DNA of 64,000 bases. It comes from Planctomycetota bacterium. GTDB taxonomy: Bacteria > Planctomycetota > PLA2 > JAEUHO01. Both the position numbers and the translations under genes were made by a program. Shown piece by piece: positions 1 through 64,000 of this stretch. Numbering within the stretch: position 1 is the stretch's first letter; every line of letters starts with the position of its first letter. The notes beneath the pieces are model-generated. The model was given only the letters and a program-made list of their open reading frames with translations, ran no database searches and had not been told where the DNA came from. The stretch covers positions 128,001 through 192,000 of the forward strand of contig CBDCWP010000034.1 of NCBI GenBank assembly GCA_965223505.1, written 5' to 3'.

Positions 1-1938
1 CTCGATCGGCTCGAGCGGCTTCTCCTTCTTCTTGTCGCCGCTCCCGCCCTTGTCGTCGACGCTCTTCTCGTCGTCGTCCTTCTTGTCGTCGTCCTTCTTC
101 GGGGCGTCGTCCTTCTTGGGCGCGTCGTCCTTCTTCGGCGGGTCGTCCTTCTTCTCTTCCTTGGCTTCGTCCTCGGCGTTCTTCTTCTTCTCCTGCTCTT
201 CCTTCTTCTTCTTTTCCTTGTCCTTCTTCTCCTTCTTCTGGAAGAGCTCGAACTCCTCGGGGCTCAAGCGCGCGCGGTCGTGGGCGGCCTGCGTGAGATC
301 GAACGCCATCACGTCGTCCTCGGCGCCCCAGCCGCCGTGGCTGCGCCGGCCGTAGCGGTCCGTCAGGAAGAGCAGCGAGCGGCCGTCCGGCGACCACTTG
401 GGCCGGCCCTCGTAGTAGCCGCTGTCGCTGATGTTGGTGACCTTCCCGGTCTCGACGTTGACGATCCCGATGTCCTCGACCCAGATCTTGCGCGGCAGGT
501 AGTTCACCGCGAGCCACTTGCCGTCCGGCGACCAATCGAAGTGAATGTCGCCGTCCGAGTACGAGTAGTTGCGCTCGGCCGGCACCATGACGCGCGACGT
601 CTTGGTCTCGAGGTTCAGCACGCGCAGCTCATCGCGCTCGTGCAGGTAGGCGAGGTTCTCGCCGTCGGGCGACATCTGCGGCTGGAACGTCTCGTACTGC
701 GAGACCAGCACGGGCTCCTCGGTCACGATCGTCGCCGTCGCGAATCGATCCTCGTCTTCCCGTTCGAGCTTGGTGCGGTACAGGTTCCACGAGCCGTCAC
801 GCTCGCTCGCGTAGTAGACCGAGCGGCCGTCCTTGGCCCACGTCACCGAGCGCTCTTGCTCCGGCGTGTCGGTGAGTCGCTTCGTCGTGGCGTAGTCGAT
901 CGACGTGACGAAGACCTCGCCGCGAACGACGAATGCCACCTCGTCTCCTTCGGGCGAGACGGCGAAGTCCGTGGCGCCGCTACGTAGCGTCGCGTGGAGA
1001 TCCGGGTTGGTGCGGTCGCCGATGCGCACCCGCACGGAGATCTTCCGGGGTTCGGATCGCGGCGCGCGCGTGTACAGCGTGCCGTTGTGCGTATACGCGA
1101 TCGTGCCGTCCTTCGCAGCGGACAGGAAGCGGACGGGATGCGTCGTGTGCTGCGTGAGCTGCTTCGGCTCGCCGGTACCGTCGACGGCTTGGAGGTAGAC
1201 GTTGAACGTCCCCTTCATCTCGCTGAGGAAGTAGATGCTCTTCCCGTCCTTCGACCAGGCCGGGTTGCGGTCCTCGCCCTTGTACGACGTGAGCTTGCGA
1301 TGCTTTCCGGTCGCGGGCGTCCAGATCCAGAGATCGCGGGTCACCGACGAGGTGTGGTGCTTGCGCCACGGGTCCTCGAAGCCCTTGACGTCCTCGTAGG
1401 CCACGTGCCTGCCGTCCGGGCTGTAGACCGCGGCCTCCGCGGGCGTCGTGAGCTCCTGCCGCGGGCGCCCCCCGTCGACGGAGATCGAGTACAGCTCCGC
1501 CATGTAGCGGGTGCCGACGGCCGCCTTGGCGTCGTCCAGCCGCGTGCTCGCGAAGACGACGCGCTTGCCGTCGGGGCTGAAGCAGGTCGGCGTGTCGCGC
1601 AAGGAGTAGTAGGTCAGGCGTGTCGCCCGGCCGCCCTGGGCCGGGATCGTGAAGACGTCGAAATTGCCGTGACGGTCCGACGCGAAGGCGATCGTCTGCG
1701 AGTCCGGCGACCACACCGGCGACCGCTCGTAGGCCGCGTGCGTGGTGAGCGCCCGCGCATCGCCGCCCTCGGCCTCGACGATCCAGATGTCGCCCTTGTA
1801 GGAGAAGGCGATCGACTGCCCGTCGGGCGAGATCGAGGCGTAGCGAATCCACGTCGCCTCGTCGGCGGCCTCGGCGGGCGACGAGGCGCTCCAGAGCAGC
1901 AACGGAAGTAGAAGGAACGACACAGCCCAGTGCTTCAT
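1..1938 (-). CDS. Tricorn-like S41 family peptidase (partial; runs off the window start)
   Basis: Not in the ORF track because there is no stop in the window. ATG at 1938 with GGAGAGG upstream reads MKHWAVSFLLLPLLL (signal peptide), then WIRYASISPDGQSIAFSYKGDIW and repeated PD40-like SPDG motifs, then a K/D/E-rich linker. The catalytic domain lies outside the window. Confidence 0.8.
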   Translation of the reverse strand, partial: MKHWAVSFLLLPLLLWSASSPAEAADEATWIRYASISPDGQSIAFSYKGDIWIVEAEGGDARALTTHAAYERSPVWSPDSQTIAFASDRHGNFDVFTIPAQGGRATRLTYYSLRDTPTCFSPDGKRVVFASTRLDDAKAAVGTRYMAELYSISVDGGRPRQELTTPAEAAVYSPDGRHVAYEDVKGFEDPWRKHHTSSVTRDLWIWTPATGKHRKLTSYKGEDRNPAWSKDGKSIYFLSEMKGTFNVYLQAVDGTGEPKQLTQHTTHPVRFLSAAKDGTIAYTHNGTLYTRAPRSEPRKISVRVRIGDRTNPDLHATLRSGATDFAVSPEGDEVAFVVRGEVFVTSIDYATTKRLTDTPEQERSVTWAKDGRSVYYASERDGSWNLYRTKLEREDEDRFATATIVTEEPVLVSQYETFQPQMSPDGENLAYLHERDELRVLNLETKTSRVMVPAERNYSYSDGDIHFDWSPDGKWLAVNYLPRKIWVEDIGIVNVETGKVTNISDSGYYEGRPKWSPDGRSLLFLTDRYGRRSHGGWGAEDDVMAFDLTQAAHDRARLSPEEFELFQKKEKKDKEKKKKEEQEKKKNAEDEAKEEKKDDPPKKDDAPKKDDAPKKDDDKKDDDEKSVDDKGGSGDKKKEKPLEPIE

Positions 1939-2024
1939 GGCACCTCTCCGAGTGAAGGCGGACAGACTACTCAGAGTCGATGGCCCTTGCCTCGACGTGT
2001 TCACCCGGTTGGTAGGATTTGGCG

Positions 2025-3068
2025 ATGCGCATGACGGTCCTTCTCGCGGCACTGGTCACCGGTTGTTTGCTCGCGGCGTACGCGCGGGCGGGCGCGGAGC
2101 ACGTCGAGCTCGGCGCCGTTCGCTGGCTGCGCGACAGGGACACGGCGTTCGAAAGGGCGCGGAAGGAGAAGCGGCCCGTCGTGCTTCTGTTCCAGGAGGT
2201 GCCCGGGTGAAGCACGTGCGTGGACTTCGGTCGTGAGGTCCTGACGCTCCCGTTGCTCGTCGAGGCGTTCGAAACGGAGTTCGTCCCGCTCTGCATCTTC
2301 AACAACGTGAAGGAGGAGGCGCACCTCCTGAAGCGCTACGAGGAGCCGTCGTGGAACAACCCCGTGGTGCGCTTCTTCTCCGCCGACGACAAGGATCTGA
2401 TTCCGCGCAAGGACCGCGTGTGGAAGCCGGACGCGCTGTTGCCGCGGGTCGTCGCGTCGCTCCGAGCCGCCAAGTGCGAGGTCCCGGCGTACTTGACGCT
2501 GCTCGCGGACGACGTACGGGCCGCGTCCTTCGAGCGCGCCACCTTCGCGATGTACTGCTTCTGGGAGGGGGAGAAGCAGCTCGGCAGGATCGACGGCGTC
2601 GTCTCGACGGAGGCGGGCTGGCTCGACGGCAAGGAGGTCGTCGAGCTCGTCTACGACCCGGCGCGCGTGGACTACGCCAAGCTGGTCACGGAAGCCCGCG
2701 GCGTGAAGTGCTGCAGCAAGGTGTACGCGCGAACGGACGCGCAGCTCGAGGCGGCGAACGGCGTGATCGACGCGTCGCGAACCGACGAGGCGATCAAGCT
2801 CGCCAAGGACTCGGACCGCAAGTACTACCTGACGAAGAGCCCGCTGCGCTACCTGCCCATGACGCCCGCGCAAGCCACCAAGGTCAACGCGGCGCTGGCG
2901 GCGAAGGCGCCGTACACCACGTTCCTCAGTCCCCGCCAGCGTGCCCTCGCGAAGCGACTGCTGTCGCTGAGCAGCGACCAACAGAAACGGCTCGAGGGCC
3001 TGCGCCGGCCGTCGAAGCTGAGCGAGCTTGCGGCTTACGAGCGGGAGCTGGCGTCGCGACTCGGCTGA
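2025..3068 (+). CDS. Secreted thioredoxin-like selenoprotein (VPG-U-STC) with a C-terminal MsrA-like domain; in-frame TGA at 2208-2210 read as Sec
   Basis: ORFs 2019-2210 and 2220-3068 are in frame and join as LLFQEVPG-TGA-STCVDFG (UxxC). N-terminal signal peptide; downstream TFAMYCFWEGE resembles the MsrA GCFWG motif; SECIS-like hairpin 11 nt after the TGA. Confidence 0.85.
2222..2241 (+). promoter_or_regulatory. Putative bacterial SECIS hairpin
   Basis: GGACTTC (2222-2228) pairs with GAGGTCC (2235-2241), loop GGTCGT; the stem starts 11 nt after the TGA. Confidence 0.65.
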
Positions 3069-3088
3069 GGACCGCGTACAGTGGTGCG

Positions 3089-3538
3089 ATGACCGACAAA
3101 GTGAACCGCACGGGCGCGTACTTCGGCGCGGCGTTCGGCGTGAGTGCGTGGGCGTTCGTGATCGTCGTCCTGGGGTTGGCGGCCGGCGACGTGGATCTCG
3201 TCGTCGAGGTGGGGTTGCCGTGCCTGTTGCTGGCGGTGGGCGCGGCGGCGCTGCTGATCCTGATCTTCGAGCTGGCGCAGCGGGCCGTGCCGAACGACAG
3301 ACCGTTGCACCACCGCATGTTGTGGGGCGGCATCCTGTTCGCGCTGGGGCTCTTCTTCTTGCTGACCAACAACTGGATCGGGCCGCGGCTCGAGTCGTCG
3401 GTCAAGGTCGCCGAGATGCTGGACAGTCTGGGCAGCGCGACGCGCATTCCGGCGTTCATCGTTTGGGCGACGTTGGTCGGAGCGGCCACACTGCTCGTGA
3501 TGGGCGCCGTGCGGGTCGTGCGGCTACCGCGCGATTGA
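3089..3538 (+). CDS. Hypothetical membrane protein (about 4 TM segments, 149 aa)
   Basis: MTDKVNRTGAYFG start with several hydrophobic segments; TACAGT lies 6 nt upstream of the ATG. Confidence 0.7.
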   Translation: MTDKVNRTGAYFGAAFGVSAWAFVIVVLGLAAGDVDLVVEVGLPCLLLAVGAAALLILIFELAQRAVPNDRPLHHRMLWGGILFALGLFFLLTNNWIGPRLESSVKVAEMLDSLGSATRIPAFIVWATLVGAATLLVMGAVRVVRLPRD

Positions 3539-3636
3539 GGCCGGTTTCGGCAGCGGCACCCGGAACGGAGGTGCGCCTGATGGCGTCGTGCCCGCGTTGA
3601 TTCGGGTCCTCGAGATTGCGGAAGTACCAGGCAGCG

Positions 3637-6600
3637 TTACTTGACGGAACCGGACTTGTTCGCCGGCACGATCTCGTAGGCATCATCGTCGAGCATGAAG
3701 CGGATGTGGCCGCCGAGTGCGAGCCACTTCGGAGCGCGTGCATCGACGCGAAGCAGCGAGAAGTACGCGTCCGAGTACGCTTCGACGCGCACGGGCTGCG
3801 CGTCAGCCTTCCAGTTCGCGTCCGTCCAGACGCCATTCTTGCGCTCGAACGTCTTGCCGCCCACCGTCTTGAACAGTCCGGCGCCTGCACCGCCTGTCTC
3901 CGACGCCGCCATGCGCTCCTTCTCGCGTTGCAGGATCTTCGAGTCGCGCACCTGCGCCTCCTTGCTCGGCGGCTTCACGTTGCGCGTGCCGAAGACCCGG
4001 TCGTAGCGGTAGTACACCTGCACGCACGAGCTCATGAGCGCGGTCGACATCGCACGTCCGCCGGCCTGCGCTTCGGGCGATGCGCCGAGCGGATCCCACG
4101 AGCTCTTCACCGTCGCATGGGTGCCGTCCTTGCGCTGCGAGTCGACGATCGCGTCGTCGATTGCGTCCTTCCAGATCTTCCAGTGTCGTCCGCCGATCTG
4201 GTGCATCGCCAAGACGCCGAAGTGCCAGCCCATCAGGTCGTTGGTCGCGTTCTTCGCGTCCCAACGGGGCGGCGTCGCGGCAAGCGCGTCGGCCAGGACT
4301 TGCACCCGCGCGTCCTTGCGCGGGTCCGCGCCCGCGAAGATGCGCGCCAGCGCCTCGGCGCCGCGGCTCAGGGTCGAGTCCGCCGGCTCGGCTTTCGCGA
4401 TCCAACCCGGGATGGAACGAAGTAGATCGCGCTCGACGCGGAACGGCTCCGGGTGGCCGCGCCGAAGCGCGTCGCGGTTCACGAGATGCGCGCTGGCGAG
4501 CGCGAGCATGTTCCAGCTCGTGACCGTCAGATCGATCTCGTTGGATTTCGACGGCGCCGCCCAGCCGCCGCCGGGCAGACGAGACGCGAGGATGTAGTCG
4601 ACCGCACCCTGCGCCGCGCCCTTGAAGATCGGGCTGTTGGTCATGCCGTAGGCTTCGATCATCGCCAGCGATGCCGTGGCGTGCCCGAAGGCCGAGCCCG
4701 GGAGATCCCGCGGACCGAAGTGACCCTCGGGATCCTGGACGTTCTTCAGATAGCGCAAGCCCTTCGAGACCGCGCCCCGGAAGGGGTGCCGGCCGCGGTT
4801 GGTGTATCCGGCGCCGAGGTAGGTCGTGATCGCCAGGCCGGTGACGGCGACGTCGTGATCGTGCTTGCCGAGCCCGAAGCCGTCGGCCTTCCAGCTGCCG
4901 TCGGACTGCTGGTGCTCGAGCAGCCACCGGCCGCTCCCGCCGACCGTGTCGACGCGTTTCTTGCCCCCGCTGCCGGGTGCTCGGTCCGCGGACCCGCCGC
5001 GTCCGCCGAACGCGCCCCCCGCGCCGCCGCCCACGCCGATCATGCTGTTGTTGGCGGGACCCTCGAACGGCGCGTCCGACAGCCCGCGCATGCCCAGACG
5101 CTCCTCGAACTCTAGATCGTTGTCGGTCTCGATGTTGTCGTCGATCTCGGTGTCCTCGACGACGAGACCCGACGTGTAGGGCGTCACGATCGAGTGGCGT
5201 GTGCCGAGTCGCACGATCTCGTTCCGGACCTCCTTGGTGAGCCCATGGAGCCGGATGTCGTCGAGCAGAAACGCGATCTTGCGGTACGCCCAAAGGCGGG
5301 GGAGGTACGCCACGCCCTCGCCGCTTCGAAGCGTCGTCTCGTACGCATACGCCCGCGGCTCGCCCGCGAGCGTTCCCTTCAACGTGAACGTGCGCTCTCC
5401 GCCCTCCTTGTATCGGCCGAAGAGAACGATCTGCATGCCGGAGAAGAGCACGGGGATCGACTTCGGATAGACGTCGTAGACGCCCGTGCCGAGGTCGATC
5501 TCGATGTCGCTCAGCACCGGCTCGTTGACCTTGCGGAAGAACCGGCTGGTGACGATCTCGATGTCTTCCTTCGGCTCGACGTAGTCGCGCGTCCCGCCGG
5601 TCGTCTCGGCGATCTGGTCCAGCAGCTTCACGTCGAGGTCGTACCCCACGCCGAAGGTGAATACGCGCGCCTTCGAGACATTGGCGTTCTTGACCCGCGC
5701 GACGAGCCTGCCGGTGTCGCGCTCGCCGATGCTCGGGAGGCCGTCCGTCAGGAAGACGACCATCGCCGGCCGCGCGTCGTCGGGCCGAAGCTGAAGCGCG
5801 GTGCCGAGCGCGTCTTCGATGTTGGTGCCGCCGTTCGCCTCGAGCGCGGAGATCCACTCGACCGCCGCCTCCCTCGACGCGCCGGTCGCGTCGATCAGCC
5901 CGTCACGGAAAGGGTGCACGCCGCTCGAGAACGCGAGGATGTTGAAGCGGTCGTTCGGCCGCAGGGAGCGCACGCCGAAGATCAGCGCCTTGCGCGCCTG
6001 CTCGATCTTCGGGCCCTGCATCGAGCCGCTGGTGTCGAGGACGTAGACGACGTCCTTGGGCGCGATCCGATCGCGCTCGATCTTCGTTTTCGGCGCGAGC
6101 ACGGCCATGAACGTGCCGTCGTCGCCCACCGGCTTGTGGCTCAACACCGAGAGACCGACCTCGTCGCGGCTGCGCGCGAAGTAGAGCAGCAGGTCGGTCG
6201 CCTGGCGTCGTCCGTTCGACTCGTACGTGACGCGCGCTTTGCGGTCGCCGTCTCGCGTGAGCTCGACGCGGTGCGTCGGGCTGTAGATCGCCTTCAGGTC
6301 GACGTCGCTCTCGATGCGCACGTCCACGATGACAGCGTCCACCGCGGCGGCGCTGAAGCGATCCGTCGCAAGCGGATACCGCAGCTCCAGCGTCCCGTCG
6401 TCGTCGGGAAGCAGCTGCTGGAACGTGAGCCGGATGGTCAGCTCTTGACGCGGCTCGATGGGGAAGACGCGCGCGCGGAACATGCCGCGCCCGACGTACT
6501 CCAGCAGCCCCGGGTCGCGGCGACGCCGCACGATGCTCTCGTAGACGGCGCGCGCACGCTTCGACTCGATGACCTCGCCTTCGACCATCTTGCCGGCCAT

Positions 6601-6888
6601 CGTCATCGCGAACTTGCTGACGACCGCCCCCTTGGGGAGCGGAAAGAGATACGTACCTTCGAGTCGCGCGCCCGAGCTGTTGTGGAACACCTGCTCGACC
6701 GTCACCTCGGCCGCCTGATTGCGAACGACGGCCGAGACCTTGTGTCCTTTGAGCCGGACCGGGCCGCGTGCGTCGGCAGGCGCGTCGCTCTCGGCGCGAA
6801 CCAGGATGCCGTTGGCGTGCGCCGTCGAAGCGGCGATCGAGACGAAGAAGAGAAGCGTGACGACGACGAGCAGGGGGGTGCGCAACAC
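3637..6888 (-). CDS. Secreted VIT + vWA domain protein with a prenyltransferase/squalene-cyclase-like repeat domain
   Basis: Signal peptide; VIT (QVFHNSSGARLEGTYLFPLP); vWA MIDAS DTSGS plus GGTNI and LTDG; QW-like repeats (WLLEHQQSDGSW, YLKNVQDPEGHF); GGAGG before the GTG. Confidence 0.8.
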   Translation of the reverse strand: MLRTPLLVVVTLLFFVSIAASTAHANGILVRAESDAPADARGPVRLKGHKVSAVVRNQAAEVTVEQVFHNSSGARLEGTYLFPLPKGAVVSKFAMTMAGKMVEGEVIESKRARAVYESIVRRRRDPGLLEYVGRGMFRARVFPIEPRQELTIRLTFQQLLPDDDGTLELRYPLATDRFSAAAVDAVIVDVRIESDVDLKAIYSPTHRVELTRDGDRKARVTYESNGRRQATDLLLYFARSRDEVGLSVLSHKPVGDDGTFMAVLAPKTKIERDRIAPKDVVYVLDTSGSMQGPKIEQARKALIFGVRSLRPNDRFNILAFSSGVHPFRDGLIDATGASREAAVEWISALEANGGTNIEDALGTALQLRPDDARPAMVVFLTDGLPSIGERDTGRLVARVKNANVSKARVFTFGVGYDLDVKLLDQIAETTGGTRDYVEPKEDIEIVTSRFFRKVNEPVLSDIEIDLGTGVYDVYPKSIPVLFSGMQIVLFGRYKEGGERTFTLKGTLAGEPRAYAYETTLRSGEGVAYLPRLWAYRKIAFLLDDIRLHGLTKEVRNEIVRLGTRHSIVTPYTSGLVVEDTEIDDNIETDNDLEFEERLGMRGLSDAPFEGPANNSMIGVGGGAGGAFGGRGGSADRAPGSGGKKRVDTVGGSGRWLLEHQQSDGSWKADGFGLGKHDHDVAVTGLAITTYLGAGYTNRGRHPFRGAVSKGLRYLKNVQDPEGHFGPRDLPGSAFGHATASLAMIEAYGMTNSPIFKGAAQGAVDYILASRLPGGGWAAPSKSNEIDLTVTSWNMLALASAHLVNRDALRRGHPEPFRVERDLLRSIPGWIAKAEPADSTLSRGAEALARIFAGADPRKDARVQVLADALAATPPRWDAKNATNDLMGWHFGVLAMHQIGGRHWKIWKDAIDDAIVDSQRKDGTHATVKSSWDPLGASPEAQAGGRAMSTALMSSCVQVYYRYDRVFGTRNVKPPSKEAQVRDSKILQREKERMAASETGGAGAGLFKTVGGKTFERKNGVWTDANWKADAQPVRVEAYSDAYFSLLRVDARAPKWLALGGHIRFMLDDDAYEIVPANKSGSVK

Positions 6889-6964
6889 GAGGAACCTCCG
6901 TTGCGTTGGTGAACGGGTGAACCGTCCCCGAGGTTCGACGTTCCCCCCGTGAAGGGAGGCGTCG

Positions 6965-9900
6965 CTACGCGTCGCCGTGTTCGACCGCCGGCGTCGTGGC
7001 GTCGGGCGTGTCGCGCTTGTCGCTGCGAACGTCAGCGTCGATGTCGCGGTACAGGCGCACCTGCTCGCGCATCACGCCGCGCAGCTCCGGCGGCGACTGC
7101 TGGTAGAGCTCTTCGAGCAGCCGGCTGGCGGCGCGCAGGTGCAGCGGCTTGTTCGTCGCGCGCCACAGCACGTATTCCGCTTCGAGACGAACGAGGAACG
7201 GCAGACGCTGCTCGTTCTCGGCGAGCGCGCGCTCCGCCGCCGCGGCGTCCCCCCCGGGGAGCATCGCGTCGAGTCCTCGTCCGAGCACCGCCCACGCGGA
7301 CGCGCTGAGGTCACGGCCGAGCGCGAGCACCTCGTCGACGATCTGACGCGCCTCGGCCTCGTGGCCGGCGGTCATTTGCAGGCCGGCCTGCCGCACGAGC
7401 GTTTCCATGCCGCCGACGCGGTCGCCCGTCTCCCGCCGCAGGCCCAGCGCCTCCAGGTAGAGGCGTCCGGCCCCCGCGGCGTCGCCTCGCCGGTGTTCGA
7501 CCCAACCCAGCTCGTGGAGCACATCCGCGATGAAGCGCCGGTTGCCGGTCTGCTCGCAGCGCTCCCGGGCGGCGAGGAACGACGCGCGCGCGCGATCGAA
7601 GTCGCCGAACATGGCGGCGATGCGGCCTTGCGCCAGGAGCCCGCTCGCGCTGCCGAGCAGGTCGTCGATCTGTCGCGAAGTCGAGAGGCAGTGCTGAATG
7701 TGCGGCTCGGCGTCGTTGAACCGGCCCAGCGCCATGAGCGTCTGCCCGAGTCCGCCGCTGGCGACGGCTTCCCCTCGCCGGTAGCCCATCGCGCTCGATA
7801 CCTCGAGCGCGTTCTCCAGGCACTTCTGGGCCTGTTCGTACTCACCGATGCCGAGATAGTGCAGTCCCAGGCTGGTCTGCGCGGCGGCCTCGGCCTTCCG
7901 GAATCCGCCGCTGCGCGCGCGCGTCAGCTGCTCGCTCAGGTAGTTGCGGGCGACGTCGTACATGCCGATCTTCATGAACAGATCGCCGAGGTGTCCCGCC
8001 GCCTCGACCCCCATCCGCTCGTCCTTCGATTCGCCCGCAAGCTCGAGTTGCCGCTCGAATTGGATCCGCGCCTGCTCGTTCTCGCCCAGCTCCTGCAGCG
8101 TGACGCCGAGCATGCCGCTGGTCATCGCCTCGAGGTGCGTGTCCCGCTTGCGCACGGCGTATTCGAGGTTGGCCTGCAGCAGCGGCTGCGCCTCGGCGCC
8201 GCGCGACGTTTCGAGCAGGAGGCGGCTCTCGGCGGTGCGCGCGTGCACGAGCAGGGTTTCGTTGCGAGCGCTGATCGCGGCGTCCGTCGCGTCCTTGATG
8301 CACGCTCGCTCGACCTTGCGGTCACCGAACACGTTGGCACACGCGGCCTTGTGCAACAGAACCGGAGCGCGGTCCTCTTCGAGCAGCAGGCCGGGCTGGC
8401 CCAGAACGTGATCGGCGAGATCGAGGGCTTCGTTGTACCGCTCGTGATCCCGCAAGTGCTGCAGCACCGGCACGAGCCAGTGCAGGAACGACTCGGGCCG
8501 CGCACTGCGCAGCGCATGCCGGAGGACCTGGAACGCCTGCTCGCGATCGATCTCGTGAATCGGCCTGTCGATGAGATTGCCCTGGCGCGCGAGCGTCTGG
8601 GCGATCAGCCAGTGGTACTCGCCCGCGAGCGCCGGCGGCAGCGGTTGGTAGAGGTGCTGTTGCAGCTGCTGTTGATCGAATCGGAACTGCTGTCCCTTGC
8701 TGACGATGAGTCCGCGCCGCTCGAGGTCGGCGAGATGTCGCAGCACCTCCACGCGCTTGAGACCACAGACACGTGCAATGGTCTCGGCGTCGAACTCGAA
8801 CCCCTGGACCGCAGCCACGTCGAGCAGCGTGCGCTCCTTGTCGCTCAGTCCCTCGAGTCGCGCTTCCATGAGCTCGTGCACGGCGTGCGAGACCTCGACC
8901 TGGTCGCTCGACTCGACCTCGACGTAGCTGCCGTCCGGTAGCTTCCGAATCAACGCGCCGTCCGTCATCGCGTTGATCATGTCGAGCATCGCTTGCGGGA
9001 CGCCATCGGACTTGTACGCGATCATCGAACCGAGCTTGTCCGCGAGCGCCTGACCGCCGAGCGCGCTCTGCAGGAACTGAACGACTTCGCGCGGTGTCAG
9101 TCCGACGAGGTCCATCCGATCGAGAGCCGGCAGCTGAGCGAGGTCGCGTCGGAAGCCGTCATCGAGTCCGGCGGCGCAGGTCAGGACGACGAGCGCCCGC
9201 GAGCCCGACGCGGCCTGGGTGATCTGGTGAATCGAGCTGAGGCTGTCGTCGGATGCGAACTGGACGTCTTCGAGGACCCAGAGGACAGGCTTCTCGGACG
9301 CCAGCGACTGCAGCACCTCGCCGAAGATCGAGTCTCGTTCCTCCGCGTCGATGGCGCGCGCGGCTTCGCCCAAGGGTGCGTGCTCGACCAGCGCGGCGAA
9401 TCCGGCCAAATCGCCGGGCGACCGGTCGAGGTAGCGGCCGATGCCGTCTTGCAAGCCGGACGCGGAGAAGAAGCCGAGCAGCGAGTCGGAGAGGGCGCCC
9501 AATCCGCCGGCGACGCCGTAGCTGCCGTAGAGGATGTGAGCGGAGCCGTAGGGGAGCCCCTGTACGAACGCGTCCAGCAGTCGCGTTCGGCCGAACCCGG
9601 CTTCGCCTTCGATGAGCATGACGCCGCCGCGGCCGCGGCGGACTTCCGCCCAGCGTTCGTTCAGCGTCTTCAGCTCGCGCGCACGGCCGTGGAACGGCAC
9701 CTCACGGTCGACGTCGATGGCGATGAGGCGCCCGGGCGTCTGGCGTTCGCGGTTCTTGCGCAGCTGCCACCAGGAGGAGCCTTCGCCCTGCTCGAGGATC
9801 TCGTAGAGGTCTTCGCTCGAGGGGAACCGGTTGGCCGGCGTCTTCGCGAGCAGCACCATGACGAGCTCGTCGAGGAACTCCGACACCTTCGGGTTGGCCT

Positions 9901-10627
9901 GCCGCGGGCTCTGCGGCACGAGTCCCAGATGCGCCGTGATTACCTCCGCCGACGACTCGGCGTGAAAGGGGTTCTTCCCGGTAAGGAGCTCGAGCATCAG
10001 CACGCCGAGTGAGTAGAGGTCCGCGGACGGGCCGACCGGTTCGGATCGGAACTGCTCGGGGGCGCCGTACGTGAGCGACCCCATGAACTCGTTCTCGCCG
10101 GTGATGCGCGCCGACACCTCTTGCAGGTGCGCGACCCCGAGATCCATGATCCGGATCTGGTCGTCCTCGGTGATGAGCACGTTTTCGGGCTTGAGATCGC
10201 GGTGCACGATACCTTGCTCGTGAATGGCCACGAGCCCGCGCGTGACCTGCACGGCGATCTCGCGTAGCAGGGCGTCCGGAAGCGTGCCGTAGTCGTCGAG
10301 CAGACTGCGAAGCGTGCGGCCCTCGACGTACTCGGTCACGAGGAAGTTGACCTGCTCACCGTCCTGGATCACCGCGTCCACGTCGAGCGTTCGAACGACG
10401 TTCGGGTGGCGAACCGACTTGCCGACCTCCGCTTCTCGCAAGAAGCGTTTGAAGAATCCGGCGCGCTCGAGCAGGTGGCGGTGGACGACCTTGACCGCGA
10501 CCGCCTCGTTCTCATCGTTGCTGTCGCGCGGGCTCGCCAGGTAGACCCGGCCCATGCCGCCCGAACCGAGCTCGCGGATGACCTTGTAGGCGCCGATGCT
10601 CTGGCCGGGGGTGAAGGTGGACGACAT
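6965..10627 (-). CDS. Ser/Thr protein kinase - AAA/STAND-type ATPase - TPR protein
   Basis: GSGGMGRVY, AVK, HRDLKPEN, DLG and APE kinase motifs; FHGRARE...GEAGFGRT Walker A; LEDVQFA Walker B; C-terminal TPR-like helices. Start placed at MSSTF. Confidence 0.85.
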   Translation of the reverse strand: MSSTFTPGQSIGAYKVIRELGSGGMGRVYLASPRDSNDENEAVAVKVVHRHLLERAGFFKRFLREAEVGKSVRHPNVVRTLDVDAVIQDGEQVNFLVTEYVEGRTLRSLLDDYGTLPDALLREIAVQVTRGLVAIHEQGIVHRDLKPENVLITEDDQIRIMDLGVAHLQEVSARITGENEFMGSLTYGAPEQFRSEPVGPSADLYSLGVLMLELLTGKNPFHAESSAEVITAHLGLVPQSPRQANPKVSEFLDELVMVLLAKTPANRFPSSEDLYEILEQGEGSSWWQLRKNRERQTPGRLIAIDVDREVPFHGRARELKTLNERWAEVRRGRGGVMLIEGEAGFGRTRLLDAFVQGLPYGSAHILYGSYGVAGGLGALSDSLLGFFSASGLQDGIGRYLDRSPGDLAGFAALVEHAPLGEAARAIDAEERDSIFGEVLQSLASEKPVLWVLEDVQFASDDSLSSIHQITQAASGSRALVVLTCAAGLDDGFRRDLAQLPALDRMDLVGLTPREVVQFLQSALGGQALADKLGSMIAYKSDGVPQAMLDMINAMTDGALIRKLPDGSYVEVESSDQVEVSHAVHELMEARLEGLSDKERTLLDVAAVQGFEFDAETIARVCGLKRVEVLRHLADLERRGLIVSKGQQFRFDQQQLQQHLYQPLPPALAGEYHWLIAQTLARQGNLIDRPIHEIDREQAFQVLRHALRSARPESFLHWLVPVLQHLRDHERYNEALDLADHVLGQPGLLLEEDRAPVLLHKAACANVFGDRKVERACIKDATDAAISARNETLLVHARTAESRLLLETSRGAEAQPLLQANLEYAVRKRDTHLEAMTSGMLGVTLQELGENEQARIQFERQLELAGESKDERMGVEAAGHLGDLFMKIGMYDVARNYLSEQLTRARSGGFRKAEAAAQTSLGLHYLGIGEYEQAQKCLENALEVSSAMGYRRGEAVASGGLGQTLMALGRFNDAEPHIQHCLSTSRQIDDLLGSASGLLAQGRIAAMFGDFDRARASFLAARERCEQTGNRRFIADVLHELGWVEHRRGDAAGAGRLYLEALGLRRETGDRVGGMETLVRQAGLQMTAGHEAEARQIVDEVLALGRDLSASAWAVLGRGLDAMLPGGDAAAAERALAENEQRLPFLVRLEAEYVLWRATNKPLHLRAASRLLEELYQQSPPELRGVMREQVRLYRDIDADVRSDKRDTPDATTPAVEHGDA

Positions 10628-10797
10628 CGAAGCGAGCCCAGGAGAAAGGGGGACCGCCGACGATCGAAGTACGGGATGCCCTCGACCCTCCGCGGCAGAG
10701 GTTCCTATCGGCATCCGAACGGGGCCCACCGAAGCGCCGACCAGGGCGCGCGTTCAGACGGGGGGGCGAACAACCGCCAGGCCCTGAAAATGGGGCC

Positions 10798-12876
10798 TTA
10801 CAGAATCGTGAATGCTTCGTGAAGCGCGTCGGTCAGGGAGGCGTAGTTCGCGTCCAGGGACAGCCGAAGCAGACTCGGCTTCGTCTCGGGATCCGCCATG
10901 AGCCCCAGCGAGGTCAGCGCGAACGCGCGTCCGATGTCGCTGCGCTCGTCGCTCTTGGCTGCGCCGATCACGCTCGGAACGGCCGCGAGATCGCCCAGCT
11001 GGCCCAGCGCGATCGCCACCTGCGCCAGCACGCGTTCGGTCGACGCGTTCTCGAGCTCGCGCATCAAGGGCTGGCCCTCGTCCTTGCGGCTCAGCAGCGA
11101 GAGTGCCAGCGCCGCCTCGCTGCGAAGTTCCTCGGACCGCTTGTCCCACAAGGCGACCTTCAGCGCCTTCAGGATGTCGGCGCGCCGTGAGCTCATCTGC
11201 CCGAGGCTGACCGCGGCATAGCCGCGAAGCGCCGGGTCGTTGTTTCGATCCTCGAGGATCGAGATGAGCACGTCCGTGGACTCGAGCGTCGACTTGTGCG
11301 TGTTCACGAGGCCGAGCGCGACGACGAACGCCGAGCGCACGCCGGCACCGCCGCGTCCGCTCTCGAGCTGTTTCATGATCAGCGCACGCGACTGGTTGAT
11401 GAACGTGGCGGTCGTCTTGTGCTCCGGGGGCACCCGGTAGACCGACAGCGCCAGCGCCAGCGCACCGAAGCCACGCTGCGTCGCGACGCCGTTCTTCGCC
11501 TCCTTGAAGAGACGGCCGGTCAAGTCGCTGCGTCCGGCGAAGCGCGGGTTGCCTGCACGGAGATCAGCGCCGATCACGCGTCCGAGCGCGAGCTGCGCGA
11601 GGCCCCTGCTGAGGGGATCGCGCGCATAGCGGCACCCCTTCGACCACGCCTCGACGGCTTCCAGCCGCTCCGCCTCGGTCATCAGCTCGGCACGCGCGCC
11701 CAACGCGATGAACGCTGCGCGGCGGACCTCCTGCGGCGCCTGCCGCCAGGTCAGCGCGCGCAACAAGACGGGGGTCGTTCGGGAGCCGCCCAGGTGCACG
11801 AGCGTCGAGAACGCGTGGGCGCGTTCGTCGTCCGACCACTTGCGACGGAACACGCGCTTGCCCGTCACGATGTCGTGCAGGCCCTCGCGCACCGTCTCGG
11901 CGACGCCCGCCGGGGGTTGCAGCCGCAGCGCCGTCATCAGCGCGATCGGGATCTCCTGCGACGAGTACTTCGCGCCCAGTCGGTTCCACAGGTCGCGCGT
12001 GGTGAGCTTGCCGTCGCTCGCGAACGGACCGTCGTACGCCTGGTCGGCGAGAAGGCCGATGGACATCGCGGCGAACGCGCGCGTGCGGGTCGGCGCCGAA
12101 CGGTCGTCGATGATGGTGAACAGCCGATGCCGCACCGCTTCCATCACGTCGGCTTCGAAGCGGTGGTTGGGGCTCGTGCGGCGCAGCAGTCCGACGGCGA
12201 GCGCGCCGGACTCGCGGACGAGCGGCGACGCCTTCGCATCCTCGGCGTGTCGGAAGATCACCTCGATCGACATCGGGTCCTTGGTCACCTTCGCCAACGC
12301 GATGAGCGCGGCGGACCGCACCTCGTCGTGCAGGCGGTTCGCGGGATCGAGCAGCTCGAGCAGATACGGCACGATCTGCTTGCTCGCCGCGAGGTCGCGG
12401 ACCTTGTCCCACTTCGCCCGCGCGATGTCCCCGTGCTCTTCGTGTTGCGACGGCGTGACGGCCTCCCGGAACACGCGTTGCGAGTGGCGGTCGGGAAGGA
12501 ACGACCAGCGGTTGAGGTTCCACCAGGTCTGCCAGGTCGACTCCCACGAGGCCGTGGGGGCGCTGGGCCCGCGTCCTCTTCCCCCCGGTCCGGTCGCGGG
12601 ACGACGTCCCGTCTGGGGCGGCGTCGAGGGGGTCGTCGAGGGCATGCCCACCGGCCCCGAGGTCGGGGGCGCGGCGGTGATGGGCGGAGGCCGCGGGCCG
12701 TTGCTCGACGGCGGCAGCAGCCCGGGTTCCGGCGGCGGCGGCGGCGGCGGCGGCGTCGGGTTGGGATTGATGCGCCCGCCGTGGGCGAAGGCCGGCGTGA
12801 CGTCGATCGCGAAGAATGCCGCCAGGAGGCATCCGAGGAGAGCCACGTCCACACACAGGCGTCGCGTCGATGTCAT
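10798..12876 (-). CDS. Exported HEAT-repeat protein with Pro-rich N-terminus
   Basis: Signal peptide ending AFA-HGG, poly-Pro, W-rich segment, and repeated VRSAALIAL / LRGYAAVSLG / LRSEAALAL HEAT-like motifs. Confidence 0.75.
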   Translation of the reverse strand: MTSTRRLCVDVALLGCLLAAFFAIDVTPAFAHGGRINPNPTPPPPPPPPEPGLLPPSSNGPRPPPITAAPPTSGPVGMPSTTPSTPPQTGRRPATGPGGRGRGPSAPTASWESTWQTWWNLNRWSFLPDRHSQRVFREAVTPSQHEEHGDIARAKWDKVRDLAASKQIVPYLLELLDPANRLHDEVRSAALIALAKVTKDPMSIEVIFRHAEDAKASPLVRESGALAVGLLRRTSPNHRFEADVMEAVRHRLFTIIDDRSAPTRTRAFAAMSIGLLADQAYDGPFASDGKLTTRDLWNRLGAKYSSQEIPIALMTALRLQPPAGVAETVREGLHDIVTGKRVFRRKWSDDERAHAFSTLVHLGGSRTTPVLLRALTWRQAPQEVRRAAFIALGARAELMTEAERLEAVEAWSKGCRYARDPLSRGLAQLALGRVIGADLRAGNPRFAGRSDLTGRLFKEAKNGVATQRGFGALALALSVYRVPPEHKTTATFINQSRALIMKQLESGRGGAGVRSAFVVALGLVNTHKSTLESTDVLISILEDRNNDPALRGYAAVSLGQMSSRRADILKALKVALWDKRSEELRSEAALALSLLSRKDEGQPLMRELENASTERVLAQVAIALGQLGDLAAVPSVIGAAKSDERSDIGRAFALTSLGLMADPETKPSLLRLSLDANYASLTDALHEAFTIL

Positions 12877-13121
12877 GTCGCGGTCGTTCCTCGCTCGCCC
12901 GTGCCCAAGCACATCCTAAGGGCATATCCCGCCATTTTCCGGGGCTGGACGTCCCGAACGCGCCTCGACTGCGGCCAACGTCCCCGCAGCGCAACACAAC
13001 CGTCGCGGCCGCGAGCCGTTCGCCGGCCGTGTCGGGCCCGAAGGGCGGGTCGGTGCCTCGTGCGCTGCGCGTGTAGAGTGACTCGAGAGATGGGCGCGGC
13101 ACCTCGGGAGGCCCCTTTCAC

Positions 13122-15968
13122 ATGTGGTTCCAACGACTTGCGGCGTCCGCGGTGGTCGCCGTCGTCCTCTTGGCCGGCGCCTGCGGCGGCGGCGGCAATG
13201 AGCCCGCGCCCCAACCCCCGCCGCCCGGCCCGCCCAACCCCAATCCCACGCCGCTCGCCTTCGTGAACTGGGAGACGCCGCCGTGTTGCCCGCTGCAGTA
13301 CGACGCGAGCACCGACCGGTTGTTCCTCGCCAGCACGCCGGACCATCGTCTCGAGGTGTTTGACACGACGACGGGCGTACCCGTGCCGCTCGCGTCGATC
13401 CCCGTCGGACTGGCGCCCGTCACCGTGCGGCTGCGAACGGCGACCGAGGCCTGGGTCGTCAATCACGTCTCCGACTCGGTGAGCATCGTCGACCTCGGCA
13501 CGCTGCGGGTGCGCGCGACGCTGCAGACGCTCGACGAACCGTGCGACGTCGTTTTCGCGAACGGCCGCGCGTTCGTCTCGTGTTCCCAGGTGAACACCGT
13601 GCAGGTGTTCGACCCGGCGAACCTCGCGGCCGCGCCGCAGTCGATCCCGATCGACGGCGAGGATCCGCGCGCGCTCGCCGTGAGTCCCGCCGGCGATCGG
13701 GTGTACGTCGCCATCTTCGAGTCGGGCAACGCCACGACGATCCTGGGCGGCGGCGCGCTCGAGAACAATCCGCTGCTCGGCGGCGGCGACTTCTTCCCGC
13801 CGAACGTCGTCAACGATCCCGCGACGCCGCACGGCGGCGTGAACCCTCCGCCGAACGATGGTGTCGGGTTCTCGCCCGCCGTCAACGTTCTCAATCCGGC
13901 GATGCCGGCCGTCGGACTGATCGTCCGGAAGGACTCAGCCGCGGCCTGGATGGACGACAACGGCGGCGACTGGACCGCGTTCGTGTCCGGCGCCCAGGCG
14001 GCGCTGTCGGGGCGGCCGGTGGGGTGGGATCTCCCGGACCGGGACGTCGCGGTCATCGACACCAACACGCTCGCCGTCACCACGCACGCCACGGGCTTGA
14101 TGAACATCTGCATGGGCATGGCCGTCAACCCCGCCGACGGCCGCATCTGTGTCGTCGGCACGGACGCCACGAACGAGATTCGATTCGAGCCCAACGTCAA
14201 CGGACGGTTCGTGCGCGTGTTGATGGCCCGTGTGGATGCCGCCGACGTCACCAACAAGGCGATCGACGACCTCAACCCGCATCTCACCTACGCGACCCCG
14301 ACCGTGCCCCAGCCGCTGCGCGACCTGAGCATCGGCGATCCACGCTGCATCGTCTTCAACACGGCCGGTACGCGTGCGTTCGTCGCCGGCATGGGGTCGA
14401 ACAACGTCTTGCAGGTCGATGCGAACGGTGTGCGCGTCGGTACGACCCCGAACATCGACGTCGGTAGGGGCCCTTCCGGCCTGGCGATCGATGCCGCGCG
14501 CGATCAGCTGTACGTCTGGAACCGGTTCGAGGGCACGATCTCGATCGTCGACCTCACGCTCGAGACCGAGCTGCAGCGCGTGCCGATCTTCGATCCGACG
14601 CCGCCGGTCATTCAGACGGGGCGCCGCCACCTCTACGACACGCACGGCACGTCGGGGCTGGGGCAGGCCGCGTGCGCGTCGTGCCACGTCGACGCCCGGA
14701 TGGACCGGCTGGGGTGGGACCTCGGCGATCCGTCCGGCGACGTGGCCTCGTCCGCCCATCAGAACTGTACGCAGACGGGGTTCCTGCAACCGTGCGAGGA
14801 CTACCACCCGGCCAAAGGCCCGATGACGACGCAGACGCTGCAGGACATCATCGGGCACGAGCCGCATCACTGGCGCGGCGACCGTGACGGCATCGAGGCC
14901 TTCAACGGAGCGTTCTTCTCGCTGATGGGGGACGACACGGCGCTCTCGCCCGCCGAGATGCAGGCGTTCGAGGACTTCCTCGCGACGATCGCGTTCCCGC
15001 CGAACCCGTTTCGCAACACGGACAACACGCTCCCGCTCAACGTGCCTTTGCCGGGGCACTTCGCGACGGGACGGTTCGCGCTGAACGCCGGTGATCCGTT
15101 GCCGGCGGGCAACGCGGTCAACGGACTGAACCTGTACCGCTTCGGAAACATGGACGGCGGCATCATCGGCGCGCAGTGCGTGACGTGTCACACGATGCCG
15201 ACGGGCCTGGGAACGGATCACGACTTCGTGCCCGACATCTTCAACCTGACCGGCAACTACGACGCCAACCCCCGGCCCCTCGGTCCGAACGGCGAGCACC
15301 ACCTCGCATTGACGAGTTTGGACGGCGGCACCAACATCTCGATGAAGGTTCCGCAGCTTCGGAACATGCACGAGAAGGTCGGCTTCGACACGACGCAGGG
15401 GTCGAACAGCGCCGGCTTCGGCTTCCTGCACGACGGCAGCGTGGACTCGTTGGCGCGGTTCGTCTCCGAGCCGTTGTTCGCAACGACATCGGATCAGGAC
15501 GTCGCGGACCTGGTCGCGTTCATGCTCGCGTTCTCGGGCTCGGACCTACCTGCCGGCTCGGTGGTCGGGCCGTCCGAGCCGCCCGGCGTCTCGAGTCTCG
15601 ACACGCACGCCGCGGTCGGCAAGCAGGTGACCTACTCGGGCGGAGCGCAGCCTGCGTTGATCAACGAGCTGATCGCGTTGGCGCAGAACGCGGAGATCGA
15701 TCTCATCGTGAAGGGCGTGTTCGGCAACGAGAACCGCGGTTGGGTCTACGACCGAACGACGGTCATGTTGTTGTCCGACCGCGCGGCGCAGGTGCACACG
15801 GTGGCCGAGGTTCTTGCTGCTGCGGCGGCGAATGCGCCGCAGACGTGGACGGCGGTGCCGAGCGGGCTCGGCATGCGACTCGGGATCGACCGCGACGAGG
15901 ACACGTTTCCGGACCGCGACGAGCTCGATGCCGGATCCGACCCGACGAGCCAGCTGAGCACGCCGTAG
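13122..15968 (+). CDS. Lipoprotein: YVTN/YncE-like beta-propeller fused to a dihaem cytochrome c (CcP/MauG-like) domain
   Basis: Lipobox LAGAC; propeller repeats (IPVGLAPV, WVVNHVSDSVSIVD); CASCH and CVTCH haem motifs; KVPQLRN and FLHDGS; acidic DRDEDTFPD tail. Confidence 0.8.
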   Translation: MWFQRLAASAVVAVVLLAGACGGGGNEPAPQPPPPGPPNPNPTPLAFVNWETPPCCPLQYDASTDRLFLASTPDHRLEVFDTTTGVPVPLASIPVGLAPVTVRLRTATEAWVVNHVSDSVSIVDLGTLRVRATLQTLDEPCDVVFANGRAFVSCSQVNTVQVFDPANLAAAPQSIPIDGEDPRALAVSPAGDRVYVAIFESGNATTILGGGALENNPLLGGGDFFPPNVVNDPATPHGGVNPPPNDGVGFSPAVNVLNPAMPAVGLIVRKDSAAAWMDDNGGDWTAFVSGAQAALSGRPVGWDLPDRDVAVIDTNTLAVTTHATGLMNICMGMAVNPADGRICVVGTDATNEIRFEPNVNGRFVRVLMARVDAADVTNKAIDDLNPHLTYATPTVPQPLRDLSIGDPRCIVFNTAGTRAFVAGMGSNNVLQVDANGVRVGTTPNIDVGRGPSGLAIDAARDQLYVWNRFEGTISIVDLTLETELQRVPIFDPTPPVIQTGRRHLYDTHGTSGLGQAACASCHVDARMDRLGWDLGDPSGDVASSAHQNCTQTGFLQPCEDYHPAKGPMTTQTLQDIIGHEPHHWRGDRDGIEAFNGAFFSLMGDDTALSPAEMQAFEDFLATIAFPPNPFRNTDNTLPLNVPLPGHFATGRFALNAGDPLPAGNAVNGLNLYRFGNMDGGIIGAQCVTCHTMPTGLGTDHDFVPDIFNLTGNYDANPRPLGPNGEHHLALTSLDGGTNISMKVPQLRNMHEKVGFDTTQGSNSAGFGFLHDGSVDSLARFVSEPLFATTSDQDVADLVAFMLAFSGSDLPAGSVVGPSEPPGVSSLDTHAAVGKQVTYSGGAQPALINELIALAQNAEIDLIVKGVFGNENRGWVYDRTTVMLLSDRAAQVHTVAEVLAAAAANAPQTWTAVPSGLGMRLGIDRDEDTFPDRDELDAGSDPTSQLSTP

Positions 15969-16041
15969 GCGCCGTCGCCACGTCGCGTCTCCCGCGACCC
16001 GTGAGAAACCAACGCACGGTGAGACGCGCCGTTCGCCGCGC

Positions 16042-16752
16042 CTACCGGCTCGCCACCCACGCCTTCGCCTCGTCCGTCCCGTACTCGCGCCAGTACGCGA
16101 GGCAGCGCGCCCAGTCGTCGTCGCTCAGACGTCCCTGCTCGCGGAGGAACGACAGGGTCTCGGTCATCGTGACGACCGGCAACACCGGCACCCCGGTGAG
16201 CTCCGTGAACGCCTGCACCGCGCCGGACCCGTCGGCCTTGACCTCCTGCCGATCCAAGACGATCAGCAGCGCCGCAACGGAGCTGTTCGGCGCGATGCGC
16301 CTCAACAGCTCCACCGCCTCCATCTTCGTCGCGCCGTCGGTGAGCACGTCGTCCACCATGACGAAGCGCGCGTCGTCGGCCGGAACGCGACCCAACAGCT
16401 GCTTCGCGACGTTGCCGCCGCTCGCTTCGGCGCCGTGCGCCTTGGCTTCCTTGCGGTCCGAGAGGGCCGCCTTGTCCACGCCCCGCTCCGCGAGGGCCAC
16501 CACCATCGCCACGGCGAGGGGGATGCCCTTGTAGGCCGGGCCGAACACGACGTCGAAGGCGTCCGCCCCGACGCGATCGAGCGCCGTCTCGGCGTAGGCG
16601 GCGCCGACCTTGGCGTAGCGCGCTCCCGTGTCGAGGAGGCCCGTGTTCAGGAACACGGGGGACGTCCGACCGCTCTTCAGCGTGAACTCACCGAATCGCA
16701 GCGCCTCGGCCTCCAGGAGAAAGTCGACGAACGCCTGTTGATACGCCTGCAT
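16042..16752 (-). CDS. pyrE: Orotate phosphoribosyltransferase
   Basis: FGEFTLKSGRTSP, FGPAYKGIPL, RKEAK and VDDVLTDG motifs. Confidence 0.93.
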   Translation of the reverse strand: MQAYQQAFVDFLLEAEALRFGEFTLKSGRTSPVFLNTGLLDTGARYAKVGAAYAETALDRVGADAFDVVFGPAYKGIPLAVAMVVALAERGVDKAALSDRKEAKAHGAEASGGNVAKQLLGRVPADDARFVMVDDVLTDGATKMEAVELLRRIAPNSSVAALLIVLDRQEVKADGSGAVQAFTELTGVPVLPVVTMTETLSFLREQGRLSDDDWARCLAYWREYGTDEAKAWVASR

Positions 16753-16967
16753 GCCTCGGGCTCCGGGTGGGTTCGGCGGAGCATAGCGGTGGCGGGGACG
16801 GGACCTGCAAGACGACCCGACCCCGCGGAGGGAACGTGTCACCCGCCGGTCACTGCCAAATCGGCCTAAGACCTTCTGAGAGCCTGATTTCGGGGCAATT
16901 CGGGCGGGGGTTGAGTGGACTTCCGGCCGCGAAACCGTTATCTGGAACATCGACACGGGAGGGGCGC

Positions 16968-17141
16968 ATGCAGCGCATTCGCAGACGAATCGCAACGGTA
17001 CTCCTGGCGGGCTCGTTCCTGGTTCCGCTGCCGGGCTGCTCCGGGGCGCAGACGGGCGCCGGGTTCGGGGCGCTGGCCAAGCTGGCCCTCGGAATCGGCG
17101 CCAGCGTCGGCAGCTACCTGCTGATCCAGGAGCTGGACTAG
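16968..17141 (+). CDS. Small putative lipoprotein (57 aa)
   Basis: GGAGG RBS, basic N-terminus, LPGC lipobox and a glycine-rich hydrophobic C-terminal helix. Confidence 0.6.
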   Translation: MQRIRRRIATVLLAGSFLVPLPGCSGAQTGAGFGALAKLALGIGASVGSYLLIQELD

Positions 17142-17202
17142 GCCCGAAGGCGGGTCCGGCGCAGCCCGAGAAATTGGGGCCGCGCGGCAGGGGCATCCTT
17201 TG

Positions 17203-17230
17203 TTGACCGCCCCGATGCCCCCCGTAACAT
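17203..17230 (+). promoter_or_regulatory. Putative sigma70-type promoter of the tRNA-tuf operon
   Basis: TTGACC-16 nt-TAACAT followed by GC-rich sequence, about 60 nt upstream of tRNA-Gly. Confidence 0.55.
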
Positions 17231-17289
17231 TCGCCGCTTACGGGCTTCGTTTCGCCTTGCCGTCTTCCGGGGGCCCCGGACGACAGGGT

Positions 17290-17363
17290 GCGGGCGTAGC
17301 TCAATGGTAGAGCTGCGGCCTTCCAAGCCGCTGACGTGGGTTCGATTCCCATCGCCCGCTCCA
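17290..17363 (+). tRNA. tRNA-Gly (TCC)
   Basis: GCGGGCG acceptor stem, anticodon arm GCGGC-CT TCC AA-GCCGC, GTTCGA T-loop, encoded CCA. Confidence 0.96.
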
Positions 17364-17487
17364 CGTTCCGGACCGCTGGTCCCGGTGCGCGGCCGCGAGT
17401 GTCTGCCTTCGTTCGGGACGCGTCGTATGCCGCGTTGCGGGCGAATGCAAGTGGGGGCTCTCGTACGCAAGCTCCGGAGACGGGCTC

Positions 17488-17562
17488 GCTGGAGTAGCTC
17501 AGTGGTAGAGCACCTCCTTGGTAAGGAGGAGGTCGCGGGTTCAATCCCCGCCTCCAGCTCCA
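17488..17562 (+). tRNA. tRNA-Thr (GGT)
   Basis: GCTGGAG/CTCCAGC acceptor stem, loop TT GGT AA, GTTCAA T-loop, CCA. Confidence 0.96.
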
Positions 17563-17668
17563 CCCGAAGCTGGTGAGACAGATTTGGTTCCGGTTCGATT
17601 GGGGATCGGAAGAACGAACGACAGTTTGAGGCGGATGAGAGACCCGCCTGAATGAGGAGCGCCTTCCA

Positions 17669-18877
17669 ATGGCCAAGGACGTATTTGAGCGCACGAAGCC
17701 GCACGTGAACGTCGGCACGATCGGGCACGTGGACCACGGCAAGACCACCCTGACCGCAGCCATGACGTACGTGATGGAGGCGAAGGGCCACTCGAAGGCG
17801 AAGGCGTACGCCGACATCGCCAAGGGCGGCACGGTTCGCGACGAGACCAAGACGGTGACGATCGCCGCCGCCCACGTCGAGTACGAGACGGAGAACCGTC
17901 ACTACGCGCACGTGGACTGCCCCGGTCACGCCGACTACGTGAAGAACATGATCACGGGCGCCGCGCAAATGGACGGCGCGATCCTTGTGGTGTCGTCGTC
18001 GGACGGTCCCATGCCGCAGACGCGCGAGCACATCCTGCTCGCCCGCCAGGTCGGCGTGCCCGCGATCGTCGTCTTCATGAACAAGGTCGACCTCGTCGAC
18101 GACGAAGAGCTGCTCGAGCTCGTCGAGCTCGAGGTTCGCGAGCTTCTCAACGAGTACGAGTTCCCGGGCGACGAGATCCCGGTCGTGAAGGGCGCGGCGC
18201 TGAAGGCCATGAACAACCCGACCGACTTCGACGACCCGATCGGCGCCGGCTCGATCGTCAAGCTCCTCGAAGAGGTGGACAACTACATCCCGATCCCCGA
18301 GCGCGACGTCGACAAGCCGTTCCTGATGCCCATCGAGGACGTGTTCTCGATCAAGGGCCGCGGCACGGTCGGCACGGGCCGTATCGAGCGCGGTGTCGTC
18401 AAGATCGGCGACGCGATCGAGATCGTCGGGATCGCGGACGAGAACATGAGCACGACCTGCACGGGCGTGGAGATGTTCAACAAGACGCTCGACACCGGCG
18501 AGGCGGGTGACAACGTCGGCTTGCTCATGCGCGGCATGGACAAGGACAAGCTCGTCCGCGGCATGGTCGCGTGCAAGCCCGGCTCCATCAAGCCGCACAC
18601 CGAGTTCGAGGCCGAGGTCTACGTCCTGACGAAGGACGAAGGCGGCCGTCACACGCCGTTCTTCAAGGGCTACCGTCCGCAGTTCTACATGCGCACGACC
18701 GACGTCACGGGCTCGATCGAGCTCGCGGGCGGCGCCGAGATGTGCATGCCGGGCGACAACATCGGTATGAAGGTGACCCTGATCCAGCCCGTGGCGATCG
18801 AGGAAGGTCAGCGCTTCGCGATCCGCGAGGGTGGCCGCACCGTCGGTGCCGGCGCCATCGCGAAGATCATCAAGTAG
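17669..18877 (+). CDS. tuf: Elongation factor Tu
   Basis: [24 protein letters not shown] and NKVD motifs. Confidence 0.99.
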
Positions 18878-18917
18878 GACGGACGGTCCGAGCGCGGACT
18901 GACGAAGGAGTTCAACC

Positions 18918-19091
18918 GTGGCGAAATCAGCAGCCGCCCGTGGATACGTCTGGCTCCAGTGCACGGAGTCGGGTGATCTGAACTACCGGGTTCAGAAGCG
19001 CATCAAGGGCAACCCCTACAAGCTCGAGCTGAAGAAGTACTGTCCGAAGCTCAAGAAGCACACCATCCACAAGGAATCAAAGAAGAAGTGA
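18918..19091 (+). CDS. rpmG: 50S ribosomal protein L33
   Basis: Absent from the ORF track. GTG after AAGGAG gives [24 protein letters not shown]...[18 protein letters not shown]. Confidence 0.95.
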
Positions 19092-19154
19092 GCGATCGCG
19101 CCGCCGTCGGGCGGCGCGGTCTTTCAGCGCCTTCGGGCGCGACGGCACAGGAGT

Positions 19155-19230
19155 ACGGCAGTAGCTCAATTGGTAGAGCAGCTGATTCCAAATCAGCAGG
19201 TTGGGGGTTCAAGTCCTCCCTGCCGTGCCA
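19155..19230 (+). tRNA. tRNA-Trp (CCA)
   Basis: ACGGCAG/CTGCCGT acceptor stem, GCTGA-TT CCA AA-TCAGC, CCA end; usual position before secE. Confidence 0.96.
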
Positions 19231-19284
19231 GATTTGGGCCGTACCAGCCGTACCGGTAGCCCGCTGGATTGGACGCACACGTCG

Positions 19285-19698
19285 ATGAAGCTCGAGACGC
19301 TCAAGAAAGGCCAAGGCATCTACGCGAGGCGGCTCGCGTATGGGCTCTGCGGCGGCTTGGTCGCGTTCGGGGCGTACGCCCTCTGGACGGTGATCAACAA
19401 GGCCGACCAGGGTGTCTGGGTCTCCGACATTCCGGTGATCGGCGAGATCACCGTCTACAACGTGATCGCGATCGTCGTGTTCTTCGTCGGAATGCTGCTG
19501 TTGCATCTGTTCCTCAATCGCGTGGAGATGGTCGATCTGCTGATCGATACCGAGCAGGAGATGAAGAAGGTCTCCTGGCCGTCCAAAAAGGAGGTCCAGA
19601 ACTCCACGATCGTCGTGGTCATCGTGACCTTCGTGATGGCGATGGCGTTGTTCGGGTTCGACAAACTGCTTCGACTCGTCTTCCGGCTGGTGTTCTAG
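19285..19698 (+). CDS. secE: Preprotein translocase subunit SecE (3-TM type)
   Basis: EMKKVSWPSKKE motif; lies between tRNA-Trp and nusG. Confidence 0.93.
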   Translation: MKLETLKKGQGIYARRLAYGLCGGLVAFGAYALWTVINKADQGVWVSDIPVIGEITVYNVIAIVVFFVGMLLLHLFLNRVEMVDLLIDTEQEMKKVSWPSKKEVQNSTIVVVIVTFVMAMALFGFDKLLRLVFRLVF

Positions 19699-19707
19699 GG
19701 GGCCCTG

Positions 19708-20265
19708 GTGGCGCGACGTTGGTACGTGGTTCGAGTTCAGAGCGGTCGTGAGGGCACGGTGCAGACCTCGCTCACGCGCCGTTTGAAGATCGCCGGCAAG
19801 GAGGAGTCCGTGCCGCGCGTGCTCGTCCCGACGGAGGTCGTGACGGAGCTCAAGGGCGGCCGCAAGCGCACGCGCAAGAAGAAGCTCTACCCCGGATACG
19901 TGCTCGTCGAGATCGAGGAGGACGAAAAGGGCAAGGTGCCGCGCGACGTGTGGTTCCTCGTCCGCGAGACCGCGGGCGTCGGAGACTTCGTCGGGCCGCA
20001 CGGCGCCCCGGAGCCGCTCGACCAGGTCGAGGTCGACCGTTTGTTGCAGGTCGTCGACAAGAGCGAAGAGGAACAGCAGCCGCAGGTCCAGATCTCGATG
20101 AAGAAGGGCGATGCGGTCAAGATCAAGGAAGGTCCGCTCGAGTCGTTCGAGGGCGTCGTCGACGACGTCGTCCCGGCGAAGGGCATCGTGCGCGTGACCG
20201 TGACCATCTTCGGTCGCGCCACGCCGGTGGATCTGGAGTACTGGCAGGTCGAGGCGGTCAGCTAG
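19708..20265 (+). CDS. nusG: Transcription termination/antitermination factor NusG
   Basis: [21 protein letters not shown] motif and IFGRATPV. Confidence 0.97.
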
Positions 20266-20299
20266 GGCCCCTCATTGGCGCCAAGGAGGCGCAGGTTCG

Positions 20300-20725
20300 A
20301 TGGCGAAGGAAGTCAAAGCGAAGATCAAGCTTCAGTGTCCCGGTGGTCAGGCGACCCCGGCGCCTCCCGTCGGCCCCGCGCTCGGTCAGCACGGCGTGAA
20401 CATCGGCGACTTCGTGCGCCGTTTCAACGACGCGACGTCGAAGGACCAGGGCATCACGATTCCCGTGATCCTGACCGTGTACGCGGACCGCTCGTTCGAC
20501 TTCGAGGTGAAGAGTCCGCCCGCGGCGGTGCTGCTGCGCATGGCGGCCGGCGTCGACAAGGGCAGCGGCACGCCGAACACCGAGAAGGTCGGCAAGGTGA
20601 CCGAGGCCCAGTGCCGCGAGATCGCCGAGAAGAAGATGCAGGACCTCAACGCGTACGACGTCGACCAGGCCGTGCACATGATCTACGGCACCGCCCGTTC
20701 GATGGGCCTCGTCGTCGAAGGCTAG
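20300..20725 (+). CDS. rplK: 50S ribosomal protein L11
   Basis: [15 protein letters not shown] and GTARSMG motifs. Confidence 0.98.
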
Positions 20726-21771
20726 CCGCCGCCGGAAACCGCGGGCTGCGGGGTCCAGGGATCGCGTACGACGACGCCGTGCAGCAGCCGCCCCAGCAGG
20801 TCCGCGCCGGTGATGACACGCCGCTCCTCGTCCCACACCACGATGACGTCGTCGTCGATGACGTAGTCGCGCGGATGCTCCGGCCGCACCTCGAAGCGCG
20901 ACACGATCTCGCCCAGCAACGTGTTGCCGTCGTGGACGACGATCGGCTGATGGCAGTGTGCCATCGGGTCGACGGATGCCTTGTCGAACAGCGCCGCGCG
21001 CAGGAACGACGAGGCGTTCAGCACCCAACGCGGGCGTCCCCTCGGACCCGCGAGCACGACCCACTTGCGTCCCGATGCCTGTACGCGCTGTAGAAAGTCG
21101 TCGTCGGGGCGGGCCTCGAAGTCCGGGAACACCGGCCGGCCGTCCTCATGCGGAAGCGTCACGACGCTGCGACCGTCGATCTTCTCGCCCAGCTCGCTGA
21201 CCGGTAGGTCGTCGAGCGACAGGAAGTTGAGCGCGCCCATACCCTCGACACGGCTCAGGTCGGTCTCGTCCGCCGAGACGTGCCGCTTGATCAGCTCTCG
21301 GAAGTTGCGCTCCGGCCAGTAGATCGCGGCTTCGGGGCCGAGCCAGCGATCGAGCAGCCAACCGGTGGGGCCCGTGACCGGGAACAGCAGCACCCGGTAG
21401 AAGCGCAGCACGGGCGCGAGCGCCGATGCCGTCCGGAGCGCGTGTCGCGAGAAGTACGACTGCGGGAGGATTTCTCCGAAGACCGTGATCGCGACGGTGG
21501 AGAAGAGGAAGGCGACGACGCCGGTCATGACGGAGTCCGCCAACAGCGCCAGCAGCACGTTGATCGCCACGTTGCCCCACAGGATGGTGGCGAGATAGCT
21601 GTTCGAGTGTTTTCGCATCGACAGGACGCGGGAAGCGGCGCGATTGCCCGTCGCGTGTTCCGCTTCCAGACGCAGGCGGCTCACGCCGAAGACGGCGAGA
21701 TTGAGCCCGGAGAAGACCGCCGACTGCGAGAGGCAGAGTCCGATCGCGATCCAGTACGCGGTGTCGTTCAT
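20722..21771 (-). CDS. CNNM/DUF21-domain membrane protein (metal-transport associated)
   Basis: [24 protein letters not shown] and [10 protein letters not shown] motifs; degenerate CBS-like C-terminus. Confidence 0.85.
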
Positions 21772-21840
21772 CGAGCTCCTCCTGCGGCGCCGCCGATCAG
21801 GATGAAACGCCGTCGTTCGTCCGACGCGGCGCGTCCCGAC

Positions 21841-23463
21841 TCAACCCATGTGCGGGTAGCGCCAGTCCTTCGGGGAGACGTACGTCTCCTTCACCGTGCG
21901 CGGCGCCACCCAGCGCAGCAGGTTCTGCGGGCCGCCCGCCTTGTCGTCGGTGCCCGACGCGCGCGCCCCCCCGAACGGCTGCTGGTTCACGACCGCGCCG
22001 GTGGGTTTGTCGTTGATGTAGAAGTTGCCCGCCGCGTGGCGCAGTGCCCGCGCCATCGACTCTGCCACGGTGCGGTCGCGCGCGAAGACGGCGCCCGTGA
22101 GCGCGTACGGGCTCGTCTCGTCGCAAAGGCGCAGGGCGTCGTCCATGCGTCCGGCGTCGTAGACGTGCACGGAGAGCACGGGGCCGAAGATCTCCTCTTC
22201 CATCGTCATGAAGCGCGGGTCCTCGCACTCGACCAGCGTCGGCTCGATGAACCACCCCTTCGACTTGTCGGTGCCGCCGCCCTGGACGATCTTCGCGCCC
22301 TGGCGGGCCTTCTCGATGTAGCCCGCGTGGTCGTCGAAGGCCTTCTCGTCGATGACGGCCGCCATGAAGTTCGAGAAGTCCGCCGGGTCGCCCATCTCGA
22401 TCTGCTGCATCTCCGCGACCAGCTTGTCGCGGAACTCAGCCCAGATCGTGTCCGGCACGTACATGCGACTCGCCGCCGAGCACTTCTGGCCCTGGTACTC
22501 GAACGCGCCGCGAAGCGCCGCGGTCACGAGCGCGTCCACGTCCGCCGACTCGTGGGCGAAGATGAAGTCCTTGCCGCCGGTCTCTCCGACGATGCGCGGG
22601 TAGCTGCGGTAGTTGGCGATGTTGTCGGAGATCTGCTTCCACAGCATCTGGAACACGCCCGTCGAGCCGGTGAAGTGGATCCCGCTGAAGTGCTCGGACG
22701 GGATCACGCTCTCCGAGACCACGCGCGGCTTGCCGGGGATGAAGTTGATGACGCCCGGCGGCAGGCCCGCTTCCTCGAGCAGCTTCATGATGTAGTAGTT
22801 CGACAGCACGGCGCCCTTGGAGGGCTTCCACAGCGCGACGTTGCCCATGATCGCGGGCGCGGTGGGGAGGTTGCCGCCGATGCTCGTGAAGTTGAACGGC
22901 GTGACTGCGAAGACGAACCCTTCGAGCGGACGGTGGTCGACGTAGTTCCACATGTCCGCGTTGCTCGACGGCTGCTGGGTGTAGATCTTGTCGAGGGCCA
23001 GCCAGCCGTTGATGCGCCAGAAGTCGATCAGCTCGCACGCCGAGTCGATCTCGGCCTGGTAGCACGTTTTGGACTGCCCGAGCATCGTCGCGGCGTTGAT
23101 CGTGTCTCGCCACGGTCCGGCCAACAGGGCGGCGGCCTTCTCGAATACCGCGATGCGCACCTGGTACGGCGTCTCGCTCCAGGACTTCCAGGCTTCCTGG
23201 GAGGACGCGATCGCCTTTTCGAGGATCTCGGGCGTGGCGCCGTGCCAACGGCAGAGCACGTTGGCGTGGTCGTGGGGCGCGGTCCACTCCGTCGTCTCGC
23301 CGCTGAAGATCTCTTCGCCGCCGACGATGCAGGGGATGTCGATCGTCTCGTCCGACATGGCCGCCAAGCGCGCCTTGAGCGACTCGGTCTCGGGCGTGCC
23401 CGGCGCGTAGGGGCGGATGGGCTCGTTGGCGGGCTCGTCCCGGCGGAAGACGGCGTTCGGCAT
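21841..23463 (-). CDS. pruA: L-glutamate gamma-semialdehyde (P5C) dehydrogenase
   Basis: PFNFT, FTGST, GETGGKD, YQGQKCSA, EEIFGP and QPFGGARASGT motifs. Confidence 0.93.
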   Translation of the reverse strand: MPNAVFRRDEPANEPIRPYAPGTPETESLKARLAAMSDETIDIPCIVGGEEIFSGETTEWTAPHDHANVLCRWHGATPEILEKAIASSQEAWKSWSETPYQVRIAVFEKAAALLAGPWRDTINAATMLGQSKTCYQAEIDSACELIDFWRINGWLALDKIYTQQPSSNADMWNYVDHRPLEGFVFAVTPFNFTSIGGNLPTAPAIMGNVALWKPSKGAVLSNYYIMKLLEEAGLPPGVINFIPGKPRVVSESVIPSEHFSGIHFTGSTGVFQMLWKQISDNIANYRSYPRIVGETGGKDFIFAHESADVDALVTAALRGAFEYQGQKCSAASRMYVPDTIWAEFRDKLVAEMQQIEMGDPADFSNFMAAVIDEKAFDDHAGYIEKARQGAKIVQGGGTDKSKGWFIEPTLVECEDPRFMTMEEEIFGPVLSVHVYDAGRMDDALRLCDETSPYALTGAVFARDRTVAESMARALRHAAGNFYINDKPTGAVVNQQPFGGARASGTDDKAGGPQNLLRWVAPRTVKETYVSPKDWRYPHMG

Positions 23464-23524
23464 CGGATGCCTCCTCGATCGATGACGGGCGCCGCACTCT
23501 ACCGGATCCGCTGTCGAGGGAGGG

Positions 23525-24052
23525 CTACTTGCCGAACAGGTCGAGGGCTGTCAGCGCGAAGCCGGCCACCGCGTCCGACCGCAGTACCTGGGCGCCCGCG
23601 GCGCGTTGCGGCACGTCGCGGTAGCGCTCACGGTCGTAGCGTTCGATGGTCGAGCTGTGCGGATCGACGAGCCACACCTCCGCCACGCCCGCGTCGATCA
23701 TGCGCAGCGTCTTGATCCGTCGATCCCGGGACGCGGTCGACGGCGAGAGCACCTCGACGGCGACGAGGGGGATGCCCACGTCCCGGGCGTCGTCGGGTAG
23801 ATCGGCGCGCAGGACGACGACGTCGGGCTGGAACACGTTCCAGTCGTCGATCGGCACGTCGGCGGGCGCCGTGACGACGCGACGGTGGCCGACGAGATCG
23901 CGAAACGCCACCGCGATGTCGAGGGCCAGTCGCTGGTGCCCGAAGCTCGGCGATGGCTCCCGGACCAGCTGCCCCTCGATGAGCTGGGCGGGGTAGCCCT
24001 CGGGCAGGCGGTCGTAGTCGGTCCGGGTGAACAGGGTCGGCATGGCGTCCAT
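23525..24052 (-). CDS. Uma2/DUF820 family putative endonuclease
   Basis: QLIEGQL..PSPSFGHQ, QPDVVV, VEVLSPST..RD..IK and WLVDP motifs. Confidence 0.88.
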   Translation of the reverse strand: MDAMPTLFTRTDYDRLPEGYPAQLIEGQLVREPSPSFGHQRLALDIAVAFRDLVGHRRVVTAPADVPIDDWNVFQPDVVVLRADLPDDARDVGIPLVAVEVLSPSTASRDRRIKTLRMIDAGVAEVWLVDPHSSTIERYDRERYRDVPQRAAGAQVLRSDAVAGFALTALDLFGK

Positions 24053-24243
24053 GGGGCATCCTCGCACGAGGCCGGCCGGCGGTCACGCGGCCGCTGGATC
24101 CGGGCGGCGTCGGTGGGGATTTCCTGGGGATCCGGGCCGAATCGCGTACAAATCGCCGTTTCCGGGTGCGTTTCCGCCTCGGAACACTCGTTTACCGCGC
24201 CGGCGGCCGCGTCGCCGGCACGGGAGAGCAAGGAGAGACGCGG

Positions 24244-24933
24244 ATGGCAAGAGTGACCAAACGACACCGTGCCGCCGTCGCCACCGACGGGTACGAGAAG
24301 CACAAGCGCTACGACGTCGATACGGCGCTGGGTGTGCTGTCGAACTTCCCCAAGGCCTCGTTCGACGAGACCGTCGAGATCGCCGTGCGCCTCGGGATCG
24401 ACCCCAAGAAGTCGGACCAGATGGTTCGCGGCTCGATCTCGCTGCCGCGCGGCATCGGCAAGTCCAAGAGCGTCATCGTCTTCGCCGAAGGCGAGGCGGC
24501 CACGGAGGCCGAAGAGGCCGGCGCCGACGAGGTCGGCGGCGACGAGCTGGCGAAGAAGATCCAGGACGGCTGGATGGACTTCGACGTCTGCATCGCACAC
24601 CCCGGCATGATGCGCGTCGTCGGCAAGCTCGGCCGCGTCCTCGGTCCGCAGGGCAAGATGCCCAGCCCCAAGTCGGGTACCGTCACCGACAAGGTCGGCC
24701 AGGCCGTCGGCGAGTTCAAAGCCGGTAAGGTCGAGTTCCGCGCCGACGCCGGCGGCATCGTCCACATTCCGGTCGGCAAGCGCAGCTTCGAGCCCGAGGC
24801 CCTGCGCGAGAACATCGTGCACTTCGTCGACTTCATCAAGGGCCTGCGGCCCTCCGCCGTCAAAGGCGCCTTCATCAAGAAGGTATCCGTGAGCGGCACG
24901 ATGACCCCGTCACTCACACTGGACCTCAACTAG
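24244..24933 (+). CDS. rplA: 50S ribosomal protein L1
   Basis: FDETVE, LGIDPKKSDQMVRG and LGPQGKMPSPKSGTV motifs. Confidence 0.98.
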   Translation: MARVTKRHRAAVATDGYEKHKRYDVDTALGVLSNFPKASFDETVEIAVRLGIDPKKSDQMVRGSISLPRGIGKSKSVIVFAEGEAATEAEEAGADEVGGDELAKKIQDGWMDFDVCIAHPGMMRVVGKLGRVLGPQGKMPSPKSGTVTDKVGQAVGEFKAGKVEFRADAGGIVHIPVGKRSFEPEALRENIVHFVDFIKGLRPSAVKGAFIKKVSVSGTMTPSLTLDLN

Positions 24934-24943
24934 GGAGCGCGCC

Positions 24944-25660
24944 ATGTCCAAAGCGTTGAAGAACATGCTCGCGACCCAGCTCGAGAGCGACCTGCAGGAA
25001 TCGACGGGCGGCATCCTGGTCGTCGACCTCGGTCCGATGACCGTCGAAAGCAGCATGGCGTTCCGCCGCGATCTGCGGGAGCAGGCCGGTGGCGCGACGC
25101 TGCGCGTCATCCACAACCGGACCGCCAAGGTGGCGTTGAAGAGCCTCTACGGCGACGACGTCAGCGACGAGCTCGCGCCGTTGCTCACCGGATCGAACGC
25201 CGTGGTGTACGGCGGCGAGGGGCCGATCCCGATCGCGAAGGTCGTGCGCGACTGGCGCAAGAAGCACAAGCCGCTCACGCTGAAGGCCGCCGTCGCGGAC
25301 GGCGAGTTCATGGGCCCCGAAGAGGCCACGACGCTCGCCGACATGCCGGACCTGCCGCAGCTGAAGGCGATGATCCTCTCGGCGATCATCGGCTCGGCGC
25401 GCGGCATTGCGACCAGCCTCTCGGCCGTCTACGGCGGTCTGGCGCGCGTCATTCAGGCGCGGCTGGATCTGGAGGACGGTGGATTCGCGTCCGGTGAAGC
25501 GCAGGCGGAGGCTACGCCCGAGCCCGCCGAGGCGCCGGCCGAGGAGGCGCCCGCACAGGAAGCCGCAGGTGACGAGCCTGCCGAAGACACGCCCGCGGAG
25601 GCGAGCGCGGAGAGCGCCGAGTCCGCCGAGGGGGAAGACCCCGAGAAGTCCGAAGGGTAA
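24944..25660 (+). CDS. rplJ: 50S ribosomal protein L10 with a long acidic tail
   Basis: Between rplA and rplL; LRVIHNRTAKVAL and LTGSNAV motifs. Confidence 0.92.
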   Translation: MSKALKNMLATQLESDLQESTGGILVVDLGPMTVESSMAFRRDLREQAGGATLRVIHNRTAKVALKSLYGDDVSDELAPLLTGSNAVVYGGEGPIPIAKVVRDWRKKHKPLTLKAAVADGEFMGPEEATTLADMPDLPQLKAMILSAIIGSARGIATSLSAVYGGLARVIQARLDLEDGGFASGEAQAEATPEPAEAPAEEAPAQEAAGDEPAEDTPAEASAESAESAEGEDPEKSEG

Positions 25661-25675
25661 TCAGTTTGCAAGTTT

Positions 25676-25697
25676 CCGGCGGACGCCCGCCGGTTTT
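25676..25697 (+). other. Intergenic hairpin + U tract between rplJ and rplL
   Basis: CCGGCGG-ACGC-CCGCCGG-TTTT. Confidence 0.55.
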
Positions 25698-25711
25698 CAG
25701 GAGTTCGTGAC

Positions 25712-26122
25712 ATGTCCGAAGAAGAAACCACGACCGTTGAGCTCGACAAGGACCTCGAGGCCATCTTCGAGAGCCTGGACGGCCTGACGATTGCCAAGGC
25801 CGCGAAGCTGGTCAAGGCACTGGAAGATCGCTGGGGCGTCTCTGCCGCTGCGCCGGCAGCCGTTGCCATGGCCGCGCCCGCGGCCAGTGGCGAAGCTGCC
25901 GCCGAAGAGAAGACCGCGTTCGACGTCATCCTCAAGGGCCCGGGTCAGCAGAAGATCCAGGTCATCAAGGCCGTTCGCGCTGCGACCGGCTTGGGCCTCA
26001 AGGAGGCCAAGGAGCTCGTCGACAACGCCCCGAAGCCCGTCAAGGAAGGCATCTCCAAGGAGGATGCCGACAAGCTCGCGAAGGAGCTTTCCGAGGCCGG
26101 CGCCGAGGTCGAGGTCAAGTAG
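25712..26122 (+). CDS. rplL: 50S ribosomal protein L7/L12
   Basis: EEKTAFDV and [20 protein letters not shown] motifs. Confidence 0.98.
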
Positions 26123-26133
26123 AGCCGTTTCGA

Positions 26134-26166
26134 GGGCCGGCCCCGAGCGCTGCGAAGGGCCGGCCC
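26134..26166 (+). terminator. GC-rich hairpin after rplL (no U tract)
   Basis: GGGCCGGCCC-13 nt-GGGCCGGCCC (self-complementary arms). Confidence 0.4.
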
Positions 26167-26506
26167 GACCCCCGATTCATGGGCCTTAGGGCCCGACGAG
26201 GGGGCGCTGTAGCTGCTTCGGCCTGCGGATTGCGTGACCTTCCCTCGGGCCGGGATACCTTCTTACGTTCCGGGGTGCTTTCCCCGGAAGAACCGGCGTG
26301 GCTTCGTAAACGGCTCCCATAGGCCGAGGGAGACGGCAGCCTGAAGCCCCGATCCGGCGCGCGGTCTGGAGAAGTCGGGTTCGTGGCTCCATTGGGGGAG
26401 TCCGGTCCCGCGAGTGGTTTCCTCTCACATCGACCGCGATCGACGTGTGCGCCTGCAGCACCGCCGTATCCGTCCCGTTGCGAGTTGGAACCCAGGAGGT
26501 TTCGAC

Positions 26507-30268
<3,762 letters not shown>

Positions 30269-30285
30269 GCGTAAGGAACACAACG

Positions 30286-34470
<4,185 letters not shown>

Positions 34471-34487
34471 CCCCCTGACAAGGCGGT

Positions 34488-34513
34488 CGGCGGCGGTCTT
34501 CGACCCGCCGCCG
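34488..34513 (+). terminator. GC-rich hairpin after rpoC
   Basis: CGGCGGCGGTC-TTC-GACC(C)GCCGCCG; no U tract. Confidence 0.4.
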
Positions 34514-34626
34514 GTCGCAGAACCACCCCTGAATCCGCTTCGGAGAGTCGCCGCGGATCGGGTACGGTGGTCGTTTCCAACCCGAGTTTGCGGCCGCTTC
34601 CGGGTGGAGGCGGCGCAGGAGCGAAG

Positions 34627-34998
34627 ATGCCGACGATCAACCAGCTTGTCCGCAAGGGGCGCAAGAAGATCCCCAACCGGAGCAAGAGTCCCGTGCTGGA
34701 GCAGTGCCCGCAGAAGCGCGGCGTGTGTCTGGCCGTCAAGACGCAGACGCCGAAGAAGCCGAACTCCGCGCTTCGCAAGATCGCCAGGATCCGCTTGTCG
34801 AACGGTCGCGAGGTCACGGCCTACATTCCGGGTGAAGGTCACAACCTTCAGGAGCACAGCATCGTGTTGATCCGCGGCGGCCGCGTTCGCGACCTCCCGG
34901 GCGTTCGGTATCACATCATCCGCGGCACGCTGGACTGCTCCGGTGTCGACGGTCGGAAGCAGCAGCGCTCGAAGTACGGGCAGAAGAAGAACAAGTAA
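34627..34998 (+). CDS. rpsL: 30S ribosomal protein S12
   Basis: [12 protein letters not shown] and [11 protein letters not shown] motifs. Confidence 0.99.
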
Positions 34999-35474
34999 TG
35001 GCGGGCAAGTACTACCGGAGCTTCGAACACCTCCTCAAGCCGGACCCGGTCTACGGCGACCTCAACGTCGCCAAGTTCATCAGCTACATCATGCTGGACG
35101 GCAAGCGTTCGACCGCCGAGAAGATCTTCTACGACGCGCTGAAGGAGATCGGCAAGCGCGTCGGTGACCGCGAGCCCATCGAGGTGTGGCGTCAGGCGAT
35201 CGACAACGTCAAGCCCATGGTCGAGGTGCGCAGCCGTCGTGTCGGCGGCGCGAACTACCAGGTGCCCGTGCAGGTCAGCGGCAAGCGCCAGCGCGCGCTC
35301 GCGTATCGCTGGTTGCTCGAAGCGGCCCGCGCTCGCAAGGGTCGTCCCATGCGCCGCGGTCTCGCGGAAGAGCTTCTGGCCGCCTACAACAAGGAAGGCG
35401 GCGCCTACCTCAAGCGCGAGAACGCCCACAAGCAGGCCGAGGCGAACAAGGCCTTCGCCCACTTCGCCTGGTAA
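34998..35474 (+). CDS. rpsG: 30S ribosomal protein S7
   Basis: SRRVGGANYQVP and AEANKAFAHF motifs. Confidence 0.99.
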   Translation: MAGKYYRSFEHLLKPDPVYGDLNVAKFISYIMLDGKRSTAEKIFYDALKEIGKRVGDREPIEVWRQAIDNVKPMVEVRSRRVGGANYQVPVQVSGKRQRALAYRWLLEAARARKGRPMRRGLAEELLAAYNKEGGAYLKRENAHKQAEANKAFAHFAW

Positions 35475-35571
35475 GCGGGCGACGCAGGGCGGCGCGCTGC
35501 GTCGTCGGCGTCGTCGTTGCGTGGCAGACCACGCGGCCTCCTAGCCTCCTTGCATCGCATCCACCCTGCGC

Positions 35572-35711
35572 CGCCCGCGGCGAACAAGGTGAAGCGGCAC
35601 GCGACGAAACAGATCGCTTGAAGCGTACGAACGAGCCTTACGCGCCCGCGGCGAACAGGGTGGAGCGGCACGCGACGATACAGTTTGTTCAACACGTTGA
35701 ACGAGCCTTAC
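35572..35711. repeat. Degenerate tandem duplication of about 70 bp
   Basis: CGCCCGCGGCGAACA(A/G)GGTG(A/G)AGCGGCACGCGACGA(A/T)ACAG, then 15-16 variable nt, then GAACGAGCCTTAC, at 35572-35641 and 35643-35711. Confidence 0.85.
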
Positions 35712-35720
35712 CATTCGCGC

Positions 35721-36284
35721 ATGAAGCGAACGCATCTCGTGCTCATGGTCGCAGCCCTGTTGATGGGAGGCTGCTCGTCCGGCGGGACTGGTGGAAAGGC
35801 GCCCTCGGCAGGGTCGGATACGGGTAGATCGACGAGCGATCCGCGCGTCAAGAGCTTCAAGGGGCAGCCGGCACCGGCGCTCTCGGCCGACGGACGCATG
35901 GCCAGCGCGAACGCGCCCGCCGGACTCGACGGGTTCAAAGGGCGAACCGTGTTCCTCATGTTCGCTTTCCCGCGGTGACCCGCCTGCCGGGCCATGATGC
36001 CCCACCTGGTCAGGTGGCAAGAAACGTACCGCTCCGAAGGCCTCGACATCGTCTACGTCGACGACGGCCGGCGCGACTCGCTCGTCTCCGCACAAGAGAT
36101 GGCGCGCAACAACCCCTTCACCGTCTTCCATGACACCTCCGGCGCGTCGAATCAGACGTACGGGATTCGCGCGTATCCGACCGCCTACATCCTCGACCGG
36201 AACGGCAACGTCATCTGGGAAGGCATCCCCGTCTTCAACACCTTCACCACTGAGGTGGCGATCCTCGCCGCGCTCGCCCGGTAG
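35721..36284 (+). CDS. TlpA/redoxin-family lipoprotein selenoprotein (U-P-A-C); in-frame TGA at 35976-35978 read as Sec
   Basis: Lipobox LMGGC; GQPAP..L, FKGRTVFLMFAFPR-TGA-PACRAMMPHL and YGIRAYPTAYILDRNG (cis-Pro loop). The two ORF-track fragments are in frame. Confidence 0.85.
35998..36019 (+). promoter_or_regulatory. Putative bacterial SECIS hairpin
   Basis: CCACCT (36002-36007) pairs with AGGTGG (36012-36017), loop GGTC, extended by TG/CA; the loop is 29 nt after the TGA. Confidence 0.6.
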
Positions 36285-36368
36285 GGGATGGGATAGGGGG
36301 TGGCAGCCCTGATCCTCGGTCGTGCCAAGTGTGTTTACGGCATCAGCCGAGGAAGGAACTGCCACCCC

Positions 36369-37415
36369 ATGACTGCGTACCACGTCGGAATCGACCTGCA
36401 CAAGAGTGTCGCCCAAATCTGCGTCCGTGATGCGAAGGGCGAGATCGAAGAGGAGCGGCGGTGGCGCCTGCCGGATCGAAAGGCGGCCGCGGCGCTGGTT
36501 GCGTTTCTTGGCACCTACGGCGGCGGGCGCTTCGCGGTGGAAGCGTTGGGCTGCAACCGCTGGTTCGTGCTGGCCTGCCGCGAAGCGGGTTTGGAGATGC
36601 TTGTGGTGGACGCCACGAAGCTCGATCTGAAGAAGCAGGGCAAGAAGACGGATCGACGCGACGCCCAGGAGATCTCGCGCCGGCTGTACCTTGGCGACCT
36701 GGACCGCTACGCACTGACCTACTTCGCCACCGAAGCCGAGTTCGGCCAGCGCAAGGTGTTGCGGGTTCGGCATCAGCTCGTTCAGCATCGAACCAGCGTG
36801 CTGGCGCACATCCGCGGCATGCTCAACGCGTACCTGCTGCGAGCGCCGGTGACGCAGCTGTACACCAAGCGCGGGATCCAGTGGCTTCGCGAGCAGCGAC
36901 TGGGTGATGAGAACCAGGATCTGGCGCTGCAGTCGCTGGTGGATGTCGTTGCGGCTCTGCAGGAGCGCATCGAGAAGCTCACCGCTCGAATCCGCGAGTT
37001 GGCCGAGCAGGACGAAGTCTCAGGCTGGATCGTTCGGAATCTGCCACAGGCGGGAGCCCAGACGGCTCTGACGCTTCAAGCTGAGTTGGGTGACGCAACC
37101 CGCTTCCGCGGTGCTCGACAGATCTCGAGCTATGGGGGTGTCGTTCCACGCGTTTCGGCCTCGGCGGATCGAGCGCACCACGGCCGCATGACCAAACGCG
37201 GAAACGCCGAGTTGCGTTGGGTGCTGGGGCAATGGGCGGTTCGGTTGCTGGCCTTCGACCCAGAGGTGAAGGCGTGGGCACAGCCGATGCTCAGGCGCAT
37301 GCACCGCAACAAGGTTCGAATGGCGCTTGCACGCCGGCTACTGGTGGGCGTGTGGGTGATGTTCTCGCGTGGCGAGGTGTTCTCGCTGCGTCGGTGCCTA
37401 GGCCAGGCTGCCTGA
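36369..37415 (+). CDS. IS110-family transposase/recombinase (DEDD RuvC-like + Transposase_20)
   Basis: HVGIDLHK, AVEA and KTDRRDA (DEDD); AELGDATRF, YGGVVPRVSAS and GRMTKRGNAELRWVL. Confidence 0.93.
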   Translation: MTAYHVGIDLHKSVAQICVRDAKGEIEEERRWRLPDRKAAAALVAFLGTYGGGRFAVEALGCNRWFVLACREAGLEMLVVDATKLDLKKQGKKTDRRDAQEISRRLYLGDLDRYALTYFATEAEFGQRKVLRVRHQLVQHRTSVLAHIRGMLNAYLLRAPVTQLYTKRGIQWLREQRLGDENQDLALQSLVDVVAALQERIEKLTARIRELAEQDEVSGWIVRNLPQAGAQTALTLQAELGDATRFRGARQISSYGGVVPRVSASADRAHHGRMTKRGNAELRWVLGQWAVRLLAFDPEVKAWAQPMLRRMHRNKVRMALARRLLVGVWVMFSRGEVFSLRRCLGQAA

Positions 37416-37625
37416 GCGAACGCACTGAGAGAGAGGAAGCGAAACCAGGAATCGGACACCAACGGGCGCGTACTCCGGCGGGCCGCTGAGCGCATCAGCT
37501 CGTGTAGGCGATTGAGAGGCGCGTCCGACTCCCCCTCATGACGCCGCCCGAATAGGCGAGCTCGAAAACCCGAGTGGACGGATCCGACCCTGGCGACGCG
37601 GAAAGGACGCACGGCCGACAGAAAA
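37416..37625 (+). ncRNA. Candidate bridge/seek RNA encoded in the 3' non-coding end of the IS
   Basis: Long non-coding stretch after the transposase with nested stems (AGCTCG 37497-37502 / CGAGCT 37557-37562; GGCG/CGCC; TGAG.GG/CC.CTCA) and short matches to the target and donor. Boundaries are uncertain. Confidence 0.55.
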
Positions 37626-37646
37626 GGGCTTGCCATTCCCTAAACC

Positions 37647-37710
37647 GGCGACCCTTGTGGTCGCCCAATCGGCCCGTCCCTGATCGAGCGGCCACGAGGG
37701 CCGCCCCGAC
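37647..37710. repeat. Remainder of the interrupted REP plus its inverted partner (REPIN-like doublet)
   Basis: GGCGACCCTTGTGGTCGCCC at 37647-37666 and GAGCGGCCACGAGGGCCGCCCCGAC at 37686-37710. Confidence 0.8.
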
Positions 37711-37723
37711 ATCGACCGCCGAT

Positions 37724-38407
37724 TCACGACCGCGGCCGCAGGACCTGTTGCCGGCGCTTGAACCAGAACGGAACGTACAGCAGTGCGTAGAGCACGACCG
37801 ATAGCGCCTCGGCAACGAGGATGTAGTACGGCCACGGTCCGAAGTAGTCGAGCGGCGTCGCCGAATCAGGCTTCTCGCGCAAGAACATGTAGTTCGTGTC
37901 CGCCATCCAATTGACGCCCGCCATCACCAACGCCACGACGTTGACCGCCACGAGCGCACGCCAGACCGCCCCCGGCCGCGGTGGCAGCCCGAAACGGAAC
38001 GCGACGCCCACCGCGGCCACCGTCAAGGCGCCGTGCTTCACGAAGTAGGCGATCACGACCAGCAGATCGCGATGGTCCGGCAGGTCGGGCGTGACGATCG
38101 CGAGAAACGCGCCCGACGCGCCCCACAGGTAGGTGAGCTCGGCCATGAGCCGGTTGCGCGTCAGCAACGCGGCGATCGCAACGCCGACGCTGATGTCGCA
38201 CAGCGCCAACGGCGCCGCAGGACGCCAATCGCCGCCGTTCAGCAGGAACTCGCCGACCGACTCGACCGCGACGCCGAAGACGAGCAACAGTGTGATCACC
38301 CAACGCAGCGGCGTCTCCGGCAGGAACGACGCCCGGACCAAGAACACCGACGCCGCGGCGACGATCGCGACGATGACGCCGATCTCCGACGCGCCGACAT
38401 CGGGCAT
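37724..38407 (-). CDS. YwaF/TMEM164-like integral membrane protein
   Basis: PLALCD, TYLWG..GA..A..TPD, YFVKH and TNYMFLREKP...LDYFGPWPYYI motifs. The longer ORF-track extension is a shadow of fusA. Start uncertain. Confidence 0.85.
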   Translation of the reverse strand: MPDVGASEIGVIVAIVAAASVFLVRASFLPETPLRWVITLLLVFGVAVESVGEFLLNGGDWRPAAPLALCDISVGVAIAALLTRNRLMAELTYLWGASGAFLAIVTPDLPDHRDLLVVIAYFVKHGALTVAAVGVAFRFGLPPRPGAVWRALVAVNVVALVMAGVNWMADTNYMFLREKPDSATPLDYFGPWPYYILVAEALSVVLYALLYVPFWFKRRQQVLRPRS

Positions 38408-38575
38408 CGGCCTCAAGCCCCGTCGATCGCTGCGAGTCCACGGCTGTCTTGCATGGCGTCTCCCGAGGACGCCTAGCATACGATCCGCGCTGACGCTCAG
38501 ATCCGGGATTGGGGCGCCGGAAATCCGCCGTATCCTCGTCGCGCCGCCATGCCGGCGGGTCGGACGGACTGCCCC

Positions 38576-40645
<2,070 letters not shown>

Positions 40646-40883
40646 CGGCCGGTCCTCCCGGCAAGCGGGGCTCCATGGAGACGAGTCCAGACTTCCGCCT
40701 CGCCTGTCCCGTCTCCCGGGGACGCCTTTCGCATCTCCGTAAGTATTCCGTTCGCACCCCTTGGCCACGCCGCCGAGGCCCCTCGGACCCGCACTTTCCG
40801 GGCTCTCGCCGCCAATTCCCTCCGCGCCTTTTGTCGTGTCCCTGTCCCGGGCTCACTAACATCCGGGCTTCTGCGTTCATTTC

Positions 40884-40974
40884 TCGTCGCGTGTCGTCCG
40901 GAGGGGCGACAGACCTTCGGGATGAGTCGGGAGGGTGCAAGCCCTCGGGCGACGAATGCGGATCCCCGTTTTTT
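40884..40974 (+). promoter_or_regulatory. Structured leader RNA upstream of rpsJ
   Basis: A closing stem encloses three hairpins (loops GGAG, UUCG, GCAA) and is followed by a U6 tract; TAACAT lies just upstream (about 40857-40862). Confidence 0.55.
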
Positions 40975-41052
40975 GCACCCAATCCGTGCGGTGTCGCCGC
41001 CTCGGCCGGGATTCCCAGCCGCGGTACGGCCTCACGAGAGGGCCACGACTAC

Positions 41053-41361
<309 letters not shown>

Positions 41362-41363
41362 GC

Positions 41364-42086
41364 ATGGCCAGCATCAAGACACTCAAGGGCAGCAAGGTCT
41401 CCGACGCGAAGATCGACGACGCCCTCTTCGGCGAGAAGCTCCATCCCGTCGTGCTGCGTGAGGCCGTCCTCATGTACCAGGCGAACCAGCGGGTCGGCAC
41501 GCACCAGACGCGCACGCGGCGCTTCGTCAGCGGCACGAGCGCGAAGATGTACAAGCAGAAGCACACCGGCCGCGCGCGTCACGGTGACCGCAAGGCGCCG
41601 CAGTTCCGTGGTGGCGGCGTCGCCCACGGCCCGCACCCGCGCGACTACTCGTACAAGATGCCGCGCAAGGCGCTGAAGCAGGCGCTCAGAGTCGCGCTCG
41701 CGGGGAAGCTGCGCGACGGCGAGATCTACCGTTGGGAAGGCGGCAGCCTCGACAACCCGTCCACCAAGGCCGTCGTCGGCGTCCTGGAGAAGCTCGGCGC
41801 TTCGCAAAGTGCCCTGTTCCTCTTTGCCGGCGAGACCGACCGCAACCTCGTGCTCTCCGTGCGCAACCTGCGCCGCGTGCGGGCGCTGTCCGCCGACGAG
41901 GTCAACGCGTACGACCTCGTCGCCCACGACGATCTCGTCCTGCTCGACGGCGCGCTCGAGGCGCTCTTGGCCCGGGTGAGCGCCGAGGAGGCCGCGCCGG
42001 CCGCCGGCGGCGAAGGGGAAGGCGAGAGCCTCACCGAGGCGTTCGGCGACGCGTTCGACGCCGCGTTCCAGAAGGGTGATGAGTAA
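41364..42086 (+). CDS. rplD: 50S ribosomal protein L4
   Basis: KQKHTGRARHG and FRGGGVAHGP motifs. Confidence 0.97.
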   Translation: MASIKTLKGSKVSDAKIDDALFGEKLHPVVLREAVLMYQANQRVGTHQTRTRRFVSGTSAKMYKQKHTGRARHGDRKAPQFRGGGVAHGPHPRDYSYKMPRKALKQALRVALAGKLRDGEIYRWEGGSLDNPSTKAVVGVLEKLGASQSALFLFAGETDRNLVLSVRNLRRVRALSADEVNAYDLVAHDDLVLLDGALEALLARVSAEEAAPAAGGEGEGESLTEAFGDAFDAAFQKGDE

Positions 42087-42373
42087 TGAAGGCTGATTCC
42101 GCCAACGCCGCCATCGTGCGGCCGCTGATCACCGAGAAGACGCTGCGCCTCGCGGAGCGTTCCAACGCCTACACGTTCCAGGTCCATCCGAAGGCCAACA
42201 AGGTCCAGATTCGCGAAGCGATCAGCGACATGTTCGACGTGCACGTGTTGTCGGTCCGCACGCAGAACTACATGGGTAAGTTCCGCCGTGTCGGCCGTTA
42301 CACGGGTGCCACGAACAGCTGGAAGAAGGCTGTCGTGCGACTCCGCGACGGAGACACGATCGAGTTCTATTGA
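42086..42373 (+). CDS. rplW: 50S ribosomal protein L23
   Basis: PLITEK, ANKVQI and WKKAVV motifs. Confidence 0.97.
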   Translation: MKADSANAAIVRPLITEKTLRLAERSNAYTFQVHPKANKVQIREAISDMFDVHVLSVRTQNYMGKFRRVGRYTGATNSWKKAVVRLRDGDTIEFY

Positions 42374-42382
42374 TCAGTTTTC

Positions 42383-42417
42383 CAGGCGTCTCGACCTCAG
42401 GTCGGGGCGCCTGTTTT
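42383..42417 (+). other. 14-bp hairpin + U tract between rplW and rplB
   Basis: CAGGCGTCTCGACC-TCA-GGTCGGGGCGCCTG-TTTT. Confidence 0.6.
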
Positions 42418-42434
42418 CGTTAGGAAGCAACAAG

Positions 42435-43283
42435 ATGCCGATTCGTCGCGTCAAGCCCACGACCAACGGTCAGCGAGGTCTCTCGTATCTCGATACGAGC
42501 GACCTGACCAAGAAGCGTCCCGAGAAGCGCCTGACCAAGGGTCTGCGCAAGTCGGGCGGCCGCAACAACCTCGGCCGCATGACCGTTCGCCGTCGCGGCG
42601 GCGGGCACAAACGCCTCTACCGCCAGATCGACTGGAAGCGCAACGACAAGGACGGGATCCCCGCCAAGGTCGCCGCGCTCGAGTACGACCCGAACCGCAA
42701 CGCGCGCCTGCACCTCCTGCAGTACGCCGACGGCGAGAAGCGGTACGTCCTGGCGGTCAACAACGTCAAGGTCGGCGCGACGGTCCACAACGGCTCCAAC
42801 GCCGAGTACAAGGCCGGCAACAACATGGAGCTCAAGGACATCCCGGTCGGCCTGATCGTTCACGCCGTCGAGATGGTCCCCGGCAAGGGCGCGCAGCTCG
42901 CGCGCGGCGCCGGCACGCAGTGCACGCTCAGCGCCAAGGAGGGCAAGTACGCCTTGCTCACCCTGCCGTCGGGCGAGATGCGCAAGGTTCACATCCGCTG
43001 TCGGGCCACCATCGGCCAGGTCGGCAACGTCGACGTCAGCCTCGTCAAGATCGGCAAAGCCGGCCGCAACCGTCACAAGGGCAAACGCCCGAAGGTGCGG
43101 GGCTCGGCCATGAACCCCGTCGCGCACCCGATGGGCGGCGGCGAGGGGCGTCGCTCGGGCGGGCGCCATCCGAAGTCGAAGTGGGGGCAGCTGTCCAAGG
43201 GCGGCAACACCCGCAACCCGCGCAAGGGTTCGTCTCGTTTCATCGTTCGCGGCCGCAAGCGCGGCAAGCAGGTTGGGAAGTAA
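42435..43283 (+). CDS. rplB: 50S ribosomal protein L2
   Basis: EYDPNR and [17 protein letters not shown] motifs. Confidence 0.98.
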
Positions 43284-43285
43284 TC

Positions 43286-43546
43286 ATGGGACGCAGTCTC
43301 AAAAAGGGGCCGTACGTCGACGAGCGCTTGTTCGAGCGCGTCATGGCGATGGGCGCCCGCAAGGATCCGCTGAAGACCTGGGCGCGCCGATGCGACATCG
43401 TGCCGGAGTTCGTGGGACACACGTTCCTCGTCCACAACGGCAAGCAGTTCATCCGCGTGTACGTCACGGAAGACATGGTCGGGCACAAGCTCGGTGAGTT
43501 CGCGCCGACCCGTCTCTTCCGCGGTCACGCCGGTCGGGGTAGGTAG
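43286..43546 (+). CDS. rpsS: 30S ribosomal protein S19
   Basis: MGRSLKKGP and [13 protein letters not shown] motifs. Confidence 0.98.
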
Positions 43547-43548
43547 AC

Positions 43549-43929
43549 ATGGCGAAGTCGAAGACAGCTCCCGAGCAGAAGCGATTCGTCGCATCGCACA
43601 AGATGGCGCGCATCAGCCCGTTCAAGGCGCGCGGCGTCATCGACATGGTGCGCGGCAAGCCGGTCGACGAGGCGCTGCACATCCTCGAGTTCGAGCACAA
43701 GCGCGCCGCGCCGATGATCCGCAAGGTCATCCGCTCCGCGCTCGCCAACGCCTCGAACGACCTCAACGTGAACCTGAAGAACCTCGTCGTCGTCGACGCG
43801 CGCGTCGACGGCGCCGGGCTCCTGAACGGCCGCCGCCGCTGGCAGCCGCGCGCGATGGGCCGTGCGTTTCCGATCCTGAAGCGCATGAGCCACATCTCGA
43901 TCGCGCTGGCCGAAGCGAGCGAGGAGTAG
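43549..43929 (+). CDS. rplV: 50S ribosomal protein L22
   Basis: RISPFKAR and PRAMGRA..ILKRMSHI motifs. Confidence 0.97.
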   Translation: MAKSKTAPEQKRFVASHKMARISPFKARGVIDMVRGKPVDEALHILEFEHKRAAPMIRKVIRSALANASNDLNVNLKNLVVVDARVDGAGLLNGRRRWQPRAMGRAFPILKRMSHISIALAEASEE

Positions 43930-43931
43930 CA

Positions 43932-44591
43932 ATGGGTCAAAAGACACATCCCGTCGGATTCCGCACCGGGATCTATCTCGATTGGAACTCGCGTTGGTAC
44001 GCCAACAAGAAGGACTTCGCGCGCCTTCTGCGCGAGGACCGCGAGATTCGCACCTTCATCAAGAAGGAGTTCTACGGCGCGGGCATCCCGAAGATCGAGA
44101 TCGAGCGCAAGGCCGACGCGCTGCGCGTGATCGTCCACACCGCCAAGCCCGGCGTCCTCATCGGCCGCAAGGGCGTCAAGGCGGAGGAGCTCAAGAAGCG
44201 CATCGAGAAGCTGACCGGCCGCCGTGCGGGCCTCGACATCGTCGAGATCCCGCGCCCCGAGCTGAACGCGCCGCTGGTCGCGCAGCAGGTCGCCGAGCAG
44301 CTGATGAAGCGCGCCGCGTACCGTCGCACGCTCAAGCGCGCCATCGGCCACACGATGGATCGTGGCGCCAAGGGCGTGAAGATCCTGATCGGCGGCCGAC
44401 TGGGCGGCATGGAGATCGCCCGCACCGAGAAGCAGAGCCAGGGTTCGATCCCGCTGTCCACGCTCAAGGCCGACATCAGCTACGGCCAGGCGACCGCGCG
44501 CACCACGTACGGCACGATCGGCGTGAAGGTCTGGATCTACCTCGGCACGCTCGCGAAGGCCGAGCCCAAGCGTCGTGAGGAGGTCCTCTGA
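43932..44591 (+). CDS. rpsC: 30S ribosomal protein S3
   Basis: MGQKTHPVGFR, GRLGGMEIARTE and TTYGTIGVKVW motifs. Confidence 0.98.
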   Translation: MGQKTHPVGFRTGIYLDWNSRWYANKKDFARLLREDREIRTFIKKEFYGAGIPKIEIERKADALRVIVHTAKPGVLIGRKGVKAEELKKRIEKLTGRRAGLDIVEIPRPELNAPLVAQQVAEQLMKRAAYRRTLKRAIGHTMDRGAKGVKILIGGRLGGMEIARTEKQSQGSIPLSTLKADISYGQATARTTYGTIGVKVWIYLGTLAKAEPKRREEVL

Positions 44592-45010
44592 TGTTGATGC
44601 CCAAGCGGGTCAAGTACCGGAAGCCCCAGCGCGGCCGGATCAAGGTGAACAGCGTCGCGCAGCGCGGCAACACCGTCGCGTTCGGCGACTACGGCATCCA
44701 GGCGCTGCAGGCCGGCTGGATTCCCGCGAACGTGATCGAGGCCGGTCGTGTCGCGGCCGTGCGCGGATCGCCCGACGGGCGCATCTACATCCGCATCTTC
44801 CCGCACAAGGCGATCACGTCGACGCCGGAAGAGACGCGGATGGGCACCGGCAAGGGCGAGCCGGACTACTGGGCGGCCGTCGTGCGGCCCGGAACGATTC
44901 TGTACGAAGTCGGCGGCGGAGTCTCCGAAGACGAGGCCCGTCGGACCATGAACAAGGTCGCGCACAAGATGCCCATCAAGTGCCGGTTCGTGAAGCGGAG
45001 GAAGGCATGA
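44591..45010 (+). CDS. rplP: 50S ribosomal protein L16
   Basis: MLMPKRVKYRK and ETRMGTGKG motifs. Confidence 0.98.
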   Translation: MLMPKRVKYRKPQRGRIKVNSVAQRGNTVAFGDYGIQALQAGWIPANVIEAGRVAAVRGSPDGRIYIRIFPHKAITSTPEETRMGTGKGEPDYWAAVVRPGTILYEVGGGVSEDEARRTMNKVAHKMPIKCRFVKRRKA

Positions 45011-45225
45011 GGCCCCGCGACATTCGACGCCGCGAGACGCCCGATCTCGAGCAGGAGATCGTCCGTCTGCGCGACGAGATCTTTCAGCACCGATTCCACG
45101 GTCAGAGCGAGGAGAAGGTCGACCGCGGCCTCATTCGCCGGCACCGTCGCGACATCGCGCGCATCAAGACCATTCTCAAGGAACGTGAAGGCGGCCAGGC
45201 CGTCCTCGCGAAGGAAGCTGAGTAG
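45007..45225 (+). CDS. rpmC: 50S ribosomal protein L29
   Basis: MRPRDIR...[14 protein letters not shown]; usual position. Confidence 0.95.
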
Positions 45226-45227
45226 CC

Positions 45228-45611
45228 ATGTCCGGTGAACAAAACACCCGTGCACGGGGCCAGCGCAAGACGGTCGAGGGGTACGTCGTGTCCGACAAGA
45301 TGGACAAGACGATCACCGTTCGTTCCGAGCGGCTCGTGAAGCACCCGCTGTACGGCAAGTACATCCGTCGCGCGACCATCGCCAAGGCGCACGACGAGAA
45401 CAACGAGGCGCAGCAAGGCGATCTCGTCGAGATCGCGTTCACGCGTCCGCTGAGCAAGACCAAGAACTGGCGCCTCGTGAAGATCGTCCGGCGTTCGACG
45501 CTGGCCGGTCCGGTGCCGGTCGAGGACGAGGTCGCGGAGGTCGTCGAGGCCGCGGCGCCCGAGTCCCCCGCGCCGGACGCTGAAGCGGAAGGGGAGGAGA
45601 GCTCCTCATGA
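45228..45611 (+). CDS. rpsQ: 30S ribosomal protein S17
   Basis: [16 protein letters not shown] and TRPLSKTK motifs; acidic tail. Confidence 0.97.
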
Positions 45612-45976
45612 TCCAGCTTCGCACCTGGCTCGACGTCGCGGACAACTCCGGGGCGAAGCGCTGTCACACCATCAAGGTGGTGGGCCGCGGGAACAAGGAC
45701 ACCGCGGAGATCGGCGACATCGTCGTCTGCTCCGTGCGCAAGGCCATTCCGTCGTCTCCGATCAAGACCGGCACCGTGGTGCGCGGCGTCGTCGTACGTA
45801 CGCGCAACGCGCACAGGCGGTCGGACGGCTCGTATGTGCGCTTCGACTCGAACGCGATCGTCCTCATCAACGAGGACAAGAGCCCCAAGGGGACGCGCGT
45901 GTTCGGAGCCGTAGCGCGTGAACTTCGCCGCAAGGGCTTCACGAAGATCGTGAACCTCGCGCAGGAGGTCGTGTGA
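45608..45976 (+). CDS. rplN: 50S ribosomal protein L14
   Basis: VADNSGAK and [13 protein letters not shown] motifs. Confidence 0.98.
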
Positions 45977-46326
45977 TGCCGAAACGCGTACGCAAGGGCG
46001 ACATGGTCGCCGTCATCTCCGGCGACGACAAAGGCAAGCGGGGCCGCGTTCTCAAGGTGGTCACCGACAAGAACCGGGTCGTCGTCGAGGGCGTCAACCT
46101 CGTCTACAAGCACCTGCGCAAGAGCCAGCAGCACCCGCAGGGCGGTCGCATCCGTCGCGAAGCCGCCGTGCACATCAGCAACGTCATGCCTCTGGACCCG
46201 GAAGAGAACAAGCCTACGCGCGTGAGCTACCGCGATGTGGACGGCAAGCGCGCGCGCGTCGCGCGCCGAACCGGCAACGCGATCGACGGTGCCGCGCCGG
46301 CCAAGGGCAAGAAGGGAAAGGATTAG
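45976..46326 (+). CDS. rplX: 50S ribosomal protein L24
   Basis: KGDMVAVISGDDKGK and EAAVHISNV motifs. Confidence 0.97.
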   Translation: MPKRVRKGDMVAVISGDDKGKRGRVLKVVTDKNRVVVEGVNLVYKHLRKSQQHPQGGRIRREAAVHISNVMPLDPEENKPTRVSYRDVDGKRARVARRTGNAIDGAAPAKGKKGKD

Positions 46327-46329
46327 CGG

Positions 46330-46884
46330 ATGGCTCGTCTTCGTGACCAGTATCTGTCCACGATCCGGGACGATCTGAAGACCAAGCTCGGCATCGACAA
46401 CCCGCATGCGCTCCCGCGTCTGAAGAAGATCACGGTGTCGTGCGGCGTCGGTGACGCCAAGGACAACAAGAAGCTGCTGACGAACGCAGTGGCGATCCTC
46501 GAGAAGATCACCGGCCAGAAGGCCGTCATCACCCGCGCCCGCAAGTCGGTCGCGCAGTTCCGCTTGCGTCAGGGCATGGCCGTCGGCTGCCGCGTGACGC
46601 TGCGCGGCGCTCGGATGTACGAGTTCCTGGATCGTCTCGTCAACGTCGTCATTCCGCGTATCCGCGACTTCCGCGGCTTGAAGCGCAGTCTCGACGGGCG
46701 CGGCAACTTCAACATGGGCCTGAACGAACAGTCGGTCTTTCCCGAGATCGACACCGACCTGCTCGAGTTCACACAGGGAATGAACATCGCCATCACGATC
46801 GCGGGTGGCTCGGATGAACACAGTGCGGCGTTGTTGGAAGCATTCAGCTTCCCCTTCCGCCGAGAGGAGGCGACAGTTGGCTAA
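46330..46884 (+). CDS. rplE: 50S ribosomal protein L5
   Basis: ITGQKA and IPRIRDFRG motifs. Confidence 0.98.
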
Positions 46885-47062
46885 GCGCTGCCTCATCGTC
46901 AAACAGCAAAAGAAACCGAAGTTCAGCACGCGTGCGTACACGCGCTGCCAGTTCTGCGGGCGTCCGCGGGCCGTCTACCGGAAGTTCGGCATCTGCCGCA
47001 TCTGCTTCCGCGAGATGGCGTTGCAAGGCGAGATTCCCGGACTTCGGAAAGCGTCCTGGTAG
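46877..47062 (+). CDS. rpsN: 30S ribosomal protein S14 (zinc-binding type Z)
   Basis: TTG start after [14 protein letters not shown]...CRIC; 61 aa. Confidence 0.96.
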
Positions 47063-47073
47063 GGGGTGTCGAT

Positions 47074-47475
47074 ATGTCAATGAACGACACGATTGCAGAC
47101 ATGCTCACCCGGATTCGGAACGGGATCCAGGTGCGCCGTGAAGAGGTCGACGTGATCGGTTCGCGGGTCAACCGCGCGATCGCGGACGTGCTCGTACGCG
47201 AGGGTTTCGCCACGGGCGTCAACGACGTGCTCGACCCGCGCGGCTATCCCGCGCTGCGCGTCGGCCTGAAGTACGATCGGGACGGCGGCTCCGTCATCTC
47301 GAAGATCGACCGGGTGTCGAAGCCGGGCCGGCGCGTCTACCGCGGCGTCCGTGATATTCCGCGCGTGTTGAACGGGCTGGGCATCTCGGTGGTGAGCACC
47401 TCCAAGGGCATGATGTCGGACCGCGAGGCTCGCGCAGCGGGCGTCGGGGGCGAGATCCTCTGCGAGCTTTGGTAG
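47074..47475 (+). CDS. rpsH: 30S ribosomal protein S8
   Basis: DTIADMLTRIRN and SKPGRRVY motifs. Confidence 0.98.
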   Translation: MSMNDTIADMLTRIRNGIQVRREEVDVIGSRVNRAIADVLVREGFATGVNDVLDPRGYPALRVGLKYDRDGGSVISKIDRVSKPGRRVYRGVRDIPRVLNGLGISVVSTSKGMMSDREARAAGVGGEILCELW

Positions 47476-47493
47476 CGAGGGGAAGGAACCACG

Positions 47494-48042
47494 ATGTCCA
47501 GAGTCGGTAGAGCCCCCATCAAGATCCTCGACGGCGTCGAAGTGAACGTCGCCGGCGACACCGTCACCGTGAAGGGCCCCAAAGGCGAGCTCAAGCGCGA
47601 GCTCACGGGCGGCATCACGGCCAAGGTCGAGGACGGCAACGTCCACGTCGCGCGGTCGAACAACTCGATCGACAGCCGGTCGCGCCACGGCCTGTTCCGC
47701 GCCCTGATCAACGGCATGGTCGAAGGCGTCGCGAACGGCTTCGAGAGGCGCCTCGAGATCGTCGGCGTCTCCTACGGCGCCTCGGTCGAAGGCAACCGGT
47801 TGAAGCTGCAGGTCGGATTCAGTCATCCGGTGTACGTCGACATTCCCGCGGGTCTCAAGGTCGAGTGCCCGAGCCTCGTCCAGGTCATCGTGACGGGTTG
47901 CGACAAGCAGCTCGTCGGCGAGTTCGCGGCGCGCGTGCGCCGGGTCCGCCCGCCGGAGCCCTACAAGGGCAAGGGCGTGCGCTATCTGGGCGAGCAGATC
48001 ATCCAGAAGGCCGGCAAGTCGTTCGTCGGCGGGGAGAAGTAG
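47494..48042 (+). CDS. rplF: 50S ribosomal protein L6
   Basis: MSRVG and RPPEPYKGKG motifs. Confidence 0.98.
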   Translation: MSRVGRAPIKILDGVEVNVAGDTVTVKGPKGELKRELTGGITAKVEDGNVHVARSNNSIDSRSRHGLFRALINGMVEGVANGFERRLEIVGVSYGASVEGNRLKLQVGFSHPVYVDIPAGLKVECPSLVQVIVTGCDKQLVGEFAARVRRVRPPEPYKGKGVRYLGEQIIQKAGKSFVGGEK

Positions 48043-48044
48043 TC

Positions 48045-48401
48045 GTGGGTCAGATCAAGCGAATGGAAAAGCGCCGGCGCAATCGGGCGTTCCGCGTGCG
48101 CCGCAAGGTGCGCGGAACCGCCGAGCGTCCGCGCATCAGCGTGTACCGCACCAACATGCACATCTACGCGCAGATCATCGACGACGAGGCCGAGCGCACG
48201 CTTTGTCAGACGTCTTCCAAGGCGCTGAAGATGGCGTACGGCGGCAACATCGAGGCGGCCAAGAAGGTCGGCGAAGAGCTGGGCAAGTTGGCCAAGAAGA
48301 ACAAGATCGAACGCGCGGGCTTCGACCGCGGCTCACGCGCCTACCACGGCAGGGTCAAGGCCCTGGCCGAGGCGGTGCGCGAAGCAGGTGTGAAGTTCTA
48401 G
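48045..48401 (+). CDS. rplR: 50S ribosomal protein L18
   Basis: GTAERPRISV and FDRG..AYHGRVKALA motifs; start could be GTG 48045 or ATG 48063. Confidence 0.96.
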   Translation: MGQIKRMEKRRRNRAFRVRRKVRGTAERPRISVYRTNMHIYAQIIDDEAERTLCQTSSKALKMAYGGNIEAAKKVGEELGKLAKKNKIERAGFDRGSRAYHGRVKALAEAVREAGVKF

Positions 48402-48414
48402 GGCGGGAGTAAGC

Positions 48415-48912
48415 ATGCGCCGAGAAATCGACAACGTAGATGCAGAGGGCCTCGACCTGGTTGACCAGGTCGTCAAGATCAACCGGTCGGCCAAGGTCAT
48501 GAAGGGCGGACGCCGTTTCGGCTTCAGCGCCCTCGTGGTGGTCGGTGACGGTCGCGGCGTCGTGGGCCTGGGCTTCGGCAAGGCGCGCGAGGTGCCGCCG
48601 GCGGTCGAGAAGGCCGTGACGGACGCGAAGAAGAATCTCGCCCGCGTGAAGATCAAGGGCACGACGATTCCGCACGCGTTTGTGGCCGAATTCCGCTCGA
48701 GCAAGGTGAAGATGATCCCTGCGGCGCCCGGAACCGGCATCGTTGCGGGCGCGCCCGTTCGTGCGGTCCTGGAAGCTGCCGGTGTCCACGACGTCTTGAC
48801 CAAGGCGCTGGGCAGCAAGAACCCGATGAACCTGGCCAAGGCCACCTTCGAGGGCCTGCTCGCCATGCGGACGCGGCGCGACGTCGCCGCCGGCCGCGGC
48901 GTGGAGCTTTGA
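48415..48912 (+). CDS. rpsE: 30S ribosomal protein S5
   Basis: KVMKGGRRF and PAAPGTGIVAG motifs. Confidence 0.98.
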   Translation: MRREIDNVDAEGLDLVDQVVKINRSAKVMKGGRRFGFSALVVVGDGRGVVGLGFGKAREVPPAVEKAVTDAKKNLARVKIKGTTIPHAFVAEFRSSKVKMIPAAPGTGIVAGAPVRAVLEAAGVHDVLTKALGSKNPMNLAKATFEGLLAMRTRRDVAAGRGVEL

Positions 48913-48913
48913 G

Positions 48914-49475
48914 ATGAACCTCTCCGACGTCAACAAGATCAAGGTCAAGCGCAAGAAGCGCCACCGCGTCGGCCGCGGACAGGGTTCCGGCTGGGGCACG
49001 ACCCTCGGGTCGCGGCCACAAGGGCGCCGGCCAGCGCTCCGGGAACCGGATCCGTCTGCGCTTCGAGGGTGGCCAGATGCCGCTCTATCGCCGGCTGCCG
49101 AAGAAGGGCTTCTCGAACGCCAAGTTCAAGGTGACCTACCACGCGGTCAACGTCGGCGACCTCGAAAAGGTCTTCGAGGCCGGCGACGAGGTGAACCTCG
49201 ACATCGTCAAGGCTCGCGGTCTGGCGCCGAAGAAGGCGAAGTTCTTCAAGGTGCTCGGCTACGGCGACCTGACCAAGGCGCTGAAGATCACCGCGCACGG
49301 CGTGAGCGCCGGGGCGCGGACGAAGATCGAGGACGCGAAGGGCAGCGTCGAGCTGCTGCCGACGCGTACCGAGTACCGCGAGAAGGGCGTGCGCAAGGGC
49401 GGTGTCGCCCCGGCTGCCGCCGAGCCCGCGGCTCCCGAGACGAGTGACGAGAACAGCGAGGCCTCTGACGAATGA
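48914..49475 (+). CDS. rplO: 50S ribosomal protein L15, with an apparent +1 frameshift at 49002-49004
   Basis: RVGRGQGSGWGTT is in one frame and SGRGHKGAGQRSG...FEGGQMPLYRRLPK is in the next; removing one C from ACCCTCG restores a 186-aa L15. Confidence 0.93.
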
Positions 49476-50788
49476 TCGGGAGCTTCACCAACCTCTTCCG
49501 CGTCCCGGACATCCGGAAGCGCCTCGGGATCACCCTCGGGTTCCTGCTGCTCTATCGAGTCGGCTGGAACATCCCGATTCCGGGTGTGGATCTCGGACTG
49601 CTGGACCGCGCGTCGAGTCAGACGGGTGGGGGCGACTTCGCCGCCATCTTCAGCCTGATCTCCGGCGGCGGACTCTACTCCTGCGCCCTGTTCAGCCTCG
49701 GCATCATGCCGTACATCAGCGCGAGCATCATCTTCAGCCTGCTGACCAAGGTCGTGCCGAGCCTGGAGAAGGTCGCCAAGGAGGGCGCCGCGGGTCAGCG
49801 CAAGATCAACCAGTGGACGCGTCTGACGACGGTTCCTCTGTCGATGTTGCAGGCCGTGATCCTGGTCGGGAACGTCTACCAGAATCCCAACAGCCAGCTC
49901 GGCGGCGCGCTGCTCGAGCCCGGCTTCCTGCCCGCGCTCACCGCTGTCATGACGCTCACGGCCGGCACCATCTTCCTGATGTGGGTCGGCGAGCAGATCA
50001 CCGAGTACGGCGTCGGCAACGGCATCTCGCTGCTGATCATGGCGGGCATCGTGGCCCGCGTACCGGACTCCGTGGCGTGGCTGATCAAGAACGAGTCGGG
50101 CATGTTCCTGCCGTTCGCGCTGCTGGTGCTGTTCTTCGTGATCGTCATCGTGGTGGTCTACATCACGAAGGGCACGCGCAAGATCCCCGTGCAGTACGCG
50201 AAGCTGACCCGCGGCCGCAAGGTCTACGGCGGCCAGCGGCACTTCCTGCCCATCAAGGTCAACCAGGCGGGCGTGATGCCGGTCATCTTCGCCTCGGCCC
50301 TGCTGTCCTTCCCGACGATGATCGGCGAGGGCCTGAAGTGGGACTGGCTGGCCAACTCGATGCGTTTCGGCTCGTGGACCTACACGGTCACGAGCGTCCT
50401 GCTGATCTTCTTCTTCTCGTACTTCTGGACGTCGCTGATGTTCAACCCGGTCGAGATGTCGAAGAACATGAAAGAGGGCGGCTCGTTCGTTCCGGGCATC
50501 CGTCCCGGCAAGCGCACGGCCGAGTTCCTGCAGAAGGTCATGACGCGCATCACGCTGGCCGGCGCGACGTTCCTCGCCGTCATCGCCATCGTGCCGCAGT
50601 GGCTGGCGCAGGCGGTGTCGGAGAAGACGCCGGCGACCATCGCGTACTTCCTGGGCGGCACGTCGATCCTGATCGTCGTGAGCGTCGCGCTGGACCTCGT
50701 CGAGAAGCTCAACAGCGCGCTGATGATGCGCAGCTACGAGGGCTTCCTGCGCGGCGGCGCCGGCCCCGGCGGACGGAGGAAGAGGTAG
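49472..50788 (+). CDS. secY: Preprotein translocase subunit SecY
   Basis: LGIMPYISASII, GVGNGISL, AGVMPVIFA and PGIRPG motifs. Confidence 0.99.
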   Translation: MIGSFTNLFRVPDIRKRLGITLGFLLLYRVGWNIPIPGVDLGLLDRASSQTGGGDFAAIFSLISGGGLYSCALFSLGIMPYISASIIFSLLTKVVPSLEKVAKEGAAGQRKINQWTRLTTVPLSMLQAVILVGNVYQNPNSQLGGALLEPGFLPALTAVMTLTAGTIFLMWVGEQITEYGVGNGISLLIMAGIVARVPDSVAWLIKNESGMFLPFALLVLFFVIVIVVVYITKGTRKIPVQYAKLTRGRKVYGGQRHFLPIKVNQAGVMPVIFASALLSFPTMIGEGLKWDWLANSMRFGSWTYTVTSVLLIFFFSYFWTSLMFNPVEMSKNMKEGGSFVPGIRPGKRTAEFLQKVMTRITLAGATFLAVIAIVPQWLAQAVSEKTPATIAYFLGGTSILIVVSVALDLVEKLNSALMMRSYEGFLRGGAGPGGRRKR

Positions 50789-50790
50789 TC

Positions 50791-51360
50791 ATGCGACTCA
50801 TCCTTCTCGGCCCTCCCGGCGCAGGCAAAGGCACCCAGGCGGAGCGCATCTGCGCTCAGCACGAGATCCTGCACCTCTCGACCGGCGACCTGCTGCGCGC
50901 GGCCGTGGCCGCCGAGACCGAGCTGGGTGTCGATGCCAAGGGCTTCATGGACCGCGGCGAGCTCGTCCCCGACGAGCTGGTGCTCTCGTTGCTCGTGGAG
51001 CGGCTGGAGAGCGCGGAGGCGCGCGCCGGCTACCTGCTCGACGGGTTTCCGCGCAACGTGAGCCAGGCCAAGGCCCTCGCCGGCAAGATCGGTGACGACG
51101 CGATCGAAGCCGTCCTGCATCTGAAGCTGGATGACGAAGAGATCGTCCGGCGGCTGCTCTCGCGCGGCCGCAAGGACGACACCGAGCCGGTGATCCGCAA
51201 CCGGCTCAAGGTCTACCGCGAAGAGACGTCGCCGCTGATCGAGTTCTACGATCAGCGCGGGCTGCTGCGCACGGTGGACGCGAAGGGCAGCATCGACGAG
51301 ATCGCCGCGCGCATCTCGGACGTGCTCGAGAACAACGAGCCGGCGGAGCAAGGAGCATGA
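50791..51360 (+). CDS. adk: Adenylate kinase (short LID)
   Basis: [17 protein letters not shown] and LDGFPR motifs. Confidence 0.98.
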
Positions 51361-51382
51361 TGAAGGAACGGAAGAAGCCGTA

Positions 51383-51598
51383 ATGGCACGTGAGGACAAC
51401 CTCCGCCTCGACGCGAAAGTCGTGGAAGCCCGGCCGAACGCGATGTTCGTGTGCGAGCTCGAGAACGGTCACCGCATCCTCGCCCACATCTCGGGCAAGA
51501 TGCGGATGAACTGGATTCGGATCCTCCCCGGCGACCGCGTGACCGTCGAGATGAGCCCTTACGACCTCTCCAAAGGCCGCATCGTGTATCGCGACTAG
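51383..51598 (+). CDS. infA: Translation initiation factor IF-1
   Basis: AHISGKMR and [16 protein letters not shown] motifs. Confidence 0.98.
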
Positions 51599-51618
51599 CT
51601 CGCGACAGGAATGGAACA

Positions 51619-51732
51619 ATGAAGGTTCGATCGAGCGTCAAACGCATCTGCGAGAACTGCCGGATCATCCGGCGCAAGGGCAAGGTGCGTGTCATTTGCA
51701 CGAACCCGCGCCACAAGCAGGTGCAGGGTTAG
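51619..51732 (+). CDS. rpmJ: 50S ribosomal protein L36
   Basis: [14 protein letters not shown]...[13 protein letters not shown]. Confidence 0.98.
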
Positions 51733-51763
51733 GCAGGGCGAAGCGCCCACAGGAGACTGAGTC

Positions 51764-52147
51764 ATGCCCCGTATCGTCGGTGTAGACATCCCCAACGAGA
51801 AGGTGACCTACGTCGCCTTGCAGTACATCCACGGCATCGGCAAGCACACGTCGCTCAAGCTCTGCGCCGCGCTCGGTCTGGACCCGACCCGGCGCGCCAA
51901 GGAGCTGACCGACGAGGAGCTCGCGCGCCTCGCCAACGAGATCGAGCAGTCGTTCGTCGTCGAGGGCAACCTGCGTCGTCAGACGCAGCAGAACATCGCC
52001 CGTCTGAAGGAGATCGGTTGCTATCGCGGCCTGCGTCACCGGCGCGGTTTGCCCGTGCGCGGACAGCGCACCCAGACCAACGCGCGGTCCCGGAAGGGGC
52101 CCCGAAAGACGGTCGCAGGCAAGAAGAGCGTCAAGCAACTTCGCTAA
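51764..52147 (+). CDS. rpsM: 30S ribosomal protein S13
   Basis: [22 protein letters not shown] motif. Confidence 0.98.
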
Positions 52148-52346
52148 CATACTAGGGGAAAACGAGTTAGGTCGGTCGGCTCCAAAGTTGCAGGGGGTCG
52201 CACCGGCATTAATCTGAGCCATTCGGTTTCGTCGCGCCGCCACGTCCCAGAGAACCCCCTTCCGAACGCCCATTTTTTGGGCCCTCGAAGGCCTCCCGGG
52301 CGTCCCTGCGTACGCGTTTCGAGCCGTGTGATTCGTCGGGAGCGTC

Positions 52347-52721
52347 ATGGCCGGTAAGAAGAAGATTCGCAGGAACGTTCCGAAGGCCGTGGTGCACATC
52401 CAGGCCTCGTTCAACAACACGATCGTTTCGATTGCGGCGCCCAACGGCGAGACCCTTTGCTGGGACTCAGCTGGAACCATCGGATTCAAGGGCAGCCGCA
52501 AGTCGACGCCGTTCGCCGCGCAGAAGGCCGCCGAACGCGCCGCCGAGAAGGCGCTCAAGATGGGCGTGCGCGAGGTGGAAGTCCGGGTCAAGGGACCCGG
52601 AGCAGGCCGCGAGTCGGCGATCCGCAGCCTGCAGGCGCGCGGATTGAAGATCCGCGCCATCGAAGACGTGACGCCGTTGCCGCACAACGGCTGCCGGCCG
52701 CGCAAGCGTCGCCGCGTGTAG
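52347..52721 (+). CDS. rpsK: 30S ribosomal protein S11
   Basis: [16 protein letters not shown] and [12 protein letters not shown] motifs. Confidence 0.98.
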
Positions 52722-52869
52722 TCAGTTTCTCACCGGGCGCTCGCTGGACGTCCGGAGTGTTTTTCGTTCGAACCCAATCGTTTTTCTTTCAAAGCGCGAA
52801 CAGTCAACCGCACGGGCGAGCATCTACGGATTTCCGAGGCGCCGCAGCGTGGGGATTACGGAGGATTGA

Positions 52870-53931
52870 ATGAGGATCCGTTGGCGGAACCTTGAGCTTC
52901 CCACCAAAGTCGTCGCCGATTCGGCGACGCGCACCGATACCTACGCGAAGTTCACGGCGGAGCCGTTCGAGCGCGGGTACGGCGTGACGGTCGGCAACGG
53001 CCTGCGTCGGGTGCTGCTCTCCTCGATCGAGGGGACCGCGGTCACGTCGGTGAAGATCCAGGGCGTCAAGCACGAGTTCTCGTCGATCGACGGCGTGAAG
53101 GAAGACGTCACGGACATCATTCTCGCGCTGAAGGCGCTGCGGATTCAGTTCCACACGGACGATCCGAAGGTGCTGCGGATCGAGAAGTCGGGTGAGGGCC
53201 CAGTGACGGGCGCCGACATCCAGACCACCTCGGATTGCGACGTCGTCAACACCGACCTCGTCATCTGCAACCTCACCACCGATCGCGCCTTCGAGGCCGA
53301 GATCGAGGTTCGCCGCGGTCGCGGCTACGTGACCGCCGAGGAAAACTCCCGCGAGGAGCAGGAGATCGGCGTGATTCCGGTCGACGCGATCTTCTCGCCC
53401 ATCCAGCGCGTCCGCTACCGCACGGAGAACACCCGCGTCGGCAAGCTGACGAACTACGACCGGCTGATTCTCGAGCTGTGGACGGACGGGACGATCACGC
53501 CCGAGATGGCCCTGGTCGAGGCGAGCAAGATCTACCGCAAGCACCTCAACCCCTTCATCCAGTTCTTCGACGTCGGCAAGGAGCTGCTGATGGACGCCCC
53601 GGTGACGGAGCTGCCCACGGCCGCCACGTCGCCGTTCTCGCTGCCCACGTCGTTGGAGCCCGCCCCGGCGCCCGTTCAGGTCGCGGTGGGCGGTGGCGAC
53701 CGCGAGGAGGTCAAGCGTAAGCTGGAGCTCCCGATCGCGGCGATGGACCTGTCCGTGCGTGCCAGCAACTGCCTGGAGGCGGAGGGCATCCAGACCATCG
53801 CCGACCTGGTGGTGCGTGGCCACGACGAGCTCATGCACCTGAAGAACTTCGGCCGGACCTCCTTGAAGGAGATCCTGAAGAAGTTGGACGAGATGGGCCT
53901 GAGCCTCGGCATGGACGTCGAGAACATCTAG
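52870..53931 (+). CDS. rpoA: RNA polymerase subunit alpha
   Basis: EPFERGYGVTVGNGLRRVLLSS, LSVRASNCL and NFGRTSL motifs. Confidence 0.98.
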   Translation: MRIRWRNLELPTKVVADSATRTDTYAKFTAEPFERGYGVTVGNGLRRVLLSSIEGTAVTSVKIQGVKHEFSSIDGVKEDVTDIILALKALRIQFHTDDPKVLRIEKSGEGPVTGADIQTTSDCDVVNTDLVICNLTTDRAFEAEIEVRRGRGYVTAEENSREEQEIGVIPVDAIFSPIQRVRYRTENTRVGKLTNYDRLILELWTDGTITPEMALVEASKIYRKHLNPFIQFFDVGKELLMDAPVTELPTAATSPFSLPTSLEPAPAPVQVAVGGGDREEVKRKLELPIAAMDLSVRASNCLEAEGIQTIADLVVRGHDELMHLKNFGRTSLKEILKKLDEMGLSLGMDVENI

Positions 53932-53987
53932 GACCCGGCACTGAGACCGACGGACGAGATTCTGGAAGACAGGGATTAGGACGAGCC

Positions 53988-54419
53988 ATGCGACATCGTG
54001 TAGCCGGCAAGAAGCTGACCCGCGACACCCAGCACCGGGCTGCGATGCGTCGCAATCTGGCGCGAGCGCTGTTTCTGAACGGCCGGATCGTGACGACGAT
54101 GGCCAAGGCCAAGGCGACGCGACGGTACATCGACAAGCTGATCACCCGCGCGAAGCGCGCGGCGGCGCTGAAGGACTCGGACCGCGCGGCCTACGTGCAT
54201 CAGGTGCGCCTGCTGCGTCGCGAGATCCCCGAGCGCCAGATCCTGAGTCTCCTGGTCGAGCAGATCGCGCCGCTTTGCAAGGACCGTCCCGGCGGGTACA
54301 CCCGCATCATTCGCGACGCCAAGAACAACCTCGGCGACAACTCGCCGCGCGTGATCTGGGAGTTCGTGGACCGTCCGGTCGAAGAGGACGAGGCGGATAC
54401 CAAGAAGAAGAAGAAGTAG
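53988..54419 (+). CDS. rplQ: 50S ribosomal protein L17
   Basis: MRHR...HRAAMRRNL and RPGGYTRI motifs. Confidence 0.97.
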   Translation: MRHRVAGKKLTRDTQHRAAMRRNLARALFLNGRIVTTMAKAKATRRYIDKLITRAKRAAALKDSDRAAYVHQVRLLRREIPERQILSLLVEQIAPLCKDRPGGYTRIIRDAKNNLGDNSPRVIWEFVDRPVEEDEADTKKKKK

Positions 54420-54447
54420 TAGTAGCTCGCGAGAACGAAGGAAGTGC

Positions 54448-55290
54448 ATGGAGGGCGCCCGCCACACCACTCGAGGTTCGGCGCTCTGGGACTTCCTCTA
54501 TACGTTCATCACGGCGCGGCGCGTCTTTCTTTCGATCTTCAAGCGCTATGAGCGCCGCGTCCTGAAGGCGGCCCGCGAGCGCGGTGTGGATCGCAGCGAT
54601 CTCGTTCTCCCGCCGCAGCAGCTCTGGAAGCTGTTCCACTTGCGCCGGCTCGAACTGCTGCGCGATCAACGACTCGGGCCGTTGCGGGAGCTGTCGCAGC
54701 AGATCTTCGGTGACAGCGGCGACGAAGGCCTCATGGACGCGTACTGCGGCCACATGTATCACGAGATCTCGATTCTCAGCGAGGAGCACCAGAGCGTGGG
54801 GCGGTTCGTGCGTCACCACGACCCTCGCCGCTACCGCGCGCTGTTCGAAGAGGTGAGCGGCTACTACCCGACGCGCCTGCGGCGGGTGAAGCGCTTCTTC
54901 GCGAGCGGCATGAAGCGGCTCGACGAGCTGCTGCCGCGTTGGAGCTCCGAGCGCGTCGTGATCCGCAGCACCTACCTGTTCGGCGATCGGTTGGCGCGCC
55001 TGGCGTACGGCCGCGGGCGTGAGGCCCTGTACCAGCGCATGTACCCGCGCGGCGGGGCCATTCGCGGGTACTTGACGGCGGCCCGTTCGTTCATGGATTC
55101 GGGATTCACGCCGCAGGCCGGCGCGGCGCTCGGCGAGGCGGCGCGCATCGCGAAGACACTGGAGGGCAGCGGTCGCGATCTCATGACGGACGACCGCGCT
55201 GCGATCCAAGAAGTGCAAGAGATGATGGTGTTGCTGATGGGCGGCGCGAAGGGGGCGGCCGCCGGTGTCGAGAGCGGGACCCCGGAGTAG
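54448..55290 (+). CDS. Hypothetical helical protein (280 aa)
   Basis: Long ORF with native codon bias directly after rplQ; no family recognised. Confidence 0.7.
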   Translation: MEGARHTTRGSALWDFLYTFITARRVFLSIFKRYERRVLKAARERGVDRSDLVLPPQQLWKLFHLRRLELLRDQRLGPLRELSQQIFGDSGDEGLMDAYCGHMYHEISILSEEHQSVGRFVRHHDPRRYRALFEEVSGYYPTRLRRVKRFFASGMKRLDELLPRWSSERVVIRSTYLFGDRLARLAYGRGREALYQRMYPRGGAIRGYLTAARSFMDSGFTPQAGAALGEAARIAKTLEGSGRDLMTDDRAAIQEVQEMMVLLMGGAKGAAAGVESGTPE

Positions 55291-55403
55291 TCGCCGTCGG
55301 TGAGAGCGACGGCGTGCGCGTACACGTCCACGTGAGACGCGGTGGTCGAGCCGGCCCATGCAACGATTGCGCCCGAACCACAGGTGCGCCCTACAATCCC
55401 CGA

Positions 55404-56843
55404 ATGCCCTCCGACACGTCCGTTCATCCCGCGCCGCACGTCGCCCCCGCGGACGACATCGCGCTCTCCGGCGAAGCGCGCCACGTGTACTTCGTCAGCT
55501 TCGGCTGCCAGATGAACGTGCTCGACTCGGAGCTCGTGCTGGGGGACCTGAAGCGCAACGGCTACCGCCGCACCGACGAGATGCGCACCGCCGACGTCGT
55601 GCTCATCAACACCTGCTCGATCCGCGAGCACGCCGAATCGAAGGTCTGGAGCCTTCTGGGCCGCGCACGCCAAGTCAAGTCCGCGCGCCCGCACATGAAG
55701 ATCGGCGTCATCGGTTGCATGGCGCAGCGCGTCAAGAACGACATCGCCAAGCGCGCGCCGCACGTCGACCTCATCCTCGGCACGTCCAACTTCCGCTCGG
55801 CCGTACAGGACCTGGAGGATCTCTTCGACGGCGGCGGCCGCATCGTGCGCACCGACAAGCGGCCGGACCCCGAGTTCCTCCCCGACGCCGACCGCAACGT
55901 CACCGTTCGGCCGGACCCGTTCCGCGCGTACGTCACGATCATGCGCGGCTGCAACCACAGCTGCACGTACTGCATCGTCCCGCACACGCGCGGCAAGGAG
56001 GTCTCGCGTCCGGTCGACGACGTCCTGCACGAGGTCCAGGCGCTCGTCGACGACGGCGTGCGCGAGGTCACCTTCCTCGGGCAGAACATCAACACCTACG
56101 GCCAGGACCTGCATCCGAAGCGCGAGCACACCGGTGAGATCTGCACGCTGCTCGAGCGCGCCGCCGAGATCGAAGGGCTGGACCGGATCCGGTTCCTCAC
56201 CAGCAATCCGTTCGACATGACCGAGGACATGATGCGTCGCTTCGGCGCCGTGAAGAAGGTCATGCCGTGGCTGCACATCCCGGCGCAGTCCGGTTCCGAC
56301 GCCGTGCTGCGTCGCATGCAGCGCACGTACACGGTCGCGCAGTACCACGAGGTCGTCGGTTGGGCCCGCAAGCACATCCCGGGCGTCGAGATCACCTGCG
56401 ACTTCATCGTCGGCTTCACCGGCGAGACCGACGAGGACTTCGAAGCGACGAAGCAGCTCGTGCGCGACGTCGGATTCCTGCAGTCGTACGTCTTCAAGTA
56501 CAGCCTGCGTCCGCGAACCCTCTCGGCGCGCAACCTGCCCGACGACGTTCCCGAAGACGTGAAGAAGCGCCGCAACGTCGAGCTGTTGGCGGTGCAGGAC
56601 GAGATCGCGCTGGCGCGCAACCGGAGGATGATCGGAGAGCGAGTCGAGGTGCTGGTCGAGGGCGTCAGCAAGTCCGACGCCTCGCGCGTGACCGGCCGCG
56701 ACTTCAGCAACCGGCTCGTCCACTTCGACGGGGGGGGCGAGCTCGCGGGCCGCTTGGCGATCGTCGAGATCACCGATGCCTGGGCGCACTCGTTCATCGG
56801 AAAGCTGATCGAGGTCGAGGAAGCGTCACGGATCGAGCCGTGA
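55404..56843 (+). CDS. miaB: tRNA-2-methylthio-N6-isopentenyladenosine synthase
   Basis: GCQMN, NTCSIRE, GCMAQ, radical-SAM CNHSCTYC..P..RG.E.SR and C-terminal TRAM domain. Confidence 0.95.
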   Translation: MPSDTSVHPAPHVAPADDIALSGEARHVYFVSFGCQMNVLDSELVLGDLKRNGYRRTDEMRTADVVLINTCSIREHAESKVWSLLGRARQVKSARPHMKIGVIGCMAQRVKNDIAKRAPHVDLILGTSNFRSAVQDLEDLFDGGGRIVRTDKRPDPEFLPDADRNVTVRPDPFRAYVTIMRGCNHSCTYCIVPHTRGKEVSRPVDDVLHEVQALVDDGVREVTFLGQNINTYGQDLHPKREHTGEICTLLERAAEIEGLDRIRFLTSNPFDMTEDMMRRFGAVKKVMPWLHIPAQSGSDAVLRRMQRTYTVAQYHEVVGWARKHIPGVEITCDFIVGFTGETDEDFEATKQLVRDVGFLQSYVFKYSLRPRTLSARNLPDDVPEDVKKRRNVELLAVQDEIALARNRRMIGERVEVLVEGVSKSDASRVTGRDFSNRLVHFDGGGELAGRLAIVEITDAWAHSFIGKLIEVEEASRIEP

Positions 56844-57340
56844 CGGCGCCGATTGCTGCTGTCGGAGAATCGCTTCTCGCACTTCTGCGCGAGGGACTCC
56901 GCGCTTCAGACCAGCAGCGCGTCGTGTTGGTGTCGCCCGCCGAGGCGGTGGGCACCGATGCCGGGCTCTCGGTGTTCCTCTTCCACCTGCAGGGGAGTCC
57001 GGACCTCAGAAGTCCGGCCGGCAAGGGCGGGCGCTCGGGCGCGACGCTCGATCTGCACTTCCTGATCACCGCTCATCTCGATAAGGGGATCCCCGACGTC
57101 AGCGACCGCGAAGCGGCTGCCCTCGCCGAGCTGGGCCGCGCCATCGGCGTCTTGCACGACAACCAGGTCTTGCGGGGCGCCCGGCTGCGAGGGGAGCTGG
57201 CGGACACGGATCTCGTCCTTCGAGTCGAGATGGTGACGCTGACGACGAAGGACCTGGCAGCTGTTTGGAGCCTCTTCCCAGGCATTTCCTACCGGACGTC
57301 CGCAGCATTCCGCGTTTCCCTGGTCCCGATCGAGGGCTGA
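56840..57340 (+). CDS. DUF4255 / Pvc16-N-like protein
   Basis: IAAVGESLLALL, LSVFLF, LDLHFLITA, LGRAIGVLHD and VWSLF...YRTSAAFRVSLVPI motifs; GTG overlaps the miaB stop. Confidence 0.75.
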   Translation: MTAPIAAVGESLLALLREGLRASDQQRVVLVSPAEAVGTDAGLSVFLFHLQGSPDLRSPAGKGGRSGATLDLHFLITAHLDKGIPDVSDREAAALAELGRAIGVLHDNQVLRGARLRGELADTDLVLRVEMVTLTTKDLAAVWSLFPGISYRTSAAFRVSLVPIEG

Positions 57341-57373
57341 GCCTGCAGCCTCCGCACGTGGTATCCCTGGGCG

Positions 57374-58198
57374 ATGCGCGACGTTCTTACGGCTCTCTCC
57401 GTCTGCGGGCTCCTCGGATCGGGCGTGATTGCCGGGGTGTTCTTCGCCTTCTCGAGCTTCGTGATGGGAGCGCTCGGTCGCCGGCCCCCGCTCGAGGGGC
57501 TGCAAGCCATGCAGTCGATCAACGTGGTCGTGCTGAACTGGCGCTTTCTGGGCGCCTTCATCGGGACCGCGGTCATCTCGGCGGCTGTAGTCGTTCTGGC
57601 GCTGATGGAAGGTGGACCGGCGGCCGGCTACCTCGTCGCGGGCGGCGTGCTCTACGTGGTCGGCACGTTTGTCGTGACCGCGTTCGGCAACGTCCCCCTC
57701 AACGAGGCGCTGGCGAAGGTGTCACCGAGCGACGACGGCGCTGCGGAGGCGTGGCGCCGGTACGCAAGGCGCTGGACGTCTTGGAACCACGCGCGAACGC
57801 TCGCGGCCGCGCTCGCTGCGCTCTCTTTCTGCGTCGGGCTTCTTCAGCCGGACGCAGCGGCCGTCGCGGGCGCCGTGACGCCGCGTGAGCAGGAGGTGGA
57901 CCGAAGCGCCATCCTCGCGGCCGCCAAGGGGGCCAACTCGCGCGTGGTCGTCATCCCGACGGACGGCGCGCCGGAGAGCGTCGTCGTGGACCAGCTCACG
58001 GCCTGGAAGGACGCCGGGACCGGGCATGTCCTGCCGCTGGACGCCGATCGACCGGAGAGCGCGGCCGGGCTCTTCCGGCTCGCGGACGTCATCGAGCTCG
58101 CGGGCCCCGGCCCGCACTCGGTCGTAGGGCGGGACGACGTTCGCCTGGCGCTCGATGCCGCGCGCGCGCGCGGCGCGATCGTGGTGGGGGGCGAGTAG
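57374..58198 (+). CDS. DUF1772 (anthrone oxygenase-like) membrane domain plus a truncated cyanophycinase-like domain
   Basis: AGVFFAFSSFVM.AL, AMQSIN, GNVPLNEAL and WNHART motifs; then RVVVIPT...ARGAIVVGGE-stop. Confidence 0.75.
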   Translation: MRDVLTALSVCGLLGSGVIAGVFFAFSSFVMGALGRRPPLEGLQAMQSINVVVLNWRFLGAFIGTAVISAAVVVLALMEGGPAAGYLVAGGVLYVVGTFVVTAFGNVPLNEALAKVSPSDDGAAEAWRRYARRWTSWNHARTLAAALAALSFCVGLLQPDAAAVAGAVTPREQEVDRSAILAAAKGANSRVVVIPTDGAPESVVVDQLTAWKDAGTGHVLPLDADRPESAAGLFRLADVIELAGPGPHSVVGRDDVRLALDAARARGAIVVGGE

Positions 58199-58301
58199 CC
58201 GGTGTCGTCGCTCGCTGACGTCACCTCGAGCGACGCCGGCTCGCCGAACCGGATCGAGAGGCGCGCATCGTGCAGCCCATGACGCTGTATCCTGGCGCCG
58301 C

Positions 58302-58718
58302 ATGAACGCACTCGAACTCACGCTCGAGGTGGAAGCGGAGATCAAGGCGCTCCACCGGGAATTCCGCAGCTGGTTTCGGGGCGAGTCGAACGACATCTCG
58401 CGCATGGACGGTTCGTTTGCCGCGTATTTCACGTTCATCTCCCCGCAGGGTGAGATGGTCGATCGCGCGGAGCTCATGCAGAATCTGCGCGCCGGCAAGG
58501 GCGCCAGCCGCATCGACATCCAGATCGACAACGTGATGGTGCATTGGAGCGAAGGTGACGCGATCGTCGCGTCGTACGAAGAGATCCACGTTCACGCCGA
58601 CTACAAGACCGTGCGCCAGTCGACGGTGTTGATGACGCGCGATGCGAAGGCGCCGGGCGGGTTCCTTTGGCGACATGTCCACGAGACCTGGAAGATCCCG
58701 CCGCCGCATCGGCGCTAG
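58302..58718 (+). CDS. NTF2-like (DUF4440-like) protein
   Basis: LHREFRSWF.G, FTFISPQG, YEE, RQSTV and WRHVHETW motifs. Confidence 0.75.
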   Translation: MNALELTLEVEAEIKALHREFRSWFRGESNDISRMDGSFAAYFTFISPQGEMVDRAELMQNLRAGKGASRIDIQIDNVMVHWSEGDAIVASYEEIHVHADYKTVRQSTVLMTRDAKAPGGFLWRHVHETWKIPPPHRR

Positions 58719-58810
58719 CGACTTCCGTCCCGAACATCGAGCACGATGCTGCGCTGCGCCGGGCCACTCGTTATCTAGAGGCGGGGTTTGGACACGGCCG
58801 GAGGTCCGCT

Positions 58811-60199
58811 GTGTGTAGTCCGCTCCTGGCCCCGTTCGTCCTGCTGGTCGCATCGCTGGTGGTGACCACACCGCGCCCCGCCTGCGCCGAGGACGATCTC
58901 GAGGCCCGCCTCACGAAGCTTCGCACGTGGCAGGACGGGGAGCTTCGCAAGCAGCTGAAGAAGGCGCTCGCCGCGACGGACGTCACGTTCGCGGGCCGGG
59001 TGCTCAACGAGCTGGATCGAATCCTGCCCGATGTCGGCACCGCCGACGAGCGCACGGCGCTCGAAGCCCTCGAGGAGAACGACCGCAAGTCGCTCAAGGC
59101 CCGGCCCGGCCTGGAGAAGACCTACGCGAAGTATGCCGCCGCCGCCGCGAAGCGGCTCGCCGCCCTGGCGTCGTGGTCGCAGGAGAACGAGCGCGCCGAC
59201 GACGCCGCATCGCTGGCGCGCGAGGCGACTCGCTACGACCCGGACCAGTCGGAGGCGCGTGGCGTGCTCGGCCAGCAGAAGGTCAAGGGGTGGGGCTGGG
59301 TCGAGACCCAGCGCGCCCTGAGGCTTCGCAAGGGGCTTCTGCCGCTGGGGGACGAGTTCCTCCCGCGCGCCAAGGTCGTCCCCAAGCGCCGCCACTGGGA
59401 GCACGCGTGGGACGTCGAGTCCGACCACTGGCACATTCGAAGCAACCTCGAGCTTGACAGGATCTTCGAGCTACGGGACCTGCTCGAAGCGCACTATCGC
59501 GGATGGATGTCGGACTGGGACGGGTACCTGCCCATGCGCGTGAACCCGCCGCGCTTCCGCGTGTACATCTTCGCGACGAAGCAGCAGTACGAGTCCTACC
59601 TGCAGGAGAACGACTCGGGTCACATTCGCAACGTCCCCGGGCAGTACTCGCCTCACCACAAGCTCGCGACGTTCTTCGACGTCGAGGTGCTGCGCGCGAA
59701 GGGGCAGCGCGTCAGCAGCCTGACCGAGCTGATGCTGCACGAGTGCACGCACCAGCTCATGCACGAGAAGCTGGACGGGCACTTCGCGCACTTCGACACG
59801 CCGTCTTCGCCCAACTTCTGGCTGCACGAAGGGCTGTGCGAGTACTACGGCATGCACACGCTGCAGAAGGGCCGGCTCGTGCTCGACCGCAAGGCGATTC
59901 GCAAGATGGTCCGAACGGGATTTCTGCGCAAGCGACTGGCTCGCGCGCCTGCGGCCTCGGACCTGATCGCACTCACGCGGCAGGCGTATCAGTCCGCGGA
60001 CGGCGAAACGCGACAGATGAACTACGTCGTGAGCGGTTTCCTGTGCATGCATCTCACGGAGGAGCACCGGTCGGGGTTCCGCAAGCTGCTCCGAGCGGCC
60101 TACTGTGAGGAGAACACACCGGACCTCGTCGAGAAGCTCATGGGCACGGATCCTGCCGAGCTCGACCGGTCTCTACGGTCGTTCCTCGCGAAGCTCTGA
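58811..60199 (+). CDS. Secreted DUF1570-like / MA-clan metallopeptidase-like protein
   Basis: GGAGG before the GTG; signal peptide; ESDHWHIRSN, LHECTHQ (HExxH) and WLHEGLCEY motifs. Confidence 0.75.
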   Translation: MCSPLLAPFVLLVASLVVTTPRPACAEDDLEARLTKLRTWQDGELRKQLKKALAATDVTFAGRVLNELDRILPDVGTADERTALEALEENDRKSLKARPGLEKTYAKYAAAAAKRLAALASWSQENERADDAASLAREATRYDPDQSEARGVLGQQKVKGWGWVETQRALRLRKGLLPLGDEFLPRAKVVPKRRHWEHAWDVESDHWHIRSNLELDRIFELRDLLEAHYRGWMSDWDGYLPMRVNPPRFRVYIFATKQQYESYLQENDSGHIRNVPGQYSPHHKLATFFDVEVLRAKGQRVSSLTELMLHECTHQLMHEKLDGHFAHFDTPSSPNFWLHEGLCEYYGMHTLQKGRLVLDRKAIRKMVRTGFLRKRLARAPAASDLIALTRQAYQSADGETRQMNYVVSGFLCMHLTEEHRSGFRKLLRAAYCEENTPDLVEKLMGTDPAELDRSLRSFLAKL

Positions 60200-60303
60200 T
60201 CGGCCGTCGCGCTTGACGCCGCGCCGGAGGCAACCGTGCCCACGTCGAACCCTACGTTCGAGCTGGTCGTTCCAGCGGCGGACACCGGAGATCGGCTCGG
60301 CGA

Positions 60304-61560
60304 CTAGAGGTCCACGCGCGCGTCGAACAAGAGACTCGGGTCGTTGCGGGGAATCGTCAGCATCAACGTCGAGAACGTGTGCTCGACCTCGCCCTTGAAA
60401 ACCTGCTCGTCGTTCACGGTGATCACGACCTCCTTCGTTGGGTCCACCAACGGCTCGCCCAACAGCACCGACATGCCGGTCACGTCGCCGGATGAATGTT
60501 CGTGCGTGGTGATCTCGATTCGGTTGCCGGGCTTCGCGCGGAACTCGATGAGCGCCTCTTCCTCGGCGCGGGCCCAGTAGATCCAATACATCTGCCGCTT
60601 CCAGTGAAGCACCGGCTGCCACAGGAACGACGCCGGCCGCGGCACCCGGGGGTGCGACGCAAGCCACTTCTGCGAAGGGAGATAGCCCCCTTTGGGCGGC
60701 GCGTGCCCGCGCCCCTCCACGCGGTCGTAGCGGAAATTGAAACCGTCGGGGAAGCGCTTCTTCAGCTCCCGCAGCTTGATGATCGCGAAATCGTTGGACG
60801 CCGGCGGCACGTTCTTGTCGTCACCGCTCTGATAGAGGTGCAGCGGCAGATTGAAGTAGCTCGGCAAGATGCCGCGCTGCACCTCGCTGAACTCCTCGTC
60901 GCTCGGCTTGCGCTTCATGCAGGTGGGTGCGCCCGCGTACGGGCCGACGCCCGCGAAGACGTCGGCATGATGCGCGCCCAGCGTCCATGACCCGTAGCCG
61001 CCCATGCTGTGGCCGCTGATGTAGATCCGATTCGGGTCGATCTTCCAGGTGCGCTTGGCCGCCTCGATGAGCTCCATCACGAACGCCTCGGTGCTCGAGT
61101 CCGTCCAGCCGTGCTCGGTCTTCTCGAGGACCTCGGGGTAGATCCACCCCCAGCCGCCTCCACCCATGCCGACGCTCTCCGCCGAGCCGGAGCCCGCGCC
61201 GCCGCCGTGGAGCCCGATCCACAACGCCTTCGTCGGCTTGCCCGAGACGATGTACTTGCCGCGCTTCTCGCCGTAGAGGTAGTTCGTGCCGGACGCCTCG
61301 AGCTTCGGACCGACCTTCGAAGCCGCCTTGAGCAGGTCCGCGCGCAGCTTCTTCAGCGCGCCCGGTGCGAGCGGCGCCAGCTCCTCGTCCCACTGCTTGC
61401 GCATGTCCTCGCGCGTGCCGAAGTCCGCCTCGATGTACGTCTTGACGAGGCGCTGTAGCGCCTTGCCGCGCGGGGGTTTGCCTTTGCCGGGGGCGGCGGC
61501 GGCCGGATGCACCGACAGCAAGGCCCCTGCGATGAACAACAGCAACGTGCGCCTACCCAT
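60304..61560 (-). CDS. Secreted alpha/beta hydrolase (esterase/peptidase-like)
   Basis: Signal peptide MGRRTLLL; LHGGG, IDPNRIYISGHSMGGYG, DDKNV and GRGH give a Ser-Asp-His triad. Confidence 0.85.
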   Translation of the reverse strand: MGRRTLLLFIAGALLSVHPAAAAPGKGKPPRGKALQRLVKTYIEADFGTREDMRKQWDEELAPLAPGALKKLRADLLKAASKVGPKLEASGTNYLYGEKRGKYIVSGKPTKALWIGLHGGGAGSGSAESVGMGGGGWGWIYPEVLEKTEHGWTDSSTEAFVMELIEAAKRTWKIDPNRIYISGHSMGGYGSWTLGAHHADVFAGVGPYAGAPTCMKRKPSDEEFSEVQRGILPSYFNLPLHLYQSGDDKNVPPASNDFAIIKLRELKKRFPDGFNFRYDRVEGRGHAPPKGGYLPSQKWLASHPRVPRPASFLWQPVLHWKRQMYWIYWARAEEEALIEFRAKPGNRIEITTHEHSSGDVTGMSVLLGEPLVDPTKEVVITVNDEQVFKGEVEHTFSTLMLTIPRNDPSLLFDARVDL

Positions 61561-61605
61561 CGGCGCGGATTGTAGCCGCGGCACCGGCCTTCGTAGGATG
61601 CACCC

Positions 61606-62715
61606 ATGGCCTTCTCGGACCACGACCACGCGACGATGGCGCGCGCCATCGCCCTCGCGCGCAAGGGGCGCTTCGCCGTCGAGCCGAACCCGCCGGTCGG
61701 CTGCGTCATCGAGCAGGATCAAACGGTCGTGGGGGAGGGCTGGCACAAGGGCTACGCGGGTCCGCACGCGGAGATCGAGGCGCTGACGCTCGCCGGCGAG
61801 AGTGCGCATGGCGCGACGGCGTACGTGTCGCTCGAGCCCTGCAATCACGACGGGAAGACGCCGCCGTGCGTCGATGCGCTGATCGCCGCGAAGGTGGAGC
61901 GTGTCGTCTACGGAACGCGCGATCCGAACCCGGAAGCGGCCGATGGCATCGAACGCCTGGTCGCGGCCGGCATCCAGGTCGACGGCCCGCTGCTCGAAGC
62001 GGACGCGCGCGCTCTGCTTGCCCGGTTCGTAGCGTCCCTGGAGTCGGCGCGCCCTTGGATCATCGGCAAGTGGGCCATGTCGCTGGACGGCTCCATCGCG
62101 CCGCGGCGCGGTGGCGGGGGCGCGATCTCGGGACGGCGCGCGCAACTCGTCACCCACGATCTGCGCGGGCGGGTGGACGCGATCGCGGTCGGCATCGGAA
62201 CCGTGCTCGCGGACGATCCGTTGCTCACCTGTCGTCTGGAAGGTGGTCCGGCGGGCGGTGCGCAGCCGATGCGCGTCGTGTTCGACCCGCTCTTGCACAC
62301 GCCGCTGTCGGCGCGCCTGGTGCGCGACGCGCGCTCATCGAGCGTCGTGATCGTCTGCGGAGAGCGCGTCGACGACGCGCGCCGCGACGCGCTCGAAGCC
62401 GCCGGCTGCGAGACCTGGGTGATGGCCGTCGACGATGACGCGCTCGACCTGGATGCCGTCACGCGCGCGCTTCGAACGCGGGGCGTGAGACGGATGTTGG
62501 TGGAGGGTGGCGCGCGCATTCACGGTGCGTTCCTCCGCGCCGGGCTCGTGGATCAGGTGACGGCGTTCGTCGCGCCCCGCATCCTGGGCGGCATCGAGGC
62601 GGTTCCGGCGGTCGTGGACAGTGGATTCGACGACCTAGAGTCCGCGCCCGTGCTCGAAGAGGTGATGTGGCGCAAGGTCGGCGACGACCTGATGTTGCAG
62701 GGGTACGTGCCGTAG
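61606..62715 (+). CDS. ribD: Riboflavin biosynthesis deaminase/reductase
   Basis: PNPPVGC, HAE, LEPCNHDGKTPPC, SLDG, GTVLADDP and VEGG motifs. Confidence 0.96.
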   Translation: MAFSDHDHATMARAIALARKGRFAVEPNPPVGCVIEQDQTVVGEGWHKGYAGPHAEIEALTLAGESAHGATAYVSLEPCNHDGKTPPCVDALIAAKVERVVYGTRDPNPEAADGIERLVAAGIQVDGPLLEADARALLARFVASLESARPWIIGKWAMSLDGSIAPRRGGGGAISGRRAQLVTHDLRGRVDAIAVGIGTVLADDPLLTCRLEGGPAGGAQPMRVVFDPLLHTPLSARLVRDARSSSVVIVCGERVDDARRDALEAAGCETWVMAVDDDALDLDAVTRALRTRGVRRMLVEGGARIHGAFLRAGLVDQVTAFVAPRILGGIEAVPAVVDSGFDDLESAPVLEEVMWRKVGDDLMLQGYVP

Positions 62716-62805
62716 GGGCAGCCCTTGTGGCTGCCCGATTGGGCGACCACGAGGGTCGCCCCTACATCCTGATCGTGATTGGGCGACCACGAGGGTCGCT
62801 CCTAC
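62712..62805. repeat. Cluster of three GTAG-family REP palindromes (REPIN/BIME-like)
   Basis: GTAGGGGCAGCCCTTGTGGCTGCCC (62712-62736); inverted copies GGGCGACCACGAGGGTCGC(C/T)CCTAC at 62741-62765 and 62781-62805. Confidence 0.88.
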
Positions 62806-62867
62806 ATACAACCCGGCGCCGGCCCGCCGTACGGCAGGGGCTCGACCCGCACGCGAGCAACATGCCG

Positions 62868-63998
62868 CTAACGCAGCCGCAAGAGCCGGCGCAACGGGTC
62901 GCTCGCAGGCGCGTCCCAGAACGCCGACGCGAGCGCGTCGGCGCACCTGACCAGGGCGTCCACGCGGCGTTGGGTCGCCGGATCGTCGAGGTCGAGCGAC
63001 TCGATCCAGGCGCCGACGCGGTCGAGTCCGACACGAACGAGCGGGCGCAGCGCATCGTTCTTCCGCAAGGCACGGGCGTATCCGGGGCCGTGCTCGTAGT
63101 AGAGGCGCACCAAGCGCCGCCCGGCTTCGCTGCGTCGAAGCACACGGTCGCGAAACTCACGGAAGCGGTCGACTTCGGGTGAGACCGGATTCTCGTAGAC
63201 CGCGTTGGCGATGAAGCAGTCGAACAACCGGCGGAACGTCTTCCAAAGCTCGACCGCGTCCTTCTTGGCAGCCGGCGTCCACCCCTTGGTGACCGGACCG
63301 ATGTCGTACGTCTGTCCGCCTTCGGTGAGCTTGCCCGTCCCGTCCGCACGGCCGATGACGACGGCTCTCTTCAGTGCCGCGTCGTCGACGGATAGCTCCT
63401 TCTTGAGCGCCTCTGCGGAGGGAAACGTGCCTCGAAGGGTGAGCAGGATCGTGCCGGAGAAGCCCTTGCCGTCCATCTTGCCTTTGATCTTCAACGCGTA
63501 TCGGCCCTTCTCGAGGAAGGGATACTCCTTCAGCGCGGCGTCTTGGATGACCAGGATCATCGACTGCGGGTCGTCGAGTGTGGGGTCGAAGGTGAAGTCG
63601 TCGACGGTCAGCGTCTTCAGCCAGGCGTCGAGCCGCTTGTTCCACTCTTCGTCGCTCTCGTCCTCCTTCCGCTCCAGGTCCTTCTTCTCGAGATTCATCT
63701 TGGCCGCCGCGAAGGCCGCGTAGTAGCGCTCGGCCGGCCCCATGATCTTGCCGAGGTTACCGCCGCAGTGCGCCGTCTCGTCGCCCACGCGTGCCGCCGG
63801 CTTGCCGTCGATGAGCACAGTCGGATCGCCACCGGTGATCTCGAACGTGTTGGATCCGCAGCAGGCCGAGTGGATGCCCTTGTCGCCCTTCCGGGCCGCC
63901 GGTAGGCCGTCGATCGTGACCGTGGGGCTCCCGGAGATGATCGGGCCCTTGACGTCGTGCGGGCACGCGTTGCATCCGTGTGCGCAGTTCGGACAGTG
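62868..63998 (-). CDS. PAAR-domain protein with a C-terminal CFI-box-CTERM domain (partial; start beyond the window)
   Basis: Open from the window end: HGCNACPH, IDGLPAARKGD, HSACC and IDGKPAARVGD.T.HCGG; C-terminal CFIANAVY...EVDRFREFRD..L...GRRLVRLYY..GP. Confidence 0.85.
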   Translation of the reverse strand, partial: HCPNCAHGCNACPHDVKGPIISGSPTVTIDGLPAARKGDKGIHSACCGSNTFEITGGDPTVLIDGKPAARVGDETAHCGGNLGKIMGPAERYYAAFAAAKMNLEKKDLERKEDESDEEWNKRLDAWLKTLTVDDFTFDPTLDDPQSMILVIQDAALKEYPFLEKGRYALKIKGKMDGKGFSGTILLTLRGTFPSAEALKKELSVDDAALKRAVVIGRADGTGKLTEGGQTYDIGPVTKGWTPAAKKDAVELWKTFRRLFDCFIANAVYENPVSPEVDRFREFRDRVLRRSEAGRRLVRLYYEHGPGYARALRKNDALRPLVRVGLDRVGAWIESLDLDDPATQRRVDALVRCADALASAFWDAPASDPLRRLLRLR

Positions 63999-64000
63999 CG

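Follow-up and report, generated by a model that had tools for sequence, protein, structure and literature searches.

The locus considered here, located within a window of 64,000 nucleotides (the whole stretch of DNA analysed) from a Planctomycetota bacterium, raises the question of what kind of mobile element has interrupted a REP palindrome and what directs it to this site. The element is very probably autonomous and of the IS1111 type within the IS110 family, combining a DEDD/Ser recombinase with a two-loop guide RNA in its 3' non-coding end. An earlier note on this DNA had placed the IS between GG-flanked ends, and this position was confirmed, with the body on the + strand and GG on either side. 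Removal of the body together with one GG restores, as that note had proposed, a REP that agrees at 28/29 positions with the reverse complement of the intact REP at 62737-62765. The insertion shares GG alone, with no further duplication at the target, and interrupts the REP palindrome in its 5' arm. The sequence directly after the right GG (37647-48) is CGACCCTTGTGGTCGCCCAATC. The ends comprise the following features:

36281..36287, + strand: left half of the interrupted REP (GTAGG) and left GG (36286-87); identical in 5/5 left junctions of the genome
36288..37646, + strand: IS body, 1359 bp; four full-length matches in the genome
36288..36293, + strand: left terminal extension ATGGGA, 6 nt, outside the inverted repeat; AnGGyA kept in relatives
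36294..36309, + strand: left sub-terminal inverted repeat, 6 nt inside the end; arms co-vary in relatives
37626..37642, + strand: right sub-terminal inverted repeat, 4 nt inside the end; arms co-vary in relatives
37643..37646, + strand: right terminal extension AACC, 4 nt, read from the sequence
37647..37670, + strand: right GG (37647-48) and remainder of the interrupted REP with the palindrome CGACC...GGTCG
62737..62765, - strand: intact REP of the same class, model of the empty site

The imperfect sub-terminal repeats described in the earlier note were also found, their arms matching at 14/17 positions with one gap, and co-variation of the arms among relatives is exemplified by 14/16 matches in L018, L019, L022 and L060. 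The non-coding ends are unequal, with 81 nt upstream of the gene (36288-36368) vs 231 nt downstream (37416-37646). The stop codon of the upstream gene is the TAG at 36282-84, within GTAGGGG of the left junction. A planctomycete host had been presumed, and the named relatives of the ribosomal protein S7, at 77-81% identity, are indeed Planctomycetota.

The element encodes a recombinase:

36369..37415, + strand: recombinase gene, 348 aa and stop; N-terminal DEDD RuvC-like domain and C-terminal Tnp domain (PF01548, PF02371, NF033542)
37161..37166, + strand: Ser265-Ala266 codons; Ser aligned with the IS621 catalytic Ser (8wt6), Ala in place of the usual Gly

Matches were obtained to PF01548 (E = 5e-11), PF02371 (E = 2.8e-19) and the NF033542 equivalog (181.5 bits, cut-off 140), and lengths of 346-351 aa among homologues indicate that the 348-aa frame is full length. 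An alignment of 33 sequences shows no variation at D9, E58, D95, D98 and S265. The alignment with IS621 (8wt6), in which the Ser (S241, with G242 as its neighbour) is described as forming the phosphoserine link, covers the C-terminal 124 residues only (E = 2.3e-5). Both the sequence and the alignment bear out the Ser-Ala codons reported at 37161-37166, contained in the motif G-V-V-P-RVSA-S-A, and the full-length frame, the kept residues, the repeats and the long 3' end uphold the description of an intact IS110-family element with IS1111-type anatomy. Named proteins matched by tblastn over 96-97% of the query are distant, with ~24% identity for IS4321/IS5075 and 33% for ISHvo10. The clade itself is large, metagenomic and unnamed (562 proteins at E <= 1e-30); scanning of genome contigs yielded 2 relatives only, and a sample of the phylum contained a relative at E <= 1e-40 in 4/400 other genomes, in a collection where this genome is the sole member of its genus.

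The genome holds four full copies of the IS, three identical over 1359 bp and the fourth with 1 substitution, and one rearranged, truncated copy. The left junctions read GTAGGGG|ATGGGA in 5/5 cases and the right junctions AAACC|GGCGAyCC...GTGGTCGCCCAA in 4/4, and all of them occupy one position in the CGAyCC class of REP, a regularity that exceeds chance. The survey of other copies, set as a refutation test in the earlier note, thus returned identical ends at the same REP site. Because the flanks of the four copies differ outside the REP, these represent separate insertions and not one duplicated segment. The REP is a short, abundant, palindromic (CGACC...GGTCG) and largely intergenic repeat, and conservation of intergenic REPs at family level is unlikely. 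Its 13-mer GTAGGGGCGACCC is present in 92 copies across the 5.15-Mb genome. Exact copies number 130, 92 and 20 in the three most frequent 13-mer classes, the CAGCCC class being more numerous than the CGAyCC class (130 vs 92). Inverted REP partners adjoin 3/4 insertion sites, and another inverted pair is present at 62711-62800.

From its sequence, the element appears to be intact and recently active, a jumping gene of IS110/IS1111 type with its own guide RNA. It seems improbable that an earlier burst left these copies behind as relics and that the element is now immobile. Such immobility would agree with the rearrangement and truncation of one copy and with the failure to find the circle junction, the empty site or the joints in the assembled contigs from 4 runs (one study with 2 samples), a contig set that is possibly the source of the assembly itself. 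It is opposed by the identity of three copies over their whole length with the fourth one base off, the full-length frame, the retention of every catalytic residue and an RNA region identical in all four full copies, the single mismatch of the variant copy being in the left end. In run X2, the contigs are ~5 times as deep over the IS as over its flanks.

The 3' end is predicted to carry a conserved two-loop RNA with seekRNA/bridge-RNA architecture, whose elements are as follows:

37452..37587, + strand: structured core of the predicted seekRNA/bridge RNA; compensatory changes across 44 distinct sequences
37452-57 with 37582-87, + strand: outer stem, enclosing two internal-loop modules
37467-75 with 37516-23, + strand: stem S1
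37488-91 with 37498-501, + strand: hairpin 1
37525-27 with 37575-77, + strand: module 2 stem
37539-45 with 37557-64, + strand: hairpin 2

Among the 44 distinct sequences, 88.4% of cells are paired in this fold, vs 29.1-41.5% with slid partners, the covariation score is 0.433 vs at most 0.105, and both-sided changes are found in 20/27 pairs. The frequent G-U pairs assign the fold to the + strand only. Support for the fold comes from co-variation, since folding of the whole 3' end alone gave a stability not above that of shuffled sequence (z = +0.88). An Rfam scan of 35500-38500 at E <= 1 returned no family, the only hit being a chance microRNA match outside the element. The RNA analyses were confined to relatives closer than loci L068-L097, which at 22-29% identity are too distant.

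Within this RNA, one segment co-varies with each flank of the target, left and right, a third with the right end of the IS, and a fourth is tentative:

37480..37487, + strand: right target guide GGGCCGCU, complement of the top strand of GG+CGACCC
37504..37510, + strand: left target guide GTAGG (37504-08) followed by conserved CG (37509-10), corresponding in sense to the 5 nt before GG
37528..37538, + strand: loop 2, 5' side; tentative right donor guide that would pair with GG and the IS left end
37566..37572, + strand: left donor guide AAACC (37566-70) followed by conserved CG (37571-72), corresponding in sense to the final 5 nt of the IS (37642-46)

Over 25 unique pairs, the left target guide is identical to the left flank at 102/125 positions (permuted mean 37.9, sd 5.8; 0/20000 permutations reach 102). 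The first seven columns of the right target guide match the right flank at 230/273 positions in 39 unique loci (permuted mean 170.0, sd 5.1; 0/5000 reach 230). Over 36 unique loci, the left donor guide matches the IS right end at 158/180 positions (permuted mean 124.8, sd 3.7; 0/20000 reach 158), in a test on sequences that were not chosen by the left donor match itself. For the tentative right donor guide in a fixed register, 148/225 positions are paired (permuted mean 140.7; 137/20000 reach it), and within this element 5/9 positions pair; a mutual-information scan for this guide gave no clean diagonal. An exact-word search of the 3' end had also offered CGACCCT at 37585-91 as a guide, which was rejected, being explained by the outer stem's conserved CCGA together with chance.

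The right target guide of this element matches imperfectly: the outer G forms a G-U pair, and there is a single C-A mismatch, which recurs at all four occupied sites; the sites that the guide would match perfectly (GTAGGGGCGGCCC) number 4 in the genome and are all unoccupied. These observations, together with the location of the insertion point in the 5' arm of the palindrome and the report of a target stem-loop as a second specificity layer for ISPpu10 (2026 preprint 10.64898/2026.03.19.712850), could be taken to mean that the REP is picked mainly by the protein or by REP hairpin structure, with the RNA adding little. We consider this unlikely, since in relatives whose targets are unrelated the guide segments follow the flanks position for position, which is not expected from a fixed protein or structure preference. 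Target specificity is predicted to reside in the guide RNA, which the earlier note had not located, and REP structure may add a second layer.

The order of the guides, with the right target guide (37480-87) located 5' of the left target guide (37504-08), bears on the placement of the element within the family. In IS1111-type seekRNAs the top-strand complement is described as preceding the bottom-strand match on the 5' side (Siddiquee et al. 2024, PMC11187229), and the same order is present here. Membership of the IS110 group proper, a minority of which has a 3' non-coding region, would account for the low identity to the named IS1111-group transposases, for terminal extensions that, apart from GG, measure 6 and 4 nt in place of the 7 (or 6) nt left and 3 nt right given for IS1111 members (PMC11187229), and for the motif SA, the IS1111-group motif being GL-P----S(T)G with SG, TG or occasionally TA (PMC11187229). 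Little probability is nevertheless attached to this placement: the sub-terminal inverted repeats of 16-17 nt are clear and co-vary in relatives, the 3' end is long and the 5' end short, the guides stand in IS1111 order, and the alignments with IS4321/IS5075/ISHvo10 extend over nearly the whole protein, vs the C-terminal part alone for IS621. An IS1111-type assignment is retained as the probable one.

The earlier note had further suggested that GG and Ser-Ala together might mark a new specificity class, and this part was not supported. Ser-Ala is the rule in the clade (115/121 aligned proteins vs 6/121 with Ser-Gly), and cores already vary in the family, CT in IS621 vs AG in ISPpu9 (PMC12288879). 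The dinucleotide at the right junction also varies among relatives (n = 22), being GG in 11, CG in 5, TG in 2, GA in 2, GC in 1 and AG in 1, and the left dinucleotide is almost always GG. The element is a new IS in a known family, ordinary in kind and not a new kind, and what is new here is the conserved two-loop RNA with mapped guides in the 3' end. The left target and left donor guides read CG, and the right target guide CU, where the DNA is GG, leaving the outer G without a Watson-Crick match. It is conceivable, though rather doubtful, that the clade constitutes a subfamily of IS1111-like bridge recombinases that is large, unnamed and deep-branching and is defined by Ser-Ala, a 12-bp junction spacing and an invariant C-G in the left guides vs G-G in the DNA. 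If so, the outer core position would not be read by Watson-Crick pairing and the inner G alone would be checked, a core rule looser than that of IS621, which would fit the variable right-junction dinucleotide and the near-constant left GG.

A mechanism can be proposed by analogy with IS621 and ISEc11, from which the following steps are inferred. The element would excise as a circle in which 37646 is joined to 36288 through one GG, leaving in the modelled junction 12 bp between the repeats (6-nt and 4-nt extensions plus GG). This joining would bring a -35-like hexamer, TTGCCA (37630-35), within the right sub-terminal repeat, to within 17 nt of a -10-like hexamer, GATAGG (36292-97), that overlaps the left sub-terminal repeat. 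The arrangement TTGnnn, 16-18 nt, [T/G]AT[A/G][G/A]n is present in 15/22 modelled junctions, with a spacing of 17 nt in 14 and 18 nt in one, and a sigma-70 scan of the linear element gave 0 promoter-like sites. In the recombinase-bound RNA, loop 1 would pair with the REP. On the left side GTAGG would read the bottom strand, and on the right side GGGCCGC(U) would read the top strand. Loop 2 would pair with the circle junction. Strand exchange at GG would then proceed via a phosphoserine on Ser265 and a Holliday junction, with no duplication past the shared GG as the outcome.

Bridge/seekRNA recombinases are in demand for programmable insertion of DNA, and guide RNAs have been mapped in few systems of the IS1111 type. 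Taken with its ~45 relatives, the locus forms a clean natural data set, comprising a 136-nt RNA core and three guide segments with coordinates. A single genome supplies about a hundred natural variants of the rebuilt target, and a defined mismatch is tolerated by four insertions; the guide rules of a high-GC planctomycete clade thereby become directly testable. For genome biology it is one more REP-seeking insertion sequence, and an ordinary one.

Among known systems, the element shares with ISEc11, ISKpn4 and ISPa11, as described in PMC11187229, sub-terminal inverted repeats with short asymmetric extensions, a long non-coding region 3' of the gene, a transposase of ~330-350 aa, the RNA order of top-strand complement followed by bottom-strand match, and site-specific insertion with no added bases. 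A junction promoter is reported there for ISEc11 and is here predicted from the modelled junction. It departs from the IS1111 group, in addition to its low protein identity to the named members compared, its Ser-Ala and its extension lengths, by 12 vs 10 bp between the junction repeats. The second RNA loop here matches the IS right end, and no such loop is noted for short seekRNAs in the available portion of PMC11187229. With IS621, as presented by Durrant et al. 2024 (PMC11208160) and Hiraizumi et al. 2024 (PMC11208158), it has in common the DEDD and Ser residues, a two-loop RNA, predicted here, whose left guides have the sense of the top strand and whose right guides are complementary to that strand, insertion into a REP, a shared core of 2 nt and, here by inference, a circular intermediate with a junction promoter. 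It differs from IS621 in carrying the RNA 3' of the gene with the guide order reversed, in its core of GG vs CT, and in its long sub-terminal repeats, which IS621 lacks. ISPpu9 and ISPpu10 of Pseudomonas putida (PMC12288879; 10.64898/2026.03.19.712850) are likewise IS110-family elements found in several copies at one REP position. They belong to the IS110 group, have no sub-terminal repeats and reside in another host phylum with another REP sequence, the ISPpu9 core being AG vs GG here. The closest named protein is the ISHvo10 family transposase of Haloferax volcanii (NC_013966.1; 33% identity over 97% of the query), and ISHvo10, unlike the present element, is archaeal and is described in PMC11187229 as more diverged, with long non-coding regions on both sides.

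The ends and host site of the element were found as the earlier note had read them, with GTAGGGG up to 36287, the element at 36288-37646, and GG at 37647-48 followed by the remainder of the REP. Upon removal of the element and one GG, the rebuilt site and the intact REP at 62737-62765, read on the opposite strand, agree at all but 1 of 29 positions. Sub-terminal inverted repeats (36294-36309 and 37626-37642) match at 14 of 17 positions with one gap and lie 6 and 4 nt in from the ends, giving an inter-repeat distance of 12 bp (4 + 2 + 6) at the modelled circle junction. The planctomycete host, which that note had considered probable, is supported by named ribosomal protein S7 relatives at 77-81% identity, which are Planctomycetota. 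At 37680-37715, some 30 nt past the interrupted REP on its right side, there is an inverted copy resembling a REP of the CGGCC class, which starts with GTCGG instead of GTAGG.

The assembly (5.15 Mb, 44 contigs, 67.4% G+C), in which the window occupies 128001-192000 of contig C34, contains four full-length copies of the element, three identical and the one at C44:79600 with a single left-end substitution, and a fifth, rearranged copy on contig C40. All five left junctions read GTAGGGG and then ATGGGA, and all four right junctions AAACC and then GGCGAyCC...GTGGTCGCCCAA, so that the ends and the position in the REP proved common to all copies when checked as the earlier note had proposed. Outside the REP the flanks bear no relation to one another, and the copies are hence independent insertions, at a single position and in a single orientation. 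Contig depth in sequencing run X2, which may be the source of the assembly itself, is 33-34 for the element versus 6-7 for its flanks, consistent with about five copies. The three main REP classes beginning with GTAGGGG continue with CAGCCC (130 in the whole genome, as exact 13-mers), CGACCC (92) and CGGGGC (20), and 4/4 insertions reside in the CGAyCC class, for which the chance is about 3 in 100 if hits are proportional to the numbers of the two largest classes.

REPs of the CGACC and CAGCC classes form inverted pairs or clusters resembling BIMEs/REPINs (62711-62800; flanks of the copies at loci L001, L003 and L004), and their GTAG frequently shares bases with the stop codon of the gene before it (for example 36282-84 and 62713-15). 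The rearranged copy (C40:226626-227208; loci L005 and L006) comprises IS bases 1-396 and then 561-748 inverted, is bounded by GTAGGGG and its reverse complement, has GCGCCGG words of the IS beside both internal breakpoints, and its joint is also present in contigs of two runs (loose end at 36851); the element's own enzyme may have produced it by recombining off target. Just upstream of the element lies a lipoprotein-like redoxin gene (35685-36284, + strand), whose TAG stop falls within the REP and whose two same-frame open pieces are split by a single TGA (35976-35978) at the first Cys of CxxC (U-P-A-C). Read through this TGA, it matches Redoxin and AhpC-TSA over nearly the whole length of both, and the genome carries selA and selB, both above curated cut-offs; judged from its sequence, the redoxin is probably a selenoprotein.

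The coding and RNA features of the element are as follows.

36369-37415: recombinase gene, 348 residues, with both Pfam domains of the IS110 family
37452-57 with 37582-87, + strand: outer stem of the RNA, enclosing two similar modules
37480-87: predicted right target guide, eight bases immediately 5' of hairpin 1 that complement the right flank
37504-08: predicted left target guide GTAGG, in loop 1 just before the conserved CGA, same sense as the 5 nt left of GG
37528-38: candidate right donor guide, 5' side of loop 2, expected to read GG plus the IS left end
37566-70: predicted left donor guide AAACC, in loop 2 just before the second conserved CGA, equal to the element's last 5 nt

The recombinase exceeds the curated cut-off for the NCBIfam equivalog "IS110 family RNA-guided transposase", and D9, E58, D95, D98 and S265 do not vary among 33 aligned clade members. 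Compared with solved structures, the protein aligns through its C-terminal domain alone, with IS621 and ISCro4 as the matches (E about 2e-5), and S265 coincides with the serine in the ESG motif of IS621; as described in the text of the IS621 papers (PMC11208160, PMC11208158), S241 makes the 5'-phosphoserine link and the neighbouring G242 hydrogen-bonds D102. The residue following S265 is Ala where IS621 has Gly, which the earlier note had counted towards a possible new specificity class. The Ala is not peculiar to this element: among 121 aligned proteins, comprising the query and the 120 best of 562 matches at E <= 1e-30, 115 carry Ser-Ala and six Ser-Gly. As the available text of Siddiquee et al. 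(PMC11187229) gives SG, TG and occasionally TA for IS1111 transposases, with no mention there of Ser-Ala, the motif is a signature of the clade. The closest matches among the named proteins reached were ISHvo10 of Haloferax, with 33% identity across 97% of the query, and IS4321/IS5075, with about 24% across 96%; the top unnamed relative has 79% identity.

For the RNA, 56 loci with 45-64% protein identity were collected (two from the genome contig set, four from other genomes of the phylum and 50 from metagenomes). In 45 of them the gene end was complete and followed by 225 nt or more, and their 3' ends could be aligned with that of the window (46 rows including the query). After removal of duplicates, 44 sequences were folded over the stretch equivalent to 37444-37600, and compensatory changes were observed in 14 of the 20 RNAalifold pairs, each module consisting of a stem, an internal loop and a hairpin. 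With the outer stem and one extra hairpin pair added by eye, 88.4% of cells are paired versus 29.1-41.5% when 3' partners are slid by 1-3 columns, the covariation score is 0.433 versus at most 0.105, and both partners have changed in 20 of 27 pairs; these values are biased in favour of the structure, which was derived from the alignment on which it was scored. Of the helices, the outer stem is weakest, at 67% paired. G-U pairs are frequent (e.g. 35/44 and 41/44) and are compatible with the + strand only.

Predicted guides follow the DNA that they should match. In 25 unique pairs from the 31 loci whose left junction could be recognised, the left target guide is identical at 102/125 positions (eight pairs at 5/5, 11 at 4/5, six at 3/5), a value reached in 0/20000 permutations (mean 37.9, sd 5.8, max 64). 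When the first seven bases of the right target guide were placed at their best match within a 38-nt right-end segment of 39 unique loci, 230/273 positions paired (14 loci at 7/7, 13 at 6, six at 5, six at 4) and 0/5000 permutations reached this total (mean 170.0, sd 5.1, max 191); good matches begin 10-13 nt into this segment, mostly at 10 or 11, directly past the IS end, and the off-position 6/7 match of relative L010 is probably due to chance. Across 36 unique loci the left donor guide agrees with the element's end at 158/180 positions, a total that 0/20000 permutations reach (mean 124.8, sd 3.7); AGACC, ACAGG, ATAAG and AAGGA are among the variants shared by guide and end. Assignment of the right donor guide is weak, with 148/225 positions paired versus a permuted mean of 140.7, 137/20000 permutations reaching 148, and 5/9 positions pairing in this element.

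Misfits are also observed. The right target guide GGGCCGC(U) is perfect to CGGCCC, whereas occupied sites are CGACCC (three) or CGATCC (one), leaving a C-A mismatch at 4/4 sites, with the CGATCC site mismatched at one further position; the four GTAGGGGCGGCCC sites of the genome that match it perfectly are all empty. Both left guides, target and donor, have C-G where the DNA has G-G, and the right target guide sets a U facing the outer G. Among relatives, 23/25 unique pairs have GG as the left junction dinucleotide and two have CG, and the right one (n=22) is GG in 11, CG in five, TG in two, GA in two, GC in one and AG in one; the target dinucleotide is CG, matching the CG of the guide, in L021, L029, L042 and L019. 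Thus, the GG core claimed earlier holds for this genome; across the family, the inner G seems to be the main fixed position.

A simple scan found no sigma-70-like promoter in the linear element. In the modelled circle, TTGCCA (37630-35) is brought 17 nt from GATAGG (36292-97), and TTGnnn, 16-18 nt and [T/G]AT[A/G][G/A]n occur in 15 of 22 modelled junctions (spacer 17 nt in 14, 18 nt in one), with CATAGA at the equivalent place in four of the seven others. By analogy with the junction promoter described for ISEc11 in the text of PMC11187229 and for other IS110-family members, we infer that the circle may carry such a promoter.

A second IS110-family element (C30:203719-204711; locus L098, 1480-2529), present in a single copy and unrelated to the first, encodes 349 aa with the usual Ser-Gly and has a non-coding 3' end and sub-terminal repeats some 16 nt long (15/16 matching); with the protein of the first element as query, a search at E <= 1e-3 did not pick it up. 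The adjoining 327-aa ORF (L098 2845-3828, - strand) matches Y1_Tnp (IS200-like; 28.1 bits, cut-off 23) and by its sequence could be a REP-associated tyrosine transposase spreading the REPs of this genome.

In its domains, catalytic residues and site-specific insertion, the element shows the defining features of the IS110 family, in which REP targeting is long known according to the available text on IS621, ISPpu9 (PMC12288879) and ISPpu10. Its clade is populous and unnamed, mostly on 1-2-kb metagenome contigs, with members in four of the 400 other genomes sampled from the phylum, and some may already stand in the supplementary phylogenies or tables of the two 2024 papers (Siddiquee et al.; Durrant et al.). 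With the IS1111 group it shares sub-terminal repeats, guide order and where the non-coding region lies, and departs from it in the Ser-Ala motif and in extension length (6/4 nt versus the 7 and 3 nt given in the text of Siddiquee et al., PMC11187229). The top-strand complement comes first in the guides, the order reported there for IS1111-type seekRNAs and the reverse of IS621; by this analogy, the predicted working of the element is that of IS1111-type seekRNA elements, with a looser resemblance to IS621.

Follow-up and report, generated by a model that had tools for sequence, protein, structure and literature searches.

Background

Insertion sequences of the IS1111 group carry subterminal inverted repeats of ~7-17 bp. 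The parts of Siddiquee et al. 2024 (PMC11187229) cited here describe the IS1111 family by such subterminal inverted repeats, by transposases of 330-350 aa, by a long non-coding region downstream of the gene and by a promoter that is formed in the circle. According to the same source the seekRNA of this family has its match to the top strand 5' of its match to the bottom strand, which is the reverse of the order in the IS110 type. The cited part of Durrant et al. 2024 (PMC11208160), which refers to 274 ISfinder entries, reports that for 93.0% of IS1111 elements a bridge RNA is predicted in the right end.

We analysed a stretch of 64,000 nt from a Planctomycetota bacterium (contig CBDCWP010000034.1 of assembly GCA_965223505.1, positions 128,001 to 192,000 of the forward strand), which we call the window; all coordinates are positions in it. 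With the seekRNA elements ISPa11 (which targets REPs), ISEc11, ISKpn4 and ISPst6, as described in the cited part of PMC11187229, the window element shares the size of the DEDD transposase and the downstream non-coding region. Like the IS1111-family seekRNA elements of that account it has subterminal repeats and a promoter that would arise by joining of the ends, it occupies one position in a repeated, foldable target without duplication beyond the overlap, and the segment pairing with the top strand comes 5'. It differs in that the cited part of the account describes matches to the target and not a match to the donor end such as the AAACC present here, and in that the RNA of the window element is predicted from sequence.

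The IS621 bridge RNA (PMC11208160, PMC11208158, PDB 8wt6) is, in the parts cited, one RNA with a target loop and donor-binding nucleotides, as is the RNA proposed here. Its left guides pair with the bottom strand and its right guides with the top strand around a 2-bp core (PMC11208160, PMC11208158), and the arrangement proposed for the window element is the same. The RNA of IS621 lies in the 5' (left) end with the left guide first, whereas that of the window element lies in the 3' end with the order reversed. ISPpu9 and ISPpu10 of Pseudomonas putida, which are also IS110-family elements, insert into REPs, and ISPpu9 has a small RNA gene downstream of its transposase gene (cited parts of PMC12288879 and bioRxiv 10.64898/2026.03.19.712850); the window element resembles them in both respects, a likeness drawn from their descriptions.

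The element, its copies and its insertion site

We assign the segment from 36288 to 37646 to the IS110 family, IS1111 type. The element and its immediate surroundings comprise the following features:

36280..36285, + strand: left half of the interrupted REP (left target), from the flank comparison of the copies
36286..36287, + strand: GG core, left copy, from empty versus occupied REPs
36288..37646, + strand: insertion sequence, 1359 bp without the core, from four genomic copies, contig breaks and depth
36369..37415, + strand: DEDD transposase gene, 348 aa, from Pfam domains and relatives
37647..37668, + strand: GG core (right copy) and right REP part (right target, REP hairpin), from 22-mer matches

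The non-coding region downstream of the transposase gene measures 231 nt (37416-37646) compared to only 81 nt upstream (36288-36368). A DNA search of the genome (5.15 Mb in 44 contigs) returned four full copies plus one rearranged fragment. Relative to the window copy two copies were identical over the 1359 bp and one had a single base change at 36298, and the element is apparently active. The Logan contigs of four DNA runs break at 36280/36281 and at 37669. The depth over the element in these runs was ~5x that of the flanks, which fits a repeat of about five copies. Neither a contig joining the ends of the element nor one bridging an empty site at this locus was found among the same Logan contigs.

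Comparison of the flanks showed that all four copies occupy the same position of a REP repeat. Common to them are the left junction xGTAGGGG|ATGGGATAGG and the right junction CCCTAAACC|GGCGACCC, in its longer form CCCTAAACC|GGCGACCCTTGTGGTCGCCCAA, and the genome contains 92 uninterrupted GTAGGGGCGACCC sites. At this point an empty REP reads GGGG; an occupied site reads GGGG before the element and GG after it, thus the two share a 2-bp GG overlap. From empty and occupied sites we obtained (T)GTAGG-GG-CGACCC as the target; the donor (circle) junction is AAACC-GG-ATGGGA, again with a 2-bp GG overlap. Across the four copies and the 92 empty sites insertion was site-specific, with a short common core and a target duplication not longer than the overlap. 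The definitions of target and donor on which the original prediction of a guide RNA had been built proved correct in this comparison.

The left target reads GGTAGG at the window copy. TGTAGG is the commonest REP form: in 75 uninterrupted REPs the base before GTAGG was T in 43 cases, C in 17, G in 8 and A in 7. With up to three mismatches the right-hand 22-mer occurs at 133 places in the genome, four of them adjacent to the element, and it is preceded by (T)GTAGG when the REP is uninterrupted. The REP loop at the four occupied sites lacks the common C (CCCTTG three times, CCCATG once), and CCCTCG was observed in 61 of the 75 empty sites.

Transposase and relatives

The transposase shows the domain pair of the IS110 family, an N-terminal DEDD/RuvC-like domain (PF01548, DEDD_Tnp_IS110; residues 6-155, E 5e-11) and a C-terminal Transposase_20 domain (PF02371; residues 222-302, E 2.8e-19). 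A protein search gave 562 relatives at E <= 1e-30, the best with 79% identity. Among named elements, tblastn aligned the transposases of IS5075 and IS4321 at 24% identity over 96-97% of the protein and that of ISHvo10 at 33% identity with a coverage of 96-97%. IS621 and ISCro4 aligned only with residues 195-318, i.e. with the C-terminal domain (E 2e-5).

Homologous loci were collected in three ways. A scan of genome contigs with the single protein gave two relatives, sampling of 401 genomes of the phylum gave relatives in four other genomes, and metagenome contigs, searched with an alignment built from 48 relatives, gave 80 loci. Of the resulting 86 loci (80 from metagenomes and six from genome collections), 76 have at least 220 nt after the stop codon. 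The alignment used below, A2, covers the region homologous to 37444-37598 and holds 73 distinct sequences including the window, four exact duplicates having been removed. The transposases of the aligned homologs are 44-64% identical to that of the window.

A separate observation from the domain searches concerns SelB-wing_2: this Pfam domain was not found in the genome, and its model matched only E. coli among 14 controls.

Ends of the element

Three features mark the ends:

36294..36309, + strand: left subterminal inverted repeat, 10/13 complementary to the right repeat, ungapped
37626..37646, + strand: right subterminal inverted repeat (37626-37642), 10/13 complementary to the left repeat
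37642..37646, + strand: terminal AAACC (left donor), from the sequence

The pair of repeats does not appear among the 25 longest pairs listed by a generic inverted-repeat finder and was instead measured directly. At least nine of 13 positions match in 35 of 66 homologs.

We also looked at the hexamers that joining of the ends would bring together. The right end contains a -35-like TTGCCA at 37630-37635, and the left end has GATAGG (36292-36297) where the family has a -10-like TATAGA. At the -35 position 39 of 63 homologs have TTGAC, and 28 of the 63 combine TTGAC with TATA at a spacing of 17 nt. The hexamers of the window copy are weaker than those of the family. A promoter scan returned no sigma-70-like promoter within 36200-37800, and a terminator scan returned no terminator-like site in the 3' region.

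A conserved fold in the 3' non-coding end

The following parts of the fold are referred to below:

37452..37587, + strand: conserved structured RNA (bridge/seek RNA core), from pairing in A2 and model R1
37452-37456 with 37583-37587, + strand: closing helix P1, which bounds the RNA core
37463..37527, + strand: target-binding domain with P2, internal loop and P3, from pairing and compensatory changes
37463-37475 with 37516-37527, + strand: helix P2, from pairing in A2 and RNAalifold
37488-37491 with 37498-37501, + strand: hairpin P3, from pairing in A2 and RNAalifold
37528..37539, + strand: P2-P4 junction (ACUCCCCCUCAU), where a right donor guide is expected by symmetry
37540..37563, + strand: hairpin P4 (37540-37547 with 37556-37563), from pairing in A2

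RNAalifold, unaided, predicted P2 and P3, and 10 of the 11 pairs showed compensatory changes. P1, the outer part of P2 and P4 were added by inspection, and all 28 pairs were then tested in A2. Across the 73 homologs 87.0% of 1998 cells were paired compared to 69.2% in shuffles, none of 500 shuffles reaching the observed value. Sliding the partners by 1-3 columns reduced pairing to 31-41%. In 357 cells we observed changes on both sides of the pair. The core of P2 was paired in 96.6% of the cases, with changes on both sides at 8/8 pairs, and the two parts of P4 in 96.6% and 93.3%, with compensatory changes at 5/7 pairs. For P3 the rate was 84.9%. P1 showed the lowest rate of these helices (68.2% in the MAFFT alignment, with changes on both sides at 4/5 pairs), and this deficit is probably in part misalignment because MAFFT ignores structure. 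By this comparison the non-coding end holds a conserved structured RNA, backed by compensatory changes in four helices. The fold itself is read from aligned DNA and is compatible with RNA or single-stranded DNA.

All 28 base pairs of the family are also present in the window's own sequence when 37444-37598 is folded by minimum free energy. The nested stems that the original prediction had seen are therein borne out as a structure, but not as an unusually stable one: the folding energy of 37416-37660 is ordinary (z = +1.54), with 187 of 200 shuffles folding at least as well. As single-sequence folding was no better than the shuffles, we therefore left the energy out of the evidence.

An Rfam scan of 35400-38000 gave no match at E <= 1. 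The covariance model R1, which we built from A2, matches the window RNA at E 2e-30. Across the 87 sources searched it matches 82 places, five of which are loci cut by contig ends and lie outside the training set. In the genome of the window R1 finds exactly the four IS copies and no orphan copies, whereas the cited accounts of ISPpu9 describe extra orphan copies of its RNA gene.

Two further pairings were considered. Pairing of the 5' strand of P1 with columns 155-158, which overlap the donor guide described below, was dropped because in the sequence pair L068/L034 this strand covaries with columns 168-173. A fifth helix of columns 109-112 with 157-160 is paired in 56.8% of A2, and in the window it is possible as ACUC (37528-37531) with GAGU (37573-37576).

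Target guides

The original prediction rested on four short strings, read as guides to target and donor. All four are present at the positions given for them: TGTAGG at 37503-37508, CGCC at 37542 and at 37545 (as CGCCC at 37545), AAACC at 37566-37570 and ATCC at 37582-37585. We estimated how often such strings arise by chance from 5000 dinucleotide-preserving shuffles of the 231 nt. The caution that chance might explain them turned out to be unneeded for TGTAGG, which appeared in 0.8% of the shuffles and is unlikely to be a chance match, and well placed for AAACC (37%), ATCC (63%) and CGCC (97%). AAACC occurs three times in the 231 nt, at 37566-37570, at 37442 and at the element's own end at 37642. 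These three strings are common in shuffles and can therefore be judged only by comparison with homologs.

For each locus we defined the left junction as 8 nt of flank, the core and 11 nt of left end, and the right junction as the right end, the core and 12 nt of flank, both anchored on conserved end motifs. An unbiased scan then computed the mutual information for all pairings of an RNA column with a junction position. The seven strongest signals linked five left-flank positions to columns 81-85 and two right-end positions to columns 154-155. The permutation tests reported below used sets that are non-redundant by guide sequence and ignore shared ancestry; co-changes of guide and junction recur in many separate subclades. 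Two segments respond to the target:

37480..37487, + strand: right target guide GGGCCGCU, 5' strand of the internal loop, from antisense covariation
37503..37508, + strand: left target guide TGTAGG, 3' strand of the internal loop, in the sense of the left target, from covariation

Flank positions -1 to -5 are identical in the same sense to columns 85 to 81 in 67-92% of the cases (n=49), and columns 82-85 make up four of the five strongest signals of the scan. In the window, columns 81-85 are GTAGG (37504-37508). The left target guide matched its own flank at on average 4.22 of 6 positions compared to 1.71 for the flanks of other elements, a difference reached in 0/2000 shuffles (n=40). The covariation across homologs thus confirmed the predicted role of TGTAGG (37503-37508) as left target guide, columns 81-85 tracking the flank of the respective element.

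On the other side of the core, right-flank positions +3 to +7 relate to columns 48 to 44 in antisense (48-72%), a signal that loses sharpness because subclades differ in register by one or two bases. The longest exact run of the reverse complement of the right target guide averaged 5.95 in its own flank and 3.29 in the flanks of other elements (0/2000; n=56). For the sense strand, which served as a control, the values were 3.38 and 3.11 (25/2000; n=56). The real right target guide is, judged by this covariation, GGGCCGCU (37480-37487). With GGCGACCC (37647-37654) of the top strand it would form six Watson-Crick pairs and one G-U pair, leaving one C-A mismatch. In L042, the closest relative (64% protein identity), the homologous right guide shows a 9-nt stretch of perfect complementarity to its own flank. 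The C-A mismatch and the G-U pair of the window's guide apply to all four occupied sites. REPs that match the guide perfectly (GTAGGGGCGGCCC, GCGGCC) occur at four sites, all of them unoccupied. Against either of the two abundant REP subfamilies, GCGACC (92 sites) and GCAGCC (130 sites), the guide has a single mismatch. As its own match is imperfect, the assignment in the window draws more on the alignment column than on complementarity.

Taken as a pair, the two segments are complementary to both target strands and covary with the target. The two guides lie on opposite strands of one internal loop, the right target guide coming first, and all aligned homologs have the same order. The original prediction had placed left before right, as in IS621; the order is reversed and of the IS1111 type.

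Donor guides and the conserved CG

The segments next to the donor and the core are:

37509..37512, + strand: conserved CG (37509-37510), then AT; CG in 69/73, AT as the left end's first two bases
37566..37572, + strand: left donor guide AAACC (37566-37570) and conserved CG, from covariation, just 3' of P4

Right-end positions -1 and -2 were identical to columns 155 and 154 in 92-95% of the cases (n=60). Position -4 agreed with column 152 in 95%, a signal that stands lower in the scan list. The left donor guide matched the right end of its own element at 4.62 of 5 positions and those of other elements at 2.75 (0/2000; n=16 distinct guides). AAACC (37566-37570) was thereby confirmed, again from covariation, as the left donor guide in the sense of the element's right end, with columns 152, 154 and 155 tracking that end. 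In the cited part of PMC11208160 the donor nucleotides of the IS1111 group lie in a multi-loop and not in a simple internal loop, which fits the place of AAACC between P4 and P1.

For the right donor guide the scan gave no antisense covariation between any RNA column and the left end, a comparison of low power given how little that end varies. A search for complements of the left end gave no shared position either: at most 4 of 55 sequences had such a 5-mer at the same column. As candidates we considered CCCUCC of the P2-P4 junction, which shows no covariation and could pair only with the second left-end base mismatched, and columns 14-17, which failed. IS621 has four guides in the cited descriptions, and with the right donor guide not found in the window element the four-guide model is incomplete here.

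As the original prediction had observed, both left segments are followed by CG. Across the RNAs this holds for 69/73 after the left target guide and for 67/73 after the left donor guide. The DNA core was GG in 44/49 left junctions and in 35/69 right junctions, and three RNAs with UG in place of CG have a core beginning with T in 4/6 junctions. All four guides of IS621 include the core in the cited accounts, whereas here CG follows both left guides and the DNA core is mostly GG. The CG after the left guides thus appears to differ from the IS621 picture, with partial support from these counts.

The next two columns, 88-89 (AU in the window), tend to repeat the first two left-end bases, with 1.64 of 2 matching compared to 1.28 in shuffles (0/5000). 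A similar, weaker trend follows the donor guide (0.75 compared to 0.47; 3/5000 shuffles). The handshake guides of IS621, in the cited part of PMC11208158, are likewise guide-adjacent bases that match the partner DNA. The two-base copy of the left end partly supports a likeness to them, but it would lie on the strand of the left guides.

Proposed mechanism and alternative explanations

We consider it very probable, on the comparisons above, that this is an active IS1111-type element of the IS110 family, with a guide RNA of the bridge/seek kind encoded in its 3' non-coding region. The central idea of the original prediction, a guide RNA of this kind with separate segments for target and donor, therefore holds. 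The region would be transcribed, processed and bound by the transposase and would direct recombination, and a circular intermediate would form. Within the RNA the closing helix P1 would enclose two domains. The first would be the target-binding internal loop between P2 and P3, whose 5' strand (37480-37487) would pair with the target's top strand and whose 3' strand ((U)GUAGG, 37503-37508) would pair to the left of the core with the bottom strand. In the second, AAACC (37566-37570) would lie just 3' of P4. At the GG core the DEDD transposase, carrying this RNA, would recombine the REP (T)GTAGG-GG-CGACCC with the junction of the circle, AAACC-GG-ATGGGA. In the circle the joined ends would create a promoter made of a -35 in the right end, a 17 nt spacer and a -10 in the left end; from it the transposase gene would be transcribed and, through read-through, the RNA as well.

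An IS621-like set of four guides, with TGTAGG for the left target, CGCC for the right target, AAACC for the left donor and ATCC for the right donor, is the assignment from which the work started. Its four strings exist, and the covariation that the original prediction had proposed as a check was found for TGTAGG and AAACC. It was not found for the two right guides. CGCC(C) (37542-37549) is the 5' strand of P4, where it is 93-97% paired with 37556-37563 and shows compensatory changes; CGCC is also the string found in 97% of the shuffles, and antisense covariation with the right flank is seen elsewhere, in columns 44-50. ATCC (37582-37585) does equal the reverse complement of the core with the first two left-end bases in the window and in its closest relative L042, but these are the only 2 of 55 homologs with a readable left end in which it does; it overlaps the 3' strand of P1, and eight homologs keep ATCC although their left end begins with GGAA. 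We therefore regard this assignment as very improbable. It seems hardly credible that the matches arose by chance in a region that is no more than a spacer separating the transposase gene from the element's end. Such a spacer would agree with the ordinary folding energy and with the frequency of three of the four strings in shuffles (37-97%), but not with guide columns that covary with the flanks, nor with a sequence and structure conserved across elements whose transposases are only 44-64% identical.

A different reading takes the structure as a DNA-level, transposase-binding or mRNA-stabilising 3' element and the identities to the flanks as a need for homology between the recombination sites, without guides. 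In its favour are the inverted repeats of the IS1111-type ends, which a protein could recognise, and the failure to find a right donor guide. Compensatory changes in four helices, however, point to a folded single strand, and three segments track the target or end of their own element, two in sense and one in antisense. In the cited experimental work the same pattern corresponds to RNA guides in ISEc11, ISPa11, ISKpn4 and ISEc21 (PMC11187229) and in IS621 (PMC11208160). We consider this reading improbable.

Within the preferred reading of a bridge/seek-kind guide RNA, the clade might follow a variant guide logic that combines a mismatch at a fixed C, a copy of the left end in the left target guide and the lack of an RNA guide for the right donor. 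We put this forward tentatively and think it rather unlikely in this full form. Both guides to the bottom strand may carry a fixed C opposite a mostly-G core as a built-in mismatch at the first core position. The extension of the left target guide may act like a bottom-strand handshake, unlike the top-strand handshake of IS621, and the right donor side may be read through the subterminal repeats or by protein. That the right target guide is one mismatch from each abundant REP subfamily could be a way to keep many sites usable.

Significance

The description of guide RNAs in IS110 and IS1111 elements dates from 2024, and their development as programmable recombinases is under way; another one is therefore expected and not surprising. 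The kind of element is already known, and the window RNA is another guide RNA gene of the IS1111 type. The analysis also illustrates that guide positions guessed from short matches in a single sequence are unreliable, as two of four fell in conserved stems. Should experiments uphold them, the fixed CG, the copying of two left-end bases and the lack of a right donor guide would bear on the differences between IS1111 and IS621. What the window adds is a divergent and well-populated clade, with at most 33% protein identity to the named elements found here and about 80 metagenome loci. For this clade the fold and three guide segments, including the reversed guide order of IS1111, can be read from natural covariation.

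Left flank of the element

The element, an IS1111-type member of the IS110 family, adjoins a thioredoxin-like lipoprotein gene on its left side. The relevant features are:

35721-36284, + strand: thioredoxin-like lipoprotein gene with an in-frame TGA at 35976-35978
36002-36017: hairpin CCACCU-GGUC-AGGUGG, 3' of this TGA

The TGA falls exactly on the first Cys of the CxxC motif (FPR-U-PAC-R), and reading through it results in a single 187-aa Redoxin/AhpC-TSA protein. The genome also encodes a tRNA-SeC (contig C43, 10939-11037) and contains a SelA gene (E 9e-131). The thioredoxin-like protein counts as a selenoprotein candidate, and the TAG stop of its gene sits within the REP half at the left junction of the IS. 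Further upstream, between rpsG and this gene (35560-35700), a motif of ∼60 nt is present in two direct copies, GCGCC(G/C)CCCGCGGCGAACA(A/G)GGTG(A/G)AGCGGCACGCGACGA...

Choice of REP sites

Two REP subfamilies of the genome share the head GTAGGGG, one with GCGACC stems (92 sites) and the other with GCAGCC stems (130 sites), and arrays often place the two side by side. All four copies of the element in the genome were found in GCGACC-stem REPs and none was seen in a GCAGCC-stem REP. The occupied REPs all carry a base other than C at the loop position (37655-37658 in the window and the corresponding sites of the other three copies), with CCCTTG in three cases and CCCATG in one. Among empty REPs of the same subfamily we observed CCCTCG in 61/75 and CCCTTG in 12/75. 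The loop base at the occupied sites could mean that target choice depends on more than the guides, or it could be due to chance. The sequence xGTAGGGG occurs again at the left junction of a rearranged fragment:

Contig C40, 226626-227215 (loci L005 and L006): the first 403 bp of the element joined to 188 bp of its transposase gene in opposite orientation

Bases following the bottom-strand guides

In the alignment of 73 distinct homologous RNA regions a conserved CG directly follows both bottom-strand guides, in 69 RNAs after the left target guide (37509-37510, alignment columns 86-87) and in 67 after the left donor guide (37571-37572, columns 156-157), whereas the DNA core is mostly GG. Three RNAs have UG instead of CG, and 4/6 of their junctions show a core starting with T. 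Behind the CG of the left target guide, the next two positions (37511-37512, columns 88-89) repeat the first two bases of the left end of the element. Among the homologs, 1.64 of these 2 bases matched the left end of the RNA's own element, compared to 1.28 in shuffles (0/5000 shuffles reached the observed value). This two-base copy of the left end may represent a handshake-like contact with the donor.
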